Source: a virus. From it: a stretch of DNA of 64,000 nt. Of the stretch, positions 1-64,000 are shown one piece after another. Under the pieces are notes generated by a model that worked only from the letters and a program-made list of their open reading frames with translations, searched no databases and was not told the origin of the DNA. The stretch spans positions 1-64,000 of IMG/VR virus record IMGVR_UViG_3300045256_000135. One strand, given 5' to 3'. The position numbers and the translations under genes were made by a program. How positions within the stretch are numbered: the first letter of the stretch is position 1; every line of letters starts with the position of its first letter.

Positions 1-225
1 ACCGCTGGTTTTGGTGACCCTGGCTTCGTGGGTCAGTGGACCCTCGAGATCAGTGTAGTCCAGATAGTAACATTGAAAATTGGTATGCGTATTGCACAGG
101 TGCGTTTCATGGAGATTGCAGACCACGATCTTGGGTATGATCTCTACCAAGGGCATTACGGAGCAGATGCGATAGGTGCTGTAGAGTCCCGCGTTGACCA
201 GCAGATCAAGGAGCATTTCAAGTGA
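1..225 (+). CDS. dcd: dCTP deaminase, C-terminal part (gene starts before the window)
   Basis: Frame open from base 1: TAGFGDPGFVGQWTLEI...GMRIAQVRF, matching the dCTP deaminase DPGFxG / xRIAQ motifs. Confidence 0.85.
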   Translation, partial: TAGFGDPGFVGQWTLEISVVQIVTLKIGMRIAQVRFMEIADHDLGYDLYQGHYGADAIGAVESRVDQQIKEHFK

Positions 226-455
226 GCATTGAAGAGTTCGCCGTTGAAGCTGGCACATGGACAAGAACTCGAAGCAAGAAGATTCGGTGTGTTTTCTGCG
301 ATCACACCACATGTGATCTTAAGCTTACGTTGAAGCACACTTGGGGAGCACATGCATCTTGCCTGGGTGTAACTCGTCGTAGCTCAAAGGGTGGTGGTTT
401 GACGACCGCGGGTTTATCACGAGCTCTCGCTGGGTACACTCCACATCTTGGGTAG
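222..455 (+). CDS. small Cys/His-containing hypothetical protein
   Basis: GTGA overlap with the dcd stop; CxxC...H..C pattern. Confidence 0.5.
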   Translation: MSIEEFAVEAGTWTRTRSKKIRCVFCDHTTCDLKLTLKHTWGAHASCLGVTRRSSKGGGLTTAGLSRALAGYTPHLG

Positions 456-458
456 TCC

Positions 459-1592
459 ATGATTCTTGTTGACTATTCCGACGTACATTTCGCAAACTAT
501 TCCAGTGGCGTTTCACTACAAGATGTGGTAGCTGTAGACCAAGCAGTTACGGCTTGCGCACAGGAAGTGGGGGCGGATGCTATCATCTTTGGCGGGGATC
601 GATTTCTGAGTCACACGCCAACCGATGACGTCAGGCTTGAAGCAGACCGATGTCAACGCGATCGCAACGATCTCGGCATCGTCACGTTCAGCTTGGTAGG
701 AAACCATGACTGGTGGGGTAAAAGCTCAGTTACTGGGCATTCAAACCGTTTTGCACAGGAGCTGTGGAGCCAACGGCATGAGAATCTGGTTGTGATGGAC
801 GCACCCATCACGTATAGACACCCGAAGTTGCCGAAGCTTGCGGTCCACGCACTTCCAGCTGGAACGCACATTTCCGAGGCGCAGTTCGAACTACTGCCAA
901 ATGGTCACAATGTGCTGGTGTTCCATGACCTCCTGATGGGCGCGGTGATCGATGTTCAGACACAATATCGAGCGCCAAAAGGGTTGAACATCGCAGATCT
1001 GGATGACGAGCGTTTTGATTGTGTTTTGGGCGGAGATGTGCATATTCCCCAGAAGCTTCCGTTTGTCAAAACTCGGGGTGGGTATTGTGGGAGTCCAATA
1101 CAGCAAAGCAGGCGCGATCGGGGTGGTGACACAGGCTGGCTAGTTGTTGAGATAGAGTCCGACTTCTCTAAGCCAGTTCAAGCGCGGAAGTTTCAGTCTA
1201 CTTTTGTCTCTTCGCCTTGTCCTCGTTTTGTGGATGCAACGTTTGACCATTTGCCCACTGCACAAGAGCTAGAGGTAGAGGTGAACATTCACTATGGCGA
1301 ATCGTGCAAGGGCAACATTGTTGATGTCTTCATCACTGGTCCTCAGACGATGTTGGATCAGATATCACCAGAATATTCAGAGAGGCTACGGATAGACTTA
1401 GGCGCTAAGCGGGTTAAACTTGTCTTGAAGCTGATTCAGAACAATACAGCTATCATTACTACTCAGCTTCAGCAAACCTCTCTTATAGCCGATTACGCGT
1501 CTTTTCTAGCGACACAGCAACTTGCTGGATTGAGTGAGACATCGTTAATCGAGAAGATCCAAAACGCGATCCGAGGAGCAGGACTGTCATGA
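459..1592 (+). CDS. SbcD/Mre11-like (T4 gp47-like) metallophosphoesterase nuclease
   Basis: DVH, GDRF, GNHD, H and GDVH calcineurin-like motifs; next to an SbcC-like ATPase. Confidence 0.85.
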   Translation: MILVDYSDVHFANYSSGVSLQDVVAVDQAVTACAQEVGADAIIFGGDRFLSHTPTDDVRLEADRCQRDRNDLGIVTFSLVGNHDWWGKSSVTGHSNRFAQELWSQRHENLVVMDAPITYRHPKLPKLAVHALPAGTHISEAQFELLPNGHNVLVFHDLLMGAVIDVQTQYRAPKGLNIADLDDERFDCVLGGDVHIPQKLPFVKTRGGYCGSPIQQSRRDRGGDTGWLVVEIESDFSKPVQARKFQSTFVSSPCPRFVDATFDHLPTAQELEVEVNIHYGESCKGNIVDVFITGPQTMLDQISPEYSERLRIDLGAKRVKLVLKLIQNNTAIITTQLQQTSLIADYASFLATQQLAGLSETSLIEKIQNAIRGAGLS

Positions 1593-1777
1593 AGGTGTTC
1601 GACTATCACTGCAAGAATGGGCATACGCACGAGAAGCTGTTCCTTTTGTCTGAGCTTCCACCACCTGAATTTGCAAAATGCAATCAGTGTGAGGAGCAAG
1701 CTGAGGTTCAGAGATTCTATGTAGCAAAACCAGTGAACATGCCGATGTCAAATACCACCTACACGCAAGGGCACTGA
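1589..1777 (+). CDS. FmdB-like zinc-ribbon protein
   Basis: FDYHCKNGH...CNQC; translationally coupled on both sides. Confidence 0.6.
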   Translation: MKVFDYHCKNGHTHEKLFLLSELPPPEFAKCNQCEEQAEVQRFYVAKPVNMPMSNTTYTQGH

Positions 1778-3777
1778 TGCTTCGTTTGTTGTCGGTTAAC
1801 CCGACAGGGTTTGCAAGCTATGGAATCTGTGAGACGGTACAGATAGACCAGCAGGGCTTGGTAAACCTTCTGGGGAGAAACCTAGACAAGGACAACAGCT
1901 CAAACGGATCAGGGAAGACATCCCTGTTCAATGTGGTAACTGCATGCTTGTTTGGTAAGGTTGAGTCGTACGTTGCAGGTTCGCTTCAGGTAAACGACGC
2001 CCTTGTGAACGAGGTGCTTGGCCTCGGCATGTGTATTCGCACTGAATGGGTCAACACGAATGGTCAGCACTGGCGTGTTACTCTGAGCAGAAAGTGGGAG
2101 GGTGCAACACCCTATCCGAATGACTCAAAGTTGTGGCCATTTCGAGGGACTGATATCTACCTTGAGCAGGAGGTCTCTGGCGCATGGGTGGATCGTCGGA
2201 AAGCTGAGATGCCGAAAACGCGGCACGAGGTCTTAGCAGCAGTAGGGATATCATATGAGCGCTTTCTGTCAACGTCATACCTTACTCAGAGCTCTGGTGG
2301 TCTGGCGTTTATTCGCGGAACAAATGCTCAGCAGATGTCCGGAATCTTTGAGTCACTAGGACTGAGGACGTGGGAACTGGTTTTAGCCGAGTTGAAGACA
2401 AAGCGAGATTACGCTAAGTCAAGAAAAGAGGCTAGTGCTTCAGCATTGGCTGGAGTTCGTACTGCTATCGACCACGTTAAGAAAAGTGCTTCGTTACTGT
2501 CAGATGAGCAAGAAGCCTCTCTGAGCCGGGAGAGAGCGGGTTGTGTTCAGGCTAAAGCTACGGCAGATCAGAAGCTCGCCGAGATTTCGGATCGTATATC
2601 TCAGCTGCTGAAAAAGAAAGCGTTGAGTGACGCTAACATCAATCCGTTTGACAGCGAGCTAGGCAATGTACGCTCACAGCTAAGGACCCTTCGGTCTAAT
2701 CCAAAGCAAGATATTGGGATCTTTCAGCTACAAGCCGAAATCTCAGCCATTGCTAGCAAGGTCGCATCGACCCGAACAGAGATTCAGTCTGTGACCACAA
2801 CCAAGGTGTGCAAGACTTGTGGACAGACGATCAAAACGTCGGATCATCTCCTCTCAAGCCTGATGTCTGCACTCTCAACAGCGGAGAGTGATAAGCTGTC
2901 TTTAGAGAGCAAACTCAAGCAGCTAACCGAGCTGAGAGAGTCTGAGAGGCAGCTCGAGATAGCATCACTTGAGAAGCAAGAACTTCAATTGCAAGCTTCG
3001 TCTACCACCTGGTTGGCGTCGAAAACTATTGACGATCCGGGTCCTGAGATCGTGGTTCTGCAGCAAGAGTCGACGCAAGTTATTGGTGTGCTATCCTTAG
3101 CAAATCAGCGAATTGGAGCGATTGACAGCTCACTTAAGATGTCGGCAGATGGGAAGCAGAAACTACAACAACTTGAGTTTCAAGAAGCCGCACTAGCTGC
3201 AGAGTTCACAGTACTCGAACGAGACTTCCTCGAGTACGAGTGGCTTTATACGCATTCAGGTGACAAGGGGTTCAAGTCGTGGAAGTTGGCAACTTGTGTT
3301 GACCGGTTAAACTCGCTATTAGCTGAGGTGCTCTCGGAGATTGATCCTAGTCTTAAGGTGTGGTGTCAATCGTTCAGAGTCAAAGCTAAGGCCGGCAAAG
3401 AGGTGAAACAAGAGGATCTCATCCACGAGTTCACAATCTTTGTGAAAGACGGTGCAAAGTCTACGGTTCCCATTGAGCTGTACAGTGGTGGTGAATCGAG
3501 TTTGATTGCCATCGCACTGATGGTTGCACAGTGGCGTCTTGGATCAGAGGTTGGCGGAGGGACTAACTTTCTTGCTCTTGATGAAGTAGCCTCAGCTCTA
3601 GATGCCAGAGCAAGCCAGCTCGTTGCCAATTTCATCGAGAGCATGAAAGCTCATGGCAAGACGGTAGTGATGATTAGTCACAACAATCTGATTGACGTGA
3701 TCGACTTTGACCATAAGTGGGTTGTTACGAAACAGCATGATATCTCCACGATCGAAGTTATTGGTGGAGGTAAATAG
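1777..3777 (+). CDS. SbcC/Rad50-like (T4 gp46-like) ABC ATPase
   Basis: Walker A NGSGKTS, coiled coil with central zinc hook CKTCGQ, signature YSGGE, Walker B LALDE, H-loop ISH. Confidence 0.92.
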   Translation: MLRLLSVNPTGFASYGICETVQIDQQGLVNLLGRNLDKDNSSNGSGKTSLFNVVTACLFGKVESYVAGSLQVNDALVNEVLGLGMCIRTEWVNTNGQHWRVTLSRKWEGATPYPNDSKLWPFRGTDIYLEQEVSGAWVDRRKAEMPKTRHEVLAAVGISYERFLSTSYLTQSSGGLAFIRGTNAQQMSGIFESLGLRTWELVLAELKTKRDYAKSRKEASASALAGVRTAIDHVKKSASLLSDEQEASLSRERAGCVQAKATADQKLAEISDRISQLLKKKALSDANINPFDSELGNVRSQLRTLRSNPKQDIGIFQLQAEISAIASKVASTRTEIQSVTTTKVCKTCGQTIKTSDHLLSSLMSALSTAESDKLSLESKLKQLTELRESERQLEIASLEKQELQLQASSTTWLASKTIDDPGPEIVVLQQESTQVIGVLSLANQRIGAIDSSLKMSADGKQKLQQLEFQEAALAAEFTVLERDFLEYEWLYTHSGDKGFKSWKLATCVDRLNSLLAEVLSEIDPSLKVWCQSFRVKAKAGKEVKQEDLIHEFTIFVKDGAKSTVPIELYSGGESSLIAIALMVAQWRLGSEVGGGTNFLALDEVASALDARASQLVANFIESMKAHGKTVVMISHNNLIDVIDFDHKWVVTKQHDISTIEVIGGGK

Positions 3778-3781
3778 ACTC

Positions 3782-4045
3782 ATGCGAAAGCTAACAAGCA
3801 CAATAGCTCAAGCTGAGGCTGCAGCTAACACTGTAGAGCTGTACGAGGGTAAGAAGCAGCGGGAGTTCTCGGGTATTCAGTACACGCTTGAGCAGGATGA
3901 TGCAGTGCTCATCACTGGTCGATTTCCACAAAAGCGAGTCAGTGAGATTGTTCTGTCCAAGGAGGGCAAGGACTATCTCGGAGGCATCTATCGTAATGCG
4001 GGTTCTGAACTTCAAAGAATCATCACCTTCTGGTTCGACAAGTGA
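3782..4045 (+). CDS. hypothetical protein
   Basis: ATG after GGAGG, directly after the SbcC-like stop. Confidence 0.5.
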   Translation: MRKLTSTIAQAEAAANTVELYEGKKQREFSGIQYTLEQDDAVLITGRFPQKRVSEIVLSKEGKDYLGGIYRNAGSELQRIITFWFDK

Positions 4046-4988
4046 TTCTGTTCAGGTTGAGCCATCTGGCTTGATCTTCAGAGCAGACACTCAATTTCAG
4101 TTCAACTGGGCTATCGAACCATTCCCGTACACCCGCCTGAATCACAACTCACGCTGGACAGCTGGTCCAGGATCGCAAGAGTTTCAGTACATGGCTTGGG
4201 TCGACAAGATTCGAGAGCTCTACGATACCCTTGACTACAATAGCATCACTGGCGTCCCCTTTCATGAACCACTCTCAGTTCGCGGGGACTTTTTTGTCTC
4301 GGAAAATTGCAGTGGCAAGGACCTTGACAATTTGGTTAAGGGGATCATGGACTGCATGAATCCTTCACGAAAGAAGGACTTTAGTGGGCTGAGAACGTTT
4401 GTCTGGGTTGATGATAGACAGATCGTTTCGCATGGACCTTACACGAAGCGCCCACAAAAAGTGCTGCCAAACATCGCAATCACAGTAGCACCATTGTGGT
4501 CAAGGTACAAGCACAATCTGAACTTCGCACCACGCCCGTTGCTTGGCTGGCCACAGTCTGCACAGGGATGGATGTGGCCACACCCAGAGAGTGATCAGTT
4601 TCGGGGGTTCACAAAACTCGAGTTTTTATTGTGGCACAGATTCTGCCATGTAACTCAAGGGATCTCACCTCAGGCATTCCACGAATTGCTAGCGACAGGT
4701 GAAGAGTCAACAAACGAAGCAATTGCTTCAGGTAAAACAAAGCTAGGAGCAAAAGTGCAGCGTGTGGTCTCAGTGATCAAGGAACGTTTGCCAGATCCAA
4801 TTGGGTGGTTTGAGCAGACTCCATTCGACCAGTTGACGTTTGAGTCTACTGCTCGTGAACTGTCTGAAGAGTTACGCGTAGCGTGGTCCAGTATTCGTGC
4901 AAGCTTGATGCATCAGTTCATTGACTGGTCCAGGCCACAGACCGATGACAATCTGAAAGCTTTCGCAAAGCGCTACGAGAAACGATGA
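3996..4988 (+). CDS. RusA-like Holliday junction resolvase with C-terminal extension
   Basis: KDLDNLVKGIMDCM...WVDDRQIV matches RusA DxDNxxK...DDxQ; start uncertain. Confidence 0.7.
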   Translation: MRVLNFKESSPSGSTSDSVQVEPSGLIFRADTQFQFNWAIEPFPYTRLNHNSRWTAGPGSQEFQYMAWVDKIRELYDTLDYNSITGVPFHEPLSVRGDFFVSENCSGKDLDNLVKGIMDCMNPSRKKDFSGLRTFVWVDDRQIVSHGPYTKRPQKVLPNIAITVAPLWSRYKHNLNFAPRPLLGWPQSAQGWMWPHPESDQFRGFTKLEFLLWHRFCHVTQGISPQAFHELLATGEESTNEAIASGKTKLGAKVQRVVSVIKERLPDPIGWFEQTPFDQLTFESTARELSEELRVAWSSIRASLMHQFIDWSRPQTDDNLKAFAKRYEKR

Positions 4989-6124
4989 TTTCTGGATCTA
5001 CCGAAGTGCTCGTGCCAACCAACCCCTCGGACTCCAAGGTGTTTGTGTTCACCATTGATACGAGCTCGTCTGAGTACAAGTTTGCGCTCAAGCGTTGGGA
5101 GAAGGACCAAAGCGTTTCTGAACGTACACTAGCGTCTCTTGAAGAGTTTCACAAGACTCTGGTGGTGGACAAGCTTGAGTCTGAGACCTGGCCGTCATTA
5201 ATTCTCCGATTGACAGATTTTGCTTTAACCAAGACTGATGCTGGTACTGAGCTTAGTGTGTGTTTTGATGAGCTCCCAAAGATTGACCTCCCCGCACACT
5301 TGTTGAATCCAACGCAAGACGCTAATTATGGGCATCTACCACCCCTAACTGAAGCCGATTACTCAGCTGCAGTTGAGACTGCTTGGGCATCAATCAAGCA
5401 AAAGCATGCAATGCTTTATGAGGACCCTGAACATCTGGTGGTCGAATTGGGGGATTGGGTAGTGCTTGACTCGATCTCTAAGCGTTCGGGTGATTTGTGG
5501 AAGGCTGGGTGCTTCGTAAACCAGAAGCATCATGTGATTGATGGGGCTCTGAAGCCAAAATCGTTGTTGACTGAGTTGATTGGCAAGTCGAAGGGTAATC
5601 ACAAGCTTGTGCTAGCTCTTGACGAGCAGTTTGGCATACTAGCGGGACAGATGGTTGAAATGGATTTGACGATTAAGTCCATCCTTATCAACAAGATCCC
5701 CACTAACGAAGAGTTGCTTGAGCTTCTCCGAGAGGAAAATCCGAAGCTCACTTTTGCAGAGTTGACTGATAGAATCGTGTCTCAGACCAGAAAGACGGTC
5801 TACGAGAAATGGGAGCGAGATGCTGCTAAGCATCTCTTAACTCAGGTTGTCTCTGAGATCACCATTCCGGAGTTTCCGCGTTCCTGGATTGAGGCTAAAA
5901 AAGACCAGTTGAAAGAGCAGTTAGCCAAAAGCGATCTCCGAATTGCACCGTCCACTGTAGATTCGATTGTACACGAGGAAGTGATGATCGAAGCTATTAC
6001 AGTGGCAGTTCTGTTCAATTACGGGTTGGCGACAGGTATAACTAGACAGCGCAATACGCCTATAGGTGAGTACCTGTACCAATGCATGCGAAGACTTCTG
6101 GAAAGGCACCAACTGGCCCAGTAA
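4985..6124 (+). CDS. divergent trigger-factor-like protein (FKBP-like plus helical C-terminal domain)
   Basis: VELGDWVVLD...LTELIGKSKG...LAGQMVEMDLTIKSI...TFAELTDRI...IPEFPRSWIE follows the Tig PPIase/C-domain pattern; no GFRxGxxP motif. Confidence 0.55.
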   Translation: MISGSTEVLVPTNPSDSKVFVFTIDTSSSEYKFALKRWEKDQSVSERTLASLEEFHKTLVVDKLESETWPSLILRLTDFALTKTDAGTELSVCFDELPKIDLPAHLLNPTQDANYGHLPPLTEADYSAAVETAWASIKQKHAMLYEDPEHLVVELGDWVVLDSISKRSGDLWKAGCFVNQKHHVIDGALKPKSLLTELIGKSKGNHKLVLALDEQFGILAGQMVEMDLTIKSILINKIPTNEELLELLREENPKLTFAELTDRIVSQTRKTVYEKWERDAAKHLLTQVVSEITIPEFPRSWIEAKKDQLKEQLAKSDLRIAPSTVDSIVHEEVMIEAITVAVLFNYGLATGITRQRNTPIGEYLYQCMRRLLERHQLAQ

Positions 6125-7003
6125 CCTGCACAGGTTACGGTTGTGATCGCCCGATCGAAGGCGCATTCGAATTTTGTCAACAGTGTCGAGACGAATATTC
6201 GATCAAAGCCCTTGAATTGATGCGTGAGTTTGGCGCACCAATTCAACAGGTGATCATTGAGGCTACCAAGATGTTTCAGGATGCGCAAGGCATTGCTGAT
6301 TATCTTGGTGTGAGCTTGCCGACACTGTACAGTTGGATTCACCGTTTCCAACGTGTGTCATTCAAGCAGTTCAAGCGTAAATACGTGTGTGCCGGGAAGA
6401 CCTGCATCGTTGTTGACCATGGTTCAACTGAATACGCTTGGAAGTACACAATCTCAGATCGTGTGCATAATCGCAAAGGGTGCATTTGCTTTGTCGAAGG
6501 CTCAGATCGACTTTTCCTTACCACCATGAGCGCAGAAGCAGTCTCCGAGGTCTTACACGCTGAGGTTGTACTTGAGCGATCAACCGACATCCACCACATC
6601 CGCTATCCTGTCAGATTACCAATCTTCGGACAGCCAACAGTTAAGCCCAGTAATCCCTACAGCTGGCGAACTAAGAGAAAGACCGAAGACGAGGAGTGAG
6701 TGTGCGGATGTTCTAAGACCCTGCCCATATGTCTCTTGTCGGTACAATACGCAGCTCGACGTCTCCGAGAAGGGTGAGGTGCGGGTCCACTTAGTTGTGT
6801 ACAAAGAGGATCAAGCAGATTCGTCTTGTGCGCTTGATCTAGCTGATGATGATGGTCACTTTGAAGAGAAAGAGATTGCTGATCTGCTGGGGCTTACTCC
6901 GGAAGAAGTCAAGCAAACCCTCGAGAGTGCTTTCCGAAAGCTTCGACACTTCTCCAAGGTCGATCTCATTCGATTCCTGTATACGCAGACTACAGAAGAC
7001 TGA
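6082..7003 (+). CDS. HTH + Cys-rich + sigma70 region-4 regulator, probably one gene split by a 1-nt indel near 6646 (track ORFs 6082-6699 and 6566-7003)
   Basis: AQGIADYLGVSLPTLYSW (HTH); RPKTRSEC..RPCPYVSC..SCALDLAD..EIADLLGLTPEEVKQTLESAFRKLR; removing one C from CCC 6646-6648 joins the frames. Confidence 0.6.
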
Positions 7004-7017
7004 AAAGTTCGTGTAAC

Positions 7018-7042
7018 GTTCTCATAGTATGATTGTGAGAAC
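7018..7042 (+). other. intergenic hairpin before the putative virion gene block
   Basis: GTTCTCATAGT-ATG-ATTGTGAGAAC, 11 bp with 2 G.U; TATGAT spans the loop. Confidence 0.55.
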
Positions 7043-7073
7043 AGTCACGTTATCTCTTCTGGAGTGCAAAGTT

Positions 7074-8729
7074 ATGCGTATAACAGATGCTGCTAAGGAC
7101 GGACTCCCACTCGCTCTCAGTTCGGAGGCCTTTAGTCGCATTGCTCAGGCGGTTGATGCACCGCCGGTTGAGCAAGAGCAACCAGTTGAAGAGCCACTTG
7201 CTCCTGTTGCAGGAGATGACAACGTTGATCTTGGGCCTGACTTCAAGTCGGCTCAGGCAAAGGTTGCATCACTCGGGTACAAGCCTATTGGCTCCCTGAT
7301 GTATAAGAAGGCCCATCGTATTTGGACGATGGAGCACAGCCCAAATGGGTTTGCACTTGTTCGGATGGCTGCAGAGCCTGCAGAATTCCCCGAGCAGGAC
7401 GGTGAGTCTCACGAAGCTCCAGACACACTTCACCCAGAAGAAAAGCAAGCTCAGTTTGACGAGGATGAAGAGGACGAAGGAGCTACTGATCCAGATGCGT
7501 GCCCACAGTGTGGATCAGTGCCAGGCAGTGGTGCAACGAGAGGGTGCCCAGGTTGTGACCCGAAACTGCTGTACGGGTACGACGTTCCTGATTCAGCCTA
7601 CAAGAAGGCTAGCGTTCAGTACAGAGATCGCTATGGGGTCCAGCTAAAGGTTGGACAGAAGGTTTCGTACACCCTTGGTGGTGACTATGTTACGGGCAGA
7701 GTCGAGCGTGTCTATGATGGATACGCAGATGTTCGTCTCGCCAATCAGATGGACGAAGGGGTCCCACACGAGATGCTGGTTGTCAAGCGTGCTTCAGACG
7801 ACATGGAGACGAATCCGCTAGAGGATCCTGATGGTGTCCCCGATGACATGTCGATGCACAAGAGCCTCTCAGCCGGCCGGATGATTCTGGCTTTTGCTAC
7901 CTGGGGCGCCCACATCGCAGATCAGGTGGTAGATGCTCCTGGGCTTACCCCACGACTGAAGACTGCAATGCTCCAAGCGGTTCCAGAGCAACACCGCTCG
8001 ATGAAGCGGATTGCCTCACGTGAGGCACTAGTGAAGCATGCAGGTGCTGCTAAGGAATCAGCAGTTCGCCGGATCGTCCTTGAAGGCATCAAGGTGCGAA
8101 AGCTGGCGAAGAAGAACAACCTGCCATTCCTACTGCAGTGGCACCTCCGCAATGATGATTCGCCAAAGGCTCGATTCAAGGCAATCAAGGCCTATCGAGC
8201 TGGTGCTCTTCCTGAGCAGAAGATTCTCAAGCAAGCTGTTGATTCAGTCGCTGAGAACTACTGGGAGCAATACTTCGGCGAGTACGGGCGGATCTGGGTT
8301 CAGGATGTAAAACGCCGGATCAAGGCTGATTACGTTGCTGAGAAGCTTCGCCGCCAGGGTGTTGACAACAAAGCAGTCGACTACTGGTCGAATTACTACG
8401 GTGATTACGGTGGAAAACTGGTTGACGAAGTGAGTCGTTCGCTTGATGAGAAGCCAAAGGCTAGTGGGAAGAAGACAGCAGCTCCTTATGGGGTTGACGC
8501 TCCTCCAATGCCACTTCCACAACCTGTCAACCGCAGAGACATCTTTGCAGGCAAGACGTTTCTGTTCGACGAGTCACTAGGTAACAATCGGGTTGCGTTG
8601 CAGAGAGTTGAGAATGGTTTCAACCTCTTGGTTCGAGTTGCAAATGCGCAGAAAGGCCAATTCATTCGGTCAAAGGATGAAGCCCTAGGCGCTTTCGCTA
8701 GAGAAGTGAAGGCCCACATTACGGGCTGA
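7074..8729 (+). CDS. putative virion/internal head protein with an SH3-like segment and two YWxxY[YF]GxYG repeats
   Basis: ATG after GGAG; acidic low-complexity blocks separated by KQA/KKA/KRA/KTA; AENYWEQYFGEYG and AVDYWSNYYGDYG. Confidence 0.5.
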   Translation: MRITDAAKDGLPLALSSEAFSRIAQAVDAPPVEQEQPVEEPLAPVAGDDNVDLGPDFKSAQAKVASLGYKPIGSLMYKKAHRIWTMEHSPNGFALVRMAAEPAEFPEQDGESHEAPDTLHPEEKQAQFDEDEEDEGATDPDACPQCGSVPGSGATRGCPGCDPKLLYGYDVPDSAYKKASVQYRDRYGVQLKVGQKVSYTLGGDYVTGRVERVYDGYADVRLANQMDEGVPHEMLVVKRASDDMETNPLEDPDGVPDDMSMHKSLSAGRMILAFATWGAHIADQVVDAPGLTPRLKTAMLQAVPEQHRSMKRIASREALVKHAGAAKESAVRRIVLEGIKVRKLAKKNNLPFLLQWHLRNDDSPKARFKAIKAYRAGALPEQKILKQAVDSVAENYWEQYFGEYGRIWVQDVKRRIKADYVAEKLRRQGVDNKAVDYWSNYYGDYGGKLVDEVSRSLDEKPKASGKKTAAPYGVDAPPMPLPQPVNRRDIFAGKTFLFDESLGNNRVALQRVENGFNLLVRVANAQKGQFIRSKDEALGAFAREVKAHITG

Positions 8730-8747
8730 TTCTGAAGGAGAACGAAC

Positions 8748-9359
8748 ATGGCACAGGACGTTGTCAGCGTAAAGAACAACACGAGCTACCCGCTTTCATT
8801 CGAAGCAACAATTGCTCCGAAGGTGGTTCGGGCTAGCATCGCAGCTGGTGCAACTGCATCAGTCCCTCTTCCGATTGGTGTCACTGCAGAAGACCTTGCC
8901 ACTTCTCCAGAGGTCAAGGCGGAGAATGCAAAGGTCTCTCCGAACTTTTCGGTGACCTCGCCTCCCCAGACAGGGTTGGTTGGTAATCTCACGGACGTGG
9001 AGATTCTTCGCGCCTCTCAGGCAGTTGCAGCCACAGTCGCTGCTCCTGGCCTACAGCTCGGCATGGTCAACCGTGGTGGCCAGCTGTACAAGCTCAGAGT
9101 CATTTCGCCGGTTGCTTCAGCGGCGGGTGAGTCCTGGGTCATTACTCAGCTGCGTAAGAACGGAACTAACGTTCTCGCAGCTAACCTTACGCTAGCCGCC
9201 TCGACGGCAGCTAGAACGGTTGTTGAGGTTGATCTCACGTCGCTTGGCCTCACTGCGGCGGATGGCGATGTGTTCGATTGCCTCGTCACCTACACTGCAG
9301 GTGGTGGCCCCACGCCGCTTGCGAACCTCCAGGTGTCTCTCGTTATCGCGAGCATCTGA
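8748..9359 (+). CDS. putative virion structural (decoration-like) protein
   Basis: Strong AAGGAG RBS; A/V/T/G-rich, beta-strand-like composition. Confidence 0.5.
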   Translation: MAQDVVSVKNNTSYPLSFEATIAPKVVRASIAAGATASVPLPIGVTAEDLATSPEVKAENAKVSPNFSVTSPPQTGLVGNLTDVEILRASQAVAATVAAPGLQLGMVNRGGQLYKLRVISPVASAAGESWVITQLRKNGTNVLAANLTLAASTAARTVVEVDLTSLGLTAADGDVFDCLVTYTAGGGPTPLANLQVSLVIASI

Positions 9360-9729
9360 TGCCATCACGGGACAGTGGGGGTAGTAGATATGCTCTCTGC
9401 CCCCTCGGGGATGTGGTGCTGGTTGGCTTTGATTCAAACTCAGACGCCAGAATCCTTGGTTATGATGCGATTTCGTAACTGTTCAGTGCAGATCTGGTTG
9501 GACGAAAGCAATGCAGCGGAAGACGATTTCAAACAGTACAACGAACATCTCAGCCACTGCATGCAAAGACTGCGAAGCCAGACAGTGCCACAAATCGGGA
9601 TGCACAGGAAGGCTAAAACGACTGGCACTAAGTCGTGAGTTACTGTTCAGGTGTACCGACTGTAAGACAGAGTACACTGGGTTCCAGGTTCTGAATAGGC
9701 AACAAGGATCTATCGTCCGCCAGCATTGA
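9359..9729 (+). CDS. Cys-rich zinc-binding protein, probably split by a 1-nt indel at 9471-9473
   Basis: TGATG coupling; adding one T to the TTT run joins MPSRD...YDAI to FVTVQC...CKDC..CTDC. Confidence 0.45.
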
Positions 9730-9784
9730 ACAGATGCGTGGTTGATTTACAAAAAGCTCAATACTTGTTGAGACAGGTGAGACA

Positions 9785-11383
9785 ATGAAGACGCGCGAAG
9801 CACTCGGTGAACTGACGGGTCAGAGTTCTACACTGGGTTTCTCAGATCCGAAGGTTGCTGAGCACTTTCGGCGTGTTGCTGAAGCTCAGGAACGAGAGCG
9901 TGACCAAAGAGCTCAAGCTGTTCCTGTTTCTGCCCACCTTGTTGCTCTCGGTCAGAGAGTAGCAGCCCAACAGAATCAGGTATTGGATCAGTCGATGCCA
10001 GTCATCGACAAGTTTTCGGCCTATAAGACGGCGTCTGGAACGAAGGCAGCCACTCCCGCCCTGCGGAACTTCCAGCATCGTTTGAAGACAGCTTGGCTTG
10101 CCGATGAGCTTGGCAGCTATACTGCTAGAGATCTTCATCAGATGGCTGAGTTCTACAAGGCACAGTTCGGGAAGACGGCTGAGCCAGTGCTGAACATCAT
10201 CCGTGATGGGTTTGCCCACAACTCATACGCACAGCTCCCTGTTAGAAAGCTAGCCAATCTTGCTTCCGCAATTCATACTCAAGAAGAGTTTGACTACGCA
10301 ATGCGGAGAGCCGGCCTGGATGGCAATCGTCCAGATCAGGTGAAGGCCCGTCGTTTCATTCTGGCCCTTCTGAACAGAGAAGCTCAGGCTGACGAGTTCC
10401 TCCAGCAGATGCAGGCTGATGATGAGGGTGCTGAGCAGATGGAAGATGCTGCTATCAATCTTCTGACTGACGCGCAGGACATGGAGAAGGAAAGTGCAAG
10501 TTGCGCAGACTGCCAAGGTTCAGGTTGTGCAAACTGCCAGCCCGAAGGAGCTCCTCCGACGGGCAGTGACGTCCTCGTAGGGGTTGATGCTAGTGATGAC
10601 ACGGGATTGAATGTCCCTGTAACCATGCAACTGGAGAATTTCGGTGGCGAACAAGCTCCACCATTTGATGCCCAGGATGCAGCTGAGGCTAGAAAGAAGC
10701 GAGAAGGTCAGCCAGGGATGGCTCCCGTTCAGCCAGGGATGGCTCCCGTTCAGCCAGTTCAAGCTCCACCAATGCTAACTGCACGCCGCAGAGCAGCTGA
10801 AGAGCCAGGCAAAGCGAATTACGAGCCTGCTATTGAAGGGCAACAGGATGATGCAGTGAAGGTCAATGTGTGCCTCGACAAGGTAACTGCTGGGCAGGTG
10901 GTTCGGCATAACGGGTACTCACTGCATGCTGATTTCGGAACTGATGAGTTGGTAATCACTACGCCATCAGGCGCCACCCGCAGGGGCCATATTGTAGCAA
11001 TGCGAAAGATTGCTACAGACTTCGTTAGGGTCTCACAGAAGTCGCCGAACTTCAATCCGAAGGTAAATGCTCAACAGCCAGGCAAAGTGAAGCTACCTGG
11101 CGGTGGCGGAGCGGTGCTTGGAGACGATTCGGGTTCGGATCCGAAGCTGGATGGTGAGTTTGAGGTGTCCGTCTCAAAGAAGCCGAAGGACAAGGTTAGT
11201 GTTGAGAAGACTCCCGGACCAGACACACAGTCCGATGGACTTCAACACTTCAATGTGTCAAACCGTGGTCCCCACACGAACATCCCAAAAGGCAAGATGT
11301 CAGATAAGGATATCTGGGGTGACACTCAGCAAGATGGTCTGAATCTGTTCGACATCAAGATCAACGAGCCCCGGAGCAAGTGA
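9785..11383 (+). CDS. putative virion/internal head protein
   Basis: 532 aa, low complexity, many [KR]-x-A motifs, CADC/CANC pair. Confidence 0.5.
   Translation: MKTREALGELTGQSSTLGFSDPKVAEHFRRVAEAQERERDQRAQAVPVSAHLVALGQRVAAQQNQVLDQSMPVIDKFSAYKTASGTKAATPALRNFQHRLKTAWLADELGSYTARDLHQMAEFYKAQFGKTAEPVLNIIRDGFAHNSYAQLPVRKLANLASAIHTQEEFDYAMRRAGLDGNRPDQVKARRFILALLNREAQADEFLQQMQADDEGAEQMEDAAINLLTDAQDMEKESASCADCQGSGCANCQPEGAPPTGSDVLVGVDASDDTGLNVPVTMQLENFGGEQAPPFDAQDAAEARKKREGQPGMAPVQPGMAPVQPVQAPPMLTARRRAAEEPGKANYEPAIEGQQDDAVKVNVCLDKVTAGQVVRHNGYSLHADFGTDELVITTPSGATRRGHIVAMRKIATDFVRVSQKSPNFNPKVNAQQPGKVKLPGGGGAVLGDDSGSDPKLDGEFEVSVSKKPKDKVSVEKTPGPDTQSDGLQHFNVSNRGPHTNIPKGKMSDKDIWGDTQQDGLNLFDIKINEPRSK
10709..10757 (+). 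repeat. 21-nt in-frame tandem repeat (QPGMAPV x2.3)
   Basis: CAGCCAGGGATGGCTCCCGTT twice, then CAGCCAG. Confidence 0.9.
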
Positions 11384-14300
11384 TGAATCGCCGTAAGGCA
11401 GACGAGCTGCAGACTGGTGACTCGCTAATCGAGCCGATTGACTTTACGTCGAACGTTTCGGTAGCCGAAGATACCGAGCCTCCAACGGACGATACCAACG
11501 CTCCTAGAAGGATTAGCAGGATCGTTGATACCTTTGGTGGAGCACGGTCTACAGTGGTAGATCGGGTTGCTCAACGGTTAGCTCAGAGTGAGATCTGTAT
11601 GGTTTGTCACCAACCGATCAGCTCTCAAGAAGCACAGGAGTACATGCAGGAGACGGGTGACAGTGAGCCACCTCTCATCTGCATGAACTGCGCTTCGTCA
11701 CAGGCGCATGATGAGGACCGCAGCGGGGTGAACGCCGTTACGCCGTGGATGTATATGGCGCAGAGAACAGCGAAGCTTCGGGAGCAGAGCATGAACAGAG
11801 TTGCTGTACAGCAGGGCGAACGGTGGTGTAAGTACTGCAAGGTCAACCACCGCAAGAACACAAAGTGCCCTTACCAACAGGGGGCAGCAGCCCACCAACC
11901 AGATTCTGAACAGGACCACGGCCCCGACAAACTTCCTGGTGAGGAAGGTCATGCTGAACAGAACAAAGCTCAGCATAGTGAGGCGAAGCAGAAAGTTGTC
12001 AAAGCTGTCGATAGCTTTCTGAAAGCTCGTGGAATGTCGATAAGTGATGTTCTCAGTAGCCCCAAGAAGGACCGGATTCTCTCTGAGCTGTCTTCTCAAG
12101 TGAACAAAATCGCCCCATCAAACACACTTGGGACGATGAACAAGATTTTGAAGGAGCAGGGTGATGAGGCGTCTAACATTCCAGAACCTCCGGATTACCT
12201 TCCTCCCGGATCAAAGGGTTTGCAGTTCCAGCCACAAAAATCGAAAGAGCCATTAAACCAAGCTAAACCTAAGGAGCAAGCCCAGGTTCCGAAAGGTTCT
12301 GGTTCGTATCTCGATCAACGGAAAAAGGAACATGGTGGGACGTGGACCCCAGAGGACAATGATAAGTTCATCCAGTTCCTTGAACATGGCATGAAGTTGC
12401 CACCAAACCCGTTTGATCCTGATCGCAATGAGCGTTTCAAGAAGACCTTAGACGAAGCGAAGGAGTATAAACGCTCCTTGGAGCAACCAGCAACCTCTCC
12501 GCTTTCTGACACCCAAAAGTCAATCATGGACGACTTGCAGAAGCGTGAGAAGGGTTATGGTACACCTGCCACTCAAAGCCCTGAGCACCAAGCACTGCAG
12601 AGTAAGATTGACGCAATTGAATCGAAGATGGAGAACACTGATCCAAATTCACCAGAATTTGGTAAGATAGATCGTCAACGAGACTATCTCAACGACCAGC
12701 TGGAATCCCTCCCCCAACAGCAGAGCTCAGACGTACCTGATGACGATCCGGCAGAGATTGACGATCTCCTCCAACAGGAAGAGACTCAGAATCAAGCCTA
12801 CGATCAGGCAAACAAAACTCAGCAAGCCAGTGCAGAGCTCAACCAGATGGAGTCATCGTCTGGAGCACTTCCGAGAATGCTTGGAGATGTGCTAACAGCA
12901 GGACCAGACGAATACGCACAGGACGGGTGGGGGCAAGAAGAGTCTTCGGACGCCTACGACCTCATCAACAGTGGGTTTCTCAAGGAAGGTCCAAACTCCC
13001 GCCTCGAACTTACTGACAAGGGCAAGTCAGCATTTGCTGGGTCCCTAGCTGATCAGTTCGGCAATCAAACGGGTGAGAAGCTAGATCAGTACATGTCCCC
13101 ATCGACGCTATTCGTTCTCTCACCAACTTCGAAGCCAGCGAAGTGGATGGCTGAGAATGGGCTGATTAGCACATCGTCAGGGACGGTGCAACCCACTGAG
13201 CTTGGCAAGCAGGTCATGCAAGCGTTTGGACATGACCCCTACCAGCAGATGGAAACACCGTGGGCTCAAGACAAGCCATACAACGTTAATGACGTTCCGG
13301 ATGACGACCCAGATGAGATGGCTGATCTTCTTCAGCAAGAAGAGGATCAGAACCAAGCGTATGATCAGAACCAACAGCAGAAACCCGAGCAAGAAGCAAC
13401 ACCAAAGTACAAGGGACCAGGGTCGTATCTAGCATCAAGACAGGCTCAGAACGATGCCATGAACCCATACGACGACTACTCGGACCCTGACGAGGATTTC
13501 GAGCCGGTTGAAGAGCCCGAGGACTACGACCAGGTTGGTGAGGGAAAGTTCGCCTCTGCTGATGGTCTGATGTCCTATCTGTTCTCGTGGAAGGGTAGAG
13601 GGCTTCCAACGAAGGCTAGCCTCCAGCGCTACATTGACTCTCGCCAGGCTGGTTATGTTGTCATCGCTGTACACCCAGATACGCACAGAAGGGTTGCTAC
13701 AGTTCTGATTCGTGAAGGGCATCCTGACAGCACTTTCTCAAGCAAGCAAGCAGCTGTTAGATACGCTCTGAATGATGCTTGGGGCATGCCAACACCTGAG
13801 AAGGGCAACAACCCAGCTGGAATGGGAGCTGACTACAATGGCACGATCCTGAACAAAGAGGGTCAGGAGATGGACATCCCACAGAATGTGCCATCCGCTG
13901 GAGCAGATAACTCTGGCGGAGAGAAGAACGCTCAGGAGCAGTCTCAGCCTTGCAAGTACTGTGGCTCACCAAACACGAACGTTTACCCGAGTGGCGGAGG
14001 TGTTCAGACTCGACACTGCAACGATTGCTCAATGCAGTGGAGAGATGATTCCACAACGCCACAGCCATACGATCAGGGAGCAGCAAAGAGTGCTAGGAAA
14101 GGAAAGCTGATGAGCAAGAAGCAGGCAGCCCGCATCCACGAGGGCTGGGGTGACCAGAATGAGTACAAGCGAGAACTTGAAGCTGACTCTGCTGAAGACG
14201 TTTGGAAGCTTCACCAGAGCCTCAACGGCCAGGAAGTGACCTGGGCTCAGAAGGTACCTCCAGCAGTTGTTCCGCAGGACCCAGCAGTGACGCCGAATGG

Positions 14301-14478
14301 CGATGTGGAGATGCCTGAAGCCGAGCCGGATGAGCTAAAGGCGCAACAGCAAATGCCAGCAGCTGCTCCGAACCCAGGCGCTTCTCCAATGCCAATGCAG
14401 GCTCGCAAGCGAAACGCTCAAACGATTGACTCAGACTTCCCGGATGGGAAGGACGACCCGGAACTCAAGGGGAACTGA
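11380..14478 (+). CDS. large putative virion/internal head polyprotein (1032 aa)
   Basis: Q/D/E/P-rich; several CxxC pairs; internal duplication DVPDDDPxExxDLLQQEExQNQAYDQ; [KR]-x-A motifs. Confidence 0.55.
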   Translation: MMNRRKADELQTGDSLIEPIDFTSNVSVAEDTEPPTDDTNAPRRISRIVDTFGGARSTVVDRVAQRLAQSEICMVCHQPISSQEAQEYMQETGDSEPPLICMNCASSQAHDEDRSGVNAVTPWMYMAQRTAKLREQSMNRVAVQQGERWCKYCKVNHRKNTKCPYQQGAAAHQPDSEQDHGPDKLPGEEGHAEQNKAQHSEAKQKVVKAVDSFLKARGMSISDVLSSPKKDRILSELSSQVNKIAPSNTLGTMNKILKEQGDEASNIPEPPDYLPPGSKGLQFQPQKSKEPLNQAKPKEQAQVPKGSGSYLDQRKKEHGGTWTPEDNDKFIQFLEHGMKLPPNPFDPDRNERFKKTLDEAKEYKRSLEQPATSPLSDTQKSIMDDLQKREKGYGTPATQSPEHQALQSKIDAIESKMENTDPNSPEFGKIDRQRDYLNDQLESLPQQQSSDVPDDDPAEIDDLLQQEETQNQAYDQANKTQQASAELNQMESSSGALPRMLGDVLTAGPDEYAQDGWGQEESSDAYDLINSGFLKEGPNSRLELTDKGKSAFAGSLADQFGNQTGEKLDQYMSPSTLFVLSPTSKPAKWMAENGLISTSSGTVQPTELGKQVMQAFGHDPYQQMETPWAQDKPYNVNDVPDDDPDEMADLLQQEEDQNQAYDQNQQQKPEQEATPKYKGPGSYLASRQAQNDAMNPYDDYSDPDEDFEPVEEPEDYDQVGEGKFASADGLMSYLFSWKGRGLPTKASLQRYIDSRQAGYVVIAVHPDTHRRVATVLIREGHPDSTFSSKQAAVRYALNDAWGMPTPEKGNNPAGMGADYNGTILNKEGQEMDIPQNVPSAGADNSGGEKNAQEQSQPCKYCGSPNTNVYPSGGGVQTRHCNDCSMQWRDDSTTPQPYDQGAAKSARKGKLMSKKQAARIHEGWGDQNEYKRELEADSAEDVWKLHQSLNGQEVTWAQKVPPAVVPQDPAVTPNGDVEMPEAEPDELKAQQQMPAAAPNPGASPMPMQARKRNAQTIDSDFPDGKDDPELKGN

Positions 14479-14480
14479 AC

Positions 14481-14783
14481 ATGGTATATCGTGGATGGGC
14501 ACTGCTTCCGACAGGGAAGTATCTCAACCCTTCAAACCCTGATGGTGAGTACTGGGATCCTCAGTGCTCGATCATCATCTGCTCGAGGTACGGTGCTAGC
14601 AAGCCAGTTGCTCTGACTACATATGGTTCGCCACCCACATCAGTAGGTCAGAAGGCTTTCGGCTTCCACGATCAGAGTGGTGGTCAGATTCTTGAAGGGC
14701 AGGTTATCGGCATTCGTCGTCCAGACGGAACGACTGATGGTGAGGTGCCAAACGCACGCCTGCCACACTGGGTCTTCAAGTGA
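14481..14783 (+). CDS. hypothetical protein
   Basis: AAGGGG RBS; ATG 2 nt after the upstream stop. Confidence 0.6.
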   Translation: MVYRGWALLPTGKYLNPSNPDGEYWDPQCSIIICSRYGASKPVALTTYGSPPTSVGQKAFGFHDQSGGQILEGQVIGIRRPDGTTDGEVPNARLPHWVFK

Positions 14784-15250
14784 CTTAGGCCTGGAGCGGC
14801 ACCGAAGCCGCGAAAGGCAGGACATCATGGAAAGAGCGTTCAAGATCGGTTGCAGAGTTTTCTTCTTTGACAGTCAACGTCAGCCGCATGAAGCCATTGT
14901 TACGAATTGGTTTCATGGTGGACCGGATGGACAGACCCTTGAGGAGTATGCACAGAAGCCTGGGTACACTCCCAACTGGTTGCCTTGCTGCAACGTAGTT
15001 TGGGTTTCGTCTGACACGTCAAAGTCTGACAACTATGGCAGACAGATCGAACGTAACACTTCAGTCGCATATGGGCGTAGCCAAGGCATGATTCCGTTCA
15101 TTGGGATGTGCTGGTGCTGGCCCGACGAGATTGAAGAGGCTACGAAGTTGGCTGAAGAGGCTTACGCCAAATCAGTAGCGAAGTAGCACCCAGCCAGGTG
15201 GAACCCACGAGGAACCACAACCCTGGTTTCGATGTCGCTCCAGGCCTAAG
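14784..15250. repeat. 26-bp inverted repeat (arms 14784-14809 and 15225-15250) enclosing one gene
   Basis: CTTAGGCCTGGAGCGGCACCGAAGCC pairs with GGTTTCGATGTCGCTCCAGGCCTAAG: 23 Watson-Crick, 2 G.U, 1 C.A. Confidence 0.9.
14827..15186 (+). CDS. small beta-rich hypothetical protein (..YGRQIER..) inside the inverted repeat
   Basis: AGGA RBS then ATG; 119 aa; IGCRVFFFD..HEAIVT..CNVVWVS. Confidence 0.75.
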   Translation: MERAFKIGCRVFFFDSQRQPHEAIVTNWFHGGPDGQTLEEYAQKPGYTPNWLPCCNVVWVSSDTSKSDNYGRQIERNTSVAYGRSQGMIPFIGMCWCWPDEIEEATKLAEEAYAKSVAK

Positions 15251-16003
15251 GTAAATAGACGTATGCATCCACAACTCTTAGTCAGTTGGTTGTCCAAGAA
15301 GCACTGGGACAAGTTCAAAGTGCCTGGCAGTTGGTTCGGCGGACTTGAAGTAGATCGTGGCGCGGTCTACGTTCGTCTGCTTGGTTTGGAGATGATGTTT
15401 ATCGCCAACGCTGGAATCGGTGTGATGAAGAATCAGGTTTCAGGCACCATGGGCCACGGTTTCGTTGGAGACGAAGACGGTGGAGGTGAGTCGTGCCAGA
15501 ACTAATGCACACCCACGATTGGGGAATGTGGCTAGGGCATGACCCTACGTTCTTCGAGATGGGTGGCACTGGCCCCTATCGTTACTACCGTGTCTGCGAA
15601 GTGTTTGGATGCACTGCCAAGCAGAAGGCAGAAGATCTTCAAGCCACCGGCTTAGTTGCTGTAACCACGGTAGAAGCTGATCGAGAGCACATCAAGCAGA
15701 AGATGGAAAGTTGGAAGACTCGATGAACCAGCTAGAGATCAGCGGGATTGGGCACAACGCTAAGGTAACAGTTGTAGACGTGTATGGTAACAAACACGAT
15801 ATTGGTTGCGTCCAGCGAGTTGACGTCACCACAGAGGGGACAACTGTTATCTTTCCAAGCTCTGATGGACTGTCACCAGACCTTGAGGATAGGATTGCTC
15901 AGTACATGAGCAAGGTTGCCAGCACTGGTGCCAACGTTATCCGTCTGTCCAGGAAGAAGCTGAAAGTGCTGGAGCGTTTGGCGGACGTTACTCGGAGACT
16001 CGC

Positions 16004-16567
16004 ATGATCCTCCAGAACGTCACCACTAGCGTTGTTACGTTCATCCTGTACAAGACAGCGTCGGATGAACTGATGAGCAGCTACCAGTCTCGTAGACACT
16101 CTCGTAACAACCGAGTGTTTGTGAAGATCGATCCAAACTCTCGAACCGACCTCGTAGCTGATTGGGGTATGACTCCAGAAGAGCTGAAGGGTCAGCCAGA
16201 GCTTCAGAGAATGCTGACAGCAGGTTATGTCAGAGAGCTGAAGGACTCAGAACTTGGGATTGTGTTCGTGGATCCTAAGCCGTTGCTGACAGCTGAGGAT
16301 CTCCTTAGACATAGGCAGCTCCCTGTATTAGTAGTGCATCCACCAGACGAACCTACTCCCAGCTTATTGGATAGCAGTGTCGAACCACCTCCTGTTATAG
16401 ACAGGTTAGATGTGGTTGATGATTTGAAGGTTGAAGCACAGCCTGAGCTAAAGACTGCTCCAGCGCCTGCAGTGCTAAGTGGCCCTGCCAAGTGCCCGTG
16501 TGGGAGAGAGTTCAAGAACGACAAAGGCTTACAGCTTCATCAAAAGTTCTGCAACGCTGCTCCTTGA
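16004..16567 (+). CDS. hypothetical protein with a C-terminal C2H-C zinc finger
   Basis: CPCGREFKNDKGLQLHQKFC; its stop is the TGA of promoter P1's -35. Confidence 0.6.
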   Translation: MILQNVTTSVVTFILYKTASDELMSSYQSRRHSRNNRVFVKIDPNSRTDLVADWGMTPEELKGQPELQRMLTAGYVRELKDSELGIVFVDPKPLLTAEDLLRHRQLPVLVVHPPDEPTPSLLDSSVEPPPVIDRLDVVDDLKVEAQPELKTAPAPAVLSGPAKCPCGREFKNDKGLQLHQKFCNAAP

Positions 16568-16605
16568 TTTTGTTTTGTTCATCATTATGATGTTCTTTGT
16601 AGGAG
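16562..16605 (+). promoter_or_regulatory. phage promoter P1 (with SD)
   Basis: TTGATT 16564-69, 16-nt spacer, TATGAT 16586-91, AGGAG, ATG 16615. Confidence 0.75.
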
Positions 16606-18919
16606 CCGAAGACAATGAGCACCAAGAAAACCGAAGGTACTACGACGATCATCGACAAAGAAGTGCTGACAGAGCTGATCCAAGCCATAAAGACTGCTAG
16701 GTACAACCTGCTAGAGATCAGCCGTTCGATGACTTCACAGGGTGTTCGAGCTTCAGCAACACTCGAAGCCATTCGGGATGGAGTCAAAGTGGCTCGCGCT
16801 CTCGATCCGGAAGGATGGGAGTGGAAGTGAAGGACCTGACATTGGAGCGTGCGGCGATTGAGCATTTGTCGGCACGACTTACTGGCGATCCTATTACGGT
16901 AACTGTTGACGCCTCGTCCGTTGCAACTCTTCTGGAAATGGTGAAGGAGATTGAAGGGTTGCGCCTCTATAAGGCGACTGGTCGGATGATCGCCAAAGCC
17001 GCTGATCGAATGCGTGAACATGAGAAGGTGCAAGACAACATTATCCGGGGTCTTAACTCGCAACTCACTGAAGCGAAGGCTGAGATTGCTCTGTTGACTC
17101 AGGAGATAGACGAGGCCAAGGCCAATGCCTACGCAGATAACGGAGAGCTGTGGGTTGACGAGTGCGAGAGTGCTCGCAAGGAACGCGATGTGGCACGGTT
17201 GGAGGTGGCGGGTCTGAAGGCTGATGCTAAGGTGCTCGCAGATTTCGTTTGCACTGCTCCAGGTCGACTACCGCAGGCGGTAGCTGACGCCGTTAAGCGG
17301 TGTGATGGAGAGTGGTCACCTAGCACTCCAACTCTTCAAAGCCCGAAGGGTGAGTAGCGTTATGTACACTCGAAGAGAGCTGAAACGACTTTGCTTGGCC
17401 GAATGCGGCGAGTACATGTTCGGCGAGTACATGTTCGTAACAGTTTCGCTACCAGCGAAGTCCATGGCACGGATTCAAGGTTGGACAGAACAGCCGGTCA
17501 ATCCTAAAACCAAGTTTGGCAGGGCAGACACACTTTCTGGCTTCTACAGCCGCGGATCAACTCTCGTTGGTTTGGTCGTTTTAACTAATGTAGGCAAAGT
17601 GAGTAGTGGTAGAAAACCTCCCCGCACAGCGCAGTTCGTAGAAAAAGACGAGCTAGGCTATTCGTGGTGGGAGGGCACCGAGGCAGTCTGGAAGAAGGCA
17701 GATCTGCGTAAGAGGGGAAGGGTGAAGGGGTTCAACCCAAAACCACTGAATCGTCGTAATCTGACGAAGGCTGAGATCGCTCTAGAGCGTGATTGGCAGA
17801 TGTGGCATTCGAAACTGACTTCGTTTGTGACAAATCCATCAAGCGTTCCTCGGTGCGAATCCTCTGATCCGATGTTTCTGCTACAGCAGTGCTTGCTCGA
17901 GTGTTCGAACGCGTCGAAGACAGTTCACAGCTGGTTTTCTCGGAACAGAGCGCACTATAGGTTCGTTGTGAAGTACTTCTACCCAGAGACGCTCAACCAC
18001 TTTTTGAGTGGTCTGCATAGTGCGCTTCGAATTGAGGGAACTGGGTTGAAGGTACACTGGAGCAAACCAAAGAAAGCGAGTGGAGGGAATGGCTAAGCGA
18101 AAAGAAAAGAAGCCTAAGTTTCGAGTCCACGTGTGGTTGATGTCGGCTGGCCAGTGGCGGGTCGCTTTGGCCGGCCGGAACCACTTTGGTCCCGAGTCGT
18201 ACGACGGACAGTTCGTCACGGTGGTGATTGCAGAACGACCAACCCGCGACAAAGCTAATGCGATCGCAAAGTCGTTACGAGCAGCTTTGAAGGGAATTAA
18301 GTGATGGCAAGGCCTATTCAGATTCGACCGAAGGGAACGACAGACAACTTCACGCTGATCGACGCAGCAAACTTCCCACGCCTGGCACAGGCCACACCGG
18401 AGGAGTTAGATGCTGAAGGGTTTGACGTACGCTACTTCGGTGGGGTGATTCTAACTCGACGTGACTCACGCTGCCCTTGGCAAGTCGGTGATCAAAGCCA
18501 AACTCTTGAAGAGGCTGCAGAGAAGTTTGGCCTTGGGAATGCTCGGTTGCACCCGTATACGGCCGGGAACACTCGAGAGTGGGTGCTGTCAGAGTTCTCG
18601 AACTGGCATGGCTGGGTGGTTGAGCAGCTTCAATCAGGGAGGGCCAGCTGCACCAAGTCAAATCTCGACCCAGATCCAACGCGGAGTTCAGCTCTTTCGG
18701 AGCTGACTATGCCGTGGTTGAGCAAGAGCTGCAGAAGTTGGCAACCGAATCATTCATCTGCCCAGCAACTGATAGCAAAGGTGCGCGCTGTGAGCTTCCG
18801 TTGAACCACCCACCACCATGCAAATGCCCAGCTGCTATGGAGCGGTTTACGAAGCAGCAGAGCTCCCAGTGGGCTACTGAACCAACTTCAACTGATCTGC
18901 TGTACGGAAAGGCCGGGAG

Positions 18920-19387
18920 ATGAGGGTAGTCTTTCTGGACATCGACGGAGTTCTGAACAGCTCTAAGCTGTGGGAAAGACCGTATAACGAGTCAGAGTCC
19001 CCTCTTCATATGCTTGACGAGGAGAATGTAGCTCGTCTAGCGAAGATCTGCAAGACTGCAGAGGCACACATTGTGATTTCCAGTAGTTGGAGACTCGCGT
19101 ATGGCCTGGCAGACATTCGCGGGTATTTGAAGGCGAAGGGGTTAACCCCAGAGATAGAGCATTCGAACGTGCTTGACAAAACACCCTACCTAGCAACTCG
19201 GAGACGTTCAGACGAGATTGAGGCGTGGCTGAAGGGCACTTTGAACCGACCAGAGTCGTTTGTGATCCTCGACGATGATGAGACAGCTGATGTCGAAGGT
19301 AGGTTGGTCAAGACAGTGTTTTCGGAAGGTGGCTTGCTGGACGAACACGTTGCCAAAGCCTTGGAGATGTTCGGTGTTAAGGATTGA
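18920..19387 (+). CDS. HAD-superfamily protein (Swiss-army-knife RNA-repair-like HAD domain)
   Basis: FLDIDGVLN, IVISSSWR, FVILDD. Confidence 0.85.
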   Translation: MRVVFLDIDGVLNSSKLWERPYNESESPLHMLDEENVARLAKICKTAEAHIVISSSWRLAYGLADIRGYLKAKGLTPEIEHSNVLDKTPYLATRRRSDEIEAWLKGTLNRPESFVILDDDETADVEGRLVKTVFSEGGLLDEHVAKALEMFGVKD

Positions 19388-21011
19388 GTGGTTCGCCATT
19401 GTGATGGCTCTTGTGTTCTCTGGATTTGTGCTTATGCTCGCAGCAATGCGAGATGGAGATGACGATGGATGAAGAACGTCAGCGTGAGCTAAAGATGTAC
19501 GGCCTGGCCTTGGTTTCACTCGTCGTAGTAGTATTGATAGCTTTGTGTACCAAACCAAGCTCAGAGCAGATTCTGCCGTGTTCGGCCTATGCTGAGAAAC
19601 CACTGTCCCAGGTGCCTTACAAGTGCTTCCCTTGGGCGAAGCTGGACGGAGGTGCCGATTGAGCATTCGTGATATAGGTGCACCGTTCCGCACACCTGGA
19701 GAGGTTCCAGAAGAGGTTGAGATGTCGTTGCCAGAGTCCGACAGAGTCGTTGAAGCGAAGCAGCAGACGAAACAGATTACTTGGATGGGTTTCTTTGCCT
19801 TTCTAACCCTGTCGGTTGTTTGCCTCTGCGGAACCACTTGTTGGATATCGTCAGACCTTCGAGTAATGCAGGAGAAGAAGTGCTCCGAAGTGGAAGCAAC
19901 GTCACATGATGCTGTGAAGATTGCTGAAGCGAGGGCTGATGAGGCGCGTTTGCAATCAGCGGCAGCATATTCTGAAGCTGCTAAAGCACAAGCCGAAGCC
20001 AGCAAGGCATACTGGGACCATGTACCACTCGATGGTGGCAGATGAAAGCAAAAGTGATCATGGTTTCTGCAGAGTCTATTCACGCTGAAGATGGAGAGGT
20101 TTTAGTAAAACCTCCGTCAGATGACAAGGCATTGCTTGTGCTTGAGATGCCAGTTCAGGACGCACAGAAGCTTGCAGCTTTTCTGTATGCTGATGTCAAC
20201 CTGGCAGTTACCAAAGACGAGGGCTGACATGTCTTTCGACGCATTGAAAATTGAGTCGTTCTTCACAAGGGTGAAAGTTGCTTCGAAAGCATTCGTGTCC
20301 ATCCTCCGTGGCTGGAGCGTGGCTTACGGAGTGGATGTCACTCCGTACCAATTCAAAACACGATCCAACGCGTTTCTGTCCCAGTGTGCATTCAACGGGG
20401 TCAAGCTACAGATAGGTGAGCCACCTAAGCAACCCGATCTCCGAGTGAATTGATAGGTAAGCAGCAAGTAATGGGCCCAGATGTTGACTGCCCGCACTGT
20501 GGTGCCTACCAGGTGCGCCCTAACGTACAGATGTGCGACGTATGTGAAACGGGTGTCAAAACGGAGGCTGAAGTTCTCCACCGCGTGGCGTGTGAGTTGA
20601 GAGATGATGCTGAGAAGTTGAGTCGTTTTGGCGAGGCGAGAGCTGTACTCATTATGCATGCTGACCGCCTAGTAGCTTGAAGCATCAGAGCTGTTGGTTA
20701 TGCTACGCAAAATCAAAGAGGCTGAAGTGTCATTTCGTGATTCAAAACCCGAGATTCAGAACATCCCTGTTCGAACTGAGTCTGTAAATGCTCTGAGACT
20801 TGCTTGGGAGCAGGAGCGGAAGAAGGTCAAGATCGATTCGGACTATGCGGCCCTGGAGTTGCGATTTCTCCAGCGATTCGTCAACAAGGAGTCAGACGAT
20901 GTGTGATCGGAACAAATACAGACTGCTTGCGTGGCCGTTGGCAGTTGGTTTCGGCTTCATCGTTGGAGCAGTGCTGATCACGATCTACGTGGTCCCCGAC
21001 AGGATTGACTG

Positions 21012-21281
21012 ATGACTATTCAGCATCCGCATGTAGAGCTTCGTGACGCTACGTGGTACGTCGTTGGCACCAAAGTGCCTGTTCATCGGATGTGGAGCTG
21101 GCATAGACGCGGAACCACTGTGGAGACTTTGCTGAAACGCTACCCACAGATCTCTCCGGGGAAAGTTTTAGACGCGCTTTCGTTCGCTTACGACAACCAA
21201 GACGAGATGGATGCTGCGTTGGAAAGGGAGCAGAAGATGCTTGATGACGCTTCTGTCGGCCAGCGAAAGTTGCCGTTCTGA
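21012..21281 (+). CDS. DUF433-like protein
   Basis: VVGTKVPV...GTTVETLLKRYPQIS...VLDALSFA. Confidence 0.75.
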   Translation: MTIQHPHVELRDATWYVVGTKVPVHRMWSWHRRGTTVETLLKRYPQISPGKVLDALSFAYDNQDEMDAALEREQKMLDDASVGQRKLPF

Positions 21282-21908
21282 CGAATGATTTTGTTTGCAC
21301 TTCTGCTTCGTCTGCTCTATCCGGGCTGTAGCATCAGTGTTGAGTGGGGCAGGTTACACGAGCTCTTCGATCACCCTGCTGGTCACGTAATCGAAGAGTG
21401 TGACGAGGCTAGTCCTGATTGGCTGTCGTCAAAGCTGGTATTTGTGAATGTAAGAGAAGCGTATTCAAGCACATTTGTGGTTCGAGCTTTGATCTGCAAG
21501 TGCCAACAAGCGCTACCAGAAAGGTCCAGATGAATCTCAAAGACGCAAAGCTGAAGCTGTCCGTTCTAAAAGAGTGGGTTACTTTGCTTGACGAAATGCT
21601 GAACAACGCTAGGAACAGCTGTCCATGCACCCATGGCGTAGGACAGTGCCAAGCTGCGTGCTCTTGCGCCAACCCGCTAATGAGTGGAGGGTGCGATTTT
21701 TGTTGCACCTATGGTTCTAAGGAACAGCAGAAGGTAGCTGCGGAGCAACTTCTGAGGATTTACAGAGCGTCACGACGAATGCGGCAGTTTGTGCCTGCAG
21801 CAGAGAACCCGGAGCTGTATCATGCACACTGGGAGCTAATTAACGCACTAGACGGAGTTTGACAGTGGCAGAGTTATCGAAGAAGCTGCTAAGTCTGTCT
21901 GACAGCCA

Positions 21909-21974
21909 TCGATTTCCCACAGCTAAACTATATAGCTACGTACGGCTAGAACCTGGTCTACGTCAGGTTTACCA
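21909..21974 (+). repeat. dispersed ~65-bp element E1
   Basis: GATTT-N10-AACTATATA-N29-CAGGTTTACCA; see E2 and E3. Confidence 0.8.
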
Positions 21975-21982
21975 AGAGAAAA

Positions 21983-22597
21983 ATGAGCTCAGAGCTTGCC
22001 AAGTTCACCCGGTTGGAGATGATGACTGTCGAGCTGTCTGAGACCACAGATTTCGTACGAGTCGCACAGATTAGGGACGAGGCTGAGGCATTCAGTGTTT
22101 GGGTCAAAGCTCGAGAAAACGGCAAGGAGCTAGCTCGCAAGGCTAAGGTTATTGTCCTGACGGCTGAGCGTCGGATCGGAGAACTGTCCAGAGAGATTCC
22201 TCGCAAGCCAGGGCGATCACCGGGTCCGTCTAAATCGGCGCAACTTCGATCAGTCGGAATTAATGCCAATCGATCTCAGAGAGCGGAGAAAATCGCTGCT
22301 ATCCCACAAGAGAAGTTTCAAGAGTACATTCAGACTGCTGAGCGCCCTTCCCCGCAGGGCTTGCTGACGAAGTACGGTGGTTTAGAAGTGCGTCCAGCAA
22401 CTATCCAGCACGTTACGGTCTGGCGGGATATTGCTAGGGATGCGATCATTGCTCTTGAGCACGCTCTGAGAGATCCTCGAGAGGTAAGTAGTAGACGAGA
22501 GCTTGCAGATCTGCGAAAGCGGTTCAAGCAGGCAATAGACGACCAAGGTAGAGAAGACAGACGATCAGTTTATTGGAGACGCGAGCATGGCAAGTAA
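21983..22597 (+). CDS. hypothetical helical protein, possibly DNA-binding
   Basis: AERRIGEL motif resembles N-terminal regions found on some phage methyltransferases; follows E1. Confidence 0.5.
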   Translation: MSSELAKFTRLEMMTVELSETTDFVRVAQIRDEAEAFSVWVKARENGKELARKAKVIVLTAERRIGELSREIPRKPGRSPGPSKSAQLRSVGINANRSQRAEKIAAIPQEKFQEYIQTAERPSPQGLLTKYGGLEVRPATIQHVTVWRDIARDAIIALEHALRDPREVSSRRELADLRKRFKQAIDDQGREDRRSVYWRREHGK

Positions 22598-22824
22598 GTG
22601 CGAAAAGTGCTCTGATCAGAACTGCTCAGGAGGCTATCAAGGCGGACCAGAACACCGGTGGCGGGAGTGTGATCATGTTGATACTCGTCCGCTCATAGAC
22701 AAGCTGGAAAGTTTGCTGGAAGATGGTTTTGGTATCTCTCCAGAAGTCAAGCTCAAGCTTCGTGAGTGGATCAATGAAGAGCGGCGAGACAAAACATTGC
22801 CACTAGCACCCGGAGGAATCCCGC

Positions 22825-23322
22825 TTGAACGATAGCAACGAACAGATTCAGGCTTTAAACGAACGTGCAGATAGAGAGTGGGGTGTGTGGCAGTTGTTTC
22901 AGAAACAACTGAAACTATCAAATCTGCTAGCACCTCTGAACCAACTGCTGAAAGTAGCTTTCCCCGGTATTGTCCTGGCTGATGTTCACAACAAAGGACG
23001 CCAGAAGAGGGTGGTAGCTGCTCGGAACGCCTGCTGGAGACTACAGTATGAACGTGGGTTCAGCACTGTAGAGATCGCTGACATGTGGGGACGAGATCAC
23101 ACTACCATCCTGCATGCTCTGAAGCGAACTGGAGTCCAGCGGAGGAAACGTAAGGAGCGGGATCGTCTGCAATTGCTGGAGAATCTTGTTCTGCTGATTG
23201 GCAGCCGAGTGGCACATCTGCAAGACAAACACGTGTCTGTCATTGCTGGAGAGTCTCTACGGATGCAGATTGAAAACTACAAGAAGATGGCGAAGCAGCT
23301 GGAGAAAGCGAATAAAGCATGA
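22825..23322 (+). CDS. DnaA C-terminal-like HTH protein
   Basis: VVAARN...GFSTVEIADMWGRDHTTILHALKR. Confidence 0.75.
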   Translation: MNDSNEQIQALNERADREWGVWQLFQKQLKLSNLLAPLNQLLKVAFPGIVLADVHNKGRQKRVVAARNACWRLQYERGFSTVEIADMWGRDHTTILHALKRTGVQRRKRKERDRLQLLENLVLLIGSRVAHLQDKHVSVIAGESLRMQIENYKKMAKQLEKANKA

Positions 23323-23909
23323 TCACTGATCAAATCCAGGTCCTAGACCACGGTTACGTTAAGCTGATCGAGAGCTGGGGCTCGGATGAGCGAATTATCG
23401 AAGCTGCTCGAATGAGCACTAACAAGAGCTTCAAGGGCTGGGGGTGTCCAGAGCACTGGCAAGCAACTCTGAAGATTCCGGAAGCCGATCAACGGTGGTT
23501 TGATGCCCCGTATGATCTGTACCTCTCAAAACTTCTCGTCACGACCAGCAAGAAAAATCCCAACTGCGAATTTGCCTCAATGGCGGAAGCGACTAGTGCG
23601 GCTGAAATCTATTCTGAGCGTTACAGCATACCGAAGCAGAGCTTCTCAATCACAAAGGTTGACGCTGCCGTCGGTGATGAAAAGCTGCTCTCGTTTCTCT
23701 GGAAGAACCAGCATTACACGCCGTTCGAAATGGCGGGTATGATCATCGAGGTACAGGCGCCAATCTTTGTATTCCGAGAGTGGCACCGTCATCGGACTCA
23801 AAGCTATAATGAGCTTTCCGCGCGCTACACTCTGTTTGCAATTTCAGGATTTGGTATGCATCACACCCAGTCAAGTGTACGAACTGCAGTGGCTCCGGGT
23901 GGGTGCTGA
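23319..23909 (+). pseudogene. thyX: flavin-dependent thymidylate synthase, N-terminal half only
   Basis: VLDHGYVKLIE..AARMS..HYTPFE..APIFVFREWHRHRTQSYNELSARY; similarity ends near 23830. Confidence 0.75.
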
Positions 23910-25606
23910 AGGATCCATCGCGCAAGAACTCGTTTTCGGTCGTGCACCAGATCAGGTGTCCAATCTGTCTGCCATTTGCGTATCAAGCTCAACAACAGTG
24001 TTCAATCGCTGGACGACTTCCGGAGGAAAAGAGATGAGTTCTGACGCAGCTCGAATGGTTAACGCAACTCTGGTGCTAGAGTCTGATGAGCAGATTAAGG
24101 CTGACTTAGAGGTCGCTAAGAGCCTGGCTGATGACATCGAACACCAGATTAGTCAGCATGCCAACACCCTCCCTGACGTGGCTCGAAAGATGGCGAAAGC
24201 TCTGTCTTGCGTGTCCACCACGGATGATCCAAAGTGGCTTGCGAACGTGCTGGTCGAACACCTCAACGCCTTCGTCAAAGACGAGAACATCCAACCGGAC
24301 ATTCAGATGATGGTTTCAACACGTGCTGAGTGCTCCGATGCGATTGTTGAACACCCGTACATTGTAGCATACGAGGAAGAAGACGGAGAGTACTCCTTAG
24401 GGGTGCTGGGGCTTCTGAACGGGATGATTGCACTGTCAGGCTATCGTATAGCAGCCATCTACAGAGCTGGACGACTGTCCTCGTTTGGTCTGATTAGGAT
24501 TGATTCTGAGGGAGTCGATGCATAGCGAAGGTTATGATTGGGATCAGAGTTCTCAGCGTCCGTTCGCGTACCTTTACCCGCGTGACACTGCCAGAGATCA
24601 TTGGTGGTTGATCCTGCAGGACATTACGATGGACGAACGGGTGATAGCAACTGGCTCTAAAGCTGGTTGCCAAGCCGCTGGACGACTGCTGGACGTGATT
24701 ATAGTACAGGAATACAGTGTAGTACAAAATCTGAACTCGGGTCTGTTATGAGCGACGAGACAAAACGCATTGTGGAGAACGAGACCTGGTCGGTGGAGGG
24801 GAATTGCATCCTTAGCGACCGGCAATATTCCTCACCACAGTGCACTATTCCTCACCACAGTCCGATTGTTCTGTATTCTGAGCAGAACGAAGACGTGCTC
24901 CGTGTCGCTGCCTGCGCTCCAGATGCACTGCGTCTGCTAGAGCAGAACAATGGCTACGTGTCTGACATGTGCGTTTGTGGTTGCAGATATGTTGGTGAAC
25001 CACGCCCCGACACCTGTGCTTGGATGGCACTGATGAAGAAAGCTGGACTACGTTGAGCAGGCAATCATGCACTTGAGCTATTGGATTGTTGTGCCGTTCG
25101 GACTCAGCTGGGGAATTGCAATGCAAGCGGTGCTGGTCGGTGAGACTATCACCGAGCGCATCTTAGGTGCTCTTCTGCTGTTTAGCGTTTTCGCATTCGG
25201 ACATCAATTTTGGCGAGCTGATCAACGCATTCAGAGGCTGAGAAGAACGCTTCGGAAAGTTAAGCGTCATGGGTAGGCGGGTTTACGCTTGTTATACACA
25301 ACTGCTTGGGCTCAATGATGAGGACAAGTGGTGGGAAGACCCAGTCAATCAGCGGAGAGTTGTTGACAAGTTCAAGGAGCTTTCCAACAAGCTCTGGGGT
25401 CCTCGTCCCATCTACCAGTTGAATGAGGTTGTAGGCCCTCGTGGTGGCTATCAGCAGTTTGCTCACATGATCTGGTTCATCGGAGAGAAGAACGGACAGT
25501 TCGCTGATTTGATTGTCCTTGCGTTCAGCAAAAAGTCACAGTCATTTGCTGATTGGTCTGTCTTGCTAACAGACGATTTGTGGAACGAACATGCTAGGGA
25601 AGCGCG

Positions 25607-26068
25607 ATGAAGGGTTATGATCCGCGTCCGAGTGAAGAACACGCCAGACAAACCAAGTCGAAGTTTGAGACCATCTACCCAAGTCTGGTGGAGGTGGCCC
25701 GACGACATGGGTATGCTCTCGCAGTCCATGGCTCACTTGAGCGAGACATTGACTTAGTGGCAGTACCGTGGGTTCCCCAGCCACGTCAGCCACAGGAGTT
25801 AGCTGAAGCGATTTACCGAGCATGTGAAGCCGTGTTTGGCTGGGTTTCGGGTCCTTCGGGTTGGACCGAGCGGGAGAACTTCTCAGCCCCTCCAGGCGCG
25901 TTGCCAAACCCGGCTAAGAAGCCACTCGGTCGGCTAGGGTGGGTCATTCAGCTCGGTGGTCCTTACATCGATCTAAGCATTTTCCCGCCATCACAAGAAT
26001 TGAAGCCGAGTTGCCAACACCAGCGTAACCCTCTGGGTGAGTGTCTGCACTGTGGAGAGCAAGCATGA
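25607..26068 (+). CDS. putative nucleotidyltransferase-like protein
   Basis: YALAVHGSLERDIDLVAVPW (GS..DxD) and a later YIDLS. Confidence 0.45.
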   Translation: MKGYDPRPSEEHARQTKSKFETIYPSLVEVARRHGYALAVHGSLERDIDLVAVPWVPQPRQPQELAEAIYRACEAVFGWVSGPSGWTERENFSAPPGALPNPAKKPLGRLGWVIQLGGPYIDLSIFPPSQELKPSCQHQRNPLGECLHCGEQA

Positions 26069-26849
26069 GCGAGATTGATTGGTCTCAGCACAAGCCCGAA
26101 GAGATTGCGAGAGCTTGGACAGCTCTGCCGAAGTTAGCTTCAGCTTGGGAGCAGGTGGTAGACGAACTGCTCTTCGGACCCTATAGTGGACACTGGTGTA
26201 GGTACTCATTGGGGCAAGACGGAAAACCGTGCAAGTGGCTAGTGGTAGCCACCATTACTGACATTGGTAGAGTCATTGGTGCGAAAGAGCCAGTGTTACC
26301 AACTAGATATGCTGTTTTGCTTCGGGCTGGCCAAACACCTATGCAGTCCATAGGTATTGTTTCTGATCTGCCAACCGCTCAGAAACTCGCTGATAGTGCA
26401 CTTGTCAAGTGCGGGTATGTATTGCTAAATGACGCATAAGTGCTATCTGTGCCGATCACGTGAGACCACTACGTCTGTATGCGCGTTGTGCGCAGACGAC
26501 CTATCTCTCCTGCAGATGGAACTACCACCTGATTTCACTGAAGAGCAAGTGAGAGAATGGGCTCTGGCCAACAAGGTGCAGATCTTTTCGTGCACCTTGG
26601 GTGACTACATTGACGAGGCGATGCCAGATGACGGAGTCTGACTTTCGAACCTGGCTCGATACAGTTGGGCGCGATCTGCTGAAGGCTCAAGACGAACTAA
26701 AGCGTTACAGACGAACATCCAAGTGGAGTGGTTGAGGAGTGGCTTTCAGCACATCCCGATCAAAGGTGGAAGACCGTCTATTATCGTAGACTCCGATCCT
26801 TTGCTCATCCGAATGACATATAAACTTGTGCTACGAAGGAGATTGACGA

Positions 26850-27791
26850 ATGTTTAGAGCGACTATCGTTGGGTACGAGCTACCCAGCCACAAGCAAGCT
26901 GAGCTACTCGTTCTGGCGGAGGCGCTCCAAGTACAGTTGGACGACATCGCTGACATCTGGGGAGTGAAGAAGGGACGTGTCCGCAGTGTCAACACGTTCT
27001 TCGTCCCTGACGAGGACGACTTCGTCGTGTACGTCACCAGCTCCCCAGTCTACGGTGAGCTCCTGGACAAGACCGGAGCGTACGTGATGGTGGCGGACGA
27101 TATCTTCCAGAGTGTGTCGCTGGAGATCTCCAAGCGTCTTGCGTCTGCGTTCCTCAACCCGAATGAGAGAACATACATTCACGCTGGTGAATCTCTCTAC
27201 CAGTTGGACATCACAGCTCCGGTTGCAAAGTTGTACTACACCCTCCAGATCCGAGGTCTGGGTGTGATGCTATGCAACTGGGTCTACCCAGATTATTTCG
27301 GAGGCGATGGTCCGTTCGATCACATTCGCTCTCTTCAGGAGAAGCTCAGTGGCTCGGACGCGCTATTCAGTGTGGAAGCCGATCTGCCGTTCGCTAAGAA
27401 TAGCAAGGTTCGCGTAATGCATGAAAGCGAGATCAAGGAGCTGGAAGCGGCTCTGAACGACGCACACAAAACTGTTGCACACCAAGCTTTCCACGACCCA
27501 GAACCAATTCCGGAAGCAGTGTCTACACCCGTCTTGGACACTGACCCCGAAGCTGTTCTTGATGATGCTGAGAAGTTGCAGGCGTCAGCCTCAGAACCCG
27601 CTGAGGAGACTTTCGGTCCTCCAGCAGAACCCGAACTGGAGAAGCTGGACCAAGTGCCATCGAGTGTTCCACCTGCAGCTGAGACAAAGCCAGTAGTGGT
27701 ACCTGAGCCAGCTCTGGCTAAAGTGGAATCGCCAGCGAAGGCACCGGTAAAACCAGCAGCCAAAGGTGTTCAGAAGCCTGCTAAGAAGTAG
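26850..27791 (+). CDS. hypothetical protein with a P/A/E/K-rich C-terminal tail
   Basis: AAGGAG RBS; 313 aa; followed by a terminator-like hairpin. Confidence 0.65.
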   Translation: MFRATIVGYELPSHKQAELLVLAEALQVQLDDIADIWGVKKGRVRSVNTFFVPDEDDFVVYVTSSPVYGELLDKTGAYVMVADDIFQSVSLEISKRLASAFLNPNERTYIHAGESLYQLDITAPVAKLYYTLQIRGLGVMLCNWVYPDYFGGDGPFDHIRSLQEKLSGSDALFSVEADLPFAKNSKVRVMHESEIKELEAALNDAHKTVAHQAFHDPEPIPEAVSTPVLDTDPEAVLDDAEKLQASASEPAEETFGPPAEPELEKLDQVPSSVPPAAETKPVVVPEPALAKVESPAKAPVKPAAKGVQKPAKK

Positions 27792-27805
27792 TATTCGAGC
27801 ATAGC

Positions 27806-27847
27806 AAAACTGCCCTGAGCACTATAAACTGTGTTTAGGGCAGTTTT
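27806..27847 (+). terminator. intrinsic terminator-like hairpin, possibly bidirectional
   Basis: AAAACTGCCCTGAGCAC-TATAAACT-GTGTTTAGGGCAGTTTT, 17 bp with 2 G.U. Confidence 0.75.
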
Positions 27848-27862
27848 CATGTTGGAGTGTAC

Positions 27863-29476
27863 ATGTCACAGGCAACTATCACTCTGATTGGGTCTGGCGT
27901 TTCACAGATCACTCTGTTCGGGGTGACTCTCACGCCAGGACAGCCAACTGGGTCCATTCCGTCGGCTGACATCTTGTACAGCTACCGAATGACGTTTGAT
28001 GGATCCCTAACTCCTGGTAGCCCGGATGGTTATGTGAACCTCAAGCTGGCTCTGAACAGAGGTGAAGTGCAGCTGACCATGGGCTCGGTAGTGATTTTGA
28101 ACGGTGATCAGCTCCGAGTGTATTTGGACAGTATGATCGCCACGGCTGATGCTCAAGACATCACAATCACGAGCTATACCGAACTTGCCTGGACCCAGCC
28201 AGTCTGGGATATTGATCCGATCAATGGGAACGACAATAACACGGGGTTAGAGGGCCAGCCGATCAAAACGTTTCTGGAGCAACATCGTAGGGTTGGCAGA
28301 CACGAAGTGGATTCGGTTATGTCTTCCCAGACTCCAAAGGTGAAAGTCCTCATCAGAAGTTCGCTCTTGCCAACTGACAAGATGGTGATCGATCTCACTT
28401 TCAGATCCCTGCCGGACTACCCATTCGACAACTCGTACATCCCCTACCAGATTCTGGGTACTCCGCAAAAGGTGAACGGAGCAAACGGTACGATCACAAA
28501 CGTTCGCTCTTACAATGCTGGTCTGAATCGCACTTGGGGCATCACTACCAGTACTAATCTGGCTTCACACATCATCCCTGGCAGATATCTGCAACGAACG
28601 AATGTTGTCACTGCATTCCCAAATCGCTGGTGGGTTGCAGCAGATGAGGGCGGAGGTGTTTATCGCGTCTCCTATCCCACCCACTTCGCGTCAGACGACA
28701 TCGTTAATGGGGCGAATGACGGCACGTTTAGCATCAATGACACCTACGACGTGTACGACCTTCCAGTGATTGGGGCGCATGACATCCGGACGTCCCAACC
28801 AGTCGTTCAGAGCATGCTCATAAACAAGCTCAGATTCTCTGGCCTGGGCATTCAAGCAGCTGGTCAGATAGTCTTCACAGAGTGTGCATTCGACAACAGT
28901 GTCTTTTATGGTGATTGGGCAACGTTCTCGAATTGCCAGATGAACGGTCTTGTGACTGCATCCAGAAAGACGTACACATACTACGCGTTCGGCTTGTTTC
29001 TCAACACCACTCGAATCTGGATAGGTCAGCCCACTTTCCAGAACTATGTGATGTTCCAGGGTGGCATGTCCCTACCAACAGACGGTGGTGTTGACTTTCA
29101 CTGCCACACCCGCGGGTTCCAAGTGTTCGATCAGGATGGTGACGGATTCACTCTAAATTCAAACGACACCTTGCTGCTGAATGGTGGTATCATTGGCAGT
29201 GGTAATTCTGGGTATGGGTGGAACATCGAGCGCGGAGCTAGTATGATTCTTAATGGTGGCTTGATGAAGGCTGTTGGTGCACTCGGGGACTTCATGGTTG
29301 GTGGAGCTACATCGGGACCACGAATCACTACCACGTACCCCTACGGGTATGCTAGCAACATCGCGTATACCAACGACAACTTCAACAAGCTTCTGTCGGA
29401 CGGCGGCTTCGGGCAGGTGGTTCCGATGCCGACTTCACCTATTGGTGGAGTGTCTACTAGCTATACTCCAACCTGA
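27863..29476 (+). CDS. putative tail fibre/spike-like structural protein
   Basis: WDIDPINGNDNNTG...PIKT motif typical of beta-helix N-caps; G/N/T-rich C-terminal half. Confidence 0.55.
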   Translation: MSQATITLIGSGVSQITLFGVTLTPGQPTGSIPSADILYSYRMTFDGSLTPGSPDGYVNLKLALNRGEVQLTMGSVVILNGDQLRVYLDSMIATADAQDITITSYTELAWTQPVWDIDPINGNDNNTGLEGQPIKTFLEQHRRVGRHEVDSVMSSQTPKVKVLIRSSLLPTDKMVIDLTFRSLPDYPFDNSYIPYQILGTPQKVNGANGTITNVRSYNAGLNRTWGITTSTNLASHIIPGRYLQRTNVVTAFPNRWWVAADEGGGVYRVSYPTHFASDDIVNGANDGTFSINDTYDVYDLPVIGAHDIRTSQPVVQSMLINKLRFSGLGIQAAGQIVFTECAFDNSVFYGDWATFSNCQMNGLVTASRKTYTYYAFGLFLNTTRIWIGQPTFQNYVMFQGGMSLPTDGGVDFHCHTRGFQVFDQDGDGFTLNSNDTLLLNGGIIGSGNSGYGWNIERGASMILNGGLMKAVGALGDFMVGGATSGPRITTTYPYGYASNIAYTNDNFNKLLSDGGFGQVVPMPTSPIGGVSTSYTPT

Positions 29477-29669
29477 GGATGGTTATGTCACAACTAGATC
29501 TGACTCGAAACTACGTTCGCCAACTGCAGAGAATGGTTCAGCAGGCTAAAGAGCCGGTTGCGTTTGTTCCGGGGTTTGCTGAATTTCTGAGAGCAGGTAT
29601 AGCAGCTGCTCCGGACAACGCCTTTGCTAAAGAGTTGAAAGCAGCGCTAGATCCCGAGGTTGAGTAGCT

Positions 29670-32600
29670 GTGAGAGCTCTGCAACTGAAAGTGGGCAACG
29701 ACACTCTCATCGCCGAGATCTGTGAGACCTCGGATGAGAAGGTACGTGGACTTCAAACACATCCCGAACTGAACGAAGCACAGGCAATGCTATTCCCGTT
29801 CGGTTACGATGAGTCCAACCCACTTTCAGGTCCAGTGTCTACGCATGCGTTTCACATGGGCTCGGTGTCGTTCCCGATCGACATAGTATGGCTTGTGAAC
29901 GGCAAGGCGACTGCTGTGAAAACGGTTTTACCAGGCGATAAACAGACGTACACTGGAACAGCCAACAGTGTATTAGAGCTCCGAGGCAACTGGTGCAAAG
30001 ACCGAGGGCTTGGTGTAGGGATGGAGGTATCAGTGTTTGTACCACAAAGAAACGCGTCCAAGAGATCAGGACAGGTTCGTGATTCTTATCCAAACATCGA
30101 GCTTAACCCGGACCAGAAAGAAACTGAGCAATTCGCAGTTGAAGCCGGAGCTGACAAGCCTAATTGGTGTGAGCACCATAAGCAGAATCACCGTTCTGGG
30201 ACGACTTGTCCCTTTGCTGGTGGTGGTGCCAAAGAAAGCAAACCGTCTGAATCTATTTCAGAAGATGGTAAGAGATCTGTTGGTTTGTCTGATGCGAAGC
30301 TGGCTGAAGTGGACAGCGCTATCGACGCTCTGCCATGTATCGACGAGGAGGATGCTCAGAGTTTCCCTAATCCAGATCCACAGCTCTATGCTGATGCTAG
30401 GGCGGTGTTCAAACAACCTGGGGAGATGCGAATCTTCGGGTTGAAGCCTTCGGACGTAAAAAGAGCGAAAACACTGGAGGTGTCATTAGACAAACTCATT
30501 CCCTCACAGTCGTTTATCCCAAAACAGGGGTTGAAAGCTTACTCTAGACGAGCTCCGACTGAGGAGCCTCTGGTGGTTAGGTTTCAAGGGAAGTATTATC
30601 TGCAGACTGGCCATACTCGATTGGGAGCTGCTATTCTCAGAGGCGACCAAACGGCAAAGGTGAAGGTGCTAGACTTCGATGGCAAATACTTTGACTCGCC
30701 AAGAACAGCCGAGAAGGAAGCAGGGTCGAGCTGGAACCCGCTCCGAAGCATCGTCGAAGCGAATGATGAGGAAGAGGAGCTTCTCTCCCACCAGGTGCTG
30801 GAGAAGGCTGCATACAGAAAACTAGCACAGCAGTTCATACAGATCCAGCTGCCAATGACAGCAGCTAGATCGTTTGTCTCGCTTCTCGATCTGTACGATC
30901 GTAAGGCAGGTAGCTCCACGATCAATTCGGCATGGCTGGATGCTCTACCAACTCTGTCGTTCTGGGATCGGGATGCAGTAGTTCACAGTTTGGTCAGTGC
31001 TGGCTTCGAGCAAGCTACTGACTTGCTGAGAGTTGCTCAGCTAAACGAAGAGCTCGTGATCACAGACAAGCGTACCCCTGGAGCTGTTTCGCACACTCAG
31101 CCACAAGATCGATTTCAAGAGCATCAGATCCCAGCTGATACTCCAGGTGTCGGCACTAACCACCCTGGACCAGAACAGACGATTGGCTACGATGTTAGTC
31201 GAGACCCATTGTTGGATGGACGCGTCCCACCGATTCGGATGAGTGCTCAGCTGGTCGTAGAGGCGGGAGCTGACAAGGCTAACTGGTGTGAGAAGCACCA
31301 ACAGAACCATCGTAAGGGCACCAATTGCCCTTTTATGTCCGGTTCGGAGTCGAAAGATCAGCCTCAGATGATGCCAAAACCTCCGAAGAGCAAGGCGGGC
31401 ATGCCAACCCCCGAAGATAGAGTCACCGCACAACAGCTAGATGACGCAATCAGGGACGCTGAAAGTGATGAAGAGCTAGACCAGGCGAAGGCAGATTACG
31501 AAAGTGCATTTCCGACTGGCCAACGTGTGTATGCAGACGGAATGGGTGCTGGACGGATTGTAGACTACTCGGGTGCTGGCCCCATTGTTGAATGGGACTC
31601 TGAACCTGGCGAGTCCAGTACTGTTGGCTACGGAAATGGCCTCATTGCAATTGAAGACAGTCCTGAACCCAAATCACAACAGAAAAAGAACCAGGTTTCA
31701 CCGGAGGTGCTGAGTCTCTCGGATTCTATTGGGTCAATTGTAAAGTCTTCATACGGTAAACGGCTTAATAGCCCAGCCGCGCAGAGGGCTCTCGTAAAAC
31801 AGGTGGCCGGAAAAGATCCAGCACTCGTTGAGAAAGCGTTGCGTCATTACATGTTCGCAAACGCTCCGAAATTGACGCAATATGAACGTGCTGGTTGGGA
31901 AGGTTTGATCGACTCACAAATGAAGAAGTGGGCTCCGATTCTCGCGGGTGGTCAGCCAGAAGCTGCTTATGTTGAACCCGACTTTGGACCCGAATCACCA
32001 AATGAAGCACAGAACAGACGGACCGCTCTGAATGGGGTTCAATACCAATCTCCAGGAGTCAACATACCAAGTTTGCTGGAGAAGATCCAGAACCAAACCA
32101 AACCAGGAGAGCTGAGTCACGACGATCTTAGCCCCGAAGAATCTAAAGCGATTGACCATTGCATCGAGAATGGGTTGGTTAGACAAGACTTGAACGGCGC
32201 ACTTTATCTCAAAACGTGGGGGAAGCGCACGTTGGATGAAAGCATACCAAAGAAAGCATCCAAAGCAGATCTGATCGAATTTGGCCCACCAAATGAGTGG
32301 TCGGGAGCAGTTGCAGGCATCCTTGGCCCAGAGCGTCGGAAAGCGCTGGAAGCCGAGTGGAACGCTCTGTCCAAGGACGAGAAGCGAAAGATCCAAGAGG
32401 AGTTTAGCAAGAATTTTGACTTCAACTTTGACGTAACAGCAGTGGTTGCTAACCATGGCCCGGGCGATTCCGATGGGTGTGATCTAGACGAAGAGCTTTC
32501 ACCACTTGAGAAGAAGAAGATTTCGGACGAGCTAAAGTACGAGTGGGAGGATTTGTCACCACTTGAGAAGAAGAAGATTTCGGACGAGCTGAAGTACGAG

Positions 32601-33074
32601 GGAGCTAAGCGCGAACCAAAGTTCGCAAGCAACCAGACAGTTGATCAGTTGAAGGAATACGCGAAACAACGCGGACTTCAACCTGGCGATCCGAACTCGT
32701 ACTTAGAGCTAGAAGTTCTGAAGCAGTCCGGCGTTCATTCATCGCAGTGGGATCCGCTGATTCGTGAAACCTTGGGTGCTGGAAACCCTGACTTGTTACC
32801 ACTCACAGCATCTGGAGGTGGTGACCTCAACCCTGGTGATCGCTTCAGTGTCACTGAAGACTGTGATGGGTTGGAGCAAGGTGCCAAGGGTGTTGTGATG
32901 CAAGTCCAAGACAAGTCCGTCAAGATCAAACTTGACGGGGACGATAACACCCGCTGGGTGAAGAAGGATCTCCTGAATCAAGACAAAGACAAAGAGTCTG
33001 TTTTGAAGGAGATCGAACAAGGCGACGAGGGTGGCGGCGACGGTGGTGGGCTAGCTGCTCTGATGGGTGGCTGA
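29670..33074 (+). CDS. multidomain putative virion protein: DUF192 + ParB/Srx-like + two Cys/His modules + SH3-like
   Basis: AEICET..RGLQ..AMLFPF..FHMGSVSFPIDIVWL (DUF192); LIPSQ..PLVVRFQGKYYLQTGHTRLGAA (ParB-like). Confidence 0.65.
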   Translation: MRALQLKVGNDTLIAEICETSDEKVRGLQTHPELNEAQAMLFPFGYDESNPLSGPVSTHAFHMGSVSFPIDIVWLVNGKATAVKTVLPGDKQTYTGTANSVLELRGNWCKDRGLGVGMEVSVFVPQRNASKRSGQVRDSYPNIELNPDQKETEQFAVEAGADKPNWCEHHKQNHRSGTTCPFAGGGAKESKPSESISEDGKRSVGLSDAKLAEVDSAIDALPCIDEEDAQSFPNPDPQLYADARAVFKQPGEMRIFGLKPSDVKRAKTLEVSLDKLIPSQSFIPKQGLKAYSRRAPTEEPLVVRFQGKYYLQTGHTRLGAAILRGDQTAKVKVLDFDGKYFDSPRTAEKEAGSSWNPLRSIVEANDEEEELLSHQVLEKAAYRKLAQQFIQIQLPMTAARSFVSLLDLYDRKAGSSTINSAWLDALPTLSFWDRDAVVHSLVSAGFEQATDLLRVAQLNEELVITDKRTPGAVSHTQPQDRFQEHQIPADTPGVGTNHPGPEQTIGYDVSRDPLLDGRVPPIRMSAQLVVEAGADKANWCEKHQQNHRKGTNCPFMSGSESKDQPQMMPKPPKSKAGMPTPEDRVTAQQLDDAIRDAESDEELDQAKADYESAFPTGQRVYADGMGAGRIVDYSGAGPIVEWDSEPGESSTVGYGNGLIAIEDSPEPKSQQKKNQVSPEVLSLSDSIGSIVKSSYGKRLNSPAAQRALVKQVAGKDPALVEKALRHYMFANAPKLTQYERAGWEGLIDSQMKKWAPILAGGQPEAAYVEPDFGPESPNEAQNRRTALNGVQYQSPGVNIPSLLEKIQNQTKPGELSHDDLSPEESKAIDHCIENGLVRQDLNGALYLKTWGKRTLDESIPKKASKADLIEFGPPNEWSGAVAGILGPERRKALEAEWNALSKDEKRKIQEEFSKNFDFNFDVTAVVANHGPGDSDGCDLDEELSPLEKKKISDELKYEWEDLSPLEKKKISDELKYEGAKREPKFASNQTVDQLKEYAKQRGLQPGDPNSYLELEVLKQSGVHSSQWDPLIRETLGAGNPDLLPLTASGGGDLNPGDRFSVTEDCDGLEQGAKGVVMQVQDKSVKIKLDGDDNTRWVKKDLLNQDKDKESVLKEIEQGDEGGGDGGGLAALMGG
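32499..32600 (+). repeat. 57-nt-period in-frame duplication (SPLEKKKISDELKYE x2)
   Basis: Near-identical copies starting at 32499 and 32556. Confidence 0.9.
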
Positions 33075-33090
33075 CAAACTACGGCTAGCT

Positions 33091-33129
33091 CCTTGATTTC
33101 TCGTACTTCATCATTATGATCATTGTATG
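33091..33129 (+). promoter_or_regulatory. promoter P2 (leaderless)
   Basis: TTGATT 33093-98, N16, TATGAT 33115-20, CATTGT, ATG 33127. Confidence 0.85.
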
Positions 33130-33465
33130 GAGAAGCCGATCAAGACGCCACCGATTAAGCTGGCGTATCACTGGAACCAAGTCGAAGACTACATCAAGTT
33201 CAAGACTGGCAAAGACATTCGCGACTGGTCGGGCAAGTACGGTGCGAATGGTACCGATCTGAGTCGCCCGTACCAGGACATGTGGCACTGGTTGGTGTAT
33301 CGGTACGATCTTCACAACGGGTGCTATTTCTGCTTGGACATCTCTGACGAATCGATCAGCTGGGATGATACCGAGCACCTCTTCATCAAGGAGATCCTTG
33401 CTGTTCTGCGGGAGGAGTTTCCTGGAGACATTAAAACCGGTATGAACTGCTGGGTGTCCTGGTAG
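33127..33465 (+). CDS. hypothetical protein (leaderless)
   Basis: ATG directly after P2; YQDMWHWL motif. Confidence 0.7.
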   Translation: MEKPIKTPPIKLAYHWNQVEDYIKFKTGKDIRDWSGKYGANGTDLSRPYQDMWHWLVYRYDLHNGCYFCLDISDESISWDDTEHLFIKEILAVLREEFPGDIKTGMNCWVSW

Positions 33466-34011
33466 AGGTAAACAACATGAAATACAAGATGGTGATTGAA
33501 ATCGAAGTGGACGACGAGGACAAGGTGTTCGAACGTGCCTCTCTGCTTAGTCTTCTTGCTAAGCAGATGATGGAAGAGTCGCACGCAACTCGTGGTTTGT
33601 TCATTTGGGATCAGTTGGTGCAGAGAGGCCCGCAACTGATCACAGACATCGATGGAGATCGTGCTGGACAGTGGCAGGTCTGGAAAGTCGAGAGACTCGG
33701 TGTTCGATCTGCTTGTCAGCAGCGGATAGCACTGTCAGGAGCCGAGGCACAGGCTCTTGAGCACGCTTTGAGCAACTGTGAACGTGAACTCCGCAGAATT
33801 CAGCGCGGTGGTGTCAGGTGAAGAAGGGCACTCGAGTCTGGATTTGTGACGGTTGTGGCAAACGCGAAACGTGGCAAAAGGGTTGGGCTATCTACCAGAA
33901 GTTGAGTCCCTGAAGAACAAACACGAGGACCCCAAGAAGTATCTGCCGCTAGCCGGGTGCTCGGAAGCTTGCTTGAGCAAGGCCCTTGACCAGGTTCTGT
34001 TCATAATCAGT

Positions 34012-34052
34012 CCTTGATTTCTCGATGATCATTATTATGATCATTGTAGGAG
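34012..34052 (+). promoter_or_regulatory. promoter P3 (SD, followed only by a 3-codon ORF)
   Basis: TTGATT 34014-19, N16, TATGAT 34036-41, CATTGT AGGAG, then ATG ACT ACG TAG. Confidence 0.8.
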
Positions 34053-34083
34053 AGAAATGACTACGTAGAAATCAATAGCTCCC

Positions 34084-34353
34084 TCAGTCAACATGGAACG
34101 CAATGAGTTCGGCTAATTGCTCCTCCAAGTCATACTTACCTGTTAGCGAATACACCTCTAGCACAACATAGCCCTCGGTGAGCGTGAAGTGCTCCAAACA
34201 GGTCTCCAAGTCCTGCTCTGAAAACGTCAATACGGGGACATCCACGTGCTTGTCAACTTTTGTGACAAGCATCATATGCCGAGCTTCACGCTGTTTCGCA
34301 TACAACAGCAGGTCTCTGATCTCAGCTTTTCCCACGACTAGCTCCATTCGCAA
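34084..34353 (-). CDS. hypothetical protein; the only convincing minus-strand gene
   Basis: Fills a gap with no good + ORF; ARHMMLV...EVYSL...LEEQLAE reads like a real phage protein. Confidence 0.6.
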   Translation of the reverse strand: MRMELVVGKAEIRDLLLYAKQREARHMMLVTKVDKHVDVPVLTFSEQDLETCLEHFTLTEGYVVLEVYSLTGKYDLEEQLAELIAFHVD

Positions 34354-34385
34354 AAAGCTGATTGTCCGAAGTTATGTAAATCGTT

Positions 34386-34422
34386 CCCTGTTTCGTCTTC
34401 ATCTTATTATGATGATTGTATG
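34386..34422 (+). promoter_or_regulatory. promoter P4 (leaderless, degenerate -35)
   Basis: TATTATGAT GATTGT ATG at 34420. Confidence 0.65.
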
Positions 34423-34778
34423 AACTTCAAGCAAAGGGTTGCCACTCAACTACAGCGGGTCCGGTCTGTGATGTCGAACTCCCGACAATGGTGGTACGAC
34501 GCCATTTACGGACGAGATTCGAACGGATGCTACCCAGATCTGGAAGTGAGTACCTGGTTGGTCAAAGAGCTGATTGCACGGAACTCTCTCGTGGAGCTTG
34601 ATGCAATGCCGGTTGACCAATTGATCAGCAAGATTCAAGAATTCACTGGGGCGAATGAGCAGAAAACGAAAGAAGCACTGTCCTGACACCTGCCTTTGTT
34701 TGTGTCACGACGGGTTCGGGGGAGCTCACCCTGGTAAGAAGTGTCCAGGGAAGGACAAACCACCACCGGAGACGAGCA

Positions 34779-35963
34779 ATGCTGGTTGTCGAAATGATGT
34801 GGGAGTGCACCTACTGCCATCAAGCATCCCGAGGTCGGTTCAAGACCTGTGAGAACTGCAAAGCTCCTCGACATGCAGAAGCCAAAGAATGGATTGCTAA
34901 GGACACCCCTGTTCAAGATACGAAGCTCCTGAAGAAGTTCAAGGCTGGCAAGGACTGGACTTGCCCCTATTGCATGACAGAGCAATTTCGGGCTGATCAG
35001 GTCTGCACTAGTTGTGGTGCAGATTTCAGTCTTGCGGATCCGCAGAAAAAAGCTACCAGCCACACTCCTAAGAAGAAGCAAGAATCCGCGTACCGATCAA
35101 ATGCCCGACCAGCTGAGCAACAGCATAAGGAGAGGCGATCGGTTGCTCCGACAGTCACTGACTGGCCGAAGAAGCCACTCCCACCACTACAGCTCCGCTG
35201 GAAATGTCCCACATGGGTTTTGGTGGCCGCAGGGTCGATCGCACTGATTGGTTTGGCGTTGTTCCTCGGATTTCGAGAGCAGTCCTACACCACTACAGTC
35301 ACTGCAGTTCACTGGGTGCGAACTACAAACGTTGAGAGATATGCTCGAAGGTATTACGAGGGGTGGAGCCCCGACTTTGACGCTGAGGACATTCGGAGCG
35401 AAGGGCAGAGGATCCATCACTACGACCATGTCCTGGTAGGGTACCATTCGGAAACCTACCAGGAGTCTTATTCTTGCGGTCAGGATTGTACGACTCCAGC
35501 TTGCTACACAACCCCTCGGAACTGCACGAGTAACAAGAACGGATCTGCGACTTGCACCGGCGGCGACACTATCTGTCCGCCACGCACTTGCACACCCCGA
35601 ACGTGTTACCGTCCAGCCACCCGACAAGTCGCAGACTACGAAGACCAACCTCGCTACCAAACATGGTATAGCTGGTACAGCTGGAGGTGGGGTTTTCAGC
35701 GAGCAGTGAAGGTCGAGGGATTTGACTCCGACCCGTACTGGCCATCGGACTCTAGTGTGGCTTTGAACCAGTCCACCACTCGCGGGGAGACCGAGCGTGT
35801 TTCTGGCCAGGTTGAGACCTACGAAGTGTTCATGGCTTCCGGAGACAAGGCTTTCACTTACAAGCCCACCTCAGAGTCTGTCTTTAAACAGTTTCCGATC
35901 GGCTCTAAACATAGGATCAAGTACAGTATCCTGATGGGTGTAAGACCGATTACGAGTGAGTGA
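34779..35963 (+). CDS. zinc-ribbon membrane protein with a Cys-rich C-terminal domain
   Basis: WECTYC..CENC..WTCPYC..CTSC, one TM helix, Cys-rich loop. Confidence 0.7.
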   Translation: MLVVEMMWECTYCHQASRGRFKTCENCKAPRHAEAKEWIAKDTPVQDTKLLKKFKAGKDWTCPYCMTEQFRADQVCTSCGADFSLADPQKKATSHTPKKKQESAYRSNARPAEQQHKERRSVAPTVTDWPKKPLPPLQLRWKCPTWVLVAAGSIALIGLALFLGFREQSYTTTVTAVHWVRTTNVERYARRYYEGWSPDFDAEDIRSEGQRIHHYDHVLVGYHSETYQESYSCGQDCTTPACYTTPRNCTSNKNGSATCTGGDTICPPRTCTPRTCYRPATRQVADYEDQPRYQTWYSWYSWRWGFQRAVKVEGFDSDPYWPSDSSVALNQSTTRGETERVSGQVETYEVFMASGDKAFTYKPTSESVFKQFPIGSKHRIKYSILMGVRPITSE

Positions 35964-36657
35964 CTCAATGAAGCTAGTTTGCATCTCTGATACGCATGGG
36001 AAACACCGAGAGCTCGAAATGCCTCCGGGTGACGTGCTAATTCATTGCGGGGACGCTACTGGCAGTGGCGAGCTGGACATCATTCGCGACATGGCCAGGT
36101 GGGGCTTAACACTTCCGTACAAACGAAAGATCTTTGTGCCGGGCAACCACGACTTCTGTTTTGACATCTCGAAGTCACTGTTCAAACGTGATGCAGTAAA
36201 GGTGCTGGAGTCAAAGGGCTGGACCGTGTTGATCGACGGAGTCACCTACCTCCAGCAACCCGGAGAACGAGAGCTCAAGGTGTTTGGCAGTCCTTGGATC
36301 CCAAACCTAACCAACTGGGCATTCTACGACCGGAATCGTGACCAGTTCAGCACTGCTCCCCAGGACATTGACATCCTCGTCACTCACGGACCACCCTTCG
36401 GCATTCGTGATGGTGAAGAAGATGCGGGAGAGTCCGACGGGTGGTGTCACTACGGTAGCAAGCATCTGTTAGCGTATGTGAACCGTTGCTCGCGGTTGCT
36501 ACTGCATACGTTTGGGCATGTCCACCCAATGGGTGGACTAACACGGAACATGGTCCCATGGTTTTGCAATTGTGCTGTTATGGATGCTGAGTACAGGGTT
36601 GCTCGGAATCCAACGGTAATTGATTTGGACGAACTGAGAGGTGGGAATGTGCCTTGA
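35956..36657 (+). CDS. metallophosphoesterase (MPPED-like)
   Basis: ISDTH, HCGD, PGNHD, THGPP, FGHVH. Confidence 0.9.
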   Translation: MSDSMKLVCISDTHGKHRELEMPPGDVLIHCGDATGSGELDIIRDMARWGLTLPYKRKIFVPGNHDFCFDISKSLFKRDAVKVLESKGWTVLIDGVTYLQQPGERELKVFGSPWIPNLTNWAFYDRNRDQFSTAPQDIDILVTHGPPFGIRDGEEDAGESDGWCHYGSKHLLAYVNRCSRLLLHTFGHVHPMGGLTRNMVPWFCNCAVMDAEYRVARNPTVIDLDELRGGNVP

Positions 36658-37228
36658 AGACGTTTGTAGACACATCCCAGATGTTCCGGTAGTAGACATC
36701 ATGTCTGGTGGTGTGCTTGGTTTCAGGTGTGTCTGTGGAGCAGTTGTGAGTTCGCTACAAAAGGAGTTGAACATGAGCGGGATGATGGAGCATGGAGCCA
36801 AGGGTCACGTGGCGGACCAACCGGTCAGTCTCACCCGTGAGTACATGAAGCTGGTGATCGAGCTGTCGTCTGTTGATAGCTTTGCCGTGGTTGTGGAGCA
36901 GAACGCAGTTAAGAAGGGCTTCCGTACACTGGAACCACTTCCGAACAAGGAGAATACTGCTACATTCTGCATTAACGAAGTGGCTGAAGTGGTCGAGTTT
37001 TGGGAAGCATTCAGAACAGATTCGCTCACCAAGCCGTGCGACAAGGCGGAGAAGATGAAGGCACTAGGTTTGCCAGAGCTCACTTGCGCTGAAGAAGAGG
37101 TTGCGGATCTGATCATCAGAGCACTTGATCGGGCTCGTGCGTATAAGGTGGACATCCCCCGAGCGCTCGCCACCAAGCACCTCTACAACACCACCCGAGA
37201 AGAGCTGCATGGCGGAAAGAAAGCCTGA
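36641..37228 (+). CDS. MazG-like NTP pyrophosphohydrolase
   Basis: EVAEVVE..EAFR..EEEVADLIIRALD..KHLYNTTR; start uncertain. Confidence 0.7.
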   Translation: MGMCLEDVCRHIPDVPVVDIMSGGVLGFRCVCGAVVSSLQKELNMSGMMEHGAKGHVADQPVSLTREYMKLVIELSSVDSFAVVVEQNAVKKGFRTLEPLPNKENTATFCINEVAEVVEFWEAFRTDSLTKPCDKAEKMKALGLPELTCAEEEVADLIIRALDRARAYKVDIPRALATKHLYNTTREELHGGKKA

Positions 37229-37742
37229 CGCTCCCTTGGTTGATGTTAGGTACGTTCAAGCGTATCAGCGCTTTCTCGCCACTTCATTTGACGGGTGGAA
37301 GAAGCAGGCACTTGACGCAAAGACGGACCTCTACCAGTGGATCGCCAACCAGCACGCGTTTAGTACACTGTGTAGACGTCACCCGTGTTTCGTATTAGGT
37401 CTAGACGATTGTCACAGTCAGCTCAGTCTGCCAGCTCGGAGACCCGATCCGGCATTTCCGCATTGCTTGGATGCACTCTTGACTCCTGTGTTCAGGTATT
37501 GTTTGCCTGAGATTCAAGAGAAGCTCGATACCTTTAGTGGTTACCGAACGTTTAACAGCACTGACGAAGTTTGGGATGCTGCGAAAGTTTTGCCACCCGC
37601 TTGGGCAACCGCTATGTACATGTTGCATAAGCGAGGTTACGCTGGATGCAACATCCACCAAATCTTTGAAGAGCTCGTAGGCTACCCAAGCTTCGAGGCT
37701 AGTAGTCGGTGTGGGGAGACCGAACGGAGCTGGTTAACGTAA

Positions 37743-37805
37743 GATTTTCGAAAGCATAACTATATACTCGTATTGACTGTTCCTTGGTTAGAGACAGGTT
37801 TACCA
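37743..37805 (+). repeat. dispersed element E2
   Basis: GATTT-N10-AACTATATA-N28-CAGGTTTACCA. Confidence 0.75.
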
Positions 37806-37815
37806 GTCGAGATCG

Positions 37816-39426
37816 GTGAATACGATGAACGCCTACACTCAGTTCAAGAATCGGAAGCGGGCAGAGCGCGAAGTTCTTTTCGAGAAAGTTCGAGACGTTC
37901 TTCACAAGCAAGGGTCTGCCTGGGATCTTGCCGATCGAACGAAGGGCATTGGTAGACCAGGGTCGATGCCAGAGTCGATCACTGCGGCTCTGAACACCAC
38001 ACGTGAATTGCTGAACACGTTTCCGTTTCCGTCCACCCCACGCATTGAGTATGTGGGATCGAAGGTGTTCAAGACTGCGTCTGAAGATCGCTACGCAGCT
38101 ATTGATGAGGGGATCATCATGCTGACAGCTAGCTTCCGAACCCTCTCGGGTGTTCGGAACGAGATCGACATCCCTGTCTACATCAAAGAGGGTCAAGTTG
38201 TTCAGCCATCAGTGTTCCTGAGTGATGGTGTTATTCGCGTGATTGCTCCGAGTAGCATTGATGAGATGGTTCGAAAGGGTACCTTCACCCAGAAGATTCC
38301 AGAGCGGGCTATGTTCTCGCCACCTCTGGCGGGTGTTGCCCCACAGCAGGACATCAAGCAGAGAGTTCGTCTCAACCCCGGGATGTTCACAACGTCAGCT
38401 ACTCGTAAGCTGCTTGCAGCTGCTGTCCGTGGTGATGAGCGAGAGTTCCAGGCAGCTGCAAAGACTGTTTGGCAACTACCTGACCAAATCCCCTGCCCTA
38501 CTTGTGGCAATCGGGCACAGCAAACAATCAGCCTGCAAAGCCCAAACACTCCAACGTACTTTTGCGACATCTGCGATGACTACGTCCCAGAGGACAAGCT
38601 ACCAGAAGAAGCGCGGATTGCTTCGCTGAAGACTGCAGGCGAAGATGAGGAAGACGTTGAGGAGCACAACCTCCCGCCTGCCAAGGGTGACATGGTGTTC
38701 CAGGTCGGGGATCTTGAGACCATCGGAGATCGGGCCTTCGTTGACATCAGCTGGGATCCAGAGATCGCAGAAGGGTTCAGCAACAACGGGCTCAAGCAAG
38801 CGATTCTAAGCTTTGTCAACCAGCGGAGCACGCATAAGGAGCATCGTGACTGGGGAATGGTTGCGGACGTGCAGCTTGAGGAGTTGGACACAGACAAGGG
38901 AGAAGCAATTGTCAGTTTCAAGTCAAGTGAAATTGCTGCTCCACAGCTCGCTCCAGCGAAGTTGGAAGCACGTAAGGTTGCCGAAGAGAAACCAGAAGAC
39001 GGAGCTCTACTTAGTCAGGTAGACAGTGAACATCAGCCAGCTGAAAGAGATCACACAGACGACTTTCATGTTGGAGATGAGGTGAAGCTATCAGAGAAGT
39101 ACACAGTCAAGGGCCGTGGTGGTGGGATGGTGACATTAGACGCCAGCTCTAAGGGAGTGGTTATCACCGACAAGTTCGGTGATGGTCAGGTGTTCACTGT
39201 CGACTTCGATGGCGTGAAGGCTGATGTGAAGAAGGACTTCCTCAAGAAGGCTTCTGCTGGTGTAGACGTTCGAAAGATTGTTGCAGAGATCAAGTCATTG
39301 CGAGAGTATGGCTACAGCCCCATTGACGTGATCCAGGTTGCTCGGGAGCGCTACGGAACGCTTGGAGAGCAAGCCTTGAAGCAAGCGAAGGCAAAGGGCC
39401 TTCTGCAGTGGAACATGGAAGGGTGA
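37816..39426 (+). CDS. putative virion/internal head protein
   Basis: Modules separated by KTA/KVA/KKA; CPTC..CDIC; SH3-like FHVGDEVKL. Confidence 0.5.
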   Translation: MNTMNAYTQFKNRKRAEREVLFEKVRDVLHKQGSAWDLADRTKGIGRPGSMPESITAALNTTRELLNTFPFPSTPRIEYVGSKVFKTASEDRYAAIDEGIIMLTASFRTLSGVRNEIDIPVYIKEGQVVQPSVFLSDGVIRVIAPSSIDEMVRKGTFTQKIPERAMFSPPLAGVAPQQDIKQRVRLNPGMFTTSATRKLLAAAVRGDEREFQAAAKTVWQLPDQIPCPTCGNRAQQTISLQSPNTPTYFCDICDDYVPEDKLPEEARIASLKTAGEDEEDVEEHNLPPAKGDMVFQVGDLETIGDRAFVDISWDPEIAEGFSNNGLKQAILSFVNQRSTHKEHRDWGMVADVQLEELDTDKGEAIVSFKSSEIAAPQLAPAKLEARKVAEEKPEDGALLSQVDSEHQPAERDHTDDFHVGDEVKLSEKYTVKGRGGGMVTLDASSKGVVITDKFGDGQVFTVDFDGVKADVKKDFLKKASAGVDVRKIVAEIKSLREYGYSPIDVIQVARERYGTLGEQALKQAKAKGLLQWNMEG

Positions 39427-39427
39427 G

Positions 39428-40207
39428 ATGCTACTTCAAGTCGGAGCAAAAGGTCCTGAGGTGCTAGCTTGGCAGGTTTTCCTTAACCAGCTCGGCTACG
39501 CAGTACCACCCCTTACTGCTGACGGGGACTTTGGACAGAAGACTAAGCTAGCTACTATCGAGTTTCAGAAGCGATTCAAGCTAGATGCTGATGGTATCGT
39601 GGGTCCGACCACGAGAGCTGTTGCTGCTGGGCTCGGATTCGCTGATACAAAACCAGCCCTCAGCAAGTACCCTTTCGTCCAATCCCTATACTTCACACCA
39701 GCCAATCGACAGACTGTAGACCTGGTAGTCATCCACACGATGGAGAATCAAGAGACTCCAGGACAGGCGATGAATGTTGCGAACTGGTTTGCGAATAAGT
39801 ACGCACCGAAGTTCCCTTCTCCAAGAGCTTCGTGTCACTACTGCGTAGACAACAAAGAGATTGTCCAATGCGTACTTGAACGCGATGTTGCTTGGCATGC
39901 AGACGCGGCGAACAGGAACGGGATTGGGATTGAGCATTCCGGGCGGGCAGCCCAATCAGTCACCGATTGGGCAGACGACTACTCTACTGCTCAACTACAG
40001 CTGAGCGCAAAGCTTACTGCTGAGATTTGCAAGCGGTACAACATTCCTGTTGTTTGGTTGAAAGCAGCTGAGCTGAAAGCTGGAAAGCGTGGGATCACTG
40101 GGCACGGCGATGTCACGCAAGCTTACCGAATCGGAAATCACACAGATCCTGGACCCAACTTCCCCATCGTTGGGTATCTAGATCTTGTGAAGGCTCAAAT
40201 GGGGTGA
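39428..40207 (+). CDS. endolysin: peptidoglycan-binding domain + N-acetylmuramoyl-L-alanine amidase
   Basis: ADGDFGQKT..ADGIVGPTT; VVIHTME, SCHY, VAWHA, GIGIEH, GITGH, HTDPG. Confidence 0.92.
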   Translation: MLLQVGAKGPEVLAWQVFLNQLGYAVPPLTADGDFGQKTKLATIEFQKRFKLDADGIVGPTTRAVAAGLGFADTKPALSKYPFVQSLYFTPANRQTVDLVVIHTMENQETPGQAMNVANWFANKYAPKFPSPRASCHYCVDNKEIVQCVLERDVAWHADAANRNGIGIEHSGRAAQSVTDWADDYSTAQLQLSAKLTAEICKRYNIPVVWLKAAELKAGKRGITGHGDVTQAYRIGNHTDPGPNFPIVGYLDLVKAQMG

Positions 40208-40424
40208 GCTGTGGAACGTCGAGCTCCAAGTGGTGGTTATCGACTTGGCTTGGCTGACTGTCCACATTGCAAAGCTACTGGGGTGGAGCCACCGCCAGAG
40301 GGTTTTTCAGTTACGTCCGAAGGGACTGTTAACGGTGGCACAAAGTGTACGTTTTGTGGCGGTGCTAAGCGTGTTGAATTGTCTAGGTTCAACACGTACA
40401 TAGGGCTGAAATAGGGAGCAACTC

Positions 40425-41198
40425 ATGAGCTTTGGACGAGGGTGGTGCCAAGACCCACCGATAGCAAGATTCAGACGGTTCGGATCGCCTTTGTCAACCT
40501 CCAGCTTGCCACTGAGCTCGCCAACCCGATTGTTTGAAGCTGCTAAGATCGGGAATCAGAAGCAAACTTCAAGCTGTGTTGGCTGGGCAGCTGCTCAAGC
40601 TATGTACACCTTCATGAAGGTGCATCATCAAGTTGACATCTTTCCCTCAGTACTGGGGCTGTACGGGTTAGGTCGGATTAGAGGTGGGGAGAGTATTCAG
40701 CACGGGAAACTTGTAGATGCTGGGAGCTTCCCAATTGCAGTGGTTGAAGCTAGCATGGACTGGGGTGTTCTAAGTTCGGAAGATCTCGAATTTGACGATG
40801 AGAAGATCAATGAACCTGTACCATGGGATTTGGTACAAAAAGCCTCAGTTCAACTGTCGAGTTGGCAAAGGTTTGGTTGGGATCTGTCTACCCGCGAAGC
40901 TGAGATCAAGTCCTATCTAGCTGCTGAAACACCGGTAATGTTCGGCATGCAGGTTACGGATGAGTACGAGCGCCTTAGAAGCGACCAGGTCTATGATGGC
41001 GATTCTGGCTTTTATAAGGGCGGTCACATGCAATGCATTGTCGCGTATGAAGAGGGTGTGGCAGTGGTTGCAGGTAGCTGGGGAACGAGTTTCGCGAACA
41101 AAGGTTTTGCACGAATCACATTCAGGGAGCTTTGTAGCTCACATCAGTACTCGGACTTCTACGCAATCAACAGCGCTCCACAATTAGGTAAGTCATGA
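40425..41198 (+). CDS. papain-like (C1) cysteine peptidase
   Basis: NQKQTSSCVGWA, GGHMQCIVAY, GSWG (canonically NSWG). Confidence 0.8.
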   Translation: MSFGRGWCQDPPIARFRRFGSPLSTSSLPLSSPTRLFEAAKIGNQKQTSSCVGWAAAQAMYTFMKVHHQVDIFPSVLGLYGLGRIRGGESIQHGKLVDAGSFPIAVVEASMDWGVLSSEDLEFDDEKINEPVPWDLVQKASVQLSSWQRFGWDLSTREAEIKSYLAAETPVMFGMQVTDEYERLRSDQVYDGDSGFYKGGHMQCIVAYEEGVAVVAGSWGTSFANKGFARITFRELCSSHQYSDFYAINSAPQLGKS

Positions 41199-41881
41199 GC
41201 TCATCAGACATCTGGGTTGTTATCCATCCCGAAGTTACAGCACTTTCGGTAGTGCAAGTGCGACAGATGATGTCGGCAGTGCAAAAGCAACTCACACGGG
41301 ACTTTTGCCCTGCTTGGGATTTGAAATCTGTGAAGCTACACGGTCCGACAACTCCAAAACTCGTACCGTCTGGCGTTCGACAACTGGTGTTTCTCAATGA
41401 CGCAGACTCACCTGGGGCGCTTGGGTACCATTCGGACGACACCAGCGATGCTCCTGTGGGGAAGGTTTTTGTCAAAACCATCATGAAGTACAACGCGTCT
41501 GTCTCTGTCACCTTCTCGCACGAGGTGTTAGAGATGGTTGCAGACGCTTGGGCAAACTACTGGGCGGACAATGGCAAATCGACTCTGTACGCTCTGGAGG
41601 TCTGTGATCCTGTAGAGGAGCAAACCTACAAGGTGGGGACTGTGGATGTCTCCAACTTCGTTTTGCCCAGCTATTTTGATGCTACAGTTGAGGCGGGCTG
41701 TTCCAAGTTTGATTTCCTATCAAGCTTGAAGGCACCGTTTAGCCTAGCGTCTGGCGGGTACGTGATAAAGCAAGCGGGTGGGAAGATCACCCAGCAGTTT
41801 GCCAAAGCGTATCCAGCATGGCGAAAGCGGATGAAGAAGTTGGGCAAGAGTCGATCTGCTAAGCGAGGAGCTTTGAAATGA
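41195..41881 (+). CDS. putative zinc metallopeptidase-like protein
   Basis: ALGYH, SHEVLEMVAD, EVCDPV, VSNFV. Confidence 0.55.
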   Translation: MSSSDIWVVIHPEVTALSVVQVRQMMSAVQKQLTRDFCPAWDLKSVKLHGPTTPKLVPSGVRQLVFLNDADSPGALGYHSDDTSDAPVGKVFVKTIMKYNASVSVTFSHEVLEMVADAWANYWADNGKSTLYALEVCDPVEEQTYKVGTVDVSNFVLPSYFDATVEAGCSKFDFLSSLKAPFSLASGGYVIKQAGGKITQQFAKAYPAWRKRMKKLGKSRSAKRGALK

Positions 41882-42147
41882 AGTGGGCAATTGCTATAGT
41901 CGCATTTCTCATTGCTTGTGAAGGCCCGGCGGTAAAGCCAGCTACCGGGCCAGGCACTGAGTACCCCTGCGGAGTTCGTGGCATCTCTTGCGGCAATCAC
42001 ATGTGTTGCTGGGAAGGAGACGAATGTGGCTCCGACAGACCTGGTAGCACATGTCCAGCCGATATGTGCTGTTGGGTAGGCACACCCGGTGGATTTTCAG
42101 CGCGGAGAACAGTTACACCCTACCACCAGATTCAGGACAAACGATGA
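41878..42147 (+). CDS. Cys-rich lipoprotein
   Basis: Signal MKWAIAIVAFLIAC with lipobox; many Cys. Confidence 0.7.
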   Translation: MKWAIAIVAFLIACEGPAVKPATGPGTEYPCGVRGISCGNHMCCWEGDECGSDRPGSTCPADMCCWVGTPGGFSARRTVTPYHQIQDKR

Positions 42148-42668
42148 TTGACGAAGCGACATTAGCAGAGGTTTCTCCAGGGGTTCGGCAGCTCGTTAAG
42201 TTGCTGAACGAACTTGACTTCGAAACCACTGACAGTGGAGATGGCTCGAACTACCTCGAGGGGATGGAAGGCGCTCTTCCTGAACCAAACGTAGCGATGG
42301 TTGTCAAACCAGAGCAGCTGATCTCTGAATCCGAGAGGCTAAAAGAGGTCCTTGAACGCCGAGGGGTTCGGTTTGGCTTCGGAGACGATGATCTCCCAGT
42401 GATCTCTGCTTCGTACAACCCCGTTGATAAGACTTGCGTTATTCTGCTGCTCGGAGTAAATGACAAGTCTCTTCAGCAACTGTCATGATCCGCATCGACG
42501 ATCGCACGCGTTATCAAGTGATCGTCGTAAATCAGACAGTGCACATTGTTGTTGAGGAGCATCTGCAACTCAAGCGTTTAGAGGGGTGGTTTGCATCTGA
42601 CGAGAAGGGCTTGTGCATGTCTAAGAAGCAAGCTCGAGAATTGTTAGCCGAACTTGTGGAGAAACTCG

Positions 42669-42974
42669 ATGCGGATGATGCTGATTAGTTTGGTTGTTGT
42701 CACTCTGGCTTGTGGAGCTTCGCCTCCAGCGCCCCAGGACCCATCACGGAAACCACAAGATCAGTGGCCCGATGAGTCCGGTGGGGTGATGGATTCTTGT
42801 GCTAGAGCTTGCCGGGTTTTGTGGCAGTACAACTGCCCTGAAGCCTTGCCTCCCCGCTCTGCTAAGAATTGCACAGAACTTTGTCGAAGCAGACCTCAAC
42901 TTTTCATGGCGGATTGTGTAGCTGAGGTAACTACCAAAGCTGAGCTTTCTGAATGTGCAGTTCGATGCCAGTGA
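42669..42974 (+). CDS. Cys-rich lipoprotein
   Basis: Signal MRMMLISLVVVTLAC-G; CxxxC repeats. Confidence 0.7.
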   Translation: MRMMLISLVVVTLACGASPPAPQDPSRKPQDQWPDESGGVMDSCARACRVLWQYNCPEALPPRSAKNCTELCRSRPQLFMADCVAEVTTKAELSECAVRCQ

Positions 42975-43246
42975 TGTGGTATTCACGTCTGCTTGGAGTT
43001 GGCGTTGTTGCCAGTTGGAAAAATCGACGAGTGATCATCTGCACTGACACTCACGTAATCGATTTGTCTCCGTGGACAGTGCAGATCTTCACACCCGAAT
43101 GCGGCTCGGAAGATACACACTAAGCAAAGCGTCGACCCCAAACCTCCTGAGATTCGCTAGGTGGTTAGGGTTGGATCTACGCAAAGTCAACACACGAATG
43201 AAGTTAATCGATAAGGTAGTTCGACATCTAGATTCACTAGACCTCC

Positions 43247-44056
43247 ATGAACATCGTCGCTAACGAACACGTCATGAACCCCTACGACAGCATGCTGTTC
43301 AACATTCCGTTTCCCCAGAACCCTATCACTGGGACAGAGTTTGCTAAGCAAATCTGGGATGTGAACGGGCAATTTCGCGAGGATCGGATCTGCCAGGCAC
43401 TACTTGACGGACATGTTCCAGCATGGCTCAGAACACCTGTAGAGCTGGATTTGAACGAGCATGTGCAGATTCTGGTGCTTCCAGATGTGCTGTGTATTGG
43501 TACGTCGGACGACTATCTCTACATTCCCGCTTGGCCAGCAACGTACCAGAAGGTAGCTAACGCTTGGAATGCCTGTCTGATCACTCAGAAACTTTCTGAC
43601 CTGATCTGGTCCAAGGCTACGCATCTAGCTCCAAACCCGCTCCCACCTTCGGTGAGAATGTCATCAACTGAATACTACGTGATGCATAGTCGTGTTCAGC
43701 AGAAGCAGTATGGTGACGTGTCAGGCATTGGAAAGGGTGATTTCGTTGCAGGTCACAAGAAAGATGTAGTGGTGACTCCGTCATTGCTAACGCACCCAAA
43801 GAACGTTGCAATCTATGGCTGGCACCAAAGCAATGGCATCCCAATTCAGGGTGGCTCCAAGCACGTGGTTCAGGTGGACGCACACAGCAACACGTATGTC
43901 GACTATAGTCATGGTTGCAGACTGCTATGCAATACTGTATACATCGACAATGAGCCAATTGATATAAGTCAGGTATACCAACGGCAAGACCTTCATTCGC
44001 TCTTTGCCTCAGAGCCATTCACCCCCGATAAGGTTTGGTGGCGGTATCCACTGTGA
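43247..44056 (+). CDS. uncharacterised putative enzyme
   Basis: AGHKKDVV..VAIYGWH..PIQ..H..YVDYSHG, recalled as a conserved bacterial hypothetical family. Confidence 0.55.
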   Translation: MNIVANEHVMNPYDSMLFNIPFPQNPITGTEFAKQIWDVNGQFREDRICQALLDGHVPAWLRTPVELDLNEHVQILVLPDVLCIGTSDDYLYIPAWPATYQKVANAWNACLITQKLSDLIWSKATHLAPNPLPPSVRMSSTEYYVMHSRVQQKQYGDVSGIGKGDFVAGHKKDVVVTPSLLTHPKNVAIYGWHQSNGIPIQGGSKHVVQVDAHSNTYVDYSHGCRLLCNTVYIDNEPIDISQVYQRQDLHSLFASEPFTPDKVWWRYPL

Positions 44057-44365
44057 AGAAAGCGTGGCGACAACGAGTGTTTGAGTTGCTGCTGTATCTG
44101 ACAGTGGCATTCGAGCTACTGTGCCTTGTTCGAGAATTCCCACCATGACACATGCTTTCTGCTCCTCACTAACCACCAAGGGTCGAAAGTACCACATTCG
44201 CAAACTAGACTCGGATGGGTATCGCTTTCAGGGTGGGGTAACCACTTCAAGCCTTTGCGGGTTTATACAACCTGGTGACGGCTACGACATCTCTCTGCCA
44301 ATCACATCTGATGAGTTGCTCTGGTGTTGTCCAAAGTGCCGTGATGCCTACAAGGTAAATAGCAA

Positions 44366-45091
44366 ATGATGAAGGACATGCGGTGCAAAATCTGCAACCT
44401 AGAGAAGTGGAACCCCACGCTCTATACACAGGTGCACACTCAACGTGCAAAGGGCTTCTCTATCCAGGTGATCTTCAGCTGGCTGAATACCGAGATTCAG
44501 CACTGGAACGCAGCAAACCCTAAGGATCAGAAGCACGCAATCTCTGACACGAGTATCCAGAACCACTTCGCCAAACACGTCCCAGTGGAGCTTCAGACAG
44601 CTGCTAAGGTTGCTCCTGTTCTTCAGCTAGTTACGAATACTCAATCGCCGAATTCGAACAAGCTTGAGGCACTTGCCTCAGCAGCATCTGTTTTGGACGC
44701 GGACCTGTCAGACTTCCAGAAGTATCATGCATTGGTAGAGACCGTCGAGAAACGCTTTCAAGAGATCAATGAGGGCATTGATACTGCAACCGAAACTGAA
44801 ACCCGGATTGCATTTTTGAATGCGTTCCGCAGTTTGGCTGATCTCCTTGGGAGATTGCGGAAGGACGCAATTCAAGTCAGACAGCAAGACAACTTGCTCA
44901 GTAAAGCGATTGAGTCTGCGATGCTTACGTATTCGCAGACGTCCATTACTGAGATGTTGAAAGCAGTTGACAAGCTTGCTGGTAAAGATCAGGAGCTTGT
45001 AGCAAAGATGAAAGAGGAGATCGCTAGAATTCTCCGCGATAGCGCTAAGGTAACGATTGACGCGATTAAAGAGCAGTTCAAGGTAGCATGA
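44366..45091 (+). CDS. zinc/HTH plus helical protein, possibly small-terminase-like
   Basis: CKIC...SIQNHFAKH followed by a coiled coil. Confidence 0.4.
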   Translation: MMKDMRCKICNLEKWNPTLYTQVHTQRAKGFSIQVIFSWLNTEIQHWNAANPKDQKHAISDTSIQNHFAKHVPVELQTAAKVAPVLQLVTNTQSPNSNKLEALASAASVLDADLSDFQKYHALVETVEKRFQEINEGIDTATETETRIAFLNAFRSLADLLGRLRKDAIQVRQQDNLLSKAIESAMLTYSQTSITEMLKAVDKLAGKDQELVAKMKEEIARILRDSAKVTIDAIKEQFKVA

Positions 45092-45472
45092 TGGAGGCAA
45101 GCTTGGCTCACAAGGTAAAGACGAATCCACTTCCGGTTAATGACACTTGGGAGACTGTCGAGATTCTTCCGACAAACCTCAAGAAGGACACGACTCACGT
45201 CGTTGTTCACATGTTAGAGGACGTGGTGTTTGAGAACGATGGAGCTGATGGTCCACTGCTCCTCGAGAAGAATTTCGCCTATGAGCTGTACGTTGAGACT
45301 TGTGGTGGGACAATGACGCCAAACTTCTACGTCCCAAGTCAGTCAAAACACCCAGCTCGAAAAGGAGTCGAAATCATTGTTCCAACTGGGTCTTTTGTGA
45401 TCATAGCTGAACGTGATCCACGTGAGCACCCACCTGTGATTGAGGACTGGTCCAAGGGATTCAAGCGTTGAT

Positions 45473-45511
45473 CCTTGATTTCTCTGAGTCCATCATTATG
45501 ATCATTGTATG
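45473..45511 (+). promoter_or_regulatory. promoter P5 (leaderless)
   Basis: TTGATT 45475-80, N16, TATGAT 45497-502, CATTGT, ATG 45509. Confidence 0.85.
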
Positions 45512-46211
45512 AAGAAGAAATCTTCCGAAACAATTACGTTCAGTGACTACGGGCGCTCTACTGTCTGGGATCAGTTTTACCAGATGGGATTGCAGGCTGG
45601 TCTTCAGCAGCTGGGGAGCACCGGCAAGCTCGAGGAGGTCGACGAAGGGACTGTCAAGGCAGTTACCAAGTTTGCTTCTCAGTTTGCTTCGGCTGCTTAC
45701 GCAACCCGTAAGAAGTCTCGTGATGAGTACAACAAGTCCAAGGCTGTTGTTGACGAGTTCGGCGAAGATGACGAGGACAGCGAATGATCAAGCACACAAT
45801 CAGTGCTCTGAGCAAACGAAGGGATGAGGTCAAGGCCAAGATTGATCTCCTGCTCGAGCGGTCAGCGAAACTCAATGTACGCGTTGGCTTCGCGCCTCGG
45901 ATCAACGCTGGTAAGACTCACGTTAGTGAGTTGAGAGAAGAGGTTCTGATTCTGCAAAGGCTGACTACTGACACTTTGGTAGCTCTGGCCATTCTCGAGG
46001 AGTTAGAAGAGGAGCTTGCGGGATGAAGCTCACAAAACAAGGTGTCAGAAACCTGGACCATCTCCCGTCGATCTCAAAGGGTGTTCGATTGCCAGAGCCT
46101 CCTGTTCCAGTTGCTTGCAAACACAAAAGTAAGCGTGAGGTTGATTTTTACGGGTTGTGTCTGACAATCTGTAATGATTGTGACAAAACGCTTAGCGAAT
46201 ACTAATAGTTT

Positions 46212-46283
46212 TCTGGTGTAGCTCAGTGGAAGAGCAATCGGCTGTTAACCGATCGGTCGTAGGTTCGACCCCTACCACCAGAG
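46212..46283 (+). tRNA. tRNA-Asn (GUU)
   Basis: Acceptor TCTGGTG/CACCAGA; ATCGG-CT GTT AA-CCGAT; GGTTCGACCC. Confidence 0.95.
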
Positions 46284-46288
46284 CAAAT

Positions 46289-46362
<74 letters not shown>

Positions 46363-46751
46363 CGGAGGACTTTATGGACGAAACTCTTCGTAAACCTTAC
46401 GACCAGCGTCTGTCGTACATTGCTGGTCTGAAAGATGGATGGTTCAAAGAAGGGGAGGGTCGTGCACCTTCTCTGGCAGCCATTGCGTATGCTCGAGCGC
46501 TGCTTGATCGGCTCAACCTGAACACCAATTTCGGTGTTTACCCCATGGGCGATGGTGGTATCCAGTTCGAATTACACTCAACCAAGTGTGTGATCTCACT
46601 TGAGATCCCCTACTCCGCAGATTCCGAGCACGCTCAGATCAATGTGGCTATGTCATCCGCTGATGTTGATGTCGAAGTCAGAGTCAAGGTACAGGCTATT
46701 GATCGGGTGGCGAAGTGGTGGGAGCGCTTGTCGATTGTCCAGGAGTAAGTA

Positions 46752-47264
46752 ATGAAATCGGTCTACGTTGCAGCTCGGTCGAAAGAGTTGGTTCGTGCTA
46801 AGGAAGTGATGCGTGGTCTCGAAAAGATCGGGTTTAGCATCACGTTTGACTGGACAGAAGAGATTCTGAAAAACCGTGCAAAATACGGGAAGTTCGAAAC
46901 TACTCCCGAGCGCGTGCACAGGGCAAACGCTAGACAAGATGTGTTAGGTGTGCTCAGGGCGTCAACTCTCGTGCTACTTCTTCCGCAGACGCCTGAGAAT
47001 CTACCGGTCTATGAGACGACCCCAGGTAGTTGGGTGGAGCTTGGAGTCAAGATCGGGCAGATGTACGAAGCTCGACCGTTTGGTGGTAGCAATTTCCGTG
47101 AACAATCTCTTCGCTGGTCAGATGTAAAGAGCCTGAGTCCGTATCAGATTCTGATCAGTGGACCTGACCCGAAGTCGATTTTCACATCGTTTTCAACCAA
47201 GAAACGGTTCGCAACAGATGCGGCGCTCATCAAGCACCTTGACAGACTCGAGCGTGGCCAATGA
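46752..47264 (+). CDS. nucleoside 2-deoxyribosyltransferase-like protein
   Basis: SVYVAA..FDWT..DVLGV..GSWVELG. Confidence 0.65.
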   Translation: MKSVYVAARSKELVRAKEVMRGLEKIGFSITFDWTEEILKNRAKYGKFETTPERVHRANARQDVLGVLRASTLVLLLPQTPENLPVYETTPGSWVELGVKIGQMYEARPFGGSNFREQSLRWSDVKSLSPYQILISGPDPKSIFTSFSTKKRFATDAALIKHLDRLERGQ

Positions 47265-47662
47265 AGGTTGTGGTCGGCGGAGGTCGAACCTTTGGTGACG
47301 AACGGAACCCGTCCGGTGGTCTGACTGACAAGGCTATCAATGAACGAGCTTTGCTGAAGCAGACGCTGGATCAGATTCATCGAGAGACACCAATCACATT
47401 GCTGATCCACGGTGGAGCTATGGGTGCTGATCACCACGCAGTACAGTGGGCGATGGAACGAAACGTACCACGCAAAGAGTTCCCTGCTAATTGGTTGATT
47501 GGACGTCAAGCTGGCCCAATCCGCAACCGCAGGATGATTCGCGAAGGCCAACCTGATTTGGTAGTGGTGTTCCCAGGTGGTACGGGAACTGCTCATCTGA
47601 CGAATGAGGCAAAACTAGCATCGGTTCCCGTTCAAACTGTACTAAGCACCGGAGAAGGCTGA
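47261..47662 (+). CDS. SLOG/YspA-like (DUF2493) protein
   Basis: VVVGGGR..IHGGAMGAD..AGPIRNRRM..FPGGTGT. Confidence 0.85.
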   Translation: MKVVVGGGRTFGDERNPSGGLTDKAINERALLKQTLDQIHRETPITLLIHGGAMGADHHAVQWAMERNVPRKEFPANWLIGRQAGPIRNRRMIREGQPDLVVVFPGGTGTAHLTNEAKLASVPVQTVLSTGEG

Positions 47663-48388
47663 TGGTGACAAAGAGGGTGCTTGACGACTTGAAGCTCATT
47701 CGTGAGCAAGCCCATGGTGGTGTTGCAAGGTGGGCTGATTATACGTCTTTGTCGGATGCGCTGTTACCTCAGTTGATACAAGCAGCGCAAGAGTTGCTTG
47801 ATCTTAAAGCCGCTACGCAACTCTGTCCCCAACACAAACCTTCCGGCGGCTACATTGCGCGATGCCTGGTTTGCACGGTAACAGAACAACATCGGGCGCT
47901 ATCAGCAATTGGATGCATCCTCGAGAAGACTGAGGTGTGTCTGTACGATTTGAGCGGAGATGTGAACGACGTAGTGAAACTGGCATCCGAGAAAGTGAGC
48001 GCACCATGACTGACGCTGAACGAGAAGCAGAGACTAAGCGGATTGCCCTAGGCCTTCGAGCTAAGGATCCGAAGCTGGCTGAGATCTGGTTTTGGTCTTT
48101 CACACCTTTGCCAATTGGCTTGCCAAGCGACGAACAGCTGGAAGAGGGTAGGCAGCTGCTCAGTGGCGAACTGACTCTTGCCCAACTTTCCGAGAAGCAT
48201 CCGGGGGTTTAACGTGGCAGTTGCATGCGAAATCTGCAAAGCTGGGTTGGACATTCACGAAGATGCTGGCTATGGTTATGCAAGTGCTCAGGAACTTCCA
48301 ACGCATCTCTGCGATAGATGCAGAAAGAATGTATCCTCGGGCATTCGAAAGATTGTGGAATGCTTGAAGCGTTCCAACGAAGTTGTTC

Positions 48389-48462
48389 GCGCCGATAGCT
48401 CCAACGGTTAGAGCAAAGGCCTTATAAGCCTGAGGTTGCTGGTTCAAGTCCAGCTCGGCGTA
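48389..48462 (+). tRNA. tRNA-Ile (UAU)
   Basis: GCGCCGA/TCGGCGT-A; AGGC-CT TAT AA-GCCT; GCTGG TTCAAGT CCAGC. Confidence 0.9.
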
Positions 48463-48501
48463 CTATGGTGTTGACAGTAGTTCCACGATCTTTGCTCAGA
48501 T

Positions 48502-48540
48502 CCTTGATTTTTGGATGGTCATTATTATGATCATTGTATG
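48502..48540 (+). promoter_or_regulatory. promoter P6 (leaderless; real ORF likely 48538-48723)
   Basis: TTGATT 48504-09, N16, TATGAT 48526-31, CATTGT, ATG 48538. Confidence 0.85.
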
Positions 48541-49591
48541 GAAGCCAAAGTAGCAAAGATCATTTCGGAGTTGGAGAGCAACGCTGATAGCAAGCTCCGA
48601 GATGTTGGAGCAAAGCTTCGAGAGCTCTACGCAATGGCTCCGTTCACTGCTTACGAACTCCGAGATATCGCGAAGCAGATGCTGATCGAGGCACGGGCCA
48701 AAGAGGCGAAAACTACGACCTAGCGAAGGGGGCGAGAGATGACAATGGATGAATCGATTCGAGCTGTTGCTGAGGCGTTTCCTGGAGCAGAGATCCACCT
48801 CTGCTATAGCGGAAAGCAGTTTCAGGTATCTATCATTGTCGGACCGTTTCTAGTGCTTGGTTCGGGTGCAAGTCTAGCGGATGCTATGAACTGCGCTCTC
48901 GACGACGCTCGTCGGACTAAGTGGTGGACTGGTACACCGGCGGTTTTGAGGTTGCGGAAAGCGAAGGTAGCATGAAGAAGCCACCGAGCAAGGTGTATGT
49001 GGACGTCGCCAATCCCGAGAATCCAGGGTTTGCTTACACAGAGGAGGAGCACTCCCATCCTGCCAACGCCGAACGGCGAGCGTTCCGCGTGCTTTACGTC
49101 CTCGCACCCCGCCCAAAGCGAAAGGTACTTTGTTGGGTGTTGAGGGATAACGATGATGATGAATTCGTCTGCCCTAAGACGGTCTCTGATCGTGGAACCC
49201 ATCCCAACAGAACGTTTGCTTTGCGTTTCCCCACTAAGCACCACGCACGAGAGTATCGTGAAAGTGAAGGCTTCCTCGAAAACATCTGCCCCGAACCCAT
49301 CTATCGTAAGGAGAGTAAGTGATGACTCAGAAAATGACTCGAGCTCAGTGGCTAGAAGGGATGAAGTTGGCTAAGACTGCAGTTGCCGAGTGCAGTAAAG
49401 TGATCGAGCAACATCGTCAAAGCAAAGCAATGCTGGAAAACCAGATTTACACTACGGAACAAGCTTTGGCCAAGGCTAAAGAACGCATCGTAGCTCTGGT
49501 GATGTCGGAACCAGCCGAAGACGACGAAGACGACTTGGACAAAGAGCCGGGTCCTCCTGCGGATGACTCGTTCGGGTTTCGTTGATACAAT

Positions 49592-49677
49592 GGCCCCTTG
49601 GCGGAACAGGCAGACGCAAGGGACTTAAAATCTCTAGTCGAAATGACGTGAGGGTTCAAATCCCTCAGGGGCTACCA
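49592..49677 (+). tRNA. tRNA-Leu (UAA), CCA encoded
   Basis: GGCCCCT/AGGGGCT-A-CCA; AGGGA-CT TAA AA-TCTCT; long variable arm. Confidence 0.95.
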
Positions 49678-50057
49678 TGGAAAAGCAGGTTGATAAACGC
49701 GAGTTTTGGTGGGTTTGGGAGTGGGACCACCAATCGGTAAAGGACTGCCGACTCGATTTCACTTCAGTGTCTAGATGGAGACGAGGGTGGGTGACGCTGT
49801 ACAAGCTCACCACCGAAGGGGACTCACAATGGTGGGTTTACCTCCCGTTTAACATCGGTTTCGGATTTTCTTTCCCAAAGGGCAAATGAAGCTTCACATC
49901 ACGTTTTCGATCGAAGTTCCAGATGGCACACGAGTCAGTGACTTTCATCAGATTGTGCAAGAAGCTAAGCAGCTTCTACTTAGAGGGTCGTGGCCACACG
50001 TCGGAGTTGTTCAGGTAAGTAGGGAGCCTCGAGAGTCTGGGGCTAGGGCGATTCAAG

Positions 50058-50396
50058 ATGCATCCTCTCCGCGCATTCAAACTGGCTGATGAGCACGTTG
50101 GTAGCCCTGATCAGAGGAACTACCGACTAGCAGCAATTGCCATACGCAAGGACGGGTGCTTAGTAACCGCTCGGAATATCTCGAATTCGAGTCCGACGAT
50201 TGCTTGCCATGCTGAGGGGCGCCTTATGCGTAAGGCTGGAGCAGGCGCTACGGTATTTGTTCTTAGACGCAATCAAAAAGGCTGGGCAAATGCTAGACCT
50301 TGTCCGCGTTGTGAAGCTCTGATGCGGGCTCGAAAGGTTCTTCGGTGCTTCTATACGGTTGGCCCCAACGAATGGGGTTGCATCGAAATGAGGTGA
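50058..50396 (+). CDS. cytidine/dCMP-deaminase-like zinc deaminase
   Basis: HAE...ARPCPRC. Confidence 0.8.
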   Translation: MHPLRAFKLADEHVGSPDQRNYRLAAIAIRKDGCLVTARNISNSSPTIACHAEGRLMRKAGAGATVFVLRRNQKGWANARPCPRCEALMRARKVLRCFYTVGPNEWGCIEMR

Positions 50397-50399
50397 ACA

Positions 50400-51061
50400 G
50401 TGTTTAAGCTGACTACGTCCAAGGCTGAGATTACGCAAGACCAACTGCTTGAAACCGCTAGGTTTGCACTGCCAAAGTGGCCAGCTCTTGTGGTTGGCGG
50501 AGAGCGTGTTTCTCGAGAACAGGCACAAGAGATCCTCATTCGAACTGACGACTGGGACCACTTTACAAACGATCACGAATTCCGGTCGCAGATCTTGACG
50601 ACAGTGGGGATTCCGTTTAAGGTTGAGCATGGCCACGTCCAGCCAGATTGGGAGCACATGTTTCGAGCTGGGTTGGTGGTCCAAAAGGGTGGTGCGATTG
50701 GGATGGAAACATTGGTTGCAACACTTACAACATCGGCAAGTACCCTTCAGCAGCTGACGTGCTAGAAGATTGGCTAACTATTGCTGCAGAGTTCCCGTTC
50801 TTGAACCTGTTTGCTCAGCTGTATTCTGGCGAAAGCGGCGAAGACAACATCGAACCAGTGGTGGAATACCTAGTGTCGGAGGGTAGGGTTACGATACAGA
50901 CGCCAGATAAGTCGATCAGTATCAGACACCTCCGCCCTACCTCAACACTCACAGCTGACCTTATGCAAATCTTCGGCAACCCACACCGTGAGCGAGGTGT
51001 TGCTCTCCCAATGCTCAAAGAAGCTGTAGACCTGGTTCGACGTAAGAGAGCAGCTGCATGA
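50400..51061 (+). CDS. conserved phage protein split by a frameshift near 50650
   Basis: LPKWP..EILIRTD and SSWVGGPKGWCDWDG..NIGKYP read as two halves of one protein. Confidence 0.55.
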
Positions 51062-51674
51062 GCCCTTTGGAGCAAGCAGCTGGTACACTTGGAGCTCTTG
51101 GTGTCACCATGTACTACAAAGCGCTTTCGACGTCAGGTACTGCAACTATACCGAGTACTTGGCATTCAGCAGATTGGCATTCAGCAACTTGGGACATCGA
51201 TCCTCCGACTGGGGAATCAGTTTCAATGTCAGTGCAGCTGGTTGATGACACAGATGGCAACGTGCACGAAGTGTCACCAGTATTTCCAACTGAGATGGAA
51301 AAGGTCACACCAGACTTGATGGTGGTGAACGGTGAGTGGACTCAGCTAGTTGAGTCACTGATAAAGTGGATTTCGTACAACACACCAAAGTTCTCTGGTA
51401 TGGTAACGGCTCGTCTCAAAGCTGACGAGAGGTGGTTTAGTTTCTCTATCGAGCCACCGTATCACGGAGCAACTTTGATCCGGTTCAGGTGGATTGAGGA
51501 GGATGGTGGAGGGTCTCTGCGGGAGCTTCGCGAACTCCCACCTGAAGCTCGATCAGCTTTTGTGGAGTCCATCGACGACTTGATCGAGACTCTGGTCCAA
51601 ACCCACCACGAGCAGGTACAGTCGGGGTTGCTCGCAAACAGTCTGTTGAAGGACAAGATTCAGCAACTAACCAT

Positions 51675-51739
51675 TGGTAAACCTGTCTCCAAATGAGTTC
51701 TAGGTGTACGTAGCTATATAGTTAGCTGTGAGAAATCGA
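51675..51739 (-). repeat. dispersed element E3 (inverted)
   Basis: Reverse complement TCGATTTCTCACAGCTAACTATATAGCTACGTACACCTAGAAC...GAGACAGGTTTACCA; near-identical to E1 over about 35 nt. Confidence 0.85.
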
Positions 51740-51762
51740 CATCTGATAGCATTGATCCGACT

Positions 51763-51801
51763 CCTTGATTTCTGATCGATCATCATTATGATCATTGTAT
51801 G
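51763..51801 (+). promoter_or_regulatory. promoter P7 (leaderless)
   Basis: TTGATT 51765-70, N16, TATGAT 51787-92, CATTGT, ATG 51799. Confidence 0.85.
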
Positions 51802-51978
51802 AGCGATCCAAAAGTGAAGTGCCGGATCTGCAAAAACGAAACCCCGTGGTCTCAGTGGTTGTACGTTGGCGAGCAACCATCTGCGGATGACGGATTCAAA
51901 CTCGTTCTGAAGAACTGTCCGAAATGTCCAGACGGGCGCTCCAACACTCAGTCTATGACGGTGGTTGATGAGAACTAA
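51799..51978 (+). CDS. 59-aa zinc-finger protein (absent from the ORF track)
   Basis: MSDPKVKCRIC...CPKC...EN*; starts at the P7 ATG. Confidence 0.7.
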   Translation: MSDPKVKCRICKNETPWSQWLYVGEQPSADDGFKLVLKNCPKCPDGRSNTQSMTVVDEN

Positions 51979-53590
51979 GACCAGCTCGTTGCTCGAGAAG
52001 TATCTTCCGTCGTCCTCGCCCTTTTCGACTTCGTCAGTTCTGAACCCAACCCCAGGTGCAGCAGCAGTATACGCACCGGCATCAGAACGCGAATCCGAAT
52101 TGTCGCTCAAAGATCGCATGCTTCAAGTCATGCGAGTTCGACACCCAATGGGCATCTCGATCAAGATCAAAGGAAGCGCGGAAGAAAGTCAAGAAACGTT
52201 TGAAGGGTATTTCCCACCACCCACTTGGGAGCTGAAAGAGACTCCGATGCAGGTGGTGATGTCGACGATCAATTCAGTCATTGAGCGTCACCCTGTACCG
52301 AAACAGAAAACTCATGCACCAATTGCTGAAGAGATGCAGCTGGTACGTGAGATCTTAGACTGGATGGATGCAACCAACGCTAAGATCAATGTTCATCAGC
52401 TGCATTCGTTCACACTCTTCAAGGACATGTTCATTGAAGCAATCGCGAAGCGATCGAAGGAACCAAACACGGATCTTGATCGTGCTCTTCGTTTTTGCTC
52501 AGACGAAGTTTGGCAGGTAGTTCAGGATGCTGAGTGGCAGTCTGACATCACGCCGTTGGTCATTCGTCAGAATCCAGAGACCACTCTGTTTAGCCGAACG
52601 GTTCTGACAGGGTACTTGCATCAACGCATCTGTCTGGACGTTATGTCCAAGGCTGCTCATGACGCTAAGGAAAACAGATCAGCCAAGCCTCAAGTAACAC
52701 AGCCTGAATTGCCTGAAGACAAGTGGTTGATGCAGTATGGTTCAAGGCTCTGGTCTCGAGTTCACCGTGATCAAATGCGACTGATCGATGCTGTCCATCA
52801 GGAGAGTCATACGTCACCAGACGACCCACAGTTCAGGTTCGTTAAGCTTGTTTCGGGTTTCGCGTATCAGTGGGCTGACTCAGCCTTCCAGAAGCTGGTT
52901 ACAAGCCACACTTTCGCCGCAGCGCTGATGTCAACTAAGGTTGATGCAGAGTCCATCGAAGATCTGCAGCTACAGTGGAAAGCGTTCATGGTGGTCCTAC
53001 CAGAGAAGTTGGTTGATCACTGGGACCGACTGTACTTCTGGATTACTGGTGACGGCGGACAAGAACCATTCACCTATCACTTACTGGTGAGGGCTCAGAA
53101 CCATGAAGACGGATCGGTGTTAGTTAGCGGAAGCAACGTAGCTGAGTTGTTCAACGAGGCCGAAGAGATCGAACCCGTTGGCGAACTGTCGATCGCTCCT
53201 TATCATCAACGAGTGGTTCTACTTGCTAAGCGATTGATTGTTGGTTTGCTTCTGACCATGCAGAACACCAACAACTTCAAGAACAAAGAGTACGGTGGAC
53301 GAAACGCGGAGAAGGGTGAGCCACGTGGTGAGCCTAACCATCGAGTCTGCATGATCGGTAGGGCGATCAAAGTGGACTGTCGTCCAGCGATTCGGAAGTT
53401 TCTGGTTGGCACTGATCGACGCGGAAAGAGAGAAGTCGCTCCGCCATCAGTGCAGGTTCTGGTCCGTGGACACTACAAACGGCAAGTGCTTGGCGTTGGT
53501 CGGAAGCAGCGCAAAGTGATTTGGATCGAACCGTACTGGCGTGGACCCGAAGACGCTCCAATTCTCACTCGACCGAAGGAGTTTTCCTGA
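51965..53590 (+). CDS. hypothetical phage protein with a C-terminal VRGH..W motif
   Basis: VRGHYKRQ..RKVIWIEPYWRGP. Confidence 0.65.
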   Translation: MMRTKTSSLLEKYLPSSSPFSTSSVLNPTPGAAAVYAPASERESELSLKDRMLQVMRVRHPMGISIKIKGSAEESQETFEGYFPPPTWELKETPMQVVMSTINSVIERHPVPKQKTHAPIAEEMQLVREILDWMDATNAKINVHQLHSFTLFKDMFIEAIAKRSKEPNTDLDRALRFCSDEVWQVVQDAEWQSDITPLVIRQNPETTLFSRTVLTGYLHQRICLDVMSKAAHDAKENRSAKPQVTQPELPEDKWLMQYGSRLWSRVHRDQMRLIDAVHQESHTSPDDPQFRFVKLVSGFAYQWADSAFQKLVTSHTFAAALMSTKVDAESIEDLQLQWKAFMVVLPEKLVDHWDRLYFWITGDGGQEPFTYHLLVRAQNHEDGSVLVSGSNVAELFNEAEEIEPVGELSIAPYHQRVVLLAKRLIVGLLLTMQNTNNFKNKEYGGRNAEKGEPRGEPNHRVCMIGRAIKVDCRPAIRKFLVGTDRRGKREVAPPSVQVLVRGHYKRQVLGVGRKQRKVIWIEPYWRGPEDAPILTRPKEFS

Positions 53591-54431
53591 TGAAAGTTAG
53601 CATTTACGTTACCATCGCACCCAACGCCGATCGGCCTTATGTCACAACTTTTCCGCCTCCAGAAGACCTTGCGGAACATCGCAAGCAACTTGGGATTCGT
53701 GTGTTTTAGGGTTGACGCTGATCTTCCAGTGTCTGCTACGGACGTGGTTACTGTCCAGCCAAAAGCGGTGGAACCGATCTGAGAAGATCGAGTATTTTCA
53801 TTAGAATAGAGGTATGTCGTACTCTATTCCGCCCGGTATCTCTTTGCGTGACATGCAAGAAGCAACCGAGCAGGCTTTGAAGGACGGAAACATTGCAGCA
53901 GTCCTCGCGTTCCTGCACGCTAGATTGATGTTGTTGGAAGACACACCAACCCGCCCTGGTTTCACCCCACAACGGAAGCCTACTCCACCCGGGTTCTATC
54001 GGGTGCTCCTTGAAGACTTGAAGAAGGACACAGACAAATGAGTGATGGGCCCGTTTCAACAAAGTTTGCAATTGGCGCTGAAGTCTTTTGGTTGAAGTTT
54101 CATGAGATAACGCCGTACCGATCACTTGCGGGGTTCTTGGGAGAGGTGGTTGGCGTACGCGAGTCTCCGGAAGGGTTTCTGTACGATGTGGAGTTCTGGA
54201 ACGGCGAGTTGGTCAGGGACATTGCAGAGCACTGGTTGTCCCCTAACGATGACGAGATCAATCCTTGTGATACGCAGTGCTCGGCATGCAAGTATCTGGT
54301 GATCGACCAGGCACAGTTTCGCAGTTGTTCGGAATGCAGCTCTGACATCTGTGTTGAGTGTGGCCTGTTCTCAGGAGACCGAGATGACTGGCTTTGTGAC
54401 GAGTGCTTTGCAAAAGAAACTCAGCCAGCAC

Positions 54432-54470
54432 CCTTGATTTCCGACTCCACATCATTATGATCATTGTATG
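54432..54470 (+). promoter_or_regulatory. promoter P8 (leaderless)
   Basis: TTGATT 54434-39, N16, TATGAT 54456-61, ATG 54468. Confidence 0.85.
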
Positions 54471-55115
54471 GATGAATACACACTACTCGGCTATGAAGGG
54501 TACTGGGACCCGAGAAAGCATCTGACGTGGGGAGCTGCGGCATACTCACACAATGGGATGCTTGTGAATGGCATCTCGAGGCTCACATCACCTCTCGACT
54601 TCTTCGAGGGAGGCTGCGACAAACGTGTAATCCAGAAGGTACTCAAGCAGCCAATCCATGCTCCTCTCTACTCGGTGGTGCAAATGTCCCATCTGATCAA
54701 GTGGGAGCTGCTCGCCTCTCTCCCACCGGATGGTCACGTTGATAACACTTGCTACCGATTGGAGACCGAGAACAGTGGTGCTTTGATCGGTTGTGGATCA
54801 CAGTCGGCTTTCAACAGTTGGCGAGCAGTTGCGATCAGTAGGATGCTGGAGAGGGTTGACCTGGCAGTGTTTGATCCGATCCCGACTGAGCTCAAGCTCT
54901 CTGAAGCTAAAGCCCGAATCGAATCAGCGTTGACTCTTAGCGTACATGATCCTCACGCTAGGGCATACGCTCACGTATTCTTCAAACTCAGTCGCAGGCA
55001 TAGTGTCGCCATGCTGCGCGGAGATCTGAAGGCAGCCGAAGCTGAGTTTGATCGCACTGTGGATCAGTTGGAGAAGCGCTTGGTAAGGAAGCGCCTTTCG
55101 CTCCTTGATCTCTGA
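54468..55115 (+). CDS. hypothetical protein (leaderless)
   Basis: Single ORF between P8 and P9. Confidence 0.7.
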   Translation: MDEYTLLGYEGYWDPRKHLTWGAAAYSHNGMLVNGISRLTSPLDFFEGGCDKRVIQKVLKQPIHAPLYSVVQMSHLIKWELLASLPPDGHVDNTCYRLETENSGALIGCGSQSAFNSWRAVAISRMLERVDLAVFDPIPTELKLSEAKARIESALTLSVHDPHARAYAHVFFKLSRRHSVAMLRGDLKAAEAEFDRTVDQLEKRLVRKRLSLLDL

Positions 55116-55141
55116 ATCATCATTATTATGATCATTGTATG
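55103..55141 (+). promoter_or_regulatory. promoter P9 (leaderless)
   Basis: TTGATC 55105-10, N16, TATGAT 55127-32, ATG 55139. Confidence 0.85.
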
Positions 55142-55428
55142 ACGACCTGGATTTTCGAATCGGAGTTTCGGTATCGTGGACGGATGTACGAAGTCAAGAT
55201 TTCCGACGCTCCCGAGAACGTTGGGATCATCGGTCTGGTTCGTGATGGAGACAATCGCGGAGTCCGCGCCCTGTTTCGCAAAATGCACCACGATGACGTG
55301 GAGAGCGGATGCAGAGTGGTTGGTAGTCAGACGTTGATCGTTGAGCGTCCAGACGGAGTTGACGTCAAGTTGTTGGAAGCTGCTCAGAAGCTCTGTCTGG
55401 GTTGGCCACAGTAGGTAAATGATCGTAG

Positions 55429-55513
55429 GGAAGGTTGGCCGAGTGGTTTAAGGCAGCGGTTTTGAAAACCGCCGTTGGGCAACCAACCGGGGGTTCGAAT
55501 CCCTCACCTTCCG
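55429..55513 (+). tRNA. tRNA-Ser (UGA)
   Basis: GGAAGGT/ACCTTCC-G; GCGGT-TT TGA AA-ACCGC; long variable arm. Confidence 0.95.
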
Positions 55514-56035
55514 CGAAATGCTATCGAAGCAGAAGCGTATCGTTCGAAACGCTTTGGATCGTGAATACCAGCGGGACCTGATTAAGCGCAAGCTGAAAGT
55601 TTCGTGCCCTCGATGTAGGGCCGCTCGTGGCAACCCGTGTATTCACGACCAAGGTCCGCGTCGTGGCCAGCCAATGGCTGGAGTACACAGGGATCGTTCT
55701 GACCTTGCTAACCGTGTTGGCTTGGTTAAGGGTCCACATTTCTGGGGAGGGCAAAGGTACAAGCGGAGGACGAGATGACGTTCACAATTGAACCTGGAAC
55801 AGTATTCTACGATCAGCTCGAAGACGGTAGGTTTGAGAAGTGCGTTTTTGCAACCCACTGACGAAGATACGCCCAACCGGAAGGAAGCAGCCCGCGGTGG
55901 CACAGGTGAGTTCTACAGAGAGATCAGCACAGAGGCATTCATGGCTCTCTCAGACGTAGAACAGGACGAAGTAGTGCTTATTCAAATGCCACGGGAAGGG
56001 ACGTTCCCAAGGCTTGTTACGCTGGAGAAGATCAA

Positions 56036-56920
56036 GTGAGCATCATCGGGTTTTGTGGGTTTGCTGGTTCTGGTAAGGACACAGCTGCTGACATCTTCTG
56101 TTCACATTTCAATTCTAGTAAGGTAGCGTTGGCGGATCCGCTGAAACGAATCTGCATGGAGGTGTTTGACTTCACTCCAAAGCAGCTGTGGGGCCCAAGT
56201 GAAGAGCGGAACAAAGAAGATTCTCGTTATCTGCGGGTGAAAAAGGGTGCAAATGGGTGGGCTGACGTTCGACCACTGGTTGAGTATAGCAAGGCGAACG
56301 GAACACCATACATCCCAGAGGAGAAGTACCCGCAGTACGCTGGGCTAGATCATGAGTTGACGTGGTACGGTAGTCCAGAGAATTTCGGTTATCTGCCGTC
56401 TCCTCCAAGAGATGAGTACCTTACTCCACGCCTGGCTCTTCAACAGCTCGGAACCGAATGGGGCCGCAACTGCTACCCTGACATCTGGGTTGAGAAAACA
56501 ATCCGCATTGCTCAGAATTTGCTCCAAGCTGAACGGATGCATCCAAAGCTGGTGACACTTCGTGCACGTTACCCAATGATCTACACAGCACGTGATGGCG
56601 CATATCAGTGGGATGACGTGGTTCAGCATCTCTGGGTACCATCAGGTAGTGAACCGTGGGGCAACACCTGGTACAGCAGACACGAGCATGTGGTGATTCC
56701 AGACGTCAGGTTTGTGAATGAGATCAACGCCATTCGCAAAGCTGGTGGGAAGGTGATCAGAATCCGTCGACCAGATATTGGCCAGGTGTACAACCACCAA
56801 TCGGAGTCCGAGCAAGCTGGAATTGAAGATGACGTCTTTGACAAGGTAATTGATAATGACGGAACCCTAGAGGATCTCGCCACAAAGGTGAGAGAGCTAG
56901 AGTCGATCCTGAAGGGGTAG
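56036..56920 (+). CDS. deoxynucleoside monophosphate kinase (T4 gp1/T5 Dnk-like)
   Basis: GFAGSGKDT, LADPLK, TPRLALQQLGTEWGR, IPDVRFVNE, HQSE, NDGTL. Confidence 0.9.
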   Translation: MSIIGFCGFAGSGKDTAADIFCSHFNSSKVALADPLKRICMEVFDFTPKQLWGPSEERNKEDSRYLRVKKGANGWADVRPLVEYSKANGTPYIPEEKYPQYAGLDHELTWYGSPENFGYLPSPPRDEYLTPRLALQQLGTEWGRNCYPDIWVEKTIRIAQNLLQAERMHPKLVTLRARYPMIYTARDGAYQWDDVVQHLWVPSGSEPWGNTWYSRHEHVVIPDVRFVNEINAIRKAGGKVIRIRRPDIGQVYNHQSESEQAGIEDDVFDKVIDNDGTLEDLATKVRELESILKG

Positions 56921-57229
56921 AGATGGGATACACAACTGATGACAGTTGCGTTCGAGTTGACTTTTTCAAGCCTTCCGGTAAGTGGTACACAACCGAGTCG
57001 GTAACATGGACTGGTCCCTATGAAGGTGATATTATCTTCTCGTTCGCAAAGAGTCTTCTCGATCACTTGAAGTTTCGGGAGACAGATCGGAAGCATCAGC
57101 ACCCAAGTCACGTGAATGTTCGACTGAGTGGTCTGACTGCTGTATGCCTCGATCCCTACCACCAACACAGCTTTCCGTTAATGCTTGAAGTGGACCGAGT
57201 TGAGTCCATTGTCCAAGCAAAGAGGTGAT

Positions 57230-57730
57230 ATGCGAGTTTGGACTGTTCCGCTATCTGAGCTCTCTGATCAGCACGTTCTTGGTCAGCACCAAGAGTGGCA
57301 TATGCTTGAAGCAATGATGCGAAACAAGCAATTTGTTCGCCATCCGCTGGTGAAGTTCTTCAAGGACAAAAAGCCGTGGCTAGTTCAGTTCCATGCTGAG
57401 CTAGTCGAAGAGATACGTGTTCGGTTCGGATCGGAGCCGTCTAAGCACCAATCGCCGGTTCCATCAGCCTGGCGAGAGTCGTTGGATCCAGCAAAAGTGC
57501 AAGAGATCCTGTGGCCAGAGAGTTGGCTAGAGTTCGATCGTGAGGATCTGCGTCGCCGGTCGTTTGAAAAGCCAAAGCTTAGGTTTAAGGCGACTCAGCC
57601 ACCACCCTGGTGGCGAAAGGATTCTGATCTCCAATTTCCGTTGGGAGTGATCCCAATTCACTCGTACGCAAATCCCGAAACGTTTGGCAAATACATCTAC
57701 GAAGGAGAGCCAGCAGTTGTCTGGCGTTGA
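57230..57730 (+). CDS. pyrimidine-dimer DNA glycosylase-like (DenV family)
   Basis: MRVW..LSDQHVLGQHQEWH..HP..HAELVEE. Confidence 0.6.
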   Translation: MRVWTVPLSELSDQHVLGQHQEWHMLEAMMRNKQFVRHPLVKFFKDKKPWLVQFHAELVEEIRVRFGSEPSKHQSPVPSAWRESLDPAKVQEILWPESWLEFDREDLRRRSFEKPKLRFKATQPPPWWRKDSDLQFPLGVIPIHSYANPETFGKYIYEGEPAVVWR

Positions 57731-57734
57731 ACAC

Positions 57735-58796
57735 ATGGCTAAGAAACTCGCTAAGAAGAAGTCTAAGAAGCAATCGAATCTCAAGAAGATCATGCACATT
57801 GCATTCTGCATTGATGCATCGGGTTCGATGCATAACATTCTCGCACCCACCGAGAAGGCTTTTAAACAGTATGCCTCAGATCTCCGCAAGATCGAGTCAG
57901 ACACTGGCGTTGAGACCCGAACTAGCATCTACCGATTCGGCTGCGGCGGTACGAGTGGTGTGGAGAAGACTCACGCCAATCTCGAAATCATGGAGCTTCT
58001 GAAGGCAAAGATCCCATTTACAGCGGAAGGCCAAACGCCCCTGCTCGATTGTGTTGGAGACGCCACTAAGGGGTTTGACGGCATCCGGCCGAAGACCGGT
58101 GAGAAGGTAACGTTTCTCGTCGTCTGCTTGTCAGACGGTGGTGAGAACTTCTCTCGTCGGTTCAACAAGGAGACTCTGAAGAACCTGATGCAGGAGAAGA
58201 TGCAGACGGATTTGTGGACGTTCGTCTTCCTCGGTCCGAGAGGTAGCAGAGGCTACTTCGAGCAACTCGGGATCTCGACTGACAACATCAAGGAGTGGGA
58301 CCAGACGGAGAAGGGCGTAACCGAAGCCGTCTCTGCTGTTACTCGAGGAACCCAGTTGTACGCTAGCAACTATGCTAGCAAGGGCATCACAAAGTCTACG
58401 AGCTTCTTCTCCGACGCTTCGAAGATCTCCGTTAGCAAGGCCAAGAAGGCCTTGGACAAGCTCAACGGGAAGTTCTTCGAATGGAAGGTCCCGACGGAGT
58501 GCGAGATCAAGGAGCTGGTGGAACAGAAAGGCTACGAGTACGAGAAGGGCAAGGGCTTCTATCAGCTCACCAAGGATGAAAAGGCAATCCAAGATTACAA
58601 GCAGCTGATGCTCCGTGACAAGAAGACGGGTGACCTCTTCGGTGGAGAAGATGCACGCTCCCTGCTTGGCTTTCCGAGCACTGGTAGCATCAAGGTCAAG
58701 CCAGGTAATCACGGTAACTGGGACATTTTCGTCCAGAGCACGTCCGTGAATCGGAAGCTCGTTCGCGGTACGATTCTGCTCTACGCCAAGAACTAA
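57735..58796 (+). CDS. von Willebrand factor A domain protein
   Basis: MIDAS DASGSM, TPLLD, SDGGEN, WTFVFLG. Confidence 0.85.
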   Translation: MAKKLAKKKSKKQSNLKKIMHIAFCIDASGSMHNILAPTEKAFKQYASDLRKIESDTGVETRTSIYRFGCGGTSGVEKTHANLEIMELLKAKIPFTAEGQTPLLDCVGDATKGFDGIRPKTGEKVTFLVVCLSDGGENFSRRFNKETLKNLMQEKMQTDLWTFVFLGPRGSRGYFEQLGISTDNIKEWDQTEKGVTEAVSAVTRGTQLYASNYASKGITKSTSFFSDASKISVSKAKKALDKLNGKFFEWKVPTECEIKELVEQKGYEYEKGKGFYQLTKDEKAIQDYKQLMLRDKKTGDLFGGEDARSLLGFPSTGSIKVKPGNHGNWDIFVQSTSVNRKLVRGTILLYAKN

Positions 58797-58965
58797 GTGC
58801 TATGATTCCCTCAAGAAAGCGTGCTCTGCGTCGAGAGTGGTTTCGAATCGCCAGTGGGTATAATTCGAACATGTACTCACGTGCTGATCGTAAACTGATC
58901 AATCGACGCAGAGCACGGAGGGATTCCGCAAGACGTATGCGTAGACGCCAGAATCAGAGGATGGG

Positions 58966-59601
58966 ATGAATACTACAGCACCAGTGAAGAAGCCACGAAA
59001 GAAGTCGAATCTTCCGCCCGAGCTAGCTCCCGTAGATCCGTCTTCGGTCTGGAGGTGGTACTGTGTTGTCACTGGTTCTGCGTCTGAGGGCAAGGTTGTA
59101 CTCAGACTTCGAAAGTATCTCGAGCTGATGGGAATGCAGAGTGCAGTTAAGGCTACGCTTATACCCATCGGATTCATTCCAGTGATAGATGCTAAGGGTG
59201 TCAGAGAGATCAAGAGGGAGCGTTTGTTTGCAGGCTACTTGTTTCTGCTAGCCAAGATGACTCCATCTCTGAGAGACTTGGTTCTGTCGATTGAGTCAGT
59301 GTCACAGTTCATCTGCGATTCGAATGATCGCTTGTTGCACATTCCTGACAGGCAGATGGAACAGATTCTGGTTAGCATGATGCAAGCAACCAACCCGACA
59401 GCAGCGAAACCTAAGTTTGCAAAAGCCTCAGCAGTTGCTATCACTGGTGGTGGATTCCAGAACTTCCACGGAACGGTAGTCGATCATGTTGGCGACAAGG
59501 TTTCGGTAAGCGTAAGCATCTTCGGACGAAAGACCACAGTAGTCTTCCATGAAAACATGGTAGTGCCAGCAAAGCAAGAAGATTTCTCTAGTACTCCTTG
59601 A
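58966..59601 (+). CDS. NusG-family transcription elongation factor (NGN + KOW)
   Basis: WYCVVTGSASEGKV..LFAGYLFL..GGFQNFHGTV..VSVSIFGRKTTV. Confidence 0.88.
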   Translation: MNTTAPVKKPRKKSNLPPELAPVDPSSVWRWYCVVTGSASEGKVVLRLRKYLELMGMQSAVKATLIPIGFIPVIDAKGVREIKRERLFAGYLFLLAKMTPSLRDLVLSIESVSQFICDSNDRLLHIPDRQMEQILVSMMQATNPTAAKPKFAKASAVAITGGGFQNFHGTVVDHVGDKVSVSVSIFGRKTTVVFHENMVVPAKQEDFSSTP

Positions 59602-59641
59602 TTTCTCTACAAGCATCATTATGATTGATGATGTAAGGAGG
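59596..59641 (+). promoter_or_regulatory. promoter P10 (with SD)
   Basis: TTGATT 59598-603, N16, TATGAT 59620-25, AAGGAGG, ATG 59650. Confidence 0.8.
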
Positions 59642-60143
59642 AAGGGAAGATGATCTCCAACAAAAAGCTGATCGCTGAGAAGGACAAGCTGATCGCTGAT
59701 TTTCTGGCAACGAAGGCTGGTTGGGTTGCTCTCGGAGCTGACCCTGCCCTCTTCGACGAACAGATCAACAAGCTTCAAACCGAGCGAGCACAGCTCACAT
59801 CGAAGATTGGCAAGTGAAGACAATGAGCAAGCTTCAAAGGAAGATCCGTCGGGAGCGGAAGATGGATGCGTGGCTGGAACGCCGTGCCACCCGATCGAAG
59901 TTTGCTCGGAAGCAGTTCGAGAAGGAGAACGGCCGGGCTCCCCGACCTGATGCTCTCAGTGAGGCGTCGAAGAAGTGAAAAAGACTCTGGTAGACCTTAC
60001 TTGGATTCGTCGGCAACCGGAAACAGCTACATTCTTTGTTCCCGACGTCACTGCCGCGCCTGTCAAAAAGCTAGTAGCCATTTTCCATGCTACCAACGGG
60101 CGTCTGGTATTTATCGAACAAGATCAACTCAGGAGAATCGATT

Positions 60144-60479
60144 ATGGCAACGCGTAAGAAGACGGTTAAGCGCACTGTGAAGCGGGTTCAGAAGACGCGG
60201 AAGCCCGCGCGGGTGAAGGAGCAGGTGATCTGGAAGCTCAGTGGTCACGGAAACCATGAACTCCCGAAGGGGTACAAGATCCTGTTTGGCAAGGACCGAA
60301 GCGGGACTCCCAAGGTCTGGGCTTTGGTCGATCCCACTGCCAAGAAGGTGACGGTCGAGTTGCGGGTGATTCGGACGGGAGCTCCCTTTCCGAAGGGGTT
60401 CGAGTACGTCGGTAGCTACGATTCGTCGCCGACGTCCCACATCCTCGTCGGTCCTGCCAGCAACCACTCCGAAGACTGA
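60144..60479 (+). CDS. hypothetical protein with a basic N-terminal tail
   Basis: AGGAG RBS; MATRKKTVKR...VWALVDP..IRTG..YVGS. Confidence 0.65.
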   Translation: MATRKKTVKRTVKRVQKTRKPARVKEQVIWKLSGHGNHELPKGYKILFGKDRSGTPKVWALVDPTAKKVTVELRVIRTGAPFPKGFEYVGSYDSSPTSHILVGPASNHSED

Positions 60480-60865
60480 CTTCAGCTAGCTCTCATTGAG
60501 AGCGGACAACCACGAACTGCCGTGGAGCTGAAGTCGCAGTAGAGACATTTGACTCGGTGTCTCCGGTTCCTCCTCTGATACGGCGAAGAGATCAGAGGAG
60601 GAATTGTTTGCTGCTCTGATCATTGAGGAGGCTAGTGTTTTCGATTTTGGGGTTCGACTGGATGGCGATCAGGAGTCACAACTTAATTAGACCCTGGGAC
60701 CCAAAGCTATCGGCGTAAATCGGTAGTGTACACAGTTCATCAAAGAGAAACCTCTCGCTTACGTAGCAAGAGCAGCCTCGAACCAGCCTGGCCAGCTGGG
60801 TTCTGTGACCAGTCACCATATACTCCCCACTTCAAAGACACTAGTCTCCTCAAGGACCAGAGAAG
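60478..60865 (+). ncRNA. candidate structured non-coding RNA(s), class unknown
   Basis: About 390 nt with no ORF in the track; three-way junction, two hairpins and a 250-nt domain closed by a 19-28 bp stem with nested helices; G.U pairs favour the + strand. Confidence 0.65.
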
Positions 60866-60877
60866 TTACTTCGAGCT

Positions 60878-60916
60878 CCTTGATTTCTGATCGATCATTA
60901 TTATGATCATTGTATG
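60878..60916 (+). promoter_or_regulatory. promoter P11 (leaderless)
   Basis: TTGATT 60880-85, N16, TATGAT 60902-07, CATTGT, ATG 60914. Confidence 0.85.
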
Positions 60917-61522
60917 AGGAACATGGAACACAGACTTTTGGGAATGGGATCTGGTCCGTCCGTTGATAAGCCGTTGGGAGTCAATTGGATTGATCAGAAG
61001 TACACTGGTACGCCTGGTCTGGTCGGAATGACCCTGTGCCCCGGTCGAAAGGGCCACGGTGCTTCCCAAATCCACAATCGCTCGGTCGACGCAGATGTTA
61101 CGACGATGCTGGAAATGGATCCCAAGGTTGATGCCCTCCTTGGTTTGATGGAAGCGTTCGAGTATCGGATGCTTCAGGCGGATACGCTGGCACATAAGTG
61201 TCGGGAGCAGTCGATCGACTATCTCTGGTATCCGATGCCCGATGGGGGCACCCCGCGGGATATGCGATCAGCCAGGTCGGTGGTCAACGCTGTGGTCCAG
61301 AAGCTCCGTTACGGTGAGAACATTGTGATCCACTGCAAGGCGGGTTTGGGTCGAACCGGGCTCCTTGCTAGCTGCATTCTGATTCGCCTCGGCTGGTCTG
61401 CTGAAGACGCGATGCGAATTGTCCGCCAAACTCGAAAGGGTACGATCGAGAACAAGCGCCAAGAGGCCTTCGTCAACGACTTTGGTGGACGTCAGTCCCA
61501 GTTCCGCAACCTGCCGGGTTGA
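60914..61522 (+). CDS. dual-specificity / CDKN3-like protein phosphatase
   Basis: GMTLCPG, PMPDGGTP, P-loop HCKAGLGRTG, RKGTIE..Q. Confidence 0.9.
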   Translation: MRNMEHRLLGMGSGPSVDKPLGVNWIDQKYTGTPGLVGMTLCPGRKGHGASQIHNRSVDADVTTMLEMDPKVDALLGLMEAFEYRMLQADTLAHKCREQSIDYLWYPMPDGGTPRDMRSARSVVNAVVQKLRYGENIVIHCKAGLGRTGLLASCILIRLGWSAEDAMRIVRQTRKGTIENKRQEAFVNDFGGRQSQFRNLPG

Positions 61523-62730
61523 CAGTGTTGACCTCGGGGTGGTGTATCGTATACTCTAAGAGTGGAGAGCCACCTGGATCTCCGTACATTGACGTGTACT
61601 GGTCCAGCTTTGATGAGGCGGAGTACGAGTACTTCAACCTGCTGAAGCCCTACCCCAGCTCCTCCCCGTGGTGGAAGTTGCTATGGATAGAGTTCAGATT
61701 CTACGATTCGGGGTGCAAGATGATCTCTCTCGAGCAAGTTCGACGATCACTGGATCAAGCATATCCACAAGACTTTGCCGTGGGCAGCCTGGCTGCCCAG
61801 TTTAACGCGTCTATCCAAGACACTCAGACTGCACTGGACTTTCTCGCAGCGAAGAGGTTCACGTACGTCACGGAGATGAACACGTATCTCGGTGCAATCA
61901 AGTACACCGAACTCGCTCTCACCACCACCCCTCAGAACAGTTCCACGATTTCAAACGCTGTTGCATTCAGTCTCCAGTTGGTCGAGAGTCATCTCGAAAG
62001 ATTAGTACTTCTCAAGAGAGCAACTTTGATCCTAGCACCGATTACCGGTGAGAAGACGTATGTTTCAGTATGATCAAGGTACTGAAACACCATCTGGTTG
62101 ATTGGATCAGTGGTACGGCGACGGTGGTGTCTGATAGAACAACGAAGCTGTCGGCTACTTGCTCCAAGTGTTCTGATCAAACCCTGCGATTCTATTGCTG
62201 CTTGAAGATTGCTGAAGAGTATGGTTGGCGGAATTATGCATATCTCCACTCTGCCTGTGATCGAAAGTGAGTTTGTCACCCACTGGTGCCCTCTTTGTGG
62301 TGGTGTCAGTCACCCCGCCACGGGATGCGCCTACACACCTACATTCATCGTCTGCTGGCGATGCACTAGAGCCGCTTGCACGTGGATCGAAAGCTGGACC
62401 AATTCAAAGGGGCGGAGACGAGGCTTGTCGTTTTATCAACATGCCGGAGCTCGCGATGTCGAACACGAAGCGGTATAGATTGACAGCTGAAGGTCGTAGG
62501 CAGGTGTTCGAGATTCGACAGCGTCTGAAAAACAACGACCTTGAATGGCCTCCGACTGTTGATCAATTGCATCTGTTCTTCGACCTCATACCGGAAAAGG
62601 TTCGGTACGACATCGAGTCAGAGGCCAAGTCGCTTGGGCTGAACGCGGATCGAGTCAAAACGTCATACCTTCGGCAGCTGGTTGATATTGCTATTGCATC
62701 CGAGGAACGCCTGCATTGAAAGGCTAGAAC

Positions 62731-63327
62731 ATGATCTACACACTCGACTGCGAATTCTTCGAAGACGGTTACAAGCGAATCGACCTCATCTCGATTGCTC
62801 TTGTCTGTGAGGACGGGCGTGAGTTCTACGCTGTAGCGTCTGATGGCTGGGACCCCCGGGGTGTATCTGATTGGTTGAAAGCGAACGTATTACCGTTTTT
62901 GTCACCTGACGGTCAAAGAGTTGATCTCTTCGATGGGATCATTGCGTCTGAAGCAGCCAAGGTGATACCGTTCCGCTCCAGGGAGCAGATCAAAGAGGAT
63001 CTGTGGAAGTTCGTCAAACCCGAAGCTCCACCCGTTGTCAAAGAGCTCGAGTACATCAGAGGACGATCCTTCCACAATCAGCCAGAGTTCTGGGGATACT
63101 TTGCAGACTACGACTGGGTTTTACTGTGCCAGCTTTTTGGTCGCATGCTCGATCTTCCATCACATTTTCCGAAGTATTGTCGAGATATCAAACAGAAGAT
63201 GGATGACCACCAGATCGAGAAGGTTGGTATGCCGAAGCAAGAAAGCGGGCATCACAACGCTTTGATGGATGCTCGTCACATGCAAAAGATGCTCCTGCGT
63301 CTCGCAGAGATGGAAGAAGCTCGTTAG
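62731..63327 (+). CDS. DEDDh 3'-5' exoribonuclease (Rv2179c-like)
   Basis: LDCEF, LISIALV, YFADYDWV, HNALMDA. Confidence 0.88.
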   Translation: MIYTLDCEFFEDGYKRIDLISIALVCEDGREFYAVASDGWDPRGVSDWLKANVLPFLSPDGQRVDLFDGIIASEAAKVIPFRSREQIKEDLWKFVKPEAPPVVKELEYIRGRSFHNQPEFWGYFADYDWVLLCQLFGRMLDLPSHFPKYCRDIKQKMDDHQIEKVGMPKQESGHHNALMDARHMQKMLLRLAEMEEAR

Positions 63328-63336
63328 GAGGACACC

Positions 63337-63636
63337 ATGGCAGATTATCGAAATGGCTTACACCTGATCCCGGAGCACATGCACGACTCGGTTACACAGT
63401 GGATCGAGGAGGGTTTTCCGCATCCAAGAATGATGGGAACATTCTTCAAGGCGATTCTGTCGAACCAGTTCGTTGAGACAATATCTCAAGCTGACGAAGC
63501 AAACTACCATAGCTTGAAGGGTTGGGCAACGTTCTTGTACAACTACATGCCTTCACCTGCGTATGGATCGTATGAGAATCTTCTCAAGTGGTATAGTTTC
63601 CATCATCCTGAGTCGGAGCAAGTCAATGAAGGTTGA
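63337..63636 (+). CDS. conserved phage hypothetical protein
   Basis: AGGAGG RBS; IPEHM..GTFFKAILSN..AD. Confidence 0.65.
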   Translation: MADYRNGLHLIPEHMHDSVTQWIEEGFPHPRMMGTFFKAILSNQFVETISQADEANYHSLKGWATFLYNYMPSPAYGSYENLLKWYSFHHPESEQVNEG

Positions 63637-63837
63637 GATTCAGATTCAGCATGCTTACTCAGACAGTAAGCCAAACGAAACCCGCCCTGTCATGGTCATC
63701 AGTGACACACCTATTCACGACGGAGCTTACCCAAAGCTTCAGATTGAACTTGAAGGCAAGAAGATCGTGCTCAATATTCGTGATCTGAAAGCAGCGATCG
63801 AAGCGATTGAGCACGTCAATAACGCTTAGTCCAACGT

Positions 63838-63875
63838 CAGTTCGTAGACGCTTCTTTTAGAATCGTTACGAACTG
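63838..63875 (+). other. intergenic hairpin before an ORF starting at 63878 that runs off the window
   Basis: CAGTTCGTA/TACGAACTG plus ACG/CGT and TTCT/AGAA. Confidence 0.6.
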
Positions 63876-64000
63876 CTATGTCGAATCTGTCCGACCTAGA
63901 GACGAAGCTTAACGCGAAGATTGATGCTCACGTCTATCAGACAGCCGATGACGAATTTATTGAGGATGGTGTTGACCTTAGAGTCAGAGCACCAAACGCA

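Follow-up and report, generated by a model that had tools for sequence, protein, structure and literature searches.

A conserved long-range RNA stem encloses small phage genes of one family and appears able to pair alternatively at the start codon

The window analysed in this study, by which we mean the whole stretch of DNA under consideration, covers the initial 64 kb of an IMG/VR virus record that is 183,244 bp long. On its + strand lies a gene for a protein of 119 aa (P0001; 14827..15186), with the sequence YGRQIER inside, which is enclosed by the two arms of an inverted repeat at 14784-14809 and 15225-15250. The arms are 26 nt long, 88 % complementary and separated by 415 nt, an interval occupied by a 17-nt leader, the ORF and a 38-nt trailer. 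The left arm begins at the base immediately following the TGA codon (14781-14783) of the upstream ORF (14481-14783), and 12 nt lie between the end of the right arm and the ATG at 15263. As RNA of the + strand the arms would form a stem, P1, of 23 Watson–Crick pairs, two G.U pairs and one C.A mismatch. The original prediction, made from the letters of this sequence alone, had placed the arms at exactly these positions around a ribosome-binding site and the 119 aa ORF, and had correctly noted that two of the three deviations from a perfect repeat are G.U pairs on the + strand. Just upstream of this region (11380-14478) is an ORF of 1032 aa in which an acidic segment is internally duplicated (DVPDDDP-E-DDLLQQEE-QNQAYDQ occurs twice) and which contains several CxxC pairs; its sole family match was a weak one to an SbcC-like PHROG (E 0.006).

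Each arm can be divided into two halves, and all of the elements described here are on the + strand. The outer half of the left arm (14784..14795), which forms the outer half of P1, is partnered by the outer half of the right arm (15239..15250), and the inner half of the left arm (GCGGCACCGAAGCC; 14796..14809) faces the inner half of the right arm (GGTTTCGATGTCGC; 15225..15238). The inner halves also have other potential partners. The GCGGC at 14796-14800 can pair either with 15234-15238 in the right arm or with 14807-14811, the latter giving a local 5' hairpin (14796..14811) with the loop ACCGAA, and A15232 of the right arm, which is mismatched in P1, would pair with U14825 in an alternative helix. 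That helix involves the bases directly ahead of the ORF (14819..14826), where a likely Shine–Dalgarno sequence, AGGA (14819-14822, identified by eye), is followed by a hexamer, GACATC (14821-14826), that abuts the AUG and is complementary to GATGTC at 15231-15236. Downstream of the ORF a trailer hairpin (15194..15226), the core of which reads GG-NN-CC, 5-nt loop, GG-NN-CC, lies directly 5' of the right arm and overlaps it by 2 nt. By eye, the only purine-rich run ahead of the ATG at 15263 is AAGG (15248-15251), a possible Shine–Dalgarno sequence for the next ORF; as the right arm terminates within these bases, the clamp formed by the paired arms may also mask that ORF's ribosome-binding site.

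Taken by itself, the window's genome gives the repeat a weak statistical significance. The arms are the best-scoring long-range inverted repeat of the whole genome, their sequence has no further occurrence in its 183,244 bp, and the flanking stem is present in the minimum-energy fold (z -5.9). The observed score was 18.5, and the best repeats in 30 dinucleotide shuffles of the whole genome scored 13.5-19.5, with one shuffle higher (19.5) and two at 18. The repeats of 24-26 nt that come next in rank lie outside the window (105331-105354 / 106538-106561, score 16.5; 82253-82278 / 84207-84232, score 16.0) and are within the shuffle range. The one shuffle of 30 with a higher score would be compatible with a chance match in this genome, an explanation to which we nevertheless attach practically no probability, since it is refuted by the recurrence of the stem, with covariation, in the 48 cassettes described below. 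Other searches of the locus added little. The DNA of 13500-16500 was not similar to any of 50,697 phage records, a consensus scan, of a kind that cannot exclude a promoter, gave no promoter-like site on either strand of that interval, and the Rfam covariance models returned only chance-level rows (E 0.58 and 8.2), although models of this kind could miss a structure that is interrupted by an ORF of 360 nt.

The comparative evidence came from relatives of the encoded protein. A large protein collection contained 96 of these, none with a functional name or a Pfam domain, and the family was absent from 185,579 prokaryote species, each represented by one genome. Fifty loci were fetched from viral contigs and 54 from metagenome contigs, and each of the first four full-length viral homologues fetched had a flanking repeat of 26-29 nt at the same place. 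Scanning 130 nt upstream and 200 nt downstream of each complete ORF, followed by a wider scan, identified 48 distinct cassettes in unrelated phage contexts with a flanking stem of 21-34 bp (median 26), and the stem scores were 14-25.5 versus a shuffle maximum of 16.5. Forty-six of these cassettes make up alignment A4, and the other two are locus L058 and the cultured Vibrio phage Va2 (L224; MW073017); 16 loci cut by contig ends were left out of the count. In Va2 a 42 %-identical homologue lies inside a 32-nt repeat that is 84 % complementary, the arms of which are AT-rich and wholly unrelated in sequence; their stem contains three G.U and no A.C pairs and is kept in the minimum-energy fold. 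In 21 more distant relatives, mostly without the CW[CA]WPDE motif, no stem scored above shuffles (L007 and L019 were borderline), which indicates that the protein can exist clamp-free. Exact matches to a 16-nt leader motif were found at at least 117 loci in viral contigs, most of them chance matches in GC-rich DNA, and among the matches listed a convincing matching 3' arm was present in three, all beside a family member (on the contigs of L004 and L098 and at a new homologue, L198), as expected from the earlier suggestion of an RNA-plus-protein cassette. Beyond the clamps, a scan of 430 kb of fetched loci gave only borderline repeats of 19-25 nt around other ORFs close to the family cassette (L097:461-485 / 875-899 and L059:1975-1993 / 2763-2781), one of which lies inside a tRNA array and spans a 170 aa ORF; these may be further clamps or chance matches.

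Alignment of the 46 cassettes allowed pairing to be assessed column by column. Standard pairs made up 91.8 % of the 1,194 cells of P1, compared with 73.3 % in shuffles and 34-45 % when the partner was slid, and 20 of the 26 pairs were changed on both sides, so that the flanks of the YGRQIER homologues do contain the covarying stem for which the original prediction had proposed they be tested. On five measures the observed values were reached by none of 500 shuffles, a control that ignores sequence relatedness. The two halves of the stem behave differently. The inner half is conserved in sequence (left GCGGCA-CGAAGCC, right GGTTTCG-TG-CGC), and the outer 10-18 bp are locus-specific in sequence with the pairing kept; at the positions corresponding to 14784-14795 the sequence varies among phages yet always pairs with that at 15239-15250, and all 12 outer pairs are changed on both sides across the 46 cassettes. 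The trailer hairpin core was 94.6 % paired with compensatory change in four of its six pairs, and RNAalifold, applied to 16 cassettes, recovered the same P1 and trailer hairpin independently. Unpaired leader and trailer motifs are also conserved, and nucleotide conservation is high across the first codons. Not all of the folds originally proposed were borne out in the same way. An extension of the stem past a bulge, in which AGG of the ribosome-binding site pairs with CCT at 15222-24, is available in this sequence and yet, with 59.3 % of cells paired as in shuffles, drew no comparative support; the pairing GCCAGG/CCTGGT proved to be the base of the trailer hairpin, the covariation of which lies in its upper part; and a local GCC-GCGAAA-GGC fold did not exceed shuffles. 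We also considered and rejected a hammerhead or split ribozyme, which was suggested by GAUGAGG in the trailer loop and CGAAA in the leader, because inspection by eye showed a strand order and a stem II pairing incompatible with such a ribozyme, and a C in place of the essential U of CUGA. It is thus comparative sequence evidence, and not the single genome, that has confirmed the 26-bp flanking stem, and we consider it very probable that the stem is a real RNA structure, maintained by selection and linked to this gene family.

Inverted ends around a small ORF could also suggest an action at the level of DNA, in which a small mobile cassette would have the arms as its terminal inverted repeats or as sites of recombination, and would have drawn their outer halves from the insertion targets. 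The distribution of the cassettes has several features in keeping with this. The neighbourhoods are unrelated, no ORF apart from the cassette ORF being common to the first five loci within ±3 kb, and where unrelated contexts were compared the DNA similarity started and stopped at the inner stem. L076 and L093 have syntenic flanks and ORFs of different subfamilies (117 and 82 aa), and yet leader and trailer are very similar between these subfamilies: two loci 80-82 % identical to L076, namely L075 and L077, agree with L093 at 90 % over the leader and 95 % over the trailer. The similarity bounded by the inner stem and the exchange of subfamily with leader and trailer kept indicate that the clamp and the ORF move or recombine as a unit. 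In L058, moreover, an ORF for a 150 aa homing endonuclease of HNH type (motifs identified by eye; L058:483-935) is situated in the trailer between the family ORF and the right arm, and the arms, 890 nt apart, still pair. Against a mobile element of this kind, the arms and the protein are present in one copy in the 183-kb genome, the family is missing from the prokaryote species genomes, and, as already noted in the original prediction, neither a target-site duplication nor a transposase was seen: by eye the flanks ...AAGTGA and GTAAAT... have no common direct repeat, and no transposase-like family was found in the four ORFs scanned with Pfam or the five scanned with PHROGs. Empty sites in related phages, which it had been proposed to look for, were not found; the flanking proteins of 100 and 80 aa have no relatives in viral contigs, and the Va2 region matched other phages over tRNA genes only.

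The arms themselves also bear on this point. The non-Watson–Crick positions of 21 conservatively de-duplicated outer stems comprised 16 G.U, four A.C and seven other combinations on the coding strand (binomial p 0.012), and a looser count by eye over 43 stems gave about 22 G.U and about 10 A.C, a modest excess. The phages of L004, L063 and L068 share their flanking genes (71-79 % identity) and the position of the cassette, but their outer stems are far more diverged and nevertheless paired, which fits compensatory change in place and not the capture of a target palindrome. Finally, the right arm covaries with bases abutting the AUG (see below), which is meaningful only in RNA, and Vibrio phage Va2 keeps the stem with arms of unrelated sequence. 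The comparison of sequences therefore points to pairing that acts in RNA of the coding strand, as originally supposed, and we regard an action of the arms in DNA as improbable.

The protein itself gave few clues to its function. The AlphaFold2 model, built from 45 sequences, is a confident one (pLDDT 91.9) and shows a small beta-barrel with a long helix at its C-terminal end, and on this model the 119 aa protein is not a small hydrophobic toxin. Foldseek searches of the PDB and BFVD returned nothing at E <= 0.001, the weak rows being chromo/Tudor/SH3-like barrels and uncharacterized phage proteins; Pfam gave only a sub-threshold HicB-like row (E 0.2); PHROGs, NCBIfam and PADLOC contained no family for it; a PDB sequence search gave nothing under E 0.79; and the ESM Atlas contributed only unnamed viral clusters. 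The sole tblastn match among 50,697 phage records was Vibrio phage Va2.

In addition to the left arm, the conserved G-N-U-G-Y-C of the right arm has a second partner, the hexamer at -6 to -1 of the AUG (14821-14826 GACATC / 15231-15236 GATGTC). The leader and right-arm sequences of this helix change together, being GACAUC/GAUGUC, GGCAUC/GAUGCC, GGCACC/GGUGCC, GGCAGC/GCUGCC or GACAGC/GCUGUC, and the helix was paired in 88.8 % of cells (shuffles 81.2 %, slid controls 17-50 %). Changes on both sides were present in 25 cells, compared with 8.6 in shuffles, and 0 of 500 shuffles equalled the observed values. The competition is best illustrated by column 584 of the right arm, which is unpaired with the left arm (column 34) in 35 of 46 cassettes and paired with the leader (column 77) in 37 of 43, as UA in 25, GC in six, AU in four and CG and GU in one each. 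The left arm likewise has a local alternative, the 5' hairpin formed by its GCGGC and the downstream GCCGC, which was paired in 100 % of cells (n=46), with seven cells changed on both sides versus 0.6 in shuffles (0 of 500) and with the compensatory variants GUGGC/GCCAC, GCGAC/GUCGC and GCAGC/GCUGC. With two conserved alternative partners for the right arm, the clamp looks bistable, and from the alignments two states seem conserved. One would consist of the full P1 with the leader free; the other would combine the outer stem, the 5' hairpin and a right arm placed on the pre-AUG bases, overlapping the likely AGGA identified by eye. In constrained folding the full P1 was the minimum-energy state in most loci, and the alternative state was about 3-10 kcal/mol higher in most loci that keep the hexamer helix, which is absent or weak in about nine clamped loci. 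No conserved partner is available in the full P1 to the leader bases between 14812 and the AUG, and the ribosome-binding site is modelled as free.

These helices raise the possibility, which we judge to be real if distinctly the less probable course, that the clamp serves above all as a switch of translation or an operator for autoregulation, and not for processing. Some factor, in the simplest case the beta-barrel protein itself, would bind the conserved 5' hairpin or the trailer hairpin and so place the right arm on the pre-AUG bases, turning translation off, in a manner that can be likened, with the same reserve, to hok-type fold-back control and to phage translational repressors. The covariation among three partners, the behaviour of column 584 and the conservation of loop and trailer sequences are all consistent with such a switch, and there is a precedent in the hok mRNA, for which a 5'-3' tac/fbi stem and a metastable hairpin are described (PMC9841398). 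The fold searches, however, gave no RNA-binding relative of the protein at E < 0.01, the occluding state is the one predicted to be less stable by 3-10 kcal/mol, the pre-AUG helix is missing in some nine clamped loci, and the outer 12-16 bp of the stem would be superfluous for a local switch.

A further property of the cassettes is their frequent association with genes for stable RNAs. With ARAGORN, 15 of the 48 clamped loci proved to have tRNA or tmRNA genes on the same strand within their fetched flanks, and 33, the window's included, did not; of 19 unclamped loci scanned, two had a tRNA or tmRNA gene, in one of them on the opposite strand. In eight clamped loci a tRNA or tmRNA gene lies within 75 nt of an arm. 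The cassette of L059 is between two tRNA-Leu genes (gaps of 25 and 33 nt) and that of Va2 between tRNA-Glu and tRNA-Arg (gaps of 2 and 5 nt), the right arm of L058 overlaps the first 3 nt of a tRNA-Val gene, the left arm of L055 begins 42 nt after the end of tRNA-Thr, and L076, L093, L095 and L098 adjoin a phage tmRNA gene or tRNA-Leu (CAA). For orientation, about 8 % of positions in the window's genome are within 3 kb of a tRNA. The window's own tRNA genes (Asn, Arg-TCT, Ile-TAT, Leu-TAA and Ser-TGA) are at 46212-55514, and since its cassette is 31 kb from the nearest of them, tRNA adjacency is frequent but not required. Phage tmRNA genes with tags beginning ANDN or ENDN were located at or near cassettes at L059:4742-5083, L076:3490-3858, L093:1837-2215, L095:1215-1579 and L098:1918-2264, and the tmRNA genes near clamped cassettes are accompanied by large tRNA arrays in these metagenomic phages. 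A further ARAGORN call in Va2, lying two genes upstream of the cassette (L224:1270-1344), is a tRNA whose anticodon is TTA (‘tRNA-Stop’) and which may be an ochre suppressor; the deposited MW073017 record has no annotated feature at that place in the stretch shown.

Such surroundings could mean that the leader, trailer and protein constitute a ribonucleoprotein linked to tRNA or tmRNA biology, the stem scaffolding an RNA that carries its partner's ORF in the loop. The repeated placement of the cassette between tRNA genes or beside a phage tmRNA gene (L059, L076, L093, L095, L098 and L224) would fit this, as would the conserved unpaired motifs of leader and trailer and the high nucleotide conservation in the first codons. 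We nevertheless consider it unlikely. The cassette matched nothing in Rfam, a tRNA-like or tmRNA-like fold of the clamp was rejected because ARAGORN made no tRNA or tmRNA call on any cassette itself, and the majority of clamped loci (33 of 48), that of the window among them, have fetched flanks free of tRNA and tmRNA genes. A candidate loop-to-ORF interaction, the kissing of the trailer loop AACCGAU with codons 7-9 (AUCGGUU), was present in several loci but was rejected because its changes were, by eye, uncompensated.

On balance, the explanation we favour, and think somewhat probable, is that the arms constitute a cis-acting mRNA end-clamp that combines processing, stabilization and translational gating. 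In this reading the arms, which are co-inherited with the enclosed protein, form a 5'-3' clamp joining the leader and trailer of one small mRNA, and their double-stranded RNA of two to three helical turns would mark or insulate the cistron so that it can be cut out of longer transcripts that read through it or come from tRNA/tmRNA arrays. The cutting might be carried out by RNase III, a putative but plausible step that the original prediction had also proposed, or by tRNA-processing enzymes where tRNAs abut the arms, and the released mRNA would then be protected by its paired ends. The switch of partners would gate translation, the full clamp leaving the ribosome-binding site accessible and the alternative fold covering it. 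Circularization of the mRNA, which had been put forward as another outcome, found no support. The points that weigh against an end-clamp are that the repeat in the single genome is only marginally above shuffles, that the window's cassette is distant from any tRNA gene, that the 21 distant homologues have no convincing clamp, that the G.U excess is modest, that the shuffle control takes no account of relatedness, and that the alternative state is predicted to be less stable, its pre-AUG helix being missing or weak in about nine loci.

A more speculative extension of the end-clamp, which we hold only tentatively, would make the cassette a self-contained RNA–protein module on a bistable mRNA. 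Its 3' arm would toggle between the 5' arm, leaving the ribosome-binding site open, and the bases abutting the AUG, closing it, with the toggle set through the 5' or trailer hairpin by the beta-barrel or by a signal linked to tRNA or tmRNA. The clamp would allow a protein gene to live in tRNA/tmRNA arrays, its mRNA being freed by tRNA-processing enzymes or RNase III with the ends already paired. If this were true, viruses of bacteria would have, in this module, their own version of tRNA-punctuated mRNAs, equipped in addition with a switch.

To our knowledge, bacteria and phages offer few gene-spanning 5'-3' mRNA stems of proven conservation, rRNA stalks and hok toxin mRNAs being the textbook cases, and our search of the literature found no paper describing this clamp or its protein. 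The clamp described here is specific to one gene family and has been kept by covariation from an AT-rich Vibrio phage to phages of about 70 % GC, with a second layer added by the helices that compete around the start codon and with tRNA/tmRNA arrays as a recurrent location. Confirmation would make it a new class of cis-regulatory RNA and a clean natural system in which to follow how mRNAs lying among stable RNAs are released and protected, and would give a clue to what this widespread orphan protein of phages does. As the cultured Vibrio phage Va2 carries a version of the clamp, the question is testable at the bench.

Several known systems can be compared with the clamp. In rRNA operons, pairing of the regions on either side of the product gives a helix of some two or more turns, maintained by covariation, that forms an RNase III stalk; the RNase III sites of T7 early mRNA are, by contrast, local hairpins and not gene-spanning stems. 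Like the rRNA stalk, the clamp arms form a double-stranded RNA of at least 20 bp (21-34 bp) that is present in the minimum-energy fold, its pairing is maintained by compensatory change (20 of 26 pairs), and its setting is polycistronic, with tRNAs possible. Unlike the stalk, it encloses a protein cistron of a single family, and its inner half is conserved in sequence and can pair in alternative ways. A second parallel is mitochondrial tRNA punctuation, which the clamp resembles where the cistron lies directly between tRNA genes, as in L059, L058 and Va2, so that RNase P and 3' tRNA processing would release it. Most cassettes, including the window's, differ from this arrangement in having no flanking tRNAs, and we know of no end-to-end clamp in mitochondrial mRNAs. 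A third is with small elements that have inverted ends, such as mycobacteriophage MPME, a small inverted-repeat mobile element with a single ORF of about 120 aa, and the Correia repeats of Neisseria, the hairpins of which have been reported as RNase III substrates. The cassette resembles these in its size (about 440-500 bp) and inverted ends, and differs in being single-copy, without target duplication and with outer arms that are not conserved in sequence; identity with MPME was rejected, as the tblastn search of 50,697 phage records showed no protein similarity except to Vibrio phage Va2.

A parallel for the switching of partners is the hok mRNA, whose fold-back silencing had been among the mechanisms originally suggested and in which a 5'-3' tac/fbi stem is accompanied by a metastable hairpin formed by the 5' element and its downstream neighbour (PMC9841398). 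The clamp shares with that description a long-distance stem between the 5' and 3' UTRs and a local hairpin of the 5' element, and here too competition between partners would decide access to the ribosome-binding site (PMC9841398). The differences are also clear. The product is predicted to be a soluble beta-barrel protein of 119 aa and not a membrane-acting hok-type peptide of about 50 aa, and no antisense RNA was seen for the clamp in the consensus promoter scan of 13500-16500, which cannot exclude one. The fully clamped form, moreover, leaves the ribosome-binding site free in the model, the reverse of hok (PMC9841398).

Follow-up and report, generated by a model that had tools for sequence, protein, structure and literature searches.

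A long-range inverted repeat in an intergenic spacer of a 183-kb phage genome as a candidate RNA processing stalk

Gene order and promoters around the spacer

The window, i.e. the whole stretch of DNA that was analysed (64 kb), is the first part of a virus record of 183,244 bp that CheckV rated as complete. The genome has a G+C content of 50.5%, and about 90% of its genes (197/218 with our own ORF caller) lie on the + strand. Among four DNA runs that were compared, two, both labelled as hot-spring / microbial-mat metagenome, contained the stretch whole and were flagged as its possible source, and the other two contained just short identical pieces of it.

Downstream of the genes for a VWA-like protein and a NusG paralogue, promoter P10 is followed by four small genes, the last of which encodes a DUF7352 protein (Table 1). 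An ORF-free spacer then extends to the start codon of a dual-specificity phosphatase gene, which has its own promoter, P11, and an ATG (60914) that sits 7 nt past the −10 box. An Rv2179c-like exoribonuclease is encoded farther along, past the phosphatase. The spacer is one of only two ORF-free gaps longer than 400 nt in the 183 kb. The earlier note had proposed here an RNA domain ending just before P11 and had called it the largest non-coding stretch of the window. Both positional statements agreed with our analysis: the 434-nt spacer was the biggest ORF-free gap in the window with a crude ORF caller, and the 255-nt unit closed by the stem described below ends 15 nt ahead of the P11 −35 box (60880).

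Table 1. Coordinates of the genes, promoters, and structural features discussed in the text
Feature	Coordinates	Strand	Remarks
VWA-like protein	57684-58796
NusG paralogue	58966-59601		PF02357, E 3.9e-10
Promoter P10	59598-59625	+	TTGATT, 16-nt spacer, TATGAT
DUF7352 protein, last gene ahead of the spacer	60144-60479	+	PF24043, E 3.7e-11
ORF-free spacer	60480-60913		434 nt
Three-way junction, closed by a 10-bp helix	60478-60535	+	right after the stop codon; helix p 0.99
Hairpin 2, 8-bp	60542-60563	+
Hairpin 3	60564-60606	+	13-bp perfect core 60567-79/60591-603, ~16 bp extended; p 1.00
5' arm of the long-range stem	60611-60652		core 60623-60641
Interior	60653-60823		171 nt, unique; weak, strand-ambiguous folding
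3' arm of the long-range stem	60824-60865		core 60835-60853
Promoter P11	60880-60916	+	−35 at 60880-85, −10 at 60902-07, ATG 60914
Dual-specificity phosphatase	60914-61522		Cys-X5-Arg (HCKAGLGRTG); PF00782, E 6.8e-12
Second long-range stem	14784-15250		encloses exactly one 119-aa ORF, 14827-15186
Promoter cassettes in the window	16564, 33093, 34014, 45475, 48504, 51765, 54434, 59598, 60880
Promoter cassettes beyond the window	85781, 141831, 142507, 143934, 145532, 149338, 149677

P10 and P11 belong to a set of 16 near-identical promoter cassettes distributed genome-wide, each consisting of CC-TTGATTT, a 16-nt spacer, TATGAT, and then CATTGT-ATG. The position of the ATG, 7 nt past the −10 box in most cassettes, suggests that the genes are leaderless. 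The cassettes at 51765 and 60880 are 98% alike across 43 nt. As portrayed in excerpts of two reports (PMC2839356, PMC4122927), the PeSL promoter cassettes of T4-type phages resemble this set; the cassette pattern itself returned 0 matches in IMG/VR. Upstream of the other 15 cassettes we found no paralogue resembling the stem element, and the upstream sequence had a folding z score below −3.6 at 3/16 cassettes. The most strongly folded upstream stretch of any cassette is 85519-85772 (254 nt, z = −6.91), which holds a textbook intrinsic terminator with a 20-bp G+C-rich stem and a T5 tail, upstream of the promoter at 85781.

A palindrome that forms a hairpin (AGCTATATAGTTAGCTGT and its variants) was noticed at 51712-51749, 85705-85743, 141774, 117041 (− strand), and 91715. 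Three copies lie 40-60 nt upstream of cassettes, and AAATCGACATCTRATAG comes next in two copies. This hairpin may serve as an operator or represent a second class of promoter.

Structure of the stem, its interior, and the adjoining helices

The feature consists of a long inverted repeat that flanks a unique, weakly structured core. Its full stem comprises 35 pairs across 42-nt arms (60611-52/60824-65), and its anatomy was as the earlier note had described. The core stem (60623-41/60835-53) has 19 uninterrupted pairs, 2 of them G.U, and extends outward by 2 bp (60620-21/60855-56), 5 bp (60614-18/60858-62), and 2 bp (60611-12/60864-65). The TGGGG/CCCCA helix (60648-52/60825-29) is present inward of the core after 2 bp more.

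We scanned the whole 183,244-bp genome for uninterrupted stems with a spacing of 20-700 nt and at most 2 G.U pairs, and the 19-bp core was the longest such stem genome-wide. When the genome was shuffled in 500-nt blocks (n = 30), 0/30 null genomes reached 19 bp and 1/30 reached 18 bp; the real genome contains two such stems. The 255-nt unit had a minimum free energy (MFE) of −97.3 kcal/mol (z = −4.81), with 0/200 dinucleotide shuffles as good. The stem was retained in a 451-nt fold as well as in a 1.1-kb fold, and in the 1.1-kb context the pairing probability of the core was 0.98 at 37 °C and 0.93 at 60 °C. The genome-wide scan, the shuffled genomes, the z score, and the persistence in larger folds together indicate that the closing stem is real and non-random. 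In its folding, the unit is an outlier but not unique: corrected for composition it lay at −2.88 SD, and 15/3050 genome windows, taken in arbitrary register, were lower, several of them in the neighbouring portion of this spacer. Also among the 25 most stable of the 3050 windows (composition-corrected) were 173221-173595, 84601-84915, 82261-82575, and 27601-28035.

Second in the scan was the stem at 14784/15250 (18 bp, 1 G.U), which the earlier note had presented as having the same long-closing-stem design. This second-best long-range stem of the genome does exist and is likewise non-random, with 26-nt arms, 18 uninterrupted pairs, and a z score of −6.77. Its arms are located in two intergenic spacers flanking one gene, the product of which had no Pfam or PHROG match, and its non-Watson-Crick positions amount to 2 wobbles on the + strand and 1 on the − strand.

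The folding signal at 60.6 kb comes almost wholly from the closing stem, because the interior alone is close to its shuffles. By itself, the interior (60653-60822, 170 nt) had z scores of −1.74 on the + strand (11/200 shuffles as good) and −0.60 on the − strand (50/200 shuffles as good), and of −0.86 to −2.13 at 60-70 °C. The proposed comparison of RNAfold energies with shuffled controls thus set the whole unit apart from its shuffles, with the interior alone barely exceeding them; of the suggested 250-nt RNA domain, the closing stem is confirmed and the folded domain as such is not. Past the arms, the interior lacked inverted-repeat symmetry, as 75/500 shuffles aligned equally well. Its ORFs (≤54 aa) had no Pfam or PHROG match.

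Of the helices listed by the earlier note inside the unit, ATGGCGAT/GTCACCAT and GTCACA/TGTGAC were missing from the + strand MFE structure, and forcing them cost 6.4 kcal/mol on the + strand (−90.9 vs −97.3) and 0.5 kcal/mol on the − strand. The + strand MFE and centroid structures were multi-branched with 3-4 hairpins. Two of the hairpins that had been named differ in the strand they favour: the one at 60706-27 (3 G.U) formed on the + strand only (p 0.93 vs 0.02), and the one at 60752-72 was better on the − strand. The reverse strand of the unit folded as well as the forward strand (−99.1 kcal/mol, z = −4.81). The arms mismatch at 5/31 aligned positions, with differences of the transition type and the transversion type alike. 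Their non-Watson-Crick positions (G.A, A.C, A.G, G.U, U.G, and C.A) give 2 wobbles on the + strand and 2 on the − strand, so the G.U pairs are no pointer to the + strand.

The rest of the spacer, with its predicted three-way junction and two hairpins, appears to be more strongly structured than the stem-closed unit: z was −6.62 for 60476-60612 (137 nt) and −6.34 spacer-wide (451 nt). The words CTCTGAT and GAGGAGG of the 5' arm of the stem recur in the arms of hairpin 3. CTCTGAT...GAGGAGG is common to hairpin 3 (60564-60606) and to the rod formed by the stem (60614-60631, 60846-60862), with CCTCCTC/CTCCTC opposite. Since these words are shared, alternative pairings are possible, for example, GATCAGAG at 60590-97 with CTCTGATC at 60614-21, and the reuse of words may stem from a local duplication or be part of a switch. 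Genome-wide, GATCAGAG/CTCTGATC has 26 occurrences, vs ~5.6 expected, and GAGGAGG/CCTCCTC was also noticed at 108.4 and 160.3 kb, in unrelated contexts.

A consensus scan detected no promoter within the unit, and a terminator scan of 59500-61500 returned 3 terminator-like sites, 0/3 of which were on the + strand. An intrinsic terminator was rejected for the stem, which is followed by AAGTTACTTCGAG, and for hairpin 3, which is followed by AATTGTTTG, because neither has a U tract; the AATTGTTTG tail of hairpin 3 was not flagged by the scan. Canonical terminators exist in this phage, as the one with a T5 tail at 85519-85772 demonstrates, and hairpin 3 is unlike them. The predominance of + strand genes (~90%), the lack of + strand sites among the terminator-like ones, and the missing U tract of hairpin 3 make read-through from P10 likely, and P10 transcripts probably run through the spacer.

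Searches for known families, homologues, and relatives

A search of the window with Rfam 15 at the gathering threshold gave 5 matches, all tRNAs at 46-55 kb. ARAGORN gave the same 5 tRNAs only, in keeping with the earlier view that the unit is not a tRNA or tmRNA. At E ≤ 10, 60400-61000 had just a chance match to snoU25 (18 bits vs a gathering threshold of 50), which lay outside the element. The families covered by Rfam include 6S, Y RNA/YrlA, group I/II introns, small ribozymes, and GOLLD/ROOL/HEARO. The cmsearch check on novelty therefore found no known Rfam family in the element.

The specific identities suggested for the RNA did not withstand these and related searches. Like 6S RNA and retron msr-msd, the unit of ~200 nt has a closing helix formed from its 5' and 3' ends. 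The idea of a 6S-like decoy was contradicted by the absence of a 6S match at E ≤ 10 and by a fold that is multi-branched, not a rod with a central bubble. A retron-ncRNA mimic is disfavoured because the genome has no reverse transcriptase: PF00078 had 0 matches in the whole 183-kb record, and the control genomes were positive. The 42-nt arms do correspond to the flanking a1/a2 inverted repeats of retrons, a feature that is not retron-specific. For a protein sponge, no repeated protein-binding motif was seen. Bacterial Y RNA differs in having a TROVE partner, for which this genome had 0 matches (TROVE/Ro, PF05731), and in its Rfam family, which the unit did not match.

No relative of the spacer was found in the collections searched. 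blastn of 60480-60920 against 50,697 phage records gave nothing. With an 8-kb query around the spacer, the sole match was 84 nt in the DnaQ/RNase H gene of a mycobacteriophage, and single-protein scans of IMG/VR with both flanking genes returned no relative. An alignment of the phosphatase with 7 homologues led to 12 IMG/VR loci, and 80 of 410 metagenome loci were among the matches listed; all the phosphatase loci among these listed matches were ≤49% identical, with partial protein coverage. The closer phosphatase homologues were P0002 (58%, on a 29-kb contig) and P0003 (46%, on a 16-kb contig). When the spacer was compared with 94 foreign loci (753 kb) using blastn and nhmmer, no match was better than E 2.9.

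The terminase had relatives in one IMG/VR contig (37%) and, among the 50,697 phage records, in Virus Rctr197k (38%), and none in GTDB genomes. Neither of the two records contained a match to the spacer, and the terminase gene of Rctr197k is not preceded by a comparable gap. Isolate relatives of the VWA and NusG neighbours were ≤32.5% identical. On these sequence comparisons, the lineage appears to be almost unsampled. A second contig, of 366,137 bp and roughly double the record in length, carries an identical phosphatase, so the true genome may be larger, or a dimer of it may have been assembled elsewhere.

Interpretation of the long-range stem

We tentatively favour a reading, possible though well short of probable, in which the spacer is transcribed and its long-range stem, lying between the P10 operon and P11, serves as a stalk for RNase III-type processing or for insulation. 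The release of discrete units from long transcripts, which the earlier note had raised, is the reading that best survives elimination. The mechanism that we infer, from transcription through the two stems and the strand used to the cleavage and its effect, would run as follows. The 434-nt gap (60480-60913) would be transcribed as the 3'-terminal spacer of the P10-driven operon, and in the + strand RNA the arms (60611-52 and 60824-65) would pair into a 35-bp nearly continuous double-stranded stalk, a putative substrate of the host's double-strand-specific RNase III. The cut would separate the upstream message from RNA that continues into the P11 region. Stable helices, namely the three-way junction, hairpins 2 and 3, and a stub of the stalk, would then terminate the upstream message on its 3' side, and the ~200-nt loop would be freed as a by-product or a small RNA. 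The stem at 14784-15250, bracketing one gene, would be the same device.

Several observations argue for this processing stalk. No long-range pairing elsewhere in the genome is as strong as this stem, and it was matched in 0/30 shuffled genomes. Inverted repeats 171 nt apart do not readily extrude as a cruciform in duplex DNA, and long-range pairing is common in RNA; the distance between the arms thus favours RNA over a DNA cruciform. The spacer is packed with helices, including a three-way junction that has no DNA-level rationale, a second stem of like design brackets exactly one gene, and the DNA-level rivals lack their partners (duplication, copies, and enzymes). RNase III substrates are double-stranded over at least some two turns of the helix, and in silico the stem attains this length, with 19 uninterrupted pairs within 35 of 42 positions (p 0.98).

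Other observations speak against the stalk. Neither strand is favoured: the reverse one folds just as well, and the wobbles are distributed 2/2 here and 2/1 in the second stem. The interior has no significant structure, and only 1/16 promoter cassettes has such an element upstream. The RNase III is assumed to be the host's, because the phage genome contains no RNase III gene. The evidence at present amounts to one non-random stem in one genome, and a working RNA is an unproven candidate.

The known RNase III sites of phages are short-range hairpins, a few tens of nucleotides long, that contain an internal loop. If real, the present stalk would differ from them by its long range. At this candidate site, the arms are 171 nt apart and would enclose a loop, and at 14784-15250 they would enclose a whole gene. 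The resemblance lies in the setting, since sections of one account (PMC5371410) place the sites of T7, T3, and lambda, as double-stranded RNA, in non-coding spacers of long co-directional transcripts. The same sections describe RNase III processing of intergenic duplexes in phages lambda, T7, and T3 and in the spacers flanking rRNA genes, and they describe phage sites at which cleavage separates messages and leaves protective helices (PMC5371410). For rRNA operons, they mention intergenic RNase III sites to either side of the rrs and rrl genes (PMC5371410). The stalks of rRNA operons are alike in the long-range pairing of a unit's flanks, with one enzyme cutting both ends; they enclose rRNA, whereas the sequence enclosed here is 171 nt, weakly structured, and without an Rfam match.

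If the stems are processing stalks, the phage would be using the rRNA-operon trick to cut defined pieces from polycistronic transcripts. Such cutting would add an extra layer of post-transcriptional control atop 16 near-identical promoters that are hard-wired to leaderless start codons. Any RNA confirmed here would be new, because the lineage is almost unsampled and the nearest terminases are 37-38% identical. The present value of the locus is that of a well-delimited, testable candidate, not a discovery.

Among the alternatives, the likeliest, which we still consider doubtful, is that the stem has no selected function and is a template-switch or inverted-duplication product decaying in the spacer. 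Decay would account for arms that differ at 5/31 positions by mismatches of both types and without strand bias, and for an interior that is near random; the element is also unique to this genome, with no relatives found, and, after composition correction, 15/3050 genome windows fold as well. Phage genomes are, however, compact, and in these 183 kb just one other ORF-free gap exceeds 400 nt. Structure is stronger still in the remainder of the spacer than in the unit, and the second long-range stem, unrelated to the first, sits precisely in the spacers around one gene.

An unlikely alternative is a DNA-level element upstream of P11, either a relic MITE or an inverton, with 31-42-bp terminal inverted repeats. 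Imperfect 42-nt inverted repeats (5/31 differ) around a unique, unstructured 171-bp core are compatible with both, as are the size of 255 bp, the intergenic position, and mismatches without strand bias. Invertible promoters (invertons) and the G segment of phage Mu have inverted repeats of ~20-35 bp that bound a short segment beside a gene start. The unit differs from these in that the phage has no recombinase (0 matches each in the genome to the serine and tyrosine families, PF00239 and PF00589), the consensus scan found no promoter-like site inside, and no second orientation was seen: no strand-changing joints or variant letters occurred at the arms in the assembled contigs of one sample, and contigs drop minor forms.

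With MITEs the unit shares its non-coding nature, its 255 bp, long terminal inverted repeats, an intergenic location, and the lack of a transposase inside, and its size and repeats lie within the limits of 50-800 bp and at least 10-15 bp given in the relevant sections of a survey (PMC11602168). The same sections report MITEs in just 0.01% of viral sequences (PMC11602168). Unlike MITEs, the unit has no target-site duplication at either plausible boundary, the flanks being GTTTG|...|TTACT (60611/60865) and TTGCTG|...|AAGTTA (60614/60862). It also occurs as a single copy: a search of the genome for a second one gave 13 matching places, all of them the promoter cassette (last 60 nt of the query), and no other arm was found in the genome even when 8/31 mismatches were allowed. 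Elsewhere, a 22-nt degenerate arm pattern, which diverged copies would escape, had 0 exact matches in GTDB species genomes and IMG/VR. No helper transposase was detected either, since DDE_Tnp_1 and rve had no matches in the genome; for an inverton, a host enzyme could supply the missing recombinase.

We regard as quite unlikely a stand-alone, trans-acting phage ncRNA, for which the 255-nt unit would be the mature product and would serve as a decoy, sponge, or guide. Such an RNA would profit from the real stem and the z score of the unit (−4.81) and from the interior hairpin at 60706-27, which is specific to the + strand, and it would be new, as no known family matches. The interior z scores (−1.74 / −0.60) count against it. 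So do the lack of its own promoter and of a + strand terminator in the consensus scan, the lack of any repeated loop motif, and its occurrence as a single copy with no homologue in the collections searched. The partner genes are absent as well (0 matches for RVT_1 and TROVE), and for the TnpB family there was one sub-threshold zinc-ribbon match (18.8 bits) at 79.9 kb, 19 kb distant.

By analogy with rRNA operons, one could combine such an RNA with the processing stalk, an idea that is more improbable still. The lineage would then bracket chosen units, a non-coding loop of 171 nt here and an entire gene at 14784-15250, with rRNA-like stalks, host RNase III would excise them, and the unit here would become a stable trans-acting phage small RNA of a new class, which might, for instance, soak up a host factor during a switch between the leaderless and leadered gene sets.

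The remaining candidates were rejected: a replication origin (the GC skew climbs monotonically along the 183 kb without turning at 60.6 kb, and the sequence there is not rich in A+T), a pair of operators for DNA looping (neither arm contains a dyad), a hidden gene (the ORFs of ≤54 aa have no family, and reading TGA as W or TAG as Q merely fuses frames across neighbouring genes), and a riboswitch or leader (the downstream gene has promoter P11 to itself and begins there without a leader).

Two further features of the genome were recorded. The largest true ORF-free gap is at 154689-155161 (473 nt, 44% G+C); it contains TAAGAGAC units in a short tandem array as well as a palindromic sequence around GTGTATATACAC, and may be a regulatory or origin region. 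Across the whole genome, GATC occurs 1321 times vs ~716 expected and TGATCA 111 times vs ~45, an excess that seems unusual for a phage and may have a bearing on methylation or restriction avoidance.
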